A DNA stretch of 61,820 bases, counting the filler, from Choristocarpus tenellus KU-1152 (lineage: Eukaryota; Protista; Phaeophyceae), in assembly GCA_964200185.2 (NCBI GenBank). It is 7 parts of 7 records of this genome, joined end to end, with 100 filler letters (N's around TTAATTAATTAA, not from the genome) between each part and the next. Parts side by side here need not be neighbours in the genome. Positions count along the whole stretch, not along the records: positions 1 to 8,920 come from CAXNAD020004198.1; 6 more parts are not named here. One strand, 5' to 3'. Below the pieces are notes generated by a model. The model saw only the letters and a list, made by a program, of their open reading frames with translations. It did not search any database and was not told where the DNA came from. Shown here piece by piece: positions 1 to 61,820 of the stretch. Position 1 is the first letter of the stretch. The number at the start of each line of letters is the position of its first letter. The translations under genes were made by a program, and so were the position numbers.

Positions 1-244
1 CCCAAACACATGGGAGGGGGGGGCCTTCTGCTGGGTCGCGGTGGTTGAAGGGGGGGGGGGGGGGGGGGGGGTCAGTTGCCAGGAAATCCTTTACATCGCC
101 GGAGATTTCACCACAATAAATATACTTCACTTCAGCAGTTGATCCTGCATGCGTCCGCTTCAAGATCAATGAGGAAAAAGATTGAAGGCCCATTAGGAGT
201 GACAAAGGGTACAATACTATTTGGTCAAGAGGCTCTGTCTCACC

Positions 245-476
245 TGTACTTCTCCAAGAGGCCCTTTGGGTGTTTGGAATCTGCATCAAGAGAAACCTTG
301 GTTCGTTTAACCTTCTTTGATTGTAGATGAGGCTCAACCTCTTCCCGTTTCCAGGATGGATTGCCGTAAGCAAACCCATCAAAGGGGTTGTGATTCTGAG
401 CGTTCAAGTTCAAGTCTTTGGATGACATCCCTACACCGCAGAGGAGTGTTAGAGCAGTCAAAGACACTCGAGTACC
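245..476 (-). CDS. Possible internal exon of a hypothetical gene divergent from RPS11
   Basis: Pyrimidine tract plus CAG acceptor (tttctctccccag) and GTGAGA donor flank an open frame GTRVSLTALTLLCGVGMSSKDLNL...GLLEKYR. No family recognised, and neighbouring exons could not be phased. Confidence 0.3.
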
Positions 477-1390
477 CTGGGGAGAGAAATATATCAAGTT
501 GTGGACTTCGAAAGTGCGTTGAAACTGTAGTGATGACGTCCTCACCATTCACACCTATCTATACCTGCGGTATCGCGGGAAATCTCTACTACACACAAAT
601 CAACATGAACGATAATGTCATTTTTGTACACCGACGCCTCCCAATATGTTTAATATTTGGTGAGTGGTGTGGAAGGGACATCGACAGGGCAACAGGTTTC
701 ACAGTATCGGGCAAGACAGGGCACTGTCAGCCACAAGGTGAGGATGAGCGGGAGGAGTTGCCGAAGGTTCGGTGTCGTTAGACGTGCGAAGTAGTTCGGT
801 TATGTTAGTTGCAAGGCCTTGTTCATCAAGGATTGATTGGTTCAGAGTACTGTTTGTTTTGAACAACCTGGCTATTTGAGTTCTTGGCTATCTTCTGAGC
901 TTGTCTTGTCAGGGTCCGTGACTGAGTAGCTGATGATGATGGGCAGTATATTATGACCTATGGAATCCTCGCTATTGTGATGCCTGAATTCCCTTTGTCT
1001 CCATCCTGGCAGGTACCATGGCCCCCCAGGAGTATAAGGAGGCAGAGCAGGTAAGGGGCAGACCCACGGCTATAAAGAGAAAGCAGGATGTACCATAGTA
1101 GTCGTTTAATCTGTATCATGGGTGATGGCAATGCTGTACTTCTCTCTGTTAGTAGTAAAGTGTAAATGAGTAATAGTGACTCGTGAAAGTGGGGGCTTGG
1201 TGCACGCATCATCGACAGATCCTCTCAATGGCGATTGCATTGTCCCTAAATGCCATACAGGATATCGAACATCGTGTTTATTTGCCTGCTACCTCGAGAC
1301 TGAGATACTTCGTTGGGTCACTTTTCTTCTTTGTGCCCCGTTCGTCTTAAACCACCCTCTGCGTGAGTTTGCGTAGTTGTCGGAAAAAGC

Positions 1391-4300
1391 ATGTCAGTGA
1401 AAGTAATACTGGAGATAAACCTGATGATATCAAATTCTGTCTTCATATGCTCTGAACTTCATCTTTTCGTCCACCCTTCTTGCCTCGGACCGTTTGATTA
1501 CTCGCTTTGTTAACCACAGCACGAGAAGGCGTACCAGAAGCAGGATGCCGTCTTTATTGCCGCGAAGCGCGTGCTGGGCAAAAAGAGCTCTAAGGTTTGT
1601 AACCATGCTTGTCTCTAACCCCATAAAAGGTCTCCAACTTCATCCTCCACTACTGGGTACTGATTTTGATTCTCACATTCTTTGTTGTGTATTGAGCTAC
1701 CAACATGTGATAGATAATGCCGTTGTTGAATCAAACGTTATCACTGCGGTTTGTAATGATAAACAATAAGAGGAACCATGTGGGTCCTTGTTAAGAATTT
1801 TTTTTAGGAGCTTTGTTTTAAAATGGCGAGTCTTCTTTGCTTGTATATTTTAGTCTTGTGTAATATACTAGGTGCGTCCTTCCCTTCCCCCTTACTTCCA
1901 CCCTGACAAAACCTCAATTTACAATATTTCTCGTGGGAAGAGATCCTGGTCTGACCGTGATGAATGAAGTAAATGGACTAGAGTTTCTGACCAGCAGCAG
2001 GTTTTAAGAAACCAAACCTTTTCGTTAGAGTCATACCATAAAAAGATTGAAAGACAATTGTGTGTTGTGGTCGTGAATGTGGAAGAAATTGACCCTCTTG
2101 ACTTAATTTTTTATTCCAGCAGCAAGCAACATGTACAGAAGCTATTCATTTCTTGTATTTCTTGATATTCAATTGTCAATGCTAGAAGTTATTGTACTAA
2201 TGGTCTGACAGTGATGAAGTAAATGGACTAGAGTTTCTGATTAGCAACATGCTACTGACGAGACAACCCTTTGCTGTCTGAGTCATACCAATGAGCAATT
2301 GTATTAAAGTATCAATGCTAGAAAAAGTTATTGTACTCAAGGTGTGACATTGATGAATGAAGTAAATGGACTAGAGTTTCTGATTAGCAACATGCTACTG
2401 ACGAGACACACCCTTGGCTGTCTGAGTCATACCAATGAGCAATCGTATTAAAGTGTCAATACTAGAAGAAGTTATTGTACTCAAGGTGTGACATTGATGA
2501 ATGAAGTAAATGGACTAGAGTTTCTGATTAGCAACATGCTACTGACGAGACAACCCTTGGCTGTCTGAGTCATACCAATGAGCAATCGTATTAAAGTGTC
2601 AATGCTAGAAGAAGTTATTGTACTCAAGGTGTGACATTGATGAATGAAGTAAATGGACTAGAGTTTCTGATTAGCAACATGCTACTGATGAGACACACCC
2701 TTGGCTGTCTGATTCATACCAATCAGTGCTTTTCTAAGGTAGGACTACATATATTTTCAATATATGTAAAGATTGATTTGCTTGTGCTTTCTAATTCTTT
2801 GCAAGGTGATCATAACAAATAGAGTCATTACTGTTGCATCAGGAGGTTGAGGCCTGATCTATCGATAGGAGAAAAGTTGTAGCGCATACTTGAGCTACAC
2901 TAAACCGGCATAAGAATCAAAATGCTCGAAATGGAGTTTAACAGCCTCTGCTCGTAAAACAGGGTATTCAGGGCATGATGCTTCTTTTGCCTTGGTGTGT
3001 TCACTGTGCCCCTATTGTAGTGATCTTACAAAAAAGAGCTCATGAAAGTGAGAGTTTGTTAGAGTGTCAACTTTTTTGAGAAAGATCTGAGGGTGATGTT
3101 AGGTGATCTGGCAATGATGAATAATGTAATTATGTTTCTATGTCTAGCTCAAGATGTTGACTATGGTGAGTAAAGTATTTGACTCTAGAGGTTCTGATTG
3201 AGAGGATGTTTTTTTGGAATAATTTAGTAGTGCCACGGTAGTTTATTTTTATTTTTTTGTAGCTCATGATTTCTCTGTGTTCTATCTGTTTTCAGTGTGC
3301 TCACATAAGGTTCAGGGTAAGTTTGTAAGTGCCTTGACCTGTCTCTTTGTACTTAATGTTGTGGTGCTATGCTCAGGGCTTGCGGTATGTGAAGAACATT
3401 GGCCTTGGTTTCAAGACCCCCAAGTCTGCAAAGGAGGGTACCTACGTTGACAAGAAGTGTCCTTTCACTGGCAATGTGTCCATCCGTGGCCGCATTCTCA
3501 AGGTATGCACTGTGCACTGCTGCAGGAGAGGGCATGACAAAGTTTAAATGATTACAGTTGTTAAAATAGAACATACATATATATATATATCCTTACAGCT
3601 AGATGATGTATAATGTATGACAAGGAACTGTTCCATATTGGGGTTTGTGTTTAGCTGAATCAATCATCCTTGAATTGTGTTTGTTGGTGAGAATACATAC
3701 AACACGCCAGATTGTTCTTGTTGCTGCCTTTGTTGGACATATCACTGTACTGCGTGAAAGCCAATTTATTGTCAATGTTGGCCAGTAAGCAATTCCGGGC
3801 AAGTGAAAGTATTCTCTTGGTATTTTTGTGTTGCCCTGTTGTGGAGGCTTGTCATGTGTCAAGAACAGGCATTTCTTGTGGTGCAACTGTAGATTCGGGT
3901 GTTTTCAACTTCTTTTTTTTTTGTCCTCCATTCCTCTTTGTAAAGGTTTATTTTATGCTGTGGAGATATTTAGGCGTGCATCTCTATAGCTTTGTCCATG
4001 CGTATGATGTCATTAGCAACCCCTGTAAGATCTTGAATAATTTGTTCTGCACCCTCACCTTCTTATTTGATGCCAATTGCGCACCCTCTTGACTTCCAAC
4101 TTAGGGTCTGGTCATCTCCGCAGGCAAGATGCGTAACACGATTGTTATCCGCCGTGACTACCTTCACTTTGTTTCAAAGTATCGTCGGTGAGTTTTTGTA
4201 CCGTAGTAGTGGCATGTAGTGCAGCATTGGTGCTGTTTTTGTTTAGATGGTATAGTGTATACAAGGGAAATTTCTTTGTGCAGCAGAATTGGCGAGAAGT

Positions 4301-5432
4301 TGATTTGAGGTGTGCATCGCACTTTTTTCTGGTTTTGTGTTGTCCGAGAGGCTCATAGTGATGATTGTCAAGTAGGTACTGTGGTTGTGTTGATTTTAGA
4401 GCGTGTTAGAATATTTGATGTGTTGTGCTGGTAGTTGTGGTCATTGGATGGTTTCTGCTTGGGATAATTCATGGTGTTGTAGCATGAGATTGGATTATAG
4501 AAAGGATTAAGATGGAAGTAAATAGTGACTATGATAGAAGTCAGTGAGAGCATGATAAATCAAGATTGCATGTTCAGTGGTTAAAGTTGTGCTATCATAT
4601 CGACCAGCTAATCTGTTGATATGTAGCTGGTGTCAACATCAACAGAGTATTGAAATTTTCCTTCTATTTATCCCATGTAATCAAGGAGAGAATATTGTGC
4701 ATTGTATGATACATCTTTTTAAGGGGCAGTAGTACAATCCGAATGTGCCCATTTCTGAGTTGGATTTTTTGTGTTTCATTGAATGACATGATTCAACGCA
4801 ATAAAAAACATTTGCTGAAGTTGGCGTCCTACCTCTGCTCCTCTGATGTCATGACTGCCTACCTTTCCTTCCTGCTGTCTCTGTGTGCTTCTGGACTACC
4901 TGTGGGCTGTACGTATGTATGGTGCATCAGGTTTGAGAAGCGTCATAAGAACATGACGGTGCACTGCTCTCCCTGCTGGCAGAACGTGAAGGAGGGGGAC
5001 ATTGTTACCATTGGACAGTGCCGACCACTCTCCAAGACTGTCCGGTTCAATGTCCTTGAGCACCAACCTTGTGTCAACACGGTAAGTTGTTTATACCTTC
5101 AAGTTGAGGACAGGAAAATAACTCTTTCTGGTCTTGTTTGTGTGAGATTCCGTGAGTTGTGGCAGAGAGGGGGGAAGGTAAAAATTGAAGACTTGAATGA
5201 TTGTTGGATTTTTTGTTGTTAGATATTGTTGTATCTCACCTATGTTTTTAGTATTTGGTTCCTCTTCTGTGTTGGAGATTGTCTTGAATTGTTTGAAGAC
5301 AGGATCCCTTTGTGCACTTTGTCCTTGCTGTGCTGTTGTTGACCATTCCAAATATCCTCTTTTTGTTCATTTTGTATATTTCCACTCATTGGTCAGGCTA
5401 TTGCGGTCAAGAAGCAGTTCCGGATGTTCTAA
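1391..5432 (+). CDS. RPS11: 40S ribosomal protein S11 (uS17), spliced
   Basis: Exons 1520-1594 ([25 protein letters not shown]), 3377-3502 ([15 protein letters not shown]...[18 protein letters not shown]), 4105-4187 ([28 protein letters not shown]), 4931-5081 ([15 protein letters not shown]...[15 protein letters not shown]) and 5397-5432 ([11 protein letters not shown]). All junctions are GT-AG and in phase. The start exon is uncertain; the candidate is ATG at 1391 with a donor at 1397 or 1403. Confidence 0.97.
1957..2030 (+). ncRNA. Box C/D snoRNA copy 1 (5' half intact, 3' half diverged)
   Basis: Box C GTGATGA at 1957-1963, guide GGACTAGAGT and D' CTGA at 1987-1990. C', the second guide and box D are degenerate. 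Confidence 0.6.
2211..2281 (+). ncRNA. Box C/D snoRNA copy 2 (dual guide, LSU rRNA)
   Basis: C GTGATGA 2211, D' CTGA 2237-2240, internal stem TAGCA-aca-TGCTA, C' TGACGA 2256-2261, D CTGA 2278-2281, terminal TGAC/GTCA stem. One substitution in the D guide (CCCTTTGCTGT). Confidence 0.85.
2350..2425 (+). ncRNA. Box C/D snoRNA copy 3 (dual guide, LSU rRNA)
   Basis: C TGATGA 2351-2356, D' 2380-2383, C' TGACGA, D 2422-2425. Guides GGACTAGAGT (antisense to LSU ACUCUAGUCC) and CCCTTGGCTGT (antisense to LSU ACAGCCAAGGG). Confidence 0.9.
2494..2568 (+). ncRNA. Box C/D snoRNA copy 4 (dual guide, LSU rRNA)
   Basis: C TGATGA 2495-2500, D' 2524-2527, C' TGACGA, D 2565-2568. Both guides intact; terminal stem GTGAC/GTCAT. 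Confidence 0.9.
2637..2712 (+). ncRNA. Box C/D snoRNA copy 5 (dual guide, LSU rRNA)
   Basis: C TGATGA 2638-2643, D' 2667-2670, perfect C' TGATGA 2686-2691, D 2709-2712. Both guides intact. Confidence 0.9.
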
Positions 5433-6567
5433 CGTGTGGAATCACAAGAGGCTGACCAAACAAAGTAAAAGTGATTTGAAGACCTCCCTCCATCCACTAT
5501 GTACGCCCAAGTCAAAGATAGGGCAGGTCGTGTGAAGGTTTTGCAGCAAGGTGGACACTGGCCACTTTGATGCGCCCTGCCTTATCACTTGTTGGATATG
5601 CTGGAAGATTCAGATAACGTAATGTGATGCTGTTGCCCTGTCAAACATGTGTGATGCTAATTTACAGCACAAAGTGTACTGCTTTCATTTGCACCTCCAG
5701 CTCCACAACAAAGATGTCGTCTTTCTGGAAAAGAGGATTTCTTAACTACATGGGACATGCTGGTGATATATGTGTATTTGACCTTTGAGCACACACTACT
5801 CCATATTGCTTGTTGCTCTTCTTTGTTTTTCATTTATGTAATTACAGGAGGCGTGGATGGTATTTTGTAAGTTTCTCCGTGTATCAATGGGAAGTGGTTG
5901 CATGAAGCTACCCAACATGTCTTCTAACCTGCCAGGCAGAGTGCGGCCTATCACATGACAGGTTTATGTTCTCTTGAAATAAAACGGTGCAACTGTTGAT
6001 CGTTGTGAAAATGAGAAATGGCTACACTTTTTGTTTTGGGATAAAAATCAAGTTACTTTGACGTCCGTCCGTCGTCCTGTATCTGCCTTAAAGGGCTGTT
6101 TATTCTTTTCCCGGACGAATTTTTTCATGAGAGAAGAACAGTCCTGATCCCCAATGTCTTATCTGTCTGTGTGCAACCTTAAACTCTTTGTTATTGTAGC
6201 TCCACTGTTACCCCCAAAGAGTTAATCAGACAGCAGTCCGCCAGTCATCATCGAGCTTAGTCAAGAACACACGCTCTCGTCGTGGTCGCAACCCCTCTTT
6301 GATTTTTTGTTCCGCAGTGATTGTCTGGTCCATTCCATCAAGCGTGAGTCCCCCAACTTCATCGTTCGACTTGTGTGTAACTTACGGCCGAAAGTTTGAG
6401 ACCGCACCACGATATTCGGGATGTCCCTCTACAGAGAGGCTTCCGCAGCAATTGTGCAGAGTTCTTCGTGGACAATCTACATTATAGTGAGCTACGTGCG
6501 AAGGTTAAGTTCCGAAAGCCTCGCACAGAATAACTTAAACAGTCACGTTCATTATAGCATCACAGGT

Positions 6568-6868
6568 CTTGATTAATTTCGAGGCGATGTAAGGCGACCT
6601 GATTGACGAGCATATTATCAAATTAAAGTGAGATCATAAGCAATCGATTGGGGCAAAGAAATCTGGTCGAAAAAAAGAAACTTTGATCTGATTTTCAGCG
6701 ATTTTCATTTTCTTGGCAATTCAACCGAGCCCTTCGGAATTTCCTAACACAAAGTAGTTTGCGACCAGATTTCTTTCTGGCAATCGTATGGCATTTTTTG
6801 GTCTCAGTTTTAATTTGATATGCTGGCCACCGATCAGGACGGCTTGCATCACCTCGAAATTAATCAAG
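6568..6868. repeat. Long imperfect inverted repeat (foldback), arms about 105-110 bp
   Basis: cttgattaatttcgaggcgatgtaag... from 6568 is the near reverse complement of ...cttgcatcacctcgaaattaatcaag ending at 6868. Pairing continues inward through tatcaaattaaa/tttaatttgata and aaagaaatctggtcg/cgaccagatttcttt. Confidence 0.85.
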
Positions 6869-8920
6869 GTCGTTCTTATCCTAGAGGCGTCTGCCAACAC
6901 CATACGCTTACATGGTGTTAAAAAGTTTGTGGAACATGTGATAACGGCATTTTCGTAGGATTTGGGAATCTACAAAAAAAGTATGCAATGTGTGTAATTT
7001 TTTTCAATATTGGAGCCTTGTAATTACTTCGATTGATTTAGTGTGCTCGGGAAGTTTCCCGCTTCGATTCATTGGGGATGGTTAGAGAAGGTTGTTTACG
7101 GAATAAGTCCATGTGACAGTTTGGGATGAGGAGGAAGAGTAGAGTAGGCATTCCTCATCATTGGTATGATAGGTTGATTGAAATACTAAATAGTGACATA
7201 ACCCACACAATATTATTACTCCTGTTAAAAACTTTGGTTAAATGGCAGATGAGAGCATAGTAGCTTTATCTATACACATAAATCATACTATCCGTTGATT
7301 CAATACAGTAAAAAGCGAAAATGTACCTGGTCAGTGCTTCCCACCCGCCTATGCCTACAGTTGGTACTTTCTCTATCCAGCGTAAGTTCGAGTGTGTGTG
7401 GATGAGGATAAACCCCGATTCGGGAAGAGTTTTTGTGACTTTGTACTACTGACGTACGAGAGGAGGAAGAACCTCATCGGATTTTGACAAGATTTTTTGG
7501 GGTAGCCTCGTTACTGTTGTATGGAAGGAAGACCCCACAAGAATATTGAAAGTCAGATAATCCTACTTTCAATACTATAGTCTGTCCTACAAACGTTGGA
7601 ACTAATAATATTGCTGAACACAGCAAGGAATTATGTAGTGTGTCCGTTGAACACCCTTCTAAACCCAACTTGAATTTCACAGACTGTCTTTGCAAACGAA
7701 ACAATCATTTAGTTACGACCCTAGCTTCATGCGATGTATATAGATCGATTGTTGTTCATGAAACACTCGGACTATATATTATCCCAAAGTTCAACTTCGT
7801 GATGACCGTTGTGTTACCCCCTACATCCATATATTGCTGATCTGAGTATTGTTGCTGTTGTTGATAGTTGTCTGGCAGCGTTTAATGTCAGTCAGAGGTG
7901 TTGGCATGGATAGAGAACTATTTATCGTAGTCTGGGAAAACCCCTATCCCTGGGTAATGAACAGGATTGGAAGTGTAGAGCGTTATGATGGTGGTATTTA
8001 TCGATAGCAGTACAATACTATGGATGCTTCCCTAGGTCCTCATACTGTGGTGTAGACCTAAGAATGGTTGGAGGCATAGGAGGGGAGAGGTGTAGTGTAA
8101 CTGGTAGTAATAATAGTAAATAGATGATAGAAAAATATCTTTCACACTTACAACAACTGTTACTTTTCCAGGGGTTATTGTTCTGATATTGAATTGGCTT
8201 TACATCGGGTTCTTTCATAAAACATATCCAAAGTGTCCGATGGCACAATAATATATATAAATATGATCAAACAGTTTCTTGCTTTAGTCATAAAATGCCA
8301 CATAGCTTACAGTATCCCTCAAACTTACGGAGTATACACTATGAACAGGTATGTTTGACGAACGGATTACATGTCCCACCCTGAAATATATACTAAATAT
8401 ATTTTTGGCAAAACAATCACCTTTGATTGGATATAACTGGGGTCATTGGAAGCAGTGACTGAGCAAGCTGTGTTCCCTCCCTCACCACCAATGCTTTTGG
8501 CTCAGTTTGATCAACAATACATTTTGTCTTTATTCTTACAGAGCTCTTGTAGCTACTATCCTTGTTGTGTCTATGTTCCAGTTTCAGTGTTTAGATATAT
8601 AGATGAGGAATCGCATCATAGCACAACAGTATCTAGTGCCTCTGTCCACAGATCGGAACAGTGCAATCACAGTGGCACTACTTCTTCCCATCTCATTTAA
8701 ATAAAGTTGGTCGTAATCCAACACTCTGCCTTTACTCAATGCGCATTACCCATACAAAGGTAGATACACCCACCCAGTTTCCTAATAAGCAAAAGGATCC
8801 ACTTGTTCTAGTTGTATTGATGCACAGAAAGACAGGGGGGGGGGGGGGGGGGGAGGGAAAAAAACAGGCAGCCATCATGCAGACATACATGCGGATATAC
8901 ATGCACATCCTACACCACGC

Positions 8921-9020
8921 NNNNNNNNNNNNNNNNNNNNNNNNNNNNNNNNNNNNNNNNNNNNTTAATTAATTAANNNNNNNNNNNNNNNNNNNNNNNN
9001 NNNNNNNNNNNNNNNNNNNN
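8921..9020. other. Artificial contig linker (N44-TTAATTAATTAA-N44)
   Basis: Six-frame stop spacer. Identical linkers at 14357-14456, 19939-20038, 33706-33805, 42458-42557 and 45059-45158. Confidence 0.99.
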
Positions 9021-9230
9021 GGGAAGAGTAAGAAGGGGTGAGAAACGGGCGACGGCTCCCCCCCCCCCCCCAGATACTTTGACCCACATAATAAAATGAA
9101 ATGAAGTGTATTGCACAGGGCAAGGCAAGATGAATTGGAATACAAAAAAGGGTCCAAACGGCCCACCTCTCAATTAGTTTGGGTCTTTGTGTGCAAGTCT
9201 TCCCTAAATTTTTGGAAATACAAATTGTAC

Positions 9231-9492
9231 CTGCCCTGTATATTTTACTGGACAAAGGTAGTAGAGAAATAGAGAAGAAAAAAGAGTCTTGATCAAGGTG
9301 AAGGTACCCAAGAAACCCCATATATTATATGCGCATTTAAAGTAATCCAGTTCCCATTTGGTGGAATGGGAGGAATTCATTATGTGGTTATCATCGATCA
9401 CCATCATTGCTCTACAGGAAAAGGAGGCGAAAAGAAACTCAGTTACCTATCTTCGGTCCATCCAATCCAAAACACCAAGTAGTGTAACACAC
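9231..9492 (-). CDS. Two exons of a hypothetical, probably membrane, protein (partial)
   Basis: Exons 9492-9447 and 9411-9231 splice in phase with GT-AG ends: GVLHYLVFWIGWTEDRAMMVIDDNH...WELDYFKCAYNIWGFLGTFTLIKTLFSSLFLYYLCPVKYTGQ. Confidence 0.45.
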
Positions 9493-10461
9493 CTGCACGC
9501 ATGAAAAGAGATGCAAGAAATAAACAACCGAAAGGAAAAAAATACTACTAACAAAAACAATACATTCAGAAGGAGAGTAGTGGAGCGTGTATGGTTCCGC
9601 CTGATTGTTTAACCTACTTTGGTTGCCAGATTGGGGTGGTGTACGTCACCTATCTAGTCTTCACTTTTCCCCCCAATCAATCAACTATTTTCTTAGTTTA
9701 TTCCCATTCTTGAAAGTCACCACAAACTTCTCAAATAGAAGTTTCGTAGATACGTCCACAACCTTTTCTCGTGGGAATCTGACCTCCTTCGTCCTTCATG
9801 CAACTGTCAACTGATATATGAGGTTGAGAATGCAATGAACACAACAATAGGCGTTCATATGAGTTACAATTTGTTAGTGAACTGATAAGCTAATGTGCTA
9901 TTCTATTAATGTTTATAGAATGACGTTGATAATGAGCAAACAACTCTTTGGCGTTAACCTCTCTTGGCTCTTGAAACTAGGAAACAATTTTTACACTGAA
10001 TTTATAACTACATTTATAGACTAAGAGATGTAGTACTGTAAATGTGATCTAAAAAGCAAAGTAATTCCGCAATATGAAGAGACCCCACCAACTCACCACA
10101 CATTTCAAATCAAAATATTTTGAAATATCTACGTAATAAAATAAAATAGTAAATGACATTTGGAAAATGAGCTGAAAATATTTTTTTTGTTAAGAGGAAG
10201 TCAATTCATTCTTAGTTTAGAAGAGCGGGGAAATGTGTTGGTACTCATAAATGAAAGTTCGTTGATGAGATATTTCTTTGGTAATTGAAAGAGGCTTCAA
10301 GTCTGTCGGTCATATTACATCTCAAGGAAAGGATCATCGGGCTTCTTATTCCCCCCCTCCAAACTCGAGTTCCGAAACTCTGCGGAGTGGGTGATAAGTT
10401 ATGGATCAGCTTTAGGAACTAGTTTTTGATAGTTCGAGATAGAGAGACTGGTGGAGGGAGG

Positions 10462-13050
10462 ATGTCGGGAAAAGACTTCCACTCTCAGTCTTGGAGGCCG
10501 CCAAGACGGTCTGAAAGGATCGAGGTGAGGCGTTGGAGTCATATTTTATATGCATGTTTGCAGTGACCCAGTTCACACATCTGTCTCTAAAGAGAAATTT
10601 TCGTTTTTGATGGTATTATGTAACCTGGATGAATTTATTCGTGCACCATATAGGAGGTGGGACCTGCCCGGAGACCAATATCATCGAGGTCGTCGGGATC
10701 GTCACAAGCAGAGGCCCATGCGGGTGGACGCGGTCAGGGACCTAGTGCTTTGATATCGATGCCGGAGGAAACCAAGCGGGAGTACAGACCCACTATGGAG
10801 AATGCTGACAGGTTAGGTCCTGGAGTGAGGACTGTGCACACATCTCATCTCGCCTGCCTGAAAGCAGTATCGACGTGGGGAGGGAAGTATCGACCAGTAC
10901 CTAAAACATTCACTACGCTCTTTACATGCTGTGGTCCTTTCCTTCCTATGTTGTCCTTTTTCGCGAAAATCTTTTGCTGAGTCCCCAATAATTCTATCTC
11001 CAGGATCGGTAATGGTGAGACAGTTTTGATGGCAGGTAGAACTGAATCCGTCGTTGCTGACGAGCCTTTGATCCTTCCACTCACTTCGTCTCCTACTTAC
11101 TTGGCAGTGCATGTGGGGGTAGTATGCACGACTCACCCCTAGATGCACCTGAAGATGATAGGGTGGTGTCTGATATCCCTCCATACGAGGTTTCCATATC
11201 AGATACGAGCTCTCTTCCTCGGGCCCAGCGAAGGGAAGCTCTCCCATCGGCCTTATCCATTGTTGACAGGTACGGGATAGTCATGAGTGTGTAGCAGGGA
11301 CGGGGTTAGATGTGTTACCGTCATTGGGCGAGTTTATTTTTCGGGGAGTATTGCAGGTTCCCAATCTTTTCTGATCATTCTGATACATCGCTCGCAGCTT
11401 TGTTTGTGGCTACAACCTTACGAACCAATCTAGTGGAGTGTAACAGGAGCCCAAGGCCAACATTGAGCTTGTCCAATTAATGGAGATGTTTGGTTCTTCC
11501 TGTGGATGCCTAGAGTAATTGGCCAGCTGCCAAAAACCTACTTTGCCAATTACCCATGTCTTGTCCGTCTTCTTCACCCCCGTTATCGCTTCACAGTGCT
11601 TGCGGGGGTAACAGTGCGTATAATGCGGGACCATCAGCAGCAAATGGGGCCGATATTTACGATATCATCGAGGAAGAAAACACTGCAATGGAGGTTGTAC
11701 CAAGAGCAAAAGGGCCTCGTCCTCCCCCAATACGGCGACACCAGCGCCAGAGCAGCGCAGCGTCTTCAGGTCGTGGGATTCTCAGGAGGGGGGGCAGCAG
11801 GGGTAGCAGTCTCGGCGGGGTCTTCAGGGCTGGTTTCAGCAGAGTGAAGTCAGTTTCCAGGTGGGTTGTAGGGTAGAATAACTGTTGAAGGGATCAAATT
11901 TTCCTTGTAAGGTATGGAAGGTGAGCGTGTGTAAGCTGTATCACAATCGTATTGTAGTCATAGAGATGTGGTAGAGGTGCACATCAGGGAATGTACAGCA
12001 ATTTTTCCATATGTATTTCTTTCCAGCATGCTAGGTAGGTGGTGTCTCAGTGCGCCTGAACTGTAGACCTAGTTGAAACCTTTCGAGACAGATGATCCAA
12101 AGAGTTTTGGTGAAAGAAGCCAGTCGATTCATTTATGTCAGTATAAACCATTTGACACAAGGCGGTGGAGTCAACAAATTTCTAGTTTGCTCCAGGACAG
12201 GTGTGGTAAATCTCTGAAATGTGTTCCATCTACACTCATGTACTCTGGGTGCATCTCCTGGGGAAGGCATCACTAGTTGGGATTATGCCTGCATACTCTT
12301 CTTATTACTGTGTATTATACTTGAATGGTTGTGACTCTTGTTTGTGTTTTTTTACTGGCAAACTCTTCTGTTGGAAATTATTTTCCTCAAGCTGATTTAT
12401 CTGCATCGATATACGAAAAGCATTGCACCTAACTATATCAATATATCTGTGAGACAAATAAATAGTATAGTGAGGTAGTTGAGTGCTTTCAACCACATTG
12501 TAATGCTTCAACTCTGGCTTGATGCATGCCTTTTGAATGGCGAGATGGTATGAACCAGACCTCTGTACTTAGCATCTGGTTTGTCATTTATATTTCTTCA
12601 GAAGTGCAAGCGCTATAAGAAGAAATCTTGCACAAATATTGAGTGTTTTGTGATCTTGTCACGATCTCTCAACGCCTGTTGCACATTTCTTGATTCACCT
12701 GTTGATGGTCTGCAGTCCGATATATATATATATATATATATATATTTCTTGTGCAATAGTCAACTGTATCCATTGGTTAATGCATTGTGTTCTGTGCAGA
12801 CTCTGGTTCTGAAGGTACACCCTTTTGAATAGGTTAGCATGTGGGAAGTGCTTCTGGAGGTGTTCGTACAGTCTGCACTGATGTGTCCACCGCCATCGTT
12901 TTTTTTTTAATTTTTTTTAATTTTTTTAATTTTTTGGTAAAAAAGGTTTGACCCTGACTCTCCAGCCCAGAGCATCGGCTTTCGGAGCAGAGAGGAGAGC
13001 ATGATCGATGAAGAAGACCTCGAGTCATCTGTGGGGGGTGATGGGCGCAT
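10462..13050 (+). CDS. Hypothetical protein, 5' exons (S/R/G/E-rich, likely disordered)
   Basis: ATG at 10462. Exons 10462-10524, 10654-10811, 11108-11269 and 11597-11860 join in frame with canonical sites. A further probable exon lies near 12966-13050 (SIGFRSREESMIDEEDLESSVGGDGR). Confidence 0.6.
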
Positions 13051-14184
13051 GTGAGCATGATAGGGGATTTGAAAGGGTGTTACGGGGCAGGGGTGGGGGG
13101 TGAAGGAGACAGTATGAAGGAGAACTCTGCTGGCATTGCGTCTTTATTGTATCTTTTTTGGAAGCTCTTGTTGAGTAGTGGTTGATTCTTGAGATACTGT
13201 GAGGTCAGAGCAGTTGATGGATCTGATTGGTTAACTGATGTAGCAGAATGAAGCCGTTGTTGAATCTTCTGTGAGGGGTGTTCGGGTCAGTCATTGGTCA
13301 TTTCTCGAGGTTGTTGCAAGAGGGGGGACAAAAGCTGTAAGTGTGTGGGAGGTGAGTAGGAGGGGAATGTCCTGAAGGGGGCAGGGTTACAGAGCACATG
13401 AATACGAGCTGGGTTGGGTTATATGATTATTCTAATTGTTGTTCTGTGGTTCTGATCTTTCTTTTGTGGTCATTCTCTTGTACAAAAAAATTATTGCTGT
13501 TGTCTTGCTTGTGTAACATTCATAGCAGACTACGATCGGAGCCCTGTAAAAATGAGTTTTTTTTATGTAGAGAGTGTAGTGCTGTCCTCAATAAAATGAC
13601 TGGAAAACTGTTTTATGTAGGATAATTGTTTGTACACGATGTGGTTTATGGAATGGTACTCATTTTTTAATTTTTTTTGTAACAGCTTGAAACCGTTGTG
13701 GTTGTACCACAGATAACAAGGGTTAGAAAAAAAGCTAGTAGGGTCTTGGAATAAGTGTTCTGTCTTTGTGTGGACATGCAGTCTATGTGGTGAATCACGA
13801 ACAGAGTGTCGTATGTAGAAGATCTTTTTTGTGTTTTGTGGAGACCAAAAATGCTGTATCCTGTGATGGCATAGTTTCAGAAGCTATATCATTCACAGTT
13901 GGCATGCAACAGGAGGTTTTGAGAAGGAAGAATAGATAGGGAGGGAGTGAGAGAGGGGGGGGAGAGGGGGGGGGAGGCGGGATTTGATGGGGGACAGCGA
14001 AATGGGTGGGAGGAGGGAGGAGGGGAAGGCGTAAATGCTTTCATAGTACAAACCTCAGAATAGATAGACACGGCAGCTGTGTTGGATTGGTAACATCATC
14101 TCAGTTGCTACGATCGATTGGATTATTTGTGCGGCCCTTCAAATTGAGTTTGAAGGTTGATATTTTCTTTTTCTTTCTCTCATG

Positions 14185-14356
14185 CGTGTGTGTGGGTGTG
14201 TGGGTGTGTGGGTGTGTGGGTGTGTGGGTGTGTGGGTGTGGGTGTGTGGGTGTGTGGGTGGGTGTGGGTGTGGGTGTGGGTGTGGGTGTGGGTGTGGGTG
14301 TGGGTGTAGGTGTGGGTGTGGGTGTGGGTGTGGGTGTGGGTGTGGGTGTGGGTGTG
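14185..14356 (+). repeat. (GTGTGTGG)n/(GTGTGG)n microsatellite at contig end
   Basis: Direct inspection. Confidence 0.97.
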
Positions 14357-15935
14357 NNNNNNNNNNNNNNNNNNNNNNNNNNNNNNNNNNNNNNNNNNNN
14401 TTAATTAATTAANNNNNNNNNNNNNNNNNNNNNNNNNNNNNNNNNNNNNNNNNNNNGGGTACAAGTTGTAGTTTTCTGGATGACTAGAAACTCTGTCGTG
14501 ATGTTATGAGAGGGTGTGGTTGATGTATGCACTCTTCAAAAAAAAATAACAAGTATATTGCTTTTTTACTTCGTTACTTCTGATATTAATGACAATAGCA
14601 GAGCATGTACACTATGTATACACTATATATATGTATACCCCACAATAAAGAGGCTATGGTTGGTAGATTCTTAGGAAGGATTGATATTGTTGACATGTGT
14701 ATTATTGTTATTGTTCATTATCAATATGTTTGCTTCAGCCTTGGGACTATCCCACCCTTCACTTGGAGGCATCACACACTGTACTGCTTCTCACAGTACC
14801 TATTGTAAATAACTGTTGAACAATGACCAATTGTACTGTGTTACCTGCATTCATGCCTTGCTTCTCACACGTTGGGTTCAGAACTCCAGCCGCTGATTGG
14901 TCTGTTTCCTCCTCCCTCAAATCAAGTACTCCATTATCCACGTGGCCCTAACACTAACCCTGAATCTGACAACAAGTCCAGTGTTGTAACATTATTATTA
15001 TTATTATTATTGGTTTGTCGAGAACAAGGCAAAGTTGAAGAGTTGTGTATAAAATGAGCAGTGGCCCATTCTTATTTTTATTTGAGTGTACCCCTTATGT
15101 CCGCGAGCAGTGGTGGTAACCAAGTGACAGTTTCCAGCTCAAGCAATTCCTATCCTATCCCTGTGGTTCACTCTGTCTACTATTTACTATTGATAGTCCC
15201 ATCTAAGAAAGTTCTTAGAAACTTCCATTTGCTCTCAACAAAGATGCCACATAATACATTACTTTGATTTGACAGTAGTTGCCTTGGAATATTTCAGAAA
15301 CCCATGGCTAAATTGTGGGGTCTTGTGAGGACTGAGGCCTTTTATCTTTTTATGACAAATTAAATGCCCTTACCCCCTAATAACCCTAATCCTAACACCA
15401 CCAGGCCTCGTAAATCACTCTACCTATACCTATTAGAGTGCAAGACTGTATTTATATTACTTGACAAGGCGCGGTGCTCCTTAGAACTTCATTGGGGTTT
15501 TTTTGTTGGTATTAATGGTAGTTTATGGGTTATGTGATCCAGCAAAAGGGTAGCCAAGAGTGGGCAAGGTCTTTGAGAGTTTGCCCTCCACCCCTATTGC
15601 TACTATTAATATGATGTATGGAAGGTAGTTGAATTGACTCTGAACACTCAGGAAATGGGTTAGTAAGTTTTCAGCAAACTATAATTTTCACCAACGGGGG
15701 GGATGTGGGGAGTGTGTTGGGAGAGGTGAATCTTTTTTTGGATGCAGTGGTCATCTCATCCCAGTAACTGTTGCTAAAAATAGTAATTATGATAATAGGG
15801 TGACTTCTGAATATATCAGCAGACACATCCAATTCCATGGAACAACACACACACACACACACACACACATATGACATGTATGTGTATTAGTTAACATGGT
15901 AACTCTAACCCTAGTGTGTATATTTGTGTGAATAG

Positions 15936-17077
15936 GTAAGAGAGAGGCACCGCCATCGGTATGAGGTCAACCCTGCAGTGGTGGAGGACTTGGAGAGGGC
16001 AGGGATGAGGTTTGTTGGGCGGAACAAGGATGGGACTGGTGAAAGAATGGAGGTGTTGGAGCTTAGCGAAGAAGATCACCCATATTTCATGGGAGCACAG
16101 GTGAGTGCATGGATGGGATGGTGAGGCAGAGGTGGGGGTCAGATGGTGAGGTGAGGTGAATCATGCTTTTGCTGGGAAGATGAAGAAGGGATTACAAGGC
16201 TTGGTTAAAACTCACCAATCAACATGCTGTACCATAGGCTTTTGGGTAGACCATGCACATAGGCACCTGTACTCTTGTTATTCCCATTGTAAGGGTACAC
16301 CTCTCTGGGGTCAGCTTTCCTTTCACCATGGATCCACCTCTTTGTTTGCCTTGCCTGACCAACAGTCACACCTTTGCCCATTTCCACCTAGCCCAACTCA
16401 TTTGTCCCATGTCTCTTACTACCTCAAACTCTCCCCAAACAGTGTAGCAAGCAGGTGGTTATCTATATTGAAAGTGTGAAGGCACTCTGCACCTCTACAC
16501 CTCTACACACATGCCAGTATTCGTTTTTACTCATTTTGTACTCTGGAATAGAAGATTGTAAATTGTAGAGTTGTGCCACAAAAAGAATACATCAGAATAC
16601 ATACATCATAAAGATAACAAGTACCGACCTACCTACCCGCACAGTTATGTAAGATTAAATCAACAACACTTCACTTCATGGCAATACTACTAATAATAAT
16701 ATTAATAAAATAGAGTAATTGTGAGGTTTTGGGGTTGGCAAGGAACATCTTCATTGGTGGGATGCTGTCAACGTGTTGAATTGAGTCAGTCCTTGCCCTG
16801 CAGCATTGTGTGTAATCCTGTCTGCCATGTGTCTCTTTATTCAAAGGCAATTCAATTGTCATCTAAATTACAAAAACCATCTCCAAACTCACTCGCCTTG
16901 CAGCCAATACCAACACCACTACACGATACACCGTATACCTACCTACCTGCACTGTTGTGATGCCACCTACAGTACCACCCAGAGTTCAAGAGCCAACCTG
17001 GTCACCCTTCCCCTCTCTTCATTGGGCTATTATCCGCTGCCGGAAAATTGATGGAAGATGAAGTACCACCATCATGA
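15936..17077 (+). CDS. CTPS: CTP synthase, last two exons (glutaminase domain C-terminus)
   Basis: Exon 15936-16100 [13 protein letters not shown]...[21 protein letters not shown] and exon 16973-17077 [20 protein letters not shown]...*. Contains the ERHRHRYE and QYHPEF signature motifs. Confidence 0.95.
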
Positions 17078-17146
17078 TCTGATCTAGGGATGGATGAACA
17101 ACTAGCATATTAAAGGAATAAGATAGTGCATCCTTTGTTAGAGTGG

Positions 17147-17164
17147 TTAGGGTTAGGGTTAGGG
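17147..17164 (+). repeat. Interstitial telomeric repeat (TTAGGG)3
   Basis: Direct. Similar tracts at 17580-17596, 42096-42120 (CCCTAA)4 and 52101-52134 (TTTAGGG)4TTAGGG. Confidence 0.85.
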
Positions 17165-20059
17165 TTGTTGGTTGGACAGACGTAGGGATTTGTTTGAAAT
17201 GGAATTTTGACTTTCGCCTTTCCTGGGAAAGTTCCTTGTGAGTTTCAACATACACAAGGGGATTTTTTTCGAAAAAAATTCTCGGAAGGTTTTAGCACAT
17301 GCCACTGCATCTCTGATCCTACCTCTTACATAGCTTTGGTAGGTTATATTTTCTTGGATGTTCTTTAAGATAAAGAGAGGTTCTACGTCATCTTGCAGCT
17401 GTTCTTTCAGAATCAATTTTTGTGGTTGAAGAACCGATCTTCAAACTTTGATTGGGAGTGCACTTTAGTTGTTTTTTCTTCCCATTGAGGTTTGACCTCC
17501 CTTTTTGACCCCCTGAGGGGTGTATATGTTAGCATTGGTACAAGGCTTGTGTGTCATTAGGCATGTTAGTGCTGCTGAGTAGGGTTAGGGTTAGGGATGA
17601 ATGATGGCACTTTCACGGGTATTTGGTGACAAGAGAGTTGTGGTGCAATTCCATTATTTACTTGCAGAGTAGTAAGAAAGCTCCAGAGCCTTGGCTTAGT
17701 ATCCCAAGAAAGGGCAGTGATAACCACTCCTTCATCTCTGTCACTCTCTGCTTGTGCTAATAGTTTATCTACAGTCAATCACTGCAATGCTTGAAAAAAA
17801 AATGACAAGGAAACCTTGGATCAACCAAAGATTTCCACTTCTTCCTGGCAGCAGCATAGCATTGTTTCCACCCAAATCAGTGCTGGAACAGCTGATGAAG
17901 GTGGGGGGAAATGGAGACATGTTTCTAAAGTATGTATATTCTTATGTTTGAGCGTAAAGGGAAATGATGTCCTTGCTTTAACACAAAGAATAATCTGACC
18001 CATTTTTGATAGTAGTGACTCTATTGGGGGGGAGGTTTTGGTATCATGCTATTATACGAGATAGGGATGAAGGAGACTTGAAGCTGTATTTAATAGGTGA
18101 GATGGAAAGATCCCTGTGAATACAGTTGTCAGCTCGTGATGTGCACCTGCAGGTGCAAACTAGTATGGAGTAGAATGAGATAGTGACCAATAGGTGGTGC
18201 CATGATGAGACAGACCCATTTCACTTCAAGGTCACTCACTATCTGTAAGAACCTTGTGCCAGTAGGGTGTTGCAGCATGAAAGTCATGCTTTTGTAAACA
18301 AGATTCTTTGTGTGGAAAATAACTCAGTTGGTCAAGGAGTGACTGACATACATATCCAATTTGGAAATCTCTGGACTTGAGAAACCATACATTGTTGATA
18401 TGATCAGTGGAGGCCCTGACGGTGTGGAGGATGTTATTGTTTTGTGGTGAAGTTGTTGGTTGGGTAAGTCATATGACATTGGGGGCGTGGAATGGTACAT
18501 GCATTCTCAACAAAAAAAAATGAATGTTCCCATAACCAAGGATATATTGGAGACCATACTTACAACCGCTGTGCACATTTCAGTCACACTCAAGTACTTC
18601 ACTGTTGGGCAAGCACTGTGCCACTCCACATAACCGTTTCAAAGTATATATAGATGCACTGGTATTAATTAGTGTACGCATTGCAGGATGTATGAAATCA
18701 TTTTCTGTCATGAACTGGTACAGAAAGGAACCTCAAGGGTACAATCCTCACATGGATACATACTCTTGCTCTCCTTCTCAGTACTTAATGTATACTGTAT
18801 GCCAACGAAGTCCAAACAATCTATAAGATACATACATTTCAAAATACATTCCTTGAACAGAGGATATCGAGCATATCTAACACATGGTTTTTGGGAAAGG
18901 TCTACATGGTATAGCCTACTTGAGATTTATGAAGCTTGTATGCAAGGGTTGTCTGTCTTTCCCACCCTTCTAGACCATAGTCATATCTGAGTGAATTGAA
19001 GCGTCCTTACTACTATAACTTGAGTGAAAAAGGCCAATTGTTTGATCACACGCTCTGGATCACTCTAACATGTTGGATCTACTTGCAAAGCTTACAACCG
19101 TGCCAGCTCTGTGCTCTGTCCTCAAAACCTCCAGCACGACCACAGGTTGAATTACTAATTATCACCAAGGAGAATGGGAATGTATTTTGATGATTTAGAA
19201 TTCAGATCTTCATACCATGCTCCTCATGTGCATTACCTCAAGCAGTTCATCACAAAATGGGTGGGGAGAGAGAGGGGGGGTAAGGTATAGTGAGGGCATA
19301 GGGGGAAGTGAGGACCAATAGACAAAAGCAGAGCTGAATTCATGCCATCCTACACAAACATAAAACAGCAAACCAAGGTTCCATAGGGAAAAATCCTCCA
19401 TGTAGAACTCTAAACTTAAGTTTCATTCAATTAATGGGAATGACATACTGTAGTGTTTCAGGTGTACGTCCGCACAAGCCACATAGAATCTAGTGGGTCT
19501 TGAGGAGTACAGCACTCTGGTGTGAAGGTTGAACTATTATATAATTTACAACAGCATCAGCAGTACTTCTACTTCTGGTAACATGCAAACACACACCATC
19601 AACTCTACTTCTGTAGTGGTGGTACTCAAGGTAGTACTCCAGTCTTTTCAAGTTCAAACAAAGGTCTCCTGCCTCAACTCTCAACCCAGCCCTGCCCCTC
19701 ACCCCTTTCCCCCCCCTGCCTTCCTAAGCTGCCTTGCCCTTTTCCTTGCAGCAACCCTCTTCCTCCATATCACCTCCCCACCCCAACCTCCTTCCACAAC
19801 CCCCATCCCCACTCCATCCCTCTCACTCTCTATTACTCCCCCTCCTCCTCCTCGACCCACAACCCTAAGAGTCCTCTCTCGCTCCCCTAACTGAGTCCTT
19901 GCTGACTCTACCCCACCCCCCCCGGTCCATGCACTTGANNNNNNNNNNNNNNNNNNNNNNNNNNNNNNNNNNNNNNNNNNNNTTAATTAATTAANNNNNN
20001 NNNNNNNNNNNNNNNNNNNNNNNNNNNNNNNNNNNNNNCCCCCAGATACTTTGACCCAA

Positions 20060-20168
20060 TAATAATATTAATGTTAATAGTACTTACTAAACTACTAAAT
20101 ACTAATACTGTATGAGTATTAGTATTGTAGTAATAGTAATAGTAATAGTAATAGTATTAGTATTAGTA
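20060..20168. repeat. AT-rich (TAGTAA/TAGTAT)n low-complexity tract
   Basis: Direct inspection. Confidence 0.8.
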
Positions 20169-21115
20169 TGAAGTATAATCTATACGAAAGCGTTCTCCGT
20201 ATGTTTCTCGTTTTTCTTACACGACAAATCTCTGGAACATACGTTTCTATGCATGTACTTTCATATGTAGAACATTAAAGCAACTATGTAATTTCCTAGG
20301 TATAACACAGTTGGATTTCTATGCACCTTTGTATTTCTAGGTAAGGTGTATTTTAGTATTTCTTTATATTTATGTCCATCGCAATAGTGCGGGATGATCA
20401 CGACCCATGGTCAGAGGCACAACAACCCCACTACTTCTCATACTAACTACTGACTAACTGTTAAATATACGGCTAATTGTATTGCCTCCATCCTTTCTTG
20501 AGTGTTAAGTAAAAGTACTCCCCCTGATTGTCGCTCTGTTTCCTTCCTCGAATTTTCGGTCAAATCCGCCCGAAGTTTTCCACCTTGATCTTGGTCTGGC
20601 ATTTTTGTAGTAAAGGCACAGACAGGATAGTACAAGTGTAAAATCCGATGAAGTTTGCTATGGGGATAGGATAATCGAATTCAAGAATGGAATTCTGTTT
20701 GGAAGGGGTTCGAACCAACTAAATTAATCCAGATAGCAGTAACCTTTCAAACTCAATGTGGTACAACAACGCTGTGTTGTACAGTAAGCAGTAAGTTGTA
20801 CATTATAGCAAGCAACGTTGTGCGTTGGTGACGTTTTTTGTACGTTGCAATATCCTTCGAGAAGTTAAGCCCATACATATTTAACTATTACATATTTTTC
20901 GACCTTTGTTACACCGAGAGGCACTCTACATCCTATTCTTCTAGGGACTTGTTGGGAGGGTCAAGCGGACTACCAATTTATCTGTAGAGGTGAGGGGTGT
21001 GGGCGGAACGTGTTTCAAACTGGTATAGGGTGCTGGGTAGCGCTGAGGGATCTCCTTGTGAGTCCCACCCTGGCCCTAAACGGGTCGGGGTATCATAAGG
21101 GTCGTGGAGCCAACT

Positions 21116-24100
21116 ATGGGTAACAAGGCGGCGAACGGAATCACGCTGGACTCACATACAGAAACAACAGGAGGGCGACAGGAAGGGTCTGGTATCGTAT
21201 TTCACGCGGTAGGACCTGTGGGGCACTCTGTTGGAGGAGATATGGATGGGAATGTAGATGGCAGCTGTGTGTCTGCTGCCCCTCCGGAGAGACTCATGGC
21301 AGATTCGGATGGGAGCATAGATGCAGAGGGAGAGTACGCTGGTCCCGTTGTCGAATCTCGGCGGATGGAGGATGATGCTGTTATGCTAGAGGCGGGGTCT
21401 CCTCCTGTAGATCACGCTGGAGATAGGATTAACTTTACCCGTAATAACAGCCAGTCTTCCATGAACAACAACGGTGTTCCATCTCCAACAAGCATGGGGG
21501 CTGACTTGGTGGAGGCAGCTGCGGTAGTCGAGGCGCGCCTTCCCGAGCGTGCTCCCCCTGTTGCGATGGGATCCGTGACCTCGTATCCGCCACATCCAGG
21601 TGGCGAGGGTATCGATCTTCAATTGCCACCACTAAACGACCCCAGGACGCTGCACGAGTCAGAGGATGCTCTTAGATTGGCGGGACGTGTTTCTCCCAGC
21701 AATGCAGATGGGCGTGATGGGAAAGGGGCGCAGTGAGTATGCTAGTTTTTGTTGTGTGGGCCCCGTTTTGTGTTGTATACTAGTCGGGTGGCTTGTGGAG
21801 GAGGATTATATTGAGCGTAAATTATCAACAATGCTTACTCTTTTTGTGCTAGTGCGTTAAGTGATCCAGTATACCTTCGCTTTCACTACTTTCTTCTCAA
21901 GTATGTATGAAAAATATGATCAATTTTGTTATTTTAGGCCCACACATCTGAGTGAGAACCCTTATCGCAATTAGACGATTCTTTTACCAGAGCTTTATTT
22001 ATGAAATTGTAACGGCCAGTACTAACTCAGCTGTCTCACCTTTCCCTCGATTTATGATTATCTCGACTCATAGTACTATTTCTCTTGTGTATGCTGGTTC
22101 AAATTACGTTCATGTAGATTATTGCTTTATAGGTGAGATCATGTTGCAGATTCGTAGATTTCAGCAGTCATCACAGCTGGTACCTTCTCTGTTGTCCTGA
22201 CATCCGGAGTGTCATCTTTGCCCTTACCTCTCCACTCTTTCCACAGTGTGGAGGTGTCCGTTTTTAAGTACCAGCCAGGAGTGCAGACTCCACAAGAAAA
22301 CCTTCACAACTACCGTATCAATTTTCGTGGAGCAGCAATCACTGGGAGCCTCAATCAGCAGGAGGAGAGGAGGGACATCAGTGGTACTGTAGACATTGCG
22401 ACAGGTGAAGGCATAGTGAGCTTTTTTCAATCCCTGTAACAAATTTCTCTACTACTGTTTATGCATGTTTTACTTACTCTTCGTCAGCATCCCTCATCCT
22501 GACTTCAATTACCCAGGGGTGTGGAAGATGTGGTAGGGGTTTGACTATTACCATTCAATATATTATTGTGTATGGATGAAACTATGTTGTGCTGTGGTCG
22601 TTGCGCACTCATTTTTCCAATCAATTGCATGCATTTTTAGTTGAAAATTTTCTTGCACGTTTTGATGCAAGCAAGATAGTGCTTGAGGCCAGGTTCTTTA
22701 GGTAGTCGAGAAGTGCCATTCATAGATCCCAAATATGTGCATATGCTGCCAGTTTTGTTGGTCTAAACGTGGCTGGATTGTGTTACGAGATTTGATTTGA
22801 CATGAGAGAGGAAGCAGCTTACATGGGAATATTTAGGTGCTATCTGACTAGTTAATAATTTGGACTTCCACATTTTTGGAATTATTGTGTCCATAGAGTA
22901 CAATATGTTACAAATTTGTATTGAAACACACGACATTCGACACAAAATTTGTAATGTATTGCTCAATGGTTAACCCCAAAAGTGTGAAAATCCAAGTTCT
23001 TTTGGACAGACCAGATGCCTCAACCACATGTTGCTGAATATGCTACTTCTTGATATAAAAAAAGAACAGAACGCGAGTAAGTCACGTTTAGTTTCAGAAA
23101 ATGGCAGCATATAGGTGGATTTAGGATTTCTGAACAGCACCTCTCGACTGACTATATATATAGTCTGAGGTGAGCCATTCTGCGTACATGCCTGCCTACG
23201 TATCATTGGGAAACCCAGTATACAGTGAAATTTTTTTTCTTCCTACCATACCTTGATATTTCTGACTTGATGTGTCTGTGCTATTGTGTAACGTCATCTT
23301 GTTTTTTTCACTTTTGTTGTGGCTATTTTCCCAAACTTTGAATGTGTGATTATTTGGTATGTGGTACAGAGTATGAGAAAAGGAAAGGGGCACCTGTAGC
23401 AAGGCATCACATCAAGGATCATCGTGCTAAACAGCTTCTGGTAGTGCCAAATGATGACAAATTTGTTGCTGTTGCAGCACCTGAGGCATTTTCTCGTCAT
23501 TCAGGAACATGTATGATCCTTGGGGGGCAGGTGAGATGCTTTGATTATGGAAATCCTTTTTTGAGCCTGATTTAGACAATTTCCATGAATATGGGAAGGC
23601 ATGGTATCATGTGATCAATGTGATTGGTGTGTGTGATGTGGTCTGTAGGTTTCACTCTGTAGCGCCTTGATATATTGGAATTTCTTGAGTTTATCCATTC
23701 ATTGTTGGAGACACACAAAGCTGCCATGTCATTTGACCGTGCCTTGTCTTTTTTAGGGAAATTAACAATACAATCAGGATAGTGATGGATGAAATATGAA
23801 CCCCAACAATGGGATTGGTGGATTGTTTTATTTCAAGTAGGTGTGTCTAATCTTTATTCAGGTGGCTTACCACCCCCAACGCTTCATACTCAATAACCCT
23901 TGCATGTTGAAGAGCTGACCACTACATCCTCCTGGATGCAAAATTCACTGACTTTTTTCAGGGAGCTTATGGTACTGGAGCATCCAAGTCATATGAGCTC
24001 AAGCTTGGCAACTTTCTACGCATTGGCTCGGTGGGTGTGGTTGTTAGTGAGGTTCATACAGGTGCTGGGGGTGAGCACAAGTGCTTGTCTTGGGAGGAAC

Positions 24101-27100
24101 TGACCTGCCTGAAGGGGGACATAGCCGCCATACAGAAGGTATATTTAACTCTTCTAAAGGGCTGAGACATGGGCCACAACTATTGTATCTACAATTAGTT
24201 GGTCTAGTGTTGCTTGCTAATAGTCTGTTGCAGCCGTTGTGGTCTGAATGTATGTGCATTGTATTCTCAAGCCCACCTCCTTGAAAGTGCCCATTTTAAT
24301 AGTCTTGAGTGGTCTCCTTTTGCAGGACTTGGTAACCATTGAGGCACTGACAGCACAAGAGGAGAATGCCAACGCTGAGAAGCAGGGTGGACTTAACCTG
24401 AAGAATGGGGGGAGGGTTGCTAGCCCAAGAATGTGCTACATGTGCTTTGATGACTTGGACATTGCTGAGAACCCACTGGCAAGTGTGCTCCCAAAATGAT
24501 TTGGGTCAGTGACCTCTTATTGACAATGAACTTTTCTTAGCGGTACCTCGATGAAATGGATTGAAGTGACAGTGATTGTAGTGCTGGCATTTGCTGTGTC
24601 CTGTAAATGACTTGGCTTGCAACTTGCTGGGTACTCCCTGTTCTCATTATTTTTACTTGCAGGTTGCACCATGTGAGTGCAAGGGTGACACGCGATATGT
24701 GCACCTCAACTGTCTTCAAAAGTGGCACACAACTACATCTGAGAACAAGGTGAGAATTGGTTAAATCTCCAATATGCTGGGTGACCACTCTGGATGTGGT
24801 AAGACTATTATTTTGTGGCATTTGTGTGTTCCTTGTGAGCACATCAGTACCGAGTGTATCATATTTCATTAGGATGGTACTGTATATTATTGACATCTCT
24901 GATGATCAATTGGTGATAGGAATAATCTGATTTGCAGGTATGTATATTTAGAAATGCCATTTTTTTGTCCCCCAGTCCATTCTGTTGTCTGTATTGTATG
25001 GGAAAGCTTTTGCATATTCATGCACAACTTTTGCTTGAATCCTCTATGTATGTTGCCTATCCAAAGATTTTGAGTGAACCACTATGGCATCTTTTTATGG
25101 TGTGTATGTGATGAGTTATTTGTAGATGCAGTTCATCTCTCCTATCTCAACAAAAGTTGATGGCCCAGTATTTTTTTTCCATGGATGTGTTCTTGTGGGG
25201 ATTGTGCTGGGGTTTTTATATGCTGTAATGCTTGTAAGTGCAGTAGTGTAGTATGCTTTTCATCCCTAAAACTTCCTTATTTATCCCCACCTCCATAATA
25301 CTGGACATAATTTTCAAGTGTTTAATATCCCACGCTGTCCAATGCAAAAGGTTTGCATTGTTCTCAACAACAAGGGTGTGAGGGTCTGCACTGTGTGCAA
25401 ATTCCCCTACAAGGCAAGTGTCCGTTTACCAGGGGGTGAGAGCATATCGCTGTTCCAGAGCCCTTTGCCTCCACCATATATCTGCTTCATGGTGGTTACT
25501 CGACACCAGAACAATGAGGTGACTGAATTGACTGAATTAGTAACAATGAGGTGACTGAATTAATAACAATGAGGTGACTGAATTAGTTAAAGCTGGGTTG
25601 ATAGTTGATGTACTGATGCACTACTTGCTTGGATGTGTTTGTCTTATCATTTATCTTATTCACTCTGTGGTGTTACCTTTGCCATAAGTAATCCAAATTA
25701 CAACTTTCTGATGTTTTGCATTATGTCCTGGAACAGTAGTGGACAAGTATCCCCATGATAAGTATCCCCACGATGCACTGCATTTTCTAAACTCATTTGT
25801 TTATTTGAGAGTTCCTCAAAAAATTGACATTTTTTGTAAACTTGAACCAGATGGTGTTATCTTTCGACTTACGACTCTCTTGTAGTCTCCATATACAGTG
25901 CTTAGTCAGGTCTAGAAGGACCATGGTCGATGTCCTCTTGATCATGTTAAGTTGTCACCATTTCGTTGAGTTGAGCTTTTAAGGTGTTTTCAGTTTTCAT
26001 TGTTCAAAATGTTGAGAACTTGTTGGTTTGATCATATCCTGTGTGAACTTATTTGTGTGAGGTAAATTGAATTACGGGTTTGTGCACAACACTTAAGGCA
26101 TCATATTGAGCTGAACTGTTTTGCATGTGATAAATTTTGACAGCAGTTAAGTGTGTTGAGAACAGAATGTCAGGATGAAGTGGTGTACTGACACATGCTA
26201 TGAGAATGAGATATTTTCTTAATACCACCACTAGGTGCTGGTAGGGGTGTTGGTTGTGATCGTGGAAGAGCAATTCATATTAGGAGACTAGCGTTTTTTT
26301 TAATAAATGATATTGCTGGTCCCTATAGGTATTTTGGGTAAACCTTACTGTTCTGGTGTCATACATGTAGCCATGTGGAAGGTTGTATAGTGGCTGTCAG
26401 CTATTGGACATGCAAAGGATGGCATAAGAGTTCAACTTGTCTGTTTTTATGTGTACTGAAACTGTTCCAAGTGTAATCATGAGTGGCCAATGTGCTTGCT
26501 GATGCCCATTATCTCATGACATACCTTTGACATTGAACTTGCAGTTGTGAATAACCTATCAAGAGGGACACAGCTTTCCTGTTGTCTTGATGTATTCGAC
26601 GTCCTGCACTGGCATTAATTGCCCTGCCAACTGGATGAGCTCCTATTAACCTGTGTTCGTTGTGGTCATTTGTGTCCTGTTATTGTACTTCACGTGTTAA
26701 AGTTGTTAGTTGGCTGTGGTTCCCACATACTTTTTTATTGTTTCAATCAGCTGTACATTTTAAAATGATTATCTCAACCCCTTGAATGTTCACTCTGTGT
26801 GACAGAATCATGTACTGTACACTACTCAATGTTCTATGCTTTTTTGTGAGTGGATTAGGAGGGGATTGAGTTTTCTGGTACTCAAAGCATGCTTCTAGTT
26901 TTGTGGTCAGGTTGTGACAGTCGAACTTTCATCCTGAGGTAGTAAGGATGAAATACACTGAACTCTCATTTGGCCTTCACCTTGTTTGGTCTACACTTTG
27001 GAGCAGGAACTCTTCAGCACTAAGTACCAGCTAAGCTTTAGCAGTGTGATGAATCGCACAGGCACAGCTAGTACCAAAGACCTGGTGGTTGGTCGTTCTC

Positions 27101-28304
27101 GACAGTGTGACATGGTCCTGGACTATAGGTTAGTGTTTCATTCACCATTTGAGGTGTTGTTGGGAATAAATGAGTTTTTCTGAAATATATGCAGGCAGGT
27201 TTAAGTTACGTTTTTTATTGGTATTTGAAATATTTAGTAATGAGATATGTGGAGCCAGGGTGACAACACTCATTATCTCACTGCAACTTCAAAGTAATAG
27301 TATGTCGAATGTGTTCTCTTTTGTGTTGTTCAGGACAGTATCAACGAAGCATGCAAGTGTACGATACCAGGGAGGAAGGTTCTACTTCTCAGACCTCATG
27401 AGCAGCAATGGGAGCTATCTGTAAGCAAGTTTGATGAGAAATAGTTGAACTTTTTTGCTAATTCCTCTACATATTGGGTCAGGTTGTATTGGATACTCTA
27501 CTGCAGTAGGGTGAAAAGTAGTTTTAAAACAATAGAACTGTCACTTACCCAGCTTACACAGGATTTGTTATCTGATGCTGTAGAATATGTGATTGCAAGT
27601 GCTTCATTGGAACATGCTTGTCAAGATGAAATTGAGTTTTGGGTGTTGAGGTCAACCTGAGATTTTGTGAGTATGATGATCAATTAATTCATTTTGCACA
27701 AGTTTTTCTAGTGCATTTGGTTAGTCTTCTGACTACAGACTTGTTGGTGTTAACAATTCCATTGTTCAATGTTGTTGATGCCATAAATATACCCTCAAAA
27801 CATGGCCCTCAGGTATCTTCGTGAGCCCTTACAACTACCTTACGGGGAGACAGTGTACCTGAAGTGGGGGTCCAATGTTGTATCACTCAAGGCAAAGCGA
27901 TCCATCCGTCATCGTCTAAGCAATTTTGTCGGGCGCCGAACAGTGGTGAGTATGGGTAGAGAGTATGCAGTCTGCAATGTAAGCCAGTGGTTGCAATTGT
28001 TGAAATCAAAGTTGGTTGGCATGAATCGGCCACTTTCTGTTTCACTTCTGTAAGTAGTTGTGTAACAGTGTACAAAGGTTGGCTGGTTGTAGTAATTATA
28101 GTAATGCAGTAAAGTATTCTGTTCATCTTTCAAAATTCTCTGGATCATGTTCAGGTGGCAAGCAAGAAGGATGGAGGGGCACCAGATTTTTCCATGCTAG
28201 AGAGCTTGTGTGAGATGGGGCAATCCCCCACTGCAGAGGGAGCACAGGATGGAGGAATTTCTGCTATCACCGCTGCTACTGGTACTGCTCCAACTAGGAC
28301 GTGA
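21116..28304 (+). CDS. FHA and RING-CH (RINGv/MARCH-type) domain protein, putative E3 ubiquitin ligase, 11 exons
   Basis: Exons 21116-21732, 22247-22404, 23370-23530, 23962-24138, 24326-24478 (GC donor), 24663-24749, 25351-25518, 27007-27128, 27334-27420, 27813-27945 and 28155-28304, all in phase. RINGv: CYMCFDD...NPLVAPCECKGDTRYVHLNCLQKW...CTVCK. FHA: VVGRSRQCDMVLDYRTVSTKHA...DLMSSNGSY. A degenerate FHA-like segment (YELKLGNFLRIGSVGVVV) precedes the RING. Confidence 0.9.
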
Positions 28305-31300
28305 TGCAATTTCGATAAAGCCTCACAACCTCACAGCAGCTAGGAGTGACAGGTTGATAAGGTGCCTTTGCTTTGACTGTCAAGAAACAATTACACCATA
28401 TTGCAGTGTGGTGCTTTTGTGAGGAAATGTATGCTCGCATGAATTGCTCGTCAGGGAATGCTGAGGGGATTAAGTTAGTTTGGGGAAGGTTTACATTCAC
28501 TTGACCTTCGAAGGTGGGTGGCATATAGTGGGTAAGGATGGGTTTGCTAGTATTTGCCTATGACATGTAGAGAGTTGGTGGTTTGGAGATCAGTGTTAAG
28601 GAACAACAGTTTGAGGACCTCAAACTGCGCACCACTCAGACGAAGAGTTAAGACTACATTTTCATCCGTCTCCATTGTGAGCTTTGATACACAAGGCCAG
28701 GAGATACAGTATATTTACTGCTCCATGATCGTTGTGTGGCTCAGGCATTTTTCACACAGAGTGACTGACTTCTAGCAACTTTCTAGCCCAAAATGTGTTC
28801 AGCATTTTTTTTTTGTCTCATTAGCTTACTTACGACAGAGCCTGCAACATCGCCAATGCACACTGCTTCTGAACGGCCCAGGCACTTTAGTTAATGTTAG
28901 TGCAATTGGTCCCAAAAAAAGTTTTATTGCCAAATTACCTGTTTCAAGTGTCAAAATGTGTCCATTGTGTTTCGCTGTTTGTGATAAGAAAGGACCAGGA
29001 ATATGTCCATTCGTTTGAATGTTGTCCACATTTCATAGGTCTTGCACGCTCATCGTGTGTTCATGTAGTGTTTTTTTTTTGTACAAGTGCCCACTACACC
29101 TCTACATCTATTTTGGCAGTAAACACTGCTCTGTACAGCAGTAAATGCCCCATTACTGGTATACAGTTTCTAGATTCAATCAAGACAGCAAGTAACAAAT
29201 TGTTTTGTCTGAGTTGATCTAGCTCGAAGATGTTCAAGCTCTTCACCAATCCTTGAATAGTACTGAAATGGTAGAATTATTTTTCCAGGTTGGTTTCTGA
29301 AGCAGTTAGGGAGGGTTTGAAGGGAGTGCATAACAGGGACTGAAGCTATGAGAGAGCTTGGCTACAGACGAGCATGATTATTGGACAGTGGAGGACATGT
29401 TACTAATAGGAGATTCATGTAGCTGAAGGAATTGGGACCTGGGTCTAGATCTCTCTCCCTCAGGAGCTATGGAAACCACTGCTGTCCCTTAAAAGCCCAA
29501 AACAAGTAGTAAGTGTTGTGGATCATAGTGATTGAATTGCTATGATTGAATGAATAAAAACATCGACAAAAACTTCCACTGGGTTTGGTTCTCATTTGCT
29601 TTTTTGGGTGTGTGTACTAGGTGCTTTGCTTGAATTCCTCCAAAGCACTTTATGCTTTGTGCACCTTGCTTTTCACTGCCTACGCAAAATCCACTTCGAA
29701 TCAATTGGACCCCAACATTGGCAGTTTTGGGGTTGGTTTACTTGATACATTCAACGTGATTCACATTTTAAGTCGGTTAACACTTGGAAGGGACTACGAT
29801 AGTGGTACTTTTACATTAGAACATAACAAGTTGATTCATTCCTCAAGGTTCCTATTCATAATTCACACTTAACATCTCTCTCTCCACAAGTCAGTGGGTT
29901 CAATTGTGTCACATCATAAAGATGGGTAAGGTAGGTGATTCATACCACAGTTAACAGTCACTGCGAGCAGTGCATTTGTGGGCATTCAATCGTTTAATAT
30001 GTTAATATTCCAGAGGAACCTGGTGAGCAATGAGGTACACAAGTGCTACAAAACAATGTGCTGTCCCATCCAAGTTGTGTGTCAATATTAGTGAGTGCGT
30101 ACACCTGACTGTTGGTCTTTTACTGCCCATTAACTCCTCAATAGAAGTGCTACTGCAACGACGCACTCTTTTGGTCAAAGGTGAGACAAGTGCCTGCACC
30201 ACCAGCCCAAGTATAAGTCACATCACGACCCCCAGGGTCTTCACTCGAGTGACCTAATGAAGTCCAAGTTTCTTCACGTGACTGCACACATTTCATCAAA
30301 GGATGGACAACCATCCCCCCTTCTCCCTGCCCTGCATCAGAGAGAAACTTTGAGTTCTCGTTTGAGGGTTAACTCTATTGCTGTGAACATGTCTTCTATG
30401 CATCAGTAACATCTTCCGCTTGATTACAAACTGGAACTCTTCCACATATTAAACCCTTTACTATTCTGTACTAATTGTGACATCATAGCTATACATAGTG
30501 CTGGTATTGTGCTTGTTGGTGCCCATTTGGAAAGTCTCCAACACAAAGCGGGCCAAATGCCAATCTTGACATTGAAAAGCTATTTTGATTGGGGTTATGC
30601 ATTAGCCACAGTGACCATCACCTTGCCAATGTGAAACTTCCACTGAACATATGAGGTCTCAGGTATCCCTTCCTAGGAAACATGAAATTCTTGTCCTCAT
30701 CCGTCATGAGACACAATCTTAACTAGTCCACCTTAACGACGTCAACACTTCGTCGAATGTCCCCAACTGTCTGTCCGTTTGGTCACAAACAAAGTCGATC
30801 TATGCACCTTATTTATGTCCTTGATTGAGAGAAGGGACCGGCCAGTGGCAGTTGCGTATAGTCCCCATACCCTTTACCCAACGCGCAAATGTGTAGACGG
30901 AGTGATGCCAGGATCCTCTCATACGTGTCTCCAATTTCGTATTGCATACTTGGCACGCTACAGTCGTTCATGTAAGAGGAAGGTTTGAGGGGACAAACGA
31001 ACCCCAACAGGTGTCATGGATAGCAGTTCGAAGACTTCCAGGCGTTTTCAAGGGTTAAAATTGACCGTTAAGAGTATCTGTCCACTCACTCTGCTGTGCA
31101 CTCTCGCGTGTTGGAGATGGGAAAGGTTTTAGAGTGAGGGAGGACAGCGTTTACATTTGGTGCTCACCTCCACAGAATGGACAATGCTTGGGAAAGTGTT
31201 TTGGACCAGATCGTGAAAGGTTAAACTATGCAGTTCAGCGGTATTTCTGCGGCATAGAGGCTTCTATCTCAATGGGATCCTTGTGAAGACAGAACCTTCA

Positions 31301-31452
31301 TGCTGATTAAGGATGATAAAAAAAGCCAGTTGCGTAAAATAAAAATCTCATCCAAACGTGAAACGGTCAAGCAATCTATACTGACTCTCCTACAACACCT
31401 CTATAGATCCGACACATGGTGCAGCTACGATGACGTTAGGCGGAGGTTAATC

Positions 31453-32013
31453 ATGTGGGGAAATGTGGGGGAAGGAGTTTTTTCTCGTCCTAGTTGGCAC
31501 AACGTGCCACCTAGAGTCGTCAGACCTGCTCGAAGACCAGACTGGACCTGTGTGATTGTTATTGGAATTTTTCTTTCCTGTATCCTCAACTCATGTGTGG
31601 GACTTGGGAGTGGACGAGATGGTGAGAAGAACCAGACCTTCCGATTCTAGCTCAATATCCTTGCTAGACCTAGAAAACACCATGGGTTGACACACGCACT
31701 CGTTGGAATTGACTTTGTCAGAGGTATGACTGGTGTCCCTTTGCGACCGATGCCTTGCCTCACTTATGTCACACCAATGATCCTCCAAACTACAGGGCTC
31801 ATGTGGAGTTCCCGACCATTGACCGACTGTCGACTGGAAGAATCGGGAGTGTGGGTCGAAGTACCAGACATGGTTGTGACGATTTCCGTGGGAAATCAAG
31901 TGTCAGTCCTTGTCTCATACTCTATGGTTGTGACTGCCACTCAACCCCAGTTACCAGGCTCTTCTTTCCTATCTGACGTTCAAAACAATGGAGGCGGCCG
32001 AGATTTCTTGCAG
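31453..32013 (+). CDS. 5' exons of a hypothetical membrane-anchored or secreted protein
   Basis: Exon 31453-31621 (hydrophobic WTCVIVIGIFLSCILNSCVG) splices in phase 1 to 31796-32013 (GLMWSSRPL...WVEVPDMVVTISVGNQVSVLVSYS...DFLQ), which ends at a GT donor. Confidence 0.5.
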
Positions 32014-34580
32014 GTGTATTAATAGGAAAAGTACAGATAGTCTGTTTTACATATTTTTAACACCAGAATATAGTTTTAGAGCGGGAATAGGAATTTGATG
32101 TGTTTGTTCAGTGCATGCTCTCCTCATCAAGAAGTTGTAAGAGGATGAGGGACTAACCTATCAACAAGAGTATCACTACTACAAGCTGGAGTGAACTCTC
32201 TTTAAACAATGCATATGAGTCAAGTGGTACAATGTCATAGAGAAAGATAGTGTCTCAAACCTGATCCAAACCATAGACAAGCATTCTATGTGACAAGACA
32301 AACAAGACATTCACCTATGTTTGTAGCCAACACATATTTTTGTCCTAAGTGAACTCTGCAGAAGAGTGCAACCATCATCAAATGAGAATTGACAAGAGGC
32401 TTTGTTTTAATGTTCTCTGGACTGTCCTTGTTGGGGTGTTGTGACTGTGTTAATGGCTACTGTGATTCATGCTATTATAAGTTGATTCTGGACATCTCAA
32501 GAATTATCTGCAGTCTATATATACTACGTAGTGTAACAATATATGAAAGGGTAGGGGGTATCCTTGTCCATAAAGATTAAGTTTCTAATATCCAATGAAG
32601 TTATCAGGGATCAGCAAGTCTGTAATTCTAGTTAATGTGAAGAACTTGTAGGAACTGTAGCAAATCTCAAAAGGAGCAAGCACATGCAGCTGCTTTGAAA
32701 TGATATGGTTTCACATACTACACTGCCTAAAATATTTCTCTTCCTTTTGACCAGTTCTGGCAAAGTTATTTGAAACACTTAACTGCTTTGTACAACTTGT
32801 CAATGCCCCTTTGTTCAACTAGTAAAATACCTACAACATAGAATGTCATACAATATTCAAGATGATGGGGAGAAGGCGTACTGACAGTGGACACTGAAAC
32901 CAGCTCCTTGCTGGCAAGATATTGATGCATAAATTCGATTATAGCCTGATGCATATGCTAATGGTAGTGATCAATAAAACCTTTATTGTAATACGTAGTT
33001 GTAAGGTAGTGTCTTCTGGTTTACAAAAGATTTGGTGCCCGAAAATTGCTGATAAGTGCATGCGGGGTGTGTGTGGTATTTTCTTCAACTATACTTGATC
33101 AATATGAAGTCTGGTTTGTGAAATTTTGTCTGAAGTTTGATATATGTACTATAATTCAAGGTGACATGAAAATTTTGTGCTTTGAATATTGGTTGGATAT
33201 GTGAAGGATTGAATCCACTCATAGGTATTTCCTGATACCAAACAAGGAATCAGAATACGAATCGACAAAAGGGTGCTTGAGAAAATACACCCTGCATGGG
33301 AGTATTTAGTGATTTTTGGGTGTTTATTTGATTTTTGTACACCATATCAGACTCAGGATGTAAGATCCAATAGTCCATACACTGTGATAAATATATAGTT
33401 ATATAATTGCATGAAAATGGCACACATCCCCTAGGATTGGATCATGTATGTCCTTACAACAATGGATGATGTGCTTTCATGCTTGAAATAGGATGCTACT
33501 GGAAGCAAAATTTGACAATATATAATTTCTTCTGCTGAGCCTGGGTCCCTGAGTCCCTTAGACCCTGGGTGCTTTGATTGCCATGTGATGGTGCACACCT
33601 CACACTTTTTTCTTTCTGACTCAAGCATCTGGGGGGGGGGGGGGGGGGGGGGGCCCGACACAGAGGGGGCATGGGGGGGAGGGACGGAGAAAAGCGCCGC
33701 AAATTNNNNNNNNNNNNNNNNNNNNNNNNNNNNNNNNNNNNNNNNNNNNTTAATTAATTAANNNNNNNNNNNNNNNNNNNNNNNNNNNNNNNNNNNNNNN
33801 NNNNNATTGCACCTTCCCATATTTTTGGGGTAACGAGTGCCCCCTGGGGAAGACCCCCCCCCCCCCCCATAGATACTTTGGGTCTCAGGAAAAACAAAGA
33901 TCCCAAAAGCCTCACATGTCTTTCAAAGTACTAATATCATCACAGCCATCATGTACCTGTAGAAAATACCTGAGAAGTATAGTGTCCATGCCATTTTTGT
34001 GTACATTGTGCTATTAATACTAGGGTGTTCATTATTATTGTCTATCGATGCAGCGCACAACCAGGGTATGGCAGTCAATAGTCTTACACACAAAATGCAC
34101 TGTTTTCAGGCACTTGACTCTGCGCTCTGAAGTAATATCTACATACATTGTATTCACAGGCACACGATCAATATGTTACACTTGGGTGACGAGTTCATCT
34201 TCCCTTGACACAAGTAGCAATAACCACCTCACTACAGTCACACATAGTGTACTCACCAGGGACATCATGTAAAATGCACAACAAAGCATTCCCGCAGTTG
34301 ACCTCGCAATAGTTACATGTATGTACATATGGTCACTTCCTGAACAAAACCTGAAACAACAGTGCTCCTTTTTACTATTCATGTAACTTTTCGGATCAAA
34401 CAGCTAGTGCCTGAGTCCGTGTCCAATATTTTTTTTACAGTTTTTATCTCCCCTTGGTCAAGTCCATAAAGTGTGATGTGAACTGTACCTGTGGAATAAA
34501 AAGAGCTAATGGGTGACAATGGTTCTTTGTATCTGCACCCACAGAGTGTGCTTCTTCATGCTTGGTTGCATCATTGTTAC

Positions 34581-35330
34581 CTCGCCCTGCTTCATCGTGG
34601 CCTCATCCCTCATCTTTCTCTCTCCAAATACGGCCTCTGATTTGTCAAGTTTTTCAAGTGCCACTGCTCCACTGAGCCGATGGACAATTATATTTCAATG
34701 CCTTTACAAACTACCTCCCCCCTCCCTCGGCCAGGCACCTCATGGTCGGGTTCCTGTGCTGAACATGGACGTTGTGATGTGTTGTGAGATTGAAGTGGCA
34801 ATGAATGTGAAAGATAAGACTGGAGTTTCCTCGTTTGAATGCAGTCCGAGTAGGATTGGAGACGGAAATAAATACGTTTGGTCTAGGACATACACAGAGA
34901 ATCTACAAGTTCAGAATGACAATTGTGGAACCAACTTAGTCCGGGACATTCTACGTGTATTCTATTTGGGAGGGGGGAGGAAAGGGACTGGCAACGGAAT
35001 CAGACAGTAACATGGGATGTTCCTATTCTGACATTGCAAATATCGCACAAAAAAGGAAGTCGATTTTTCTTGTTGTTCCAGAGGACTTACCTCTTCAGGC
35101 AGTGATGAATGTCTGCCATCCCGCATTTGGGGTGCTGTGATAATGTTCCGAAATTCCTCCCCCAAACTGTAATGATATTTTTCCTCCTGGTCGTGCAAGG
35201 GTGGAGGGTATCTGGTCCTGAAACAGTGTGGGCAGATCCTATTCGTTAGCTCTTTTGAGGAGAATGTACCCCGCTGTCCGAAACCTCGTGGAGGACGTTT
35301 ATCACTATTTCCTGTTCTTTTTTCATCCAT
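34581..35330 (-). CDS. Hypothetical spliced gene (3 phased exons, partial)
   Basis: ATG at 35330. Exons 35330-35091 (GTAAGT donor), 34902-34739 and 34671-34581 join in frame. No family recognised. Confidence 0.4.
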
Positions 35331-35748
35331 GGCCTGATGAACTTGGTGTTGCAGCATCTGACCCCGTGTGACAATATGATCACCAGGCGTGTGTAGAGGT
35401 AGGTAAACCGTTGAGTGTTGAGCTAGGTTGACTTTCTGTGTTTGAAAAAAAAATACAAGATGCGCCTGGTCCAAGGCTAGGTATCAGATCTTCAATGCAA
35501 ACTGAACATTTGTTCCCATGCTTTCCAATGCACACTAAACTCCATTCCTTTGTCTGATTTACCCTATACCCCTTGTTCTTCATACATCATAGAAAATAAT
35601 AGCCCTCCCAAACCTACTTGTAGATATTAGACACCACTCTGAACAAGTTTGCGGATATGTTGCACTTGATAACTGAACACCTACTCAAGTTTGCATTAGC
35701 CGAAGGTTTGACTTGAAGAACTTATTCCACAATACAAGAGGTGTGTGA

Positions 35749-35924
35749 GGCTCAAGGTATCTGGAGGGGGGGGGGTCTACACCGGGTTACCCATTCGGGT
35801 CCTGACCAGGAGAAGTGAACTTACATTATCCATCCGATGGATGCAACCCAATCACTCAAAAATCGTGACATGGAAAAGTGAGCTCCAACTGGACAGCCAC
35901 CCTCCTCCCCAGGTACTTTGAGCT
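35749..35924 (+). mobile_element. MITE family B (about 180 bp), diverged copy
   Basis: GGCTCAAGGTATCTGGAGGG...CCCCAGGTACTTTGAGCT. The interior is homologous to 42825-43005 and 50588-50769. Confidence 0.8.
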
Positions 35925-35994
35925 TAGGGAGAGGGACCTGTCCATACACTCCACAAAAAATAGTGTACTAAGGCACTCAACCACACAACACATA

Positions 35995-36254
35995 GAGCCA
36001 AAGTATCTTAGAGGGTGGGCCGCGTCCATTTGGGTCCAAAATCCAATGTTGCGATTTTGATGTAATTTTGGCTATCGTGATTGTTAGGAAGTGTCAGTAT
36101 CCTTGTTCCAGTCACAACCTTTCACAACGTACACATTTTACCTGCTCCAAAAAATTTTGGAGTAGGAAAATGTTATAAAAAACCCATGGGAAGCCAAGCC
36201 CCACATGGACAAACAGGGCAAAACTCGTACCCTAACCCTAAGATACTTTCACTC
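35995..36254 (+). mobile_element. MITE family A (about 260 bp)
   Basis: GAGCCAAAGTATCTTAGAGGGT...AAGATACTTTCACTC. Homologous to 52581-52839 and 56745-57002. Confidence 0.88.
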
Positions 36255-36274
36255 GTTGCTATGCCCTGTTTTAG

Positions 36275-39200
36275 GAGCACACTGAGGTTTTAATGCCAGC
36301 CTACAATGGCTACGGAAATGAGGATGATCTTTATGCCATGGGTTTATCATTAGAGCCCCTGACCAAGGAGGTCAACCAGGAAGAGTATGAGAGGTACGAC
36401 ACAAAACCCATCATCTGCGGTTGTGTTGGGTGGAAGAATTTCAACAAATTTTCTCAATCACCGTTCTCACTGAACCTTCCAGGTTCTTGGTAGGTTATTC
36501 GTGTTGGCACTCCCACTAACTCACTTGTGATGAACTTGAGTGCAACTATTTCAAAGCACTATTGTATGCAGCAGTAGAGTCTTCGCACTACAAGGGGGCA
36601 CATCAATGAGCTCATCCAAACCAATGTGTGAGAGCATCACTTTGAACTTGTGCTCCACCTGCGATACAAATTAATAGAGTAATGCTATGGAGTAACTGTC
36701 AAAGGAAGATAATAAAGCACACTTACCTGAGGATGTCCTATTTTCTGTAGTAACGTTCCTGTCGTGCTTTACCTGACCTTGTTGCTTTCTCTTACACACA
36801 CATGTCTTTTTTTGGAAGGAACAACTATTTCTCTTCCTCCCTCAACATTGTTAATGAGCCTATCCCTCATAGTAGCACCTGACATATCTACTTGCAAACT
36901 TCAATCCACACCCCAACACCAAATCCCACTCCCTACCCCTCAAACCTGCATCCAACCTGGCACATCAGATTAATACATTATGAGGAAAAGCAATCCATCG
37001 TTACGAGTACAGCTGAATGATGAAGTTTAAGCAAGCGAAAGCCTTTGACTCAACAAGTCCTGTTCTTAACTCTTCATGTCATTTCCCTTCATGCCACTTT
37101 CTGGTGCCTTTGTCCACAAGACCTCTACCATCAGCTGTTGTCCTATAGCTCGCAGGTCGATGCATGGTGTCACTCCATCTTCTTTGCCTCACGTCCTCCA
37201 CTACAACATCTACAGTCACTCCTACTCTTACCTGAGCCTAACACTCACCAATGACCCTATTCTCTTCCTCTCTGTCTCTGGGCCAAATGGACCAACAACA
37301 TAAAAATCATGTTTGTTACATATTATGGCTTACGGCAGGTTTTTGAAGGGGGATAAGAAAGTACTGCGTTTTCAGGCCAAACTCTGCAACGTCAACGAAA
37401 CGGATGCCACCCGCGACTTTGTCATCAATTATTGTAAGACCAAGGCTAGCTATTGCAGCAGTTGAACTGGTGGATGCGTCTCTTGGGGGAGAAGGGGGGG
37501 AGGGAGTGGGAAGCTACTGGTGCTTCTGTGTGTGTTTCCTGGAATCCCTAAGCAGTATTTTTTTGTTGCTGGCAACCTGTTAAAGGTCGCTTAATAATCC
37601 TCAAACTGATTCCATTTGTGCAGTGCTTGCTAGTGGCATGCTGAATGTCTTGCCCAAGCCTATTTTGTTCTGTTTTGGTCGGCTGGATGGTGTGACTGTG
37701 AGAGATGCGATTGACGACATTAACTATGGGGTCTTTCCTAATACTACCAATGATTCCCTCTATACTACCATATGCCATCCCTCCTGCTGGTCGTTTTTTC
37801 CTTAGAGTACCAATGATCGGCCAATTTTATCAATTTCCCCTGCTGCAGCCTGCCGAAACCTGACTAAATCTATTATTAGCATACATGTTGCGAGTTGTGT
37901 GTGTGTGTGGTGTGTAGCAAAGAGAGAGGGAAAGAGAGATTGCTCTCGAAGAACATTGCAGTAAATCCTGTAGCAAACCCCCTTAGCCACAATCTCTTCA
38001 CATCAACCCTGTTCAAATGTCACATCTAAGCCTGGTGGCACACACTTTTCATTGTACACTCTCCTGCAATTGATGTGCTCATGCAGTCCTAGCAGATGAC
38101 ACCCTTAGCGTGTTCGAGCCACCTGTTCGCAACAGCGGGGTTGTGGGTGGACTGTTCCTGGCACGAGGTGTGTAAGTATGTGCTAAGTAAAAAAGGTATA
38201 GAAAAGGATGGGAGCGCTACTATCATGTCCAAAGATGTAATGGACTCAATTTTTAGAGTGACTGCACGAGAACATGCATTGCTTGCAGTTGTTGCCCCTC
38301 TGCCCAGAGAAACAATTCAGAGACGTGAACACAGCGGCCATATCATCACTGCCCCCTCTTTATCAGCTCATCACATCATATCCCCTCCCTCCCCTCCCTC
38401 CCCTCCCTTCCCTCATCTTCAATCCCTCCTTGCCCTTGCCTCGTTGCCCCCACCTTCACTCTGTTGTGTCGTCTTTTTATTTGGTTATTGTTGCTCTCAG
38501 GCAAGTACAAGAAGTACATCCCTGCTATAGGGCAGGTCAAGGAGGGCACACGCCTCTCTGAAAAAATTACCATGGATGGTGGGCTCATTGAGGCCTCCAT
38601 TGGACTGGGCGGGCAGCTTAGCCGATGGCTCAAGCCCACAGACTTCCTCCCCCGCTCAGTGGTGACCTTCGAAATGCCCTCCAGTGGGAGCAAGCTTTTC
38701 ACCCTTGAGGTTGTGGGCCACGATGAGTACACCAGGAAGCTTCTGGAAGACAAGGCAAGTCCAGGCAGGTAGACATTGGAGACGGGGGCGGACACGATCT
38801 AGTGTCATCCCCAGGGAGTAGGGATGAGGGACACAAAGTAAGGTGGTGAGGAAGGGATGGAAACAGTTAAACCTTCATTCCTTGCCAAACAAATTGTATT
38901 AGAAGTGTCCACAGGGTCTCTCAGAGTGATGGGGTCATGCATGGGTGTCTGATTACTGAGAAAGGGCTGTATAAGTGCACAATATGCATGGTGGGGGGGA
39001 AGTCCACTGATGGGAAGTCCAACGGTGGTATTGAGAAATCACGAAAGAGAATGCACATACTCAAAGTGGAAAAAGACCTTAGCAAAAATCATTGGCGTTT
39101 TTGTAAAATACACATGACCCAAGTTGCCAAACCTATCCAAAGCTCAAGTCTCCACCCCCCAGAGTTTCAGCATCCTTCAAAATATGATCAAAATTTAATT

Positions 39201-39945
39201 CACGAACTACATCTACTTCTGTTGATCAAACCTCATGCCTGTTGTTGCCTCTACCCCAATCTATACCTCACCATTTGAGTCTTTTCCTTGGCCCTCAACT
39301 GTATTGGTGAATCTTGACCTCGCTTCCCTCCTGGGTCCTCCTGCTCCAAGTCGAAATCCTTAAACCCACTCTCTGTTTTGCACCATTATGTACCACCATT
39401 CAGGAGATCTTCCCTCAGAGTTCTGCCCAGCTTTCAGTGACCCGCATAGCCGAGGCTTTCTCCAGTGCCAAGCTTCCTGTGCGATCCATATTCAGAGCCT
39501 CTGACCCTGCCATGATGGTGAGGGATAGATAATTTTCCACTGCTGTTATGAAACTGATCTTGTGCCCACAAGGTACATCCATCCACCACTTGTGATACTT
39601 TTCCGGGGATGAATCACTGTTGTAGCAGTGGCAATGGGAAATAGGAGTGACTACCAGGATCTTTTTTTTCTTTTTTTTGAAGACAGTGTTTAGATACTGT
39701 ATTCCTCCAGTACATGTTCTTAAAACATTAACGTAAATGTTAAGAATTTTGAAAATGTGTATGTTATGAAATGGTGTGGTTTGATCATTGATATTGGCAC
39801 TTTCTAACAAACGCAATAACCAAAATTAAATCAAAATCGCAGCATTAGATTTTGGCCCCCAAACGGAATCGCGCGCCCCCTCTAAGATACTTTGACTCCA
39901 AATATATTTCCACTTGAGAGTTTTCTCCTTAATGTAAAACAATGG

Positions 39946-39980
<35 letters not shown>

Positions 39981-41919
39981 CAATGCTTTTCATGTTTCGT
40001 ACCATTTGTAAAATCTGGTCGTTTTGGTCCTCCTCTCCAATATATATCATCAGTACAGTGGACATCGACCCAAAGGACTAAAGAGGGTAGGAGTTTTACC
40101 CTGTTTGTCCGTTTGGGGTTTCGCTTCCCAGGGTTTTTTTATGCCCTTGTTCGGTTTTCTGTGTGAACACAGTTGCCTACTCCGAAACATTTCATAGTAC
40201 GACTATGAAAGGTGTTTTCGGAGCAAGGATATTGACACTTGCTAATAAACACATTAGGCAAAACTCATCAGAATCGCATCATCGGGTTTATGGCTGAAAC
40301 GGACGTGGCCCTACCCTCTTAAATGCCGTGAGTCATTACTAAAACAAGTAAGGACCAATTTATCCGTATGATTAGGGATGCACTGTCTATCAACCTTTGT
40401 TGCAGCAATAATGACAGTAGTCATCCTCATTTGGGGTTGTCACAGATACCTTCAAGTGGTAGAGAGGAATAAGAGATAAACGCAAATTATAAGCATATAG
40501 ATAGCCTTGAAATCTTGCTGCTCCACAGGAACACACCACAAGGAGGGTAACTGCTCAAGACTCTTAGACAGCACCCTAGCCTTGTTCCCTCACTTCCTAG
40601 ATGTCATACGATGCTTTGGAACGGCCAAAACAGTGTTAAAACCGATAGGAGAATGATACTGGGGGGGGGGGGAAGGAAGGAGTTGTTCTCGATTTGNNNN
40701 NNNNNNGTTATGGGTGGCTTTGGAACGGCGAAAGCAGTGTTAATACCGTAGGGGTATTTTTATGGGGGGGGGGGGGGAAGGAAGGAGTTGTTCTCGATTT
40801 GATTGTGCTTATCCATTCAAGAATGACGCATTACTGAAGTCTTATTTTATTTTACTCTGGGTTGGGGGGGGAGGAAAGAGCAAAACAATTTTGCAAGGCA
40901 CTAAAAAAGGAAAATAATTCAATGAGGGAGTGAGGAGGTTCCGGACCAGACAGCATAAAATCGTCACTCTAGAACGCTTCATGTAGCAACTCAACCCCTA
41001 TTCGGTAGGAGCACTCAGTGACTTCAATGATGTTCCACTGCTGGGACACAGGAAGTCATACCAAGGTTCCTTCAAGCTACAGTCAACAGCTATTAAACCT
41101 GTACTAGATAGTACATGCTCAAGGAGTCAATGGTGAAGAGTAGACATGAGTGCGTGTGTGATTTGCATCTTCTGCATGCTCGTCCAATGCTCCATGTCCA
41201 CACCCCTCTCTTACCAGCCTTTAACAAATGAAAGTTTTGTTGTCGGATGCTGGACCTTTTTCAGGGAGTTGTGCCTGAATCCAAGTTCCGTTGGTCCCTG
41301 AGGCAAGTGGAGAAGGAAGCCAACCAAGCACCCAGCAGCAAGGGTGGCTCTGCTTTGCTCTCTGATGAGGTACGATATGCCTTCAGCAGGGCAACAGCTA
41401 GAAACACTCCATAATACTTCAAAGCATTGAGCAGCAGGGACGCTTTGTTTGCTGGCATCCCACTTCATGCTTTGGAAACTGATGTACGCCCAGTACATTG
41501 GATTGTAGAAGTCAGCTTGTCAAAACGGACAATCAAACAACCCTGAGTAAAACCCCAACCTCATTTTATGAAACCCTATGAGCGTACAGAGAGGAAAAGA
41601 AGATACTGATCCTGGTTAATGGATGCAGACTCCCATCTGATCTAAGATGCCATGGAGATATCTGGGAGATCTATTTTCATCGATGCAGGTCTATGTCCAA
41701 GATACCTCCACAGTTGTTCCTCTCACTAATATATGCACTGCCTCAGCTGTGAACATCCTGTGCTCTGCCCTTCACCTCTCGGAAAACATCTTGCAGGAAG
41801 TGGACCGGATTGTAGACGAGTTCAGGGATGAGCAACGACAGGGACCCAAAGGGGAGAGCATGGTGTTCTACGATGACTTTGTTGATCATCTTGTCATTGG
41901 CTCACCAAGGTTTGAATGA
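36275..41919 (+). CDS. EFHC1/EFHC2 (Rib72-like) DM10 and EF-hand axonemal protein, 3' exons
   Basis: Exons 36275-36393 ([13 protein letters not shown]), 37339-37433 (KVLRFQAKL...[10 protein letters not shown]), 38087-38167 ([28 protein letters not shown]), 38501-38754 (GC donor; DEYTRKLLE), 39404-39517, 41265-41369 and 41797-41919 ([11 protein letters not shown]...*). Typical third DM10 domain followed by an EF-hand-like tail. Confidence 0.88.
40070..40328 (-). mobile_element. MITE family A, degenerate copy
   Basis: The reverse complement shares ccctgtttgtcc.tttgggg, ggatattgacactt and ccctaccctct with family A. A separate family A end lies near 39840-39898. Confidence 0.65.
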
Positions 41920-42824
41920 CTAGTGTCCCCCTCTGGCTGGCAGCATTTGCGGTTTCGTACGGTATTTCGTTTCTAGTTAAAATGGTTTGGTGTTTCTTGT
42001 GGGTTGACCTCGAGTTTATCCAACATTTGTCATGTGATGCTGTGATCTCTGCACCTCTCCAAAGTACATTGAAGATCTGCGTGAAATAACCCCAGCCCTA
42101 ACCCTAACCCTAACCCTAACTCCACGGTAGTATATACACTAACTAGCAAAACTATACATATCAATCAGCTCAGTAGATATTCCAGGTTGGCACCTAACAA
42201 TAGGTTCACGCATGGTTCAAAATTCAAGAGTGGTACCATCTAAGCAGAGGGTACCATTGACTTTTAAGAACTTCTGCGGCTGCCTGGGGGAATGTGTGTT
42301 TCGAGCACTAGGGAGGGCACTTTTGGCTAACCATACCTTCCTTCACTGGTCGTCTTCTTTTACAGTCCCACCCTCCTAAGATGGGGGTTAACTGTGTACT
42401 TTAGGCATGGGCATGGTGTACATTGCACAAGGTTCAAAAGGGTCAAATTTGACCCCCNNNNNNNNNNNNNNNNNNNNNNNNNNNNNNNNNNNNNNNNNNN
42501 NTTAATTAATTAANNNNNNNNNNNNNNNNNNNNNNNNNNNNNNNNNNNNNNNNNNNNCATCCTCAATGAAAAGCTCCATCCTCAAATTTTGAAATCGGCT
42601 GTTCTAACCCCTCAAATCTTGTGCAGTACTCACCTAGCCACAACTAAGCATTGCCACCACAACACACGTTTTCCACTTTTTGAGGTTTAGCAACAGTTAG
42701 GAGGGCACCCGTTTTGCCTTTCTGATATTCTTATAACGTGGTCCATCGAAGTCAAACGAATTTCCCTGAAGATATATAATGTAGACCAGATTTGAACCAC
42801 AGCATTCCTTTGAAAGAATTTGGT

Positions 42825-43005
42825 GACCCAAAGTATCTGAGGGGGGGGGAGGGGGTCTAGACCAGGGTGTCCATTTGGATCAAAACCAGGAAAAGTGCAC
42901 TTACATTATCCATCCAACGTATGAAACCATACCACACAAAAATAGCGACAGGAAAAAAACTGACCCCAAATGGACAACCGCCACCCCCCCCAGATACTAT
43001 GAGCC
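42825..43005 (+). mobile_element. MITE family B with TGGT target-site duplication
   Basis: TIRs GACCCAAAGTATCT(GAGGGG) / (CCCCC)AGATACTATGAGCC. TGGT at 42821-42824 and 43006-43009. Confidence 0.9.
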
Positions 43006-44127
43006 TGGTGGGTGCATTCTTACCGAGCTCACTGATTGAAGATCTAATCGCCTTCTTTGTCACGCCATAAATCGTGCAAGTATGAGCAGCGAGATCTCTC
43101 CAAATTTCCACAAGTCTAACAAATCATACCTAGGGATATCACTTAGGAGGGCTTTCCTTTTCCGCGCCCAGTGCTAAAAACTGAGCAGGCTAGTATCCTT
43201 TGGGGAATTTTGTCTGTTTTCCAATGAGTACTCTCAGTGTTCAGTGTTAACTCCAGCAGTTTGGAAACTGAGTCAAATTAAACGAGTGGTAGCCAGGTTT
43301 TGCCCACTTAGATTATAAGGCGCTTTTTTCATCTTTTGCTATTCACCCTTGTTTCTTTGGATGAAGCGGTAAGATTGACTCAAGAGCGTTGATTTATATA
43401 TTGTTTGAAACTTTGGACATAACTCAGAAATATCCCTATACGCATTCGTACAAACGTCGAATATTATGCATATTACTCCGCAGTGTATGTCCTCATCCTT
43501 ACTTAGTGTTACCTTTACTTTGGCACACTGGGTGTTTGCTGCACTCTTCACATTCATAGTTCGAGCGTGATCATGTTGGCCATTATCTTTGGCAGCGTCA
43601 AAGTTGTAGGCAATTGTCCAGACGGCGAAAGTACTCTTCCAACCTATTTCCTGCCACACAAATGGACAACGTGAGAGTGTCAAAAAAGGTTTGTGGGCAC
43701 ATATGGGTATGTATTTAGTCCCATCATTAGACTTTCCAACGCATGGAAAATGTCGACCCAAAGTATCTAAGAGGGTAGGGCCGTTGTGCAATCTACCTTG
43801 GGAGGTAATGCTATTTTTCAGTAGTGAAGACAAGAAGGTGTAAGGCCTCACACGACCCCCTTTGCTGAACGTGAAAAGAATGGGTGGAATTAGAAGAGTG
43901 ACCTTTCTGGGGTGTCTTCTCACTGCTTGTTTAATATTATTTGTGCTTCCTACATAAGTCAACGATTATGTCAATCAAACTAGTTGAATGCAAAATAAAA
44001 ACCCATACATATTCCCATTCATAATCCTGATGTACTTTTTCATTTGTTACATCACATGGACTCAATCAAAATGATAATTTCTCATACACAAAATAAGGTA
44101 CACCTCACTATTGTCCTATTTTGCACA

Positions 44128-45008
44128 CTCCCCCATGAGAGTGCAGGCAATGAGGGGTTGCTGGAACTCTCAAACCTAAAACGTTTTATTTTGTCAATGC
44201 AGTAAAAGAACGCAGATTAATTCAAATTACTTCAACTTTAACACACGACATTCATCTAGTCAACACAGTGTCTACAAAGTCTTCTACCTGCTTCTTAAGT
44301 AATCTTTTGGTCAAGATGTCTGCAAGTTGGAGTGCCGTGGGAATATATTTTACTGTAAAAAATCCTTTGCTAACATACTCCCTGGTGCATTTTAGTTTGA
44401 TATCGACATGCCTTGTCCGCCCATTGAAACCTTCGGTTATTGCTGCTTGAATTGCACCTCGATTGTCTCCATACCAAGTCGGGACCCCTTTGAGTATGCC
44501 CAGCTCCCCCAGGATGCCTCTGAGGAATATTGCACGCCTCATTCCATGTACAATCGGTGTCCATTCCGCTTCTGATGAAGATGTGGTTACAGCTCCTTGC
44601 ATCTTGGATTTCCATGCAATTGGGTGCCTCATTCAATAGGATTAGGTATCCCATCTCGCTTCGTCTTGAAACAGTGTCATTGCCCCAGTCTGAGTCTCCA
44701 TACCCGGCCAGGCCCCCGTTGTTCATTTCAACACCAGCAGGATAGTGTATCGCTACTTTCATGGTGCCTGCTAGGTATCGTAGAACATGTTGCAGCCCTT
44801 TCCAGTGTCGATTGCATGGAGATGCTGCATATCTTCCCAGTTTCCGTACATTGTTAGATAGGTCTGGTCGTGTCATCCCAGCTAGGAACATAAGTTTCCC
44901 AAGGATGGTGCGGTAAGGTTTGTACCTCTGGTCCAGCTCCTCCTCGTCAGTTCTTCTTGTGGTCAGGTCCATTCCTGGGTTTAAAGGTGATGAAGGTACT
45001 CCGTACTT
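44128..45008 (-). mobile_element. Ty1/Copia LTR retrotransposon remnant (RT C-terminus and RNase H, frameshifted)
   Basis: PYRTILGKLMFLAGMTRPDL...HWKGLQHVLRYL...GYGDSDW, then a frameshift near 44625 into PIAWKSKMQGAVTTSSSEAE...DNRGAI...RTRHVDIK...QLADILTK. A PPT-like GGGGGAG at 44134-44128 is followed by TG, a probable 3' LTR start at 44127. Confidence 0.92.
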
Positions 45009-45487
45009 GAGTGAAAGTATCTTAGATTCAAAGTATCTGGGGGAGAGCGGGGGGTCTANNNNNNNNNNNNNNNNNNNNNNNNNNNNNNNNNNNNNNNNNN
45101 NNTTAATTAATTAANNNNNNNNNNNNNNNNNNNNNNNNNNNNNNNNNNNNNNNNNNNNGGGGGGGGGTTGGTGTTGGGCGTTTCTTGTAAGGGGCGTGGG
45201 GGGGGGGGGGGGGGGGGGTTGTGTAAGATACTTTGGTTGAGAAATTGTTTTTTGTGGTTTTACTACTAGCTGGAAGGCAATGATGACCCCTTGTTGTTGT
45301 TAGGTAGTGGCAACATTTCATCGAGGAATGTGTGAACTCTGGAAGTATTTAGACTTGAAGTTGAGAATTGTTTGGGTCCTGCTGGAAAAAAAAACATGCG
45401 AGCTTTTTTGTTCTATTTTTTGTTCTTTTGTTGTCCTGTTGTTTTTTTCACGAGCTTCATTTTTTTCTATTTTTTTTCATTCTTCAG

Positions 45488-48811
<3,324 letters not shown>

Positions 48812-50587
48812 TTGATCCTATAGTGTGATTAGGACGTGCAGTGCACTGGCCAAGGAAATGGATCAAAAGCAAGTTTGAAATGGGGGGGGAGGCAATGGTA
48901 ACCAATCTGTTCACTCCTTAATCTGCTTGAATGTAGTGTCCGACGTTACCTGCTGCCTGAATCCCTGACTTTTGAGAGTTGTTCTCTCAAGTCCTGAACA
49001 GGGAGGGGCCTGAGGGCGGGAAGGGAGGGAGAGAGGTGGTACTGTGCGATAGATTGTATACTCTTGGGTGATTATAGTCCTGGATAGGTATTTGGCTTGC
49101 GTGTTCTTGAGGAGGTGCACCCAACATTCAATGGTTTCTTATGGTTTGGTTATCCATCCCCCTGGGTTAACTTGACCTGTTCTTTTCTTGTTATGTCTTG
49201 AGTTTGCTGTACAGAGGAGACAGGGTAGGGTGTCGGGGGTTTTTGACTCTGGTTTGTTGACCTGTCTTAGACTGTGGTAGTGCCTGATATATTTGACACA
49301 TGTGTTGTAGGGTTGTGCTTGATTTAATGATCGAGTTTAGAGTGGATCATCTTGCAGGGGAGAGTCTAACTATGTGTGAGAGTGGGGGCGTGCCTTCTGA
49401 GGGTTGTCACTTCCAGCTTTGTGTGGTGGTGTGTGCCGATGTATCCGACTGAACCAACGGATGCACTTATTGCAAGAACATACGGGAACAAGAGATGGAA
49501 TGATCGAAGATTTTTACGTTTTTCAGTTCCTGATGCACACACAGGAATTTCGGAAAAATAAGATTCTGAGGGCATTTTCGTGAGCACACAATGTTGTGGA
49601 CAATACATACATTGCATGCCAAGAGTCAGTGTGTTATAGATGGGGGTACCAATGATTTGAAGAGGCCTCTGTGACTACCTTTAAAAGTTTGATGTTGAGT
49701 TTGAGATCGTGTATTCAGGGAGGCAATTTCCTTGGTCTCCGTATCTTCTACAACCTAGAACTCCTTACAGGGATTACCTGCGTTTGGGACATAAAGATGA
49801 GATCTGGGTGTAACATTTTATGAACCCTCCTATGATCAAAATGGTCAAAAATTGTCGCTCTAGGAAACTTTTCTCCTGAAGGAGAGTGCAACCTGTCCTG
49901 ACTTCAGGCTACTTCACTTCTTTCCTGTGATAATTATGTATGCGAAAATCATGCTGAGTTTGGATTGGCTCAGCCAGGTCAGTATGATGAACTTGTACCT
50001 CTTGGTGAATTTGACGTAAAAGATACTGTTACTTTTTACCTCAGTGAAAATTATATGGAAATTTTGCTTTTCATTATTATTGTGCATACCCCATACCCCT
50101 TGCCTTAGTTCTCGATGCCAAGTATTCGAAATATTCCAGTGATAAACAATAAAAGTATAAAACCGTGGTAATTTTTTGTACACAATTCTAAGCGAGTCTG
50201 GGCGATTTGTTTGGGCCCTATGCAAGCACTTTGTTAGGTACATCTTGTAGAAAACCAGATTGGAAACAAGTCAAAAGCAAGTGATTGCGATGTGCATCCA
50301 CCTCGAAATTTTCATATTCAATACAGTTCATGTTATATCTGAAACAGTTGGAAACTGGCAGAAGGGTAGTGGGAAGACCCACAGGAGGAACGGAAAGGAG
50401 AGGGGCAAGGTAGGGGGGTGGCCAACCCTCCCAACCCTCGGAAGGTCACTCAGCGAAGGAGTGATCAAGGAAAGTGAATGAGGGCAGGTTGTAAGCTCCA
50501 CTCAACAAATTCAAACTTGCCTCATCAGGAGGAAATTGTTACGTCATACGGAGGAACAGACTCTGATGTATACCGTTTCAAGAAAGG

Positions 50588-50769
50588 TAGTCAAAGTATC
50601 TGTGGGGGGCGGGGGCGGTCTACATCAGGGTGTGCATTTGGGCCAAAACCAGGAAAAGTGCACTTATATTATCCATCCGACGTCTGCAACCAAATCACAC
50701 AATAATTGGGACAAAAAATTGACCCCAAATGGACAGCCGCCACCCCCCCCCCCCCAGATACTTTGAGCG
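50588..50769 (+). mobile_element. MITE family B with AAGG target-site duplication
   Basis: TAGTCAAAGTATCT...AGATACTTTGAGCG. AAGG at 50584-50587 and 50770-50773. Confidence 0.9.
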
Positions 50770-51317
50770 AAGGACTGCTTTAAGATATACCTTGGGCAGG
50801 AAGGTGGCTATCACATACATTCAACACTTTTGTAATTATTGAGTTTGTTGTGAAGAATATGACCTGTCGGACACTTAGGATGCAGCAATCCGTCTAGCAG
50901 GACTCTGCTCCTGGTATAAAACGGAGAGGTCTTTCATACGGTAGTTGATTCAATCTGATAAGCAAAAACAACTTGGTATGATATATCCATACCATAATAT
51001 GACTTCGTTCCTCCACAATTTAGGAAACGTTTTTCTTCTGGATTGTACACACTCGTCACCATTAGCATCCACACCTCTGAAAAATACTTCGAGAATTCCT
51101 GAGAATTCTTAGCGAGTCTGACTACCTCTCACACCAAATAATATTATAGTGCTATTGTGAAACAGGTGGAGACAAGTCGACAGGTTGTTCGAAATGAAGG
51201 GGAGCGGGAAGACCCACAGGAGGCAAGATCACAGAGAGGCAAGACAAAAAGGGAGAGAAATGTCTCAGAAGATCGCTCAGGAAAAGAGTGTTCAGGTGGT
51301 AACTGAAAGAGGGGGGA

Positions 51318-51557
51318 TTTGGCAAGTTTTGCTCTGTTTGTCCGTTTGGGGCTTGGCTTCCCACGGATTCTTTATGACATTTTCCTACTCCGAAATGTTT
51401 TGGAGAAGGTAAAATGTATACGTTTGATAAAGGTTTGTCTGGAACAAGGATATTGACACTTCCTAACAAACATGATAGCCAAAATTACATCAAGATCACA
51501 ACATTGGATTTTGGCTCCCAAATGCACGCAGCTCTATCCTCTAACATACTTTGACTC
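51318..51557 (-). mobile_element. MITE family A, one end lost
   Basis: Reverse-complement homology to 52581-52839; ends ...ctaacatactttgactc. Confidence 0.8.
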
Positions 51558-52580
51558 TAACAACGCCGCAGTGCCATACCACCAGCATTTGAGGGTGGGG
51601 GAGGAAAGCTGCTTGGTACGGGAGACTGGACACCTGCTCGTGTGCAGCAGTGTTTGGAAGAGAATTGGGAGGCGGGTATGATCAGGAAGGCCAAGATGCT
51701 GGGGTTGCCTGTGGCGTTTGATTACAACATGAAGATCCATGTCTTCCATGCCGGTTGGTTGAGGGTGGGGGGGATGGGGGTGTTTCTACGTGGTGGTTCA
51801 AAATAGGATTATGGCTTAGTTGGATGTATGGTAACTAAGCAAGAAATATTTTACATGTATCAAATTCCTTGCATCTTTTGTGATGGTGTCATTGCATCGA
51901 ATCATTCTGAAAATTTGTGGTTAACTAGTTGGCAGCAATCGAGAATTTCATGGAAGAGTTGGAAGTCATTCTCCACAAAAGAGCACAAATTATATTATCT
52001 GGTGTGGGTGTGGGTATCACTTTTGAGTAGGTGCTAGTATGTGGAATGTTGGAGGTTTGCATGGTTAGTAAGGTTTGTTTATTGATATGCCAGATGAGGG
52101 TTTAGGGTTTAGGGTTTAGGGTTTAGGGTTAGGGGTTCTGCCAGTGGTGTTATTGAGCCCTAGGATCTATTTTTTGGATGGAGCTGCAATGACCTACTAC
52201 AAGGATTTGTTCAATGGATGAGAGAAGTATATATATATGTACCTTTTTTCTGTGAGTGTGTGGGTAGATGCAGGGAGGGCATTCATAACATGATTGACTC
52301 CCTGTTGAGGTACTTGAAATGTCCCAATCATGCCCTTGCAGGAGAGTGACTTTGTAGCCACAAATTCAGATGCAGAGCATTGACATAAATCTGGATGGAA
52401 CATGTTCAGGTTTATAGTGCAGCTTGTCAACAGAATATCGTTTCAGGCATCAGATGTGTGCACACATGGTCGAAATTCTGTTTGTTTCACATGCAATGAC
52501 TGTTTGTGCATGTGTGCAATGTTAACCTCAATTTTTTTTGCCTTTGGCAGGGTCCCTCACCATCTGGGGGACCTATTTTA

Positions 52581-52839
52581 GAGCCATAGTATCTTAGAGG
52601 GTAGACCCGCGTCCATTTGGGGATCAAAATCTAAAGTTGCGATTTTGATGTAATATTTGGTATTGTGTTTGTTAGGAAGTGTCAATATCCATGTTCTGGA
52701 CACACCTTTTCAATACGTATACAATTTACCTACTCCGAAACATTTTGGAGTAGGAAAATGTCATTAAAAACCCCACAGGAAGCCAAGTCCCAAATGGACA
52801 AACAGGGCAAAACTCGTACCCTCTAAGATACTTTCACTC
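52581..52839 (+). mobile_element. MITE family A
   Basis: GAGCCATAGTATCTTAGAGGGTA...TACCCTCTAAGATACTTTCACTC, with internal hairpin cctactcc...ggagtagg. Confidence 0.9.
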
Positions 52840-53273
52840 TTATCAAAGCTATGCGGTATGACCTAAATGGTAAGTTATGACTATCTGGGAAGAGCTGAAT
52901 TGTTTAATAGTGACTCACAAATCCTCTCAGTTCACAGCTCCAAAACACAGGCTTAATTTAGGAGCAGGTTCGAAACACAGCGATATCATTCCACGTTGTA
53001 GTAGTCCTCCTTGTATTTGTAATAAGCAGATGGTCGGAACATGCTCACATATTGATTTTTCTTCAATACGTTTGAGGAAAATATATTGGCTCTGCTGTCA
53101 TGTAATACCCTTACGTTCAGCTCCTCCCCCCGACCCTCCCTCTCACTCTCAACAAATACCTTTCTACCCAACCTGCCAGCAAAAGGGTCGTTTCCCTTCA
53201 TGTTTTATCCAATAGCCTCTTCTCCTGGTGTTTACATACCCTTTCACCTGTAATCCTGGTGCCCCCGCTACAG

Positions 53274-56200
53274 GCCACGCCTTCCCCTGACTGTAAGGTG
53301 ACCCTTGTCACCCAGTGCTCAGTAGACCGCTTCTCAAGTGCTCTTGCCCAGGCGTTGGCCTGGAGGGGTGACATCAGCCTTGCGGTCCTGATCTCCTCCA
53401 CCCCGGTCTAAAAAAATCGCAAGGTAAAATAAGGTACTCAACATACTATTTTACTAGTGCATTGCTCTAATTCTATTTATAGCTGCCGTGATGACTACTG
53501 ATTTTTTTTGTCCTATGACTATATTCAATTTGGTATAGGAAGGAGTGAGTGGAAGAATACAAGAATACCCCTTCTTTCCCCACCCTGCATGCCCATTTCT
53601 CATTATGTTTCTTGGCATTTCAATCCTCTATTCCATTACATTGTCCCCAAACATAGCTTCACCGAACGCACTTACACACACCTCATTGGAATTTTATCCT
53701 GCATCTTGGAGGTAGCATACCCTTGGAGATATCCATGATCTCTGTAAGAAGGTGAACGAGGCACATACTGGGAAGAAAGGCAACAACTAATGCACTGCAG
53801 TGGGAACAGAAATTTCTCCCCTTCCATACCTCTCTGTAGACATTGCTGTCCTGGAAGGGGCGGAAGAAGATCACAGCAGATATGACCATAGCGGCCTACT
53901 TTATCCAGTCAACACTCTTCGGAACCTCGCCGTTATACGGATGATAAACTCGAGTACAATAGACCACCAAGTCAAAGTGTTCCTATTTTGCTGCATGATG
54001 TGGTCTACCAGTTACTACATGGCTTGATCTCACTCCTATATAACTGAGGCATGCCACATGTTGTTGAGAAGAATGGGGAAAGGGGGGAAAAGGGAGGGAT
54101 GACGTACTGTGCATTGTTTTAACCTACGATGATCCTGATATTTCATTCTCCTCATATGACAAGATCATATCATGACGAAGATAAATCTTTTTATATATTG
54201 GAGTACTACAAAGTTCTTCACATGCTTGACAATTGTGCATCTACCCCATCCTCCACCCTGCCCCGTTCCCCGACCCCCACAGCTTTGCCACTCCACATTT
54301 TATGCATTGCCACAGAAGCACCACACAACATTGGTATTAAATATATCACAGCGCCCGTCCTGTTACCAGCCCCTGCTGGTGCAATCTTGCATTCACAAAA
54401 ACATAGACTTGCACATACCTCACTAACATCGCACAGACACCTCTTTTGGCAGGCCTGCGACAACATGGCCCACCCAGCCCCAACTGTGTTCCTTGTAGAC
54501 TCAGACTTTATTCCTTCAAGCAACCTCCGGTCAGAGCTGCACTTAAGTGAGGTTCAAGAGAGACTTGCAGCTGGTGCTGCGAGGTCTGTTGCTGTTGTGG
54601 TGCCCGCTCTGGAGCTAAGTGAGGACAGCAAGGAACTACCGCTGAAAGAATCACAGGTGGTCGGTGCGAAAATATTTCTCCGGTCCCTTGTTTCAATGAT
54701 TAATAGTGAATCCTTCTTAGCCCTAACATGCATTCGCACTCATGCACCCAGATCACACACTTTTTTCGTAGTTTGTGCTGAGGAGAGGGTTGGGGATGGT
54801 GTAAAGATTTGCTTGTACTTCTTTGAAGTAGATAATAGTATATTCGTGCGTCATATTTCCTGCAATTTGCTTCCCTCCCAGACCCAATTCAACATTAACC
54901 ATCAAAGTCCTCACGTGCGTGTGGCTAAAATGCTGAAAGGGGTGACAGTTCCTTCTTCAAACTTCTTCTCCTTTGTTCAGATTGCCAGAAGGTTCACGTA
55001 GCCCCAAATCTTTGTGATAAGATACATAGCCTTGTCTAGCTAGGGGTCCTTAGATGTGCACCACGTCACTACCACCTGTCCACCTTAGTTTTGAACTTTG
55101 TGTTGGGGGCAACTTGTATACCCTGACCTCACATATATCTCATGCCTCAATGTACGTTACAAACTGGGTGGTAGGTAATGGCTACTACCCCTTCGACTCA
55201 AAGAGAGGTTATTGGCATGTGGTATCAGGGTGGAGTGCAAGGCTTTCACACCGACTACTTCCCCATGGGTTATGAACCCACAGACTTTGATCGCTGGATG
55301 ATGACAGAGGAGGATGATCATGATGGAGGTATGTGATTATGGCAATGATACAATGCTTGAATCTGCTCGCCTCTGGATAGCATGGAATGAGAGATGCGTG
55401 CGTGTGTGTGTCTAGATTGGAGTGCTTATGTTTAAGAAATGAAGTTAGTTAAGTCTTGGTACAGTGTGACTGGAAATACTGGGTACGTAATGAACTTGTG
55501 TGAAGTTCCTGCAATATATAGTGCACTCAACTATGTGCTTCAAGTATCCTGGAAATGAGTATGGCATTTACCATACTAGGTTTGTCATTGAAATAATCCA
55601 ATGTGGTTGTTGTGTTCTCCTTGAGGTTTGCAACAAGCACTTATTGGCAGGCAGGGATTCTTTCAAAGCCGCATGACTCTATGCTACCGTCTCTACGGCC
55701 CTCTCAATATGAAGTAGAATCGTTTCACAAGGAGCTGAGTGTGATGTCTTGACACAAGATTGGTCTGATTGTGTACGATGTTAGCACTGACAGTCACAAA
55801 TATCTAGCCAAGGCATCCTGTATGAGGCAACCTTCTGATAGTTAGACGATGATGTTAGGGGTATCATAGTAATAGTACATAAAAGGGTATATTGGTTATA
55901 TGTCCTGTGCATGATGTGCCATATACTCATACATATTCCATTCAGATTAGAGGGCAGAGGTGCCTGTCATGTTGTTCAGAGTAGAACATGTATAGAACTC
56001 TATGAATATATTTGCATCAATTGTAGAAGGATAGAGTTGAGGGGGTGAAGGCTTATAAAGGCATGTTTCAGCACATAGCTCACCACTGCAGTCACAACGT
56101 AATCTGCAAGAAGAGTTAGGCGAAAATCGACCCTTGTCTGATAGATCTTGTTTTACCTATCGTCGCCTCCATTGTGGAACTGGAGGTTGCAAGACATAAC

Positions 56201-58660
56201 AAGGTTGAACTCTAATCATCACCTCTAACCCCTGCATGCCTCCCTGGCCGCCATGGCCCCACTGCCCTTGCCAGCTCTGGCTTACTCTGTGCCGTACAAA
56301 TCTTACTTTGAACCTTACGTGGTCATGTCCAAATCAAGTGTTCCATTCTATGATGAGAGGTTCCGTGGATATGGAATGAACAAGGCAAGTCTCGTTTCTC
56401 TTGCTTGTTTCCCTTGCATACAAAGTGAAGGGGTGATGTTTTTAATGCAATCGATGGCTGGAAAAGTAAATGGTGATGATCTTATTTGTTACCTTTGCAG
56501 CATAAGGTTCAATCACCACGTGACTTTTGGTAGCACAGAGCTGTGACTGCTGCCAAGGTAGTTATGAGAAGATGCCGTGGTGGTGGGTGCAAGCACTATG
56601 GTGCTAGCATGTCATGATCATTGTCAAAATGACCCCTAACAAATTGCGCAGAGTTCAATACATTTGTGCTTGATCCATTTGAACTGAGTGTGATATATTC
56701 TGGTGTTGGTTGAGAATCGATGTGTGAGTTGACCGAAATGAGTAGAACCAAAGTATCTTAGAGGGTAAGACCGCGTCCATTTAGGAGCCAAAATCCATTG
56801 TTACGATTTGGATGTAGTTTTGGCTATCATTTTTGTTAGGAAGTGTCAATACCTTGTTCCGGGCACACCTTTTCATAACTTACACATTTTACCTATTCCA
56901 AAAAATTTTGGAGTAGGAAAATGGAATAAACAAACCCATGGGAACGTAAGCCCCAAATGGACAAACAGGGCAAAACTCGTACCCTCTAAGATACTTTCAC
57001 TCAGTTGGGTGTATGAGTTCACAGTATAGTAGTGGTGTCCAAGGGGAGGGGTGTGTGATAGGAGAAGTAGGAAGACATGCTTGAGAACCTGATGAGATTA
57101 GCCTACTTTTGTGGACATTGATAAACATCCCTGTGAAATATCACCTATAAATACTAACTGTTTTAGTGTTCTGCACGATATGAATCTACATACGACATTC
57201 AACCAACACTATGGCCATCCATTTTGGTGTCTGTGCTTCCCTACTCCCATGTTGTTTGAATAAAGACTGCATACCTGCTGACTGTTTCTAGGGGGTTGTC
57301 TTCCGCTGACATGCACAGTGAGGGTGGACAACCTCGAACACAGCCTGCATATTTTGTAGTACTTCGAAGGGGATTTGTTTTTGCTCGCCCACACCCGAAG
57401 TCAAAGGACTAGGAGGTGACCTACGGTAGAAAGAGGGACCCTCTATGTCGGTATCAGGTGAGATTCATGTTCTTCCTGCACACCCCTGATGCATCTCCCT
57501 TCTCACCAACAAGAGGTAAGAGAGGTGAAAGCCATCCCTTTGATATATATTTGTAGTTCCTTGCTGTGGTTCTGCCCCATTTTGAGTAGGATACCAGCCT
57601 CTTATTTGTACCCCCCCCATTCCCAAATGACACCATGTAGAGATTACAAGAAAAAGATGTTGGTAGGGTGATAAATGGTTGATGCATATTATTACTGTTT
57701 AAAATTGGAACCCAAAGTCATGAATTGGAACACAAATTTAACCCCTCAATACACTAGATAATCAAACTGTCTTGGTTAACCAAAGGCCTTACTTTTCAAC
57801 AGATTATGAAACTATTTTGTCACTTGTTCTCATCCTTGTTCTACCTATACCTCACCCTAGCCCTTTTTGTTACTGAAGATTTGTTGAAAATAAGGCCATT
57901 GGTTTATGTAAGATGCGTTTGGTTACCTTATGCACTACACTGCACCAAACACAATCGTGGACCCCAGCATGCAAGCTGAATTTGCTCAAATGGTTAACTA
58001 TTCCATTGTCAACAAGTCTCAAATATACACTATTTCAATAATAGGCTCTACCCTTAATGGAAATTTGCTGTATGCCTCGCCCAACCCCACTCCATTCAGC
58101 CGGTCCATTCCTCTGACCCAACACACGTTGCCTGAATTGCCCATCCAAATGCCAACTCAAATGTGTTTGAGTCTTGCTGGAAACAGTTTCAAGCACTGTG
58201 ATCGAAGTTTCAGGGTGAGGTCAGTCAAGGCCTGCCTGCTGGGGTCTCAATCAGCTCCGAGTCGCTCATCAAGAAAACAGTGGCAGTGGCCCTGCCCATG
58301 AGGACACAAGTTGGACCCAGAGCTCAAGAGGAGCAGCAGATTGCCACGCTACCTTGCTCCTCTGCATCCACAATATCAGCTGCAATGTTGCATGCTTTGG
58401 TAACTTGTCATTCTGCAGGTGACTTGTTCAGAGGACCTTTGGTCATAATGTGTAAGGAGAGTCATAGTACCAAAGCAAGCTGCATTGCTGTGGGAGGAGA
58501 AAAAAATGTTAGGTACCCCCGTGATGCTTCTGAAAGCAATAGCAACCATGATGGGAAAGGGCTGGAGGAAGAGAGTAAGTATAGAGGGCGAAAGGGCGCA
58601 AACCTGAGCGGGATGGTTCCAGCTCATGGCGCTCAAGCCGTTGCCTTTGCATTGACCTAA
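53274..58660 (+). pseudogene. GT49-family (LARGE/B4GAT1-like) glycosyltransferase with four in-frame stops
   Basis: Exons 53274-53423 (VTLVTQCSVDR...WRGDISLAV), 53716-53940 (YPVNTLRNLA), 54453-54656 (VFLVDSDFIPS...VVVPALE), 55175-55328 (FH..YFPMGYEPTDFDRW), 56275-56384 (YFEPYVV...YDERFRGYGMNK), 57266-57457 (FVVL..GFV...PHPKS) and 58187-58660. Stops: TAA 53409, TAA 53788, TAG 57410, TGA 58199. Confidence 0.8.
56745..57002 (+). mobile_element. MITE family A (intronic)
   Basis: GAACCAAAGTATCTTAGAGGGTA...TACCCTCTAAGATACTTTCACTC. Flanks are AGTA / AGTT. Confidence 0.9.
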
Positions 58661-60005
58661 TTCAAGGAATCCTCAGACCTAGAGTGTCACGATCTTGCTG
58701 ATTTAACACAGAGGGCTTCCCTCCTGGAAATTTGAGGGAGGTAACAAGATAGAATTTACATTGCTTGCGATAAAGGTGTTTAGGTCTAACCTTCATGAGG
58801 AAGGAAGACAAAATATGTCGATTGTTAAAATCAAGAGGAAAAAGATGATTGGGTATTGCAAATTGTCCTTTTGTATGAAAAATCTACATATATTGTCGGA
58901 CTTGATAAAAAAAGGGGGGTTGCATCAATACAACTGGTGTAGACCCCCCCCCCCAGATGCTTTGGGTCTGAACCAGATGTAGCTTAGTATAATCAGTACC
59001 GTCTTAAAATTAACTCTACTTGATGTTCGAAAAGGGCACCGGGCATCAATATTAGTGGAGTGTCGCTGTATCTGACACTATGGATAGATGGTGATACTAC
59101 CACTGTACTTTGTCTGGCAAGGGCTTTAGGCCCAAATTTCGCTACCACGGCAAAAAATACTGTACATTTTGTTGTACTGACTACTCCAGAAGCACAAGGC
59201 TAAAGAAGGAAGCACATATACAAAATATGACAATCGAGGCAGTGCCATCCATTGTTAAGAACAAGGCGAAGAGCAAGGTATGTATGTATTCATTCAGCTT
59301 TGTTGATCTGATCTTGCACTGTAAAGCTGCACAACACACCATTGGCCTGCATTGTGAAAAACGTTCAGTTTGGCATGCAACCACTGCCCCGAAGACCACA
59401 CCCTCTTCAACACCTGATTTGAATCCCCAACCTTCGATGAACATTACTACTGCATATTACTCGAACTAAATTGAAATATCACACTAAAGACAAAACGCAT
59501 TTTTACACTAACATTCTGGGTTCTAATGACCCTTGAATCATGCACCTGTTGCCCTTACACCAAATCAAACCTGAGTCCCAAAGACGTGTTTGAGGTTGTC
59601 TGCTGCAAAGTTCAATTTGCTGATACCTGTTTGTGAAGGCAACAATGCCTTTCAAGGTTGAATGTCTGTGGACGAAGAGAGGATGGTCTACTTTGCCTTT
59701 GAGGTTACTACAGGCACAAAGAACTTTGAAGCTGCTAAAACAATATCACTGCCTAAACTTCACCACACAATGCACCCAATCAGCCCTTCTCCGTTTTTGA
59801 AGAAGTGTGGCAGATCAAAATCAAACATTTTGCCTCCTACATCCCACCCATCCTTGATTTTCCGCCATAGACACCACAAAAATTCGTGATCAACACCCAC
59901 ACAAGAGGCTAATCGTAGGGTCCACCCAAGGACATCTGCAACAACAGTACCAACATACTAGAAGCATCAAATCAGGAAAGTCTATGCTAATGGCTGCCAT
60001 TTCAG

Positions 60006-60370
60006 CTACGTGGATTCCAGGCTCGCGTTCATGGTCAGCCCCAATCTGGCATCAAAATCGAGGACCTGTGATGGAACAAATCATGTGGAGGGTATTCGAG
60101 GAGGTGCTATCAGCGCATTTATTGTCTGGTTTCGGCCACAGGGTCGATGCATGAAGGGTCTGACCTCACGCGTTTGCTCTAGAGCATTTTCTGGAGTAAT
60201 TTGAAATGTTGCAAAGTTCAGAAGCTAGAATAGGAGTCGGGTGCTTTGATTGAGCCCAAGAGGAAGGGTTTCAGTCATTAAATGCCATGCCAAGCACCAT
60301 GTTTACTGCACCTAGCGACCCTTGGTCACTTGTTATCGCGCGCAAGTCTTTGCAACCACTCGAGCTGTCA
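60006..60370 (-). CDS. Possible 3' exons of a hypothetical gene
   Basis: Exons 60370-60312, 60190-60165 and 60065-60006 splice in phase (DSSSGCKDLRAITSDQGSLENALEQTREVLDFDARLGLTMNASLEST*). Short and unrecognised. Confidence 0.3.
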
Positions 60371-60848
60371 CTGGTATCAGTCATTTCAAGCTCGACCCAT
60401 TTACTTGTATTTACATGTACACATACCTTGGAGGAAACCCGATTTAGAGCCTGATGTGTTTTGAGGTGTTGGCAGAGTGACGGTTAGGTCTGTTTTGGAA
60501 GGTGTCCTTAGCCTTTCACTACCTAGATCTAAGGCCTATTACATTTTCCTCTACAAGTTTCACATGATCTAGCCCCAACCTGCAATGCAGTCCGGGATAT
60601 TGCAGGTTGTAGAATGGATGCTAACCAATGGTGTGAGGAGAGTGAAGGCTATCCCAATTGCTAAGTGCATAGACTAGCCAAGAGAGCATGCTCCACCAAC
60701 CTGTGTAGTCCCATAAATATACTCTGGAGTTATTCTGATTGATTGTGGGAGGAGAATGTTGTTTTGGGAGGCATGATATCTAAGAGAGGGGTCTATTTTC
60801 GGCACTTCTCGGTATTTTGTCTTGATAAGCACTCTGCCTGTCAGAGTT

Positions 60849-61023
60849 GGGTGAAAGTATCTTAGAGGGTACGAAATTTGTCCTGTTTGTCCATTTGGGG
60901 CTTGACTTTCCATGGGTTTTTATTGACATTGTACCTACTCCTAAATTTTTGGAGTAGGAAAATGTCATAATAAAACCCATGGGAAGCCAAGCCCCAAATG
61001 GTCAAAAAGGGAAACTTTCACTT
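60849..61023. mobile_element. Palindromic derivative of MITE family A
   Basis: The right half of family A is present twice in inverted orientation around cctactcc-taaattttt-ggagtagg (60934-60958). Confidence 0.8.
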
Positions 61024-61820
61024 GTCACCCAATTTCCACCTCTGAAATGCAGGTATCGCCCATTGGGTTACAGAACTTCATCCCCAAAGTGGGACATTGC
61101 CCTCCAGTTTGCTAGAAGTACACATCCCACAAGACTACAAAAGGAGACCCTGATCCTGAACGAATCCACCCTTTACAAATTATGATGGTTCTTCTGACCA
61201 TGTGATGGTGCAAATTTGGGGCACCGAATCAGGAGGCCCGGGATGCACTGTGCACAATTTTGGTCCAGATATGGTTGAGATGTGCTTGAAGCATTTGTTC
61301 CTCTCCAGTGTTCATATGGAATGCTACGCAATGTATGTGGATATCTTGTCGTGCCCAGTCTAGGTTATTGTAGACGGATGGCCCGGTTTGTACATAAAAT
61401 TCGGAGTTATCTTTAAAAGATAGAATGTGTGCACATTTGAAATATGTTTTTATTAAAAGGACAAAGCATTGCCAGAGGAGTTATTATTATGTGACAAATA
61501 GAATATACGGAAATAGTTTCAGATTTTGTAAATTTCGATCATCACGAAATGGCCAAGGAGAGTAGTGAAATCGGTGATGACTTTATGAAGGAGGAAATAA
61601 ATATATCAATTTTAGACAGTAGTCCATCAAAACTAATACTACATAAAAAAAAGTGGATTTTAAGAATTGAGGATGGAGCTTTTTATTGAGGATGGGTTTG
61701 ACCGAAAATGGTGCGGAAAAAGTACCGATATGTTAAAAAAAAAAATTCGGCACTTTTTAAGGGTCCCTTTTTGAATGGGAATCCGTGCCGAAGAAGGTGG
61801 TAGTAGTACAGTGTGTGGGG

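Follow-up and report, generated by a model that had tools for sequence, protein, structure and literature searches.

A tandem array of a predicted two-guide box C/D snoRNA in RPS11 intron 2 of Choristocarpus tenellus

Two-guide snoRNAs and intronic snoRNA clusters

In Arabidopsis, AtsnoR37-1 has been listed with Um2422 as the target of its 5' guide and Cm2366 as that of its 3' guide, the equivalent sites being yeast Um2421 and human Um3925 and Cm3869, with no yeast equivalent listed for the C site (PMC8583080). In humans, Um3925 is guided by SNORD52 and Cm3869 by SNORD53/92 (PMC11550049). Another RNA with two such guides is TtnuCD15 of Tetrahymena, which came to light when genomic sequence around snoRNAs known from experiment was inspected, and whose expression has been confirmed by primer extension (PMC3273799). 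The labels R69 and R10 in the name of the Rfam family RF00333 (snoZ157/R69/R10) are not to be confused with AtsnoR69Y and AtsnoR10, whose listed targets differ (Cm2949, Um2651; PMC8583080). For plants, Chlamydomonas and Ostreococcus, introns with polycistronic snoRNA clusters, duplicated isoforms included, are on record (PMC7671301), and a literature search found no dedicated description of such clusters for red-plastid algae.

The locus considered here lies in a 61,820-nucleotide stretch of DNA (the window, filler included) from Choristocarpus tenellus KU-1152 (GCA_964200185.2). With a probability of roughly 0.8, intron 2 of its RPS11 gene holds a small family of one box C/D snoRNA type (snoZ157/snoR37) that has been tandem-duplicated recently and guides two methylations of the large subunit (LSU) rRNA. 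Judged by its guides, an RNA of this type is predicted to carry the guide of human SNORD52 and yeast snR78 together with that of human SNORD53 on one molecule. An earlier note on this DNA had stated that plants join these guides in snoR37, and the two sites listed for AtsnoR37-1 bear this out (PMC8583080).

The array and its host intron

The host gene was modelled with six exons, on which a Pfam profile search was run exon by exon. The features are as follows:

1018..1050, + strand: RPS11 (uS17) exon 1, starting at ATG, 11 codons, placed by reading frame and a GT donor at 1051
1520..1594, + strand: RPS11 exon 2, Pfam Ribosomal_S17_N, profile positions 2-24, E 0.0015, with AG and GT bounds
1595..3376, + strand: RPS11 intron 2, host of the snoRNA array, phase 0, 1782 nt, GT at 1595 and AG at 3375-3376
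3377..3502, + strand: RPS11 exon 3, Pfam Ribosomal_S17_N, E 3.5e-24
4105..4187, + strand: RPS11 exon 4, Pfam Ribosomal_S17, profile positions 1-26, E 6e-5, with splice bounds
4931..5081, + strand: RPS11 exon 5, Pfam Ribosomal_S17, profile positions 28-68, E 5.8e-16
5397..5432, + strand: RPS11 exon 6 including the stop codon, placed by frame and AG acceptor, its C-terminus similar to that encoded by metagenome contig L035

The bounds first proposed for intron 2 (1595-3376) are correct, with GT and AG at the two ends, and exon 2 can be aligned with metagenome contigs L035 and L087 up to an identical donor. All snoRNA copies lie within these bounds on the + strand, which is the sense strand of RPS11, with Pfam-supported exons on either side. 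The intron holds at least two snoRNA genes on the sense strand of its host, the arrangement by which an intronic snoRNA polycistron is defined. The array itself is made up of the following features:

1948..2037, + strand: copy 0, half-decayed; box C 1957-1963, 5' guide with D' 1975-1990; RF00333 33.4 bits, E 8e-4
2166..2723, + strand: 143-bp tandem repeat, 3.9 units; TRF score 969, 94% matches
2202..2289, + strand: copy 1; box C 2211-2217 (GTGATGA), 5' guide with D' 2225-2240, C' 2256-2261, 3' guide with D 2267-2281; RF00333 49.9 bits
2290..2340, + strand: spacer between copies 1 and 2, 51 nt, with equivalents at 2434-2484 and 2577-2627; 92-98% mutual identity
2341..2433, + strand: copy 2; box C 2350-2356, 5' guide with D' 2368-2383, C' 2399-2404, 3' guide with D 2411-2425; 8-bp terminal stem; RF00333 50.1 bits
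2485..2576, + strand: copy 3, the best copy; box C 2494-2500, 5' guide with D' 2512-2527, C' 2543-2548, 3' guide with D 2554-2568; 8-bp terminal stem; RF00333 55.8 bits, E 3.9e-10
2628..2720, + strand: copy 4; box C 2637-2643, 5' guide with D' 2655-2670, C' 2686-2691 (TGATGA), 3' guide with D 2698-2712; RF00333 47.2 bits

In copies 1-4 a common layout is found, which agrees with the order of boxes, guides and hairpin that had first been described: box C, the guide GGACTAGAG, D' (CTGA), a 5-bp hairpin (TAGCA/TGCTA), C', the guide CCCTTGGCTGT and box D. Box C reads GTGATGA or TTGATGA and box D reads CTGA, as befits the box C/D class, while C' is TGACGA in copies 1-3 and TGATGA in copy 4. In copy 3, the stretch that starts with box C and ends with box D (2494-2568) measures 75 nt. 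A closing stem is present as had been claimed, but rather than the 4 bp of TGAC/GTCA it extends over 8 bp (GGTGTGAC/GTCATACC, one G-U pair included) and holds boxes C and D close to each other, and gene units are hence 88-93 nt long. Together with a 51-nt spacer, such a unit makes up the repeat, and the repeat search placed successive unit starts 143, 144 and 143 nt apart.

The copies are not equally well preserved. Copies 2 and 3, with all 8 bp of the terminal stem, seem to be fully functional. In copy 4 the stem has 7 bp and is weakened, a G-to-T change disrupting the pair adjoining box D, and in copies 0 and 1 it consists of 3+4 bp interrupted by one mismatch. Copy 1 also has a mismatch in its 3' guide, where a G-to-T change adjoins the target-pairing position. 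Copy 0 is at best a one-guide relic: in alignment with the other copies (76-79% identity) it retains the terminal stem, lacks C', has a decayed 3' guide and shows TAGA at the place of box D. The earlier count of five cassettes of about 75 nt, four of them in a repeat of about 143 bp, holds for the four complete copies and the TRF period of 143, but not for copy 0, which has neither C' nor box D and scores 33 bits against 47-56 for the other four.

The 16-nt motif formed by the 5' guide and D' occurs five times on the + strand in exact form (1975, 2225, 2368, 2512 and 2655) and was matched in none of 200 shuffles. That of the 3' guide and box D occurs four times, three of them exact and one with the G-to-T change (2267-2281), and four matches were reached in 0 of 200 shuffles. 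These counts far exceed chance. A scan of the window that required both boxes and a stem gave only the array on the + strand, and a scan for 10-nt rRNA complements adjoining CTGA gave the 3' guides of the array and one isolated match at 6688. A C/D-like stretch at about 3105-3200 was rejected, having a stem of 3 bp and no rRNA match. A sixth relic copy at about 2117-2140 was likewise discarded, its local alignment score being 20 compared with 16.2 +/- 2.5 for shuffles, which reached a maximum of 26.

The number of copies has been read from a fragmented short-read assembly, in which the assembler could have expanded or collapsed the repeat and left a unit number other than the true one. The fragmentation is indeed high, with 27,310 contigs of which the largest is a 120-kb plastid contig, and poly-G runs are found at either end of the contig that bears the array. 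Against such an artefact, which is considered very improbable, each unit carries substitutions or indels of its own, in snoRNA and spacer alike, which assembly stutter does not produce, and the units are regularly spaced. Variants by which copies can be told apart include the G/T at 2272, an extra C at 2409 and 2696, a T at 2689 and a T at 2714.

Family assignment and predicted rRNA targets

When the array was compared with Rfam, as the earlier note had suggested, every copy was matched by a known family of two-guide C/D RNAs, RF00333, with E-values from 4e-10 to 8e-4. Copy 3 lies above the gathering score of 55 bits (55.8), followed below it by copies 2, 1 and 4 (50.1, 49.9 and 47.2) and by copy 0 (33.4). 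No other RF00333 locus turned up in the 164 Mb of the assembly. The snoZ157/AtsnoR37 RNAs of this family have the same two guides in the same order, with the 5' guide and D' directed to the U site and the 3' guide and box D to the C site, and their boxes are laid out in the same way, D' and C' being separated by an internal hairpin and the ends closed by a terminal stem, although the internal hairpin is shorter here (5 bp). TtnuCD15 likewise has both guides on one RNA, yet its model (RF02291) scores the array copies at 34-45 bits, all under its gathering score of 75. The target nucleotides are also shared with yeast snR78 and with human SNORD52 and SNORD53/SNORD92, although the two guides are on separate snoRNAs in humans and on one RNA in the array. 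The SNORD52 model (RF00276) gave no match at the array, and the SNORD53_SNORD92 model (RF00325) matched three copies weakly, at 26-27 bits compared with a cut-off of 46. The relation to human SNORD52 and SNORD53_SNORD92 is one of functional equivalence of targets only.

Guide complementarity was tested on LSU rRNA of other eukaryotes, since the assembly lacks the nuclear LSU gene of the alga itself: six pattern and model searches of the assembly recovered plastid and probably mitochondrial LSU only. One assembly contig (L020) contains the 3' end of the SSU, the ITS and 5.8S, followed by non-rDNA sequence. Two LSU matches in viral contigs were set aside as chance matches and not rRNA. On Rfam-verified LSU rDNAs of other eukaryotes, the 3' guide forms 11 Watson-Crick pairs and the 5' guide 10 Watson-Crick pairs with terminal G-U pairs, in keeping with the minimum of 10 nt expected of a box C/D guide. 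The two target motifs lie a constant 46 nt apart on the Rfam-verified eukaryotic LSU rDNAs, and this spacing recurs in nearly all of at least 83 rDNA-like contigs, three of which have been Rfam-verified as eukaryotic LSU. By the fifth-nucleotide rule, the nucleotides selected in these universally conserved LSU segments are the U in GAC[U]CUAG, within GACUCUAG, and the C in ACAG[C]CAAGGG, within ACAGCCAAGGG. These correspond to U2422 and C2366 in a plant-type LSU (contig L147, with the LSU start at 5019 and the motif at 7380-7444). If yeast 25S is 3396 nt long, as we take it to be, the U site is U2421 in a yeast-type LSU. The claim that the guides are antisense to conserved LSU segments, directed to the yeast Um2421 and human SNORD53 sites, is supported by eukaryotic LSU rDNAs and by the published sites. 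With predicted guides to both Um2422 and Cm2366 on one RNA, the array RNA belongs by sequence with the plant snoR37 type.

The same cassette was found in at least 120 metagenome contigs, representing 77 distinct sequences, in which the terminal stems differ in sequence and keep their complementarity (covariation). The combined guide RNA of plants and ciliates hence extends to an alga with a red plastid and to numerous uncultured eukaryotes, a spread that is compatible with the two-guide arrangement being ancient. The analysis also provides, for an algal genome that is still a poorly annotated draft, a clean annotation of the RPS11 host gene and of its snoRNA family.

Origin, processing and comparison with known clusters

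As the sequence shows, the units of the array go back to a 143-bp segment that was recently duplicated locally and in tandem. Identity between units is 92-99% with the spacers included, the spacers being as similar as the snoRNAs, and a comparison of RPS11 introns in relatives, which had been suggested earlier, found a single snoRNA copy in the homologous intron of both L035 and L087. The proposal of recent duplication is upheld by these two observations, and because the related contigs are single-copy and the units 92-99% identical, the amplification can be regarded as lineage-specific and recent. With conservation of the spacers equal to that of the snoRNAs, selection on copy number has left no mark that could be seen within the array. 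In a rival reading, considered unlikely though deserving of weight, unequal crossing-over or replication slippage generated redundant copies neutrally, the snoRNA being supplied by copies 2 and 3 or by just one of them, and the rest being young, decaying duplicates without a dosage role. The equal similarity of spacers and snoRNAs, the guide mismatch in copy 1, the stem mismatch in copy 4, the loss of half of copy 0 and the sufficiency of one copy in the relatives are in keeping with such neutrality. However, the 16-nt motif of the 5' guide and D' is unchanged in all five copies and the 3' guide is perfect in three, and snoRNA families with multiple isoforms are usual in plants and Chlamydomonas (PMC7671301).

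For the preferred family of duplicated two-guide snoRNAs, expression would begin with transcription of the array within the RPS11 pre-mRNA, and each C/D motif closed by a stem would be bound by the core proteins Snu13/15.5K, Nop56, Nop58 and fibrillarin. An endonuclease would then cut the 51-nt spacers and exonucleases would trim the ends, as in plant-type polycistrons, and the released RNAs of about 80-90 nt would direct 2'-O-methylation at both LSU sites. The number of copies may serve snoRNA dosage, as had first been proposed. Fold prediction of the spacers gave no strong stem-loop of the kind that serves as RNase III substrate (z about -0.3 to -0.7). The absence of an obvious cleavage stem-loop there would suit a different outcome, in which no single snoRNAs are released from the array and, after splicing and debranching, exonucleases halt at the outermost snoRNPs, leaving a snoRNA-ended long RNA resembling a sno-lncRNA, about 520 nt long if it covers 2202-2720 and about 770 nt long if it begins with copy 0. 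Mammalian sno-lncRNAs do arise by exactly that route from introns with two snoRNAs (PMC11028025). Nevertheless, plant-type clusters, both intronic and intergenic, are processed to single units (PMC7671301, PMC3273799), and each unit here has an 8-bp closing stem of its own, which makes this outcome improbable.

L035 and L087 share with the array the snoRNA, the host gene and the phase-0 position of the intron, and differ from it in several respects. Their intron is about 240 nt long (242 nt in L035) compared with 1782 nt here, 75 nt separate the end of their box D from the 3' splice site downstream, compared with 664 nt after the last box D here, and their terminal stem is little or none compared with the 8 bp of the array units. 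In vertebrates, a distance of 75 nt to the 3' splice site favours splicing-coupled snoRNP assembly. The comparison may, rather doubtfully, capture a switch in the mode of biogenesis between relatives, in which one stemless snoRNA, 75 nt away from the 3' splice site, may have been the ancestral state and self-contained units with 8-bp stems, more than 650 nt away from it, may be the derived one. Were this the case, the array would require snoRNP assembly independent of splicing and release by endonucleases, in a lineage of red-plastid algae whose snoRNA processing is not known to have been described, or could yield the snoRNA-ended long RNA as an alternative product. A single-copy relative and a four-copy array in the same intron constitute a small natural experiment on snoRNA multiplication and changing processing needs.

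Set beside known systems, the array is real but ordinary, and leaves knowledge of snoRNA function unchanged. As in the clusters of plants, Chlamydomonas and Ostreococcus, several snoRNA genes share one intron of a protein-coding host, a polycistronic precursor is presumed and isoforms have arisen by local duplication (PMC7671301). In plant contigs (L094, L096), snoZ157 is found in mixed polycistronic clusters with other snoRNAs, whereas the RPS11 intron holds an array of the same snoRNA. Unlike the host of AtsnoR37, the host here has a red-type plastid and is not a green plant; in the same way, the known intronic clusters belong to the green lineage, while the present one is found in a red-plastid alga.

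The RPS11 intron and its snoRNA copies

The ribosomal protein RPS11/uS17 is encoded by six exons on the contig C4198 (CAXNAD020004198.1), a complete 8920 bp record from a 164-Mb assembly of 27,310 contigs. Its introns are all bounded by GT-AG, and the exons were translated one by one for Pfam matching. Intron 2 (1595-3376) carries an array of box C/D snoRNA copies on the sense strand. Ribosomal-protein genes are classic snoRNA hosts.

Exons of RPS11 and snoRNA copies of its intron 2 on C4198
1018-1050, +, RPS11 exon 1 (reading frame, GT donor)
1520-1594, +, RPS11 exon 2 (reading frame, GT-AG bounds)
1948-2037, +, copy 0 (box C, 5' guide, D' and stem kept)
2202-2289, +, copy 1
2341-2433, +, copy 2
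2485-2576, +, copy 3
2628-2720, +, copy 4
3377-3502, +, RPS11 exon 3 (Pfam Ribosomal_S17_N, E 3.5e-24)
4105-4187, +, RPS11 exon 4 (reading frame, GT-AG bounds)
4931-5081, +, RPS11 exon 5 (Pfam Ribosomal_S17, E 5.8e-16)
5397-5432, +, RPS11 exon 6 (reading frame, AG acceptor)

Tandem Repeats Finder (TRF) detected a 143-bp tandem repeat at 2166-2723 (3.9 copies, 94% matches), and a repeat search found a 52-nt segment five times, with start-to-start spacings of 250, 143, 144 and 143 nt. On the plus strand there are exactly five matches to the 16-nt motif formed by the 5' guide and D', against none in any of 200 shuffles. The motif of the 3' guide and D has three exact matches and a fourth with a single change, and none of 200 shuffles reached four. 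In copies 1-4, box C is followed by the guide GGACTAGAG, TTT and D' (CTGA), then by a 5-bp hairpin and C' (TGACGA, or TGATGA in copy 4), and lastly by the guide CCCTTGGCTGT abutting D (CTGA), with a terminal stem of at most 8 bp. In copy 1, a G-to-T change sits beside the target-pairing position of the 3' guide and the stem contains a mismatch; in copy 4, the stem pair adjoining box D is lost. Copy 0 is without C', its 3' guide has decayed and TAGA stands in the place of box D. Only 3 of 43 positions separate its 5' half (box C, guide and D') from that of copy 2, whereas the 3' half is far more diverged; either gene conversion may have refreshed the 5' half, or a one-guide function may have been retained. 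Predicted free energies of the copies are not below those of shuffled sequences; the absence of low folding energy is normal for C/D snoRNAs, in which the guides are unpaired. A candidate sixth copy, a relic lying between copies 0 and 1, was rejected as not significant.

Rfam assigns all five copies to RF00333 (snoZ157, Z157/R69/R10). The family's gathering score is 55 bits; the copies score 55.8, 50.1, 49.9, 47.2 and 33.4 bits (best E 3.9e-10), and across the whole assembly this family matches at the array locus only. The R69/R10 of the label are not AtsnoR69Y and AtsnoR10, whose listed targets differ (PMC8583080). The model of Tetrahymena TtnuCD15, an RNA carrying these two guides as well, gave weaker matches. 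The human models do not claim the array: that of SNORD52 (RF00276) has no match there, and that of SNORD53/SNORD92 (RF00325) reaches 26-27 bits on three copies.

Other features have been observed on this contig. A box C/D-like stretch at 3105-3200 has ATGATGA near 3113 and CTGA near 3193, right after GACTCTAGAGG; its terminal stem has only 3 bp, none of three eukaryotic rDNAs contains a 10-nt complement to it, and Rfam gives no match. A 62-codon open frame that begins with ATG lies on the minus strand (243-428) and runs up to a site resembling a GT donor. It points away from RPS11, the two ATGs being about 590 bp apart, and may be exon 1 of a gene arranged head-to-head with RPS11; it had no Pfam match. 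Downstream of RPS11, a 60-nt inverted repeat (6568-6627 and 6809-6868, 80% complementary, 181 nt apart) encloses an inner inverted pair (6645-6673 and 6758-6786), and the whole resembles a small foldback or MITE-like element. Near both ends lie poly-G runs of 22-23 nt (50-71 and 8835-8857), probably artefacts of sequencing or assembly, which makes the contig ends untrustworthy.

Predicted targets in large-subunit rRNA

Model and pattern searches of the assembly found no nuclear LSU rDNA, only two plastid copies and a short organellar fragment. The plastid copies lie on C1 (stretches L007, L008 and L142), the largest contig at about 120 kb.

Features of C1
39392-42138, -, LSU rRNA copy
103874-104170, rbcS
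116776-119522, +, LSU rRNA copy

The inverted LSU copies and the rbcS gene indicate a red-type plastid genome and hence a host that is not a green plant. An ochrophyte, haptophyte or cryptophyte alga, or else a red alga, is the more probable host. Nuclear rDNA is represented by the contig C10314 (L020), holding the SSU 3' end, ITS1 and 5.8S followed by non-rDNA, and by an isolated 5.8S on C3273 (L019).

As the assembly appears to lack this organism's nuclear LSU rDNA, the target motifs were sought in other rDNA from a prokaryotic genome collection. Both motifs occurred together in at least 83 contigs, almost all with an identical 65-nt span. Three of these (L146, L147 and L153) are eukaryotic rDNA according to Rfam (LSU 1318-3041 bits), and none of the three had a human appearance; the other rDNA-like contigs were judged over a 91-nt motif context. 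Eukaryotic rDNA contigs are common in bacterial assemblies of this collection; that of L146 is a contaminant of a cyanobacterial MAG, and its LSU rDNA contains a group I intron at 6003-6529 (Rfam, 59 bits).

In the LSU of these other eukaryotes, the 3' guide forms 11 Watson-Crick pairs with ACAGCCAAGGG, which places the fifth nucleotide upstream of D opposite the C of ACAG[C]. The 5' guide forms 10 Watson-Crick pairs and end G-U pairs with ACUCUAGUCC, with the fifth nucleotide upstream of D' opposite the U of GAC[U]. The target U of the yeast-type unit L153 lies 975 nt from the 3' end, which we take to be U2421, assuming a 25S of 3396 nt. On the plant-type LSU of L147 (start 5019, motif 7380-7444), the predicted sites are C2366 and U2422. 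Arabidopsis AtsnoR37-1 has Um2422 (yeast Um2421, human Um3925) as its 5' target and Cm2366 (human Cm3869, labelled AtU53/AtsnoR37) as its 3' target (PMC8583080), and the human sites correspond to SNORD52 and SNORD53/SNORD92, respectively (PMC11550049). Since the derived coordinates agree with these listings, the earlier note was correct both in its assignment of the targets and in naming snoR37 as the plant RNA that joins the two guides.

Array history and relatives

Identity reaches 97-99% among copies 2-4, 90-94% between copy 1 and these, and 76-79% between copy 0 and the others. The spacers are as alike as the snoRNAs, which points to recent stepwise local duplication or to continuing homogenisation. 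On selection for copy number, this similarity pattern is no evidence either way.

Both guide-plus-box motifs were found in at least 120 metagenome contigs (at least 134 instances and 77 distinct sequences). Among the matches listed, most contigs have a single copy, and the sequences on either side of boxes C and D vary widely yet remain complementary, a pattern expected of a genuine C/D family. The plant-like contigs L094 and L096 hold the snoRNA within mixed clusters with other snoRNAs, and in L116 a distance of 219 bp separates two copies. One snoZ157 match has been reported from a diatom genome (PMC11842555).

Two metagenome contigs of relatives, L035 and L087, carry an RPS11 with 74-83% identity to exons 3-5 of C4198. 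Each has exactly one snoRNA, in an intron of about 240 nt (L035 1102-1343, L087 366-611) at the codon boundary of intron 2, and the internal hairpin shows paired changes between the two. Box D ends 75 nt from the 3' splice site in these relatives, with little or no terminal stem, whereas the C4198 intron is 1782 nt long, leaves 664 nt between the end of its last box D and the splice site, and has units closed by stems of up to 8 bp. The placement in the relatives is similar to that which is optimal for splicing-coupled assembly in vertebrates. Upstream of RPS11, L035 has TTAGGG-like repeat runs (240-300 and 660-690).

Proposed processing and known snoRNA clusters

The boxes, stems, guides, host intron and duplication history can be read from the sequence itself, and established snoRNA biology suggests how such an array would be expressed. 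It would be transcribed within the RPS11 pre-mRNA, core C/D proteins would assemble on each stem-closed unit, and fibrillarin would 2'-O-methylate both LSU sites. The 51-nt spacers would be cut and the ends trimmed by exonucleases in the manner of plant-type polycistrons, whose processing has been described (PMC7671301, PMC3273799). No strong stem-loop is predicted in the spacers. A minor alternative is that the array would yield a snoRNA-ended long RNA instead of single units, as two snoRNAs sharing one intron can do in mammals (PMC11028025); release of single units is the preferred reading.

A search of the literature yielded no study devoted to how snoRNA genes are organised in stramenopile algae. 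In plants and Chlamydomonas, snoRNA clusters within introns and families of several isoforms that arose by duplication are the norm, and they are also present in Ostreococcus (PMC7671301); the array is therefore not a new mechanism, and belongs to a known type of cluster in a little-studied lineage.
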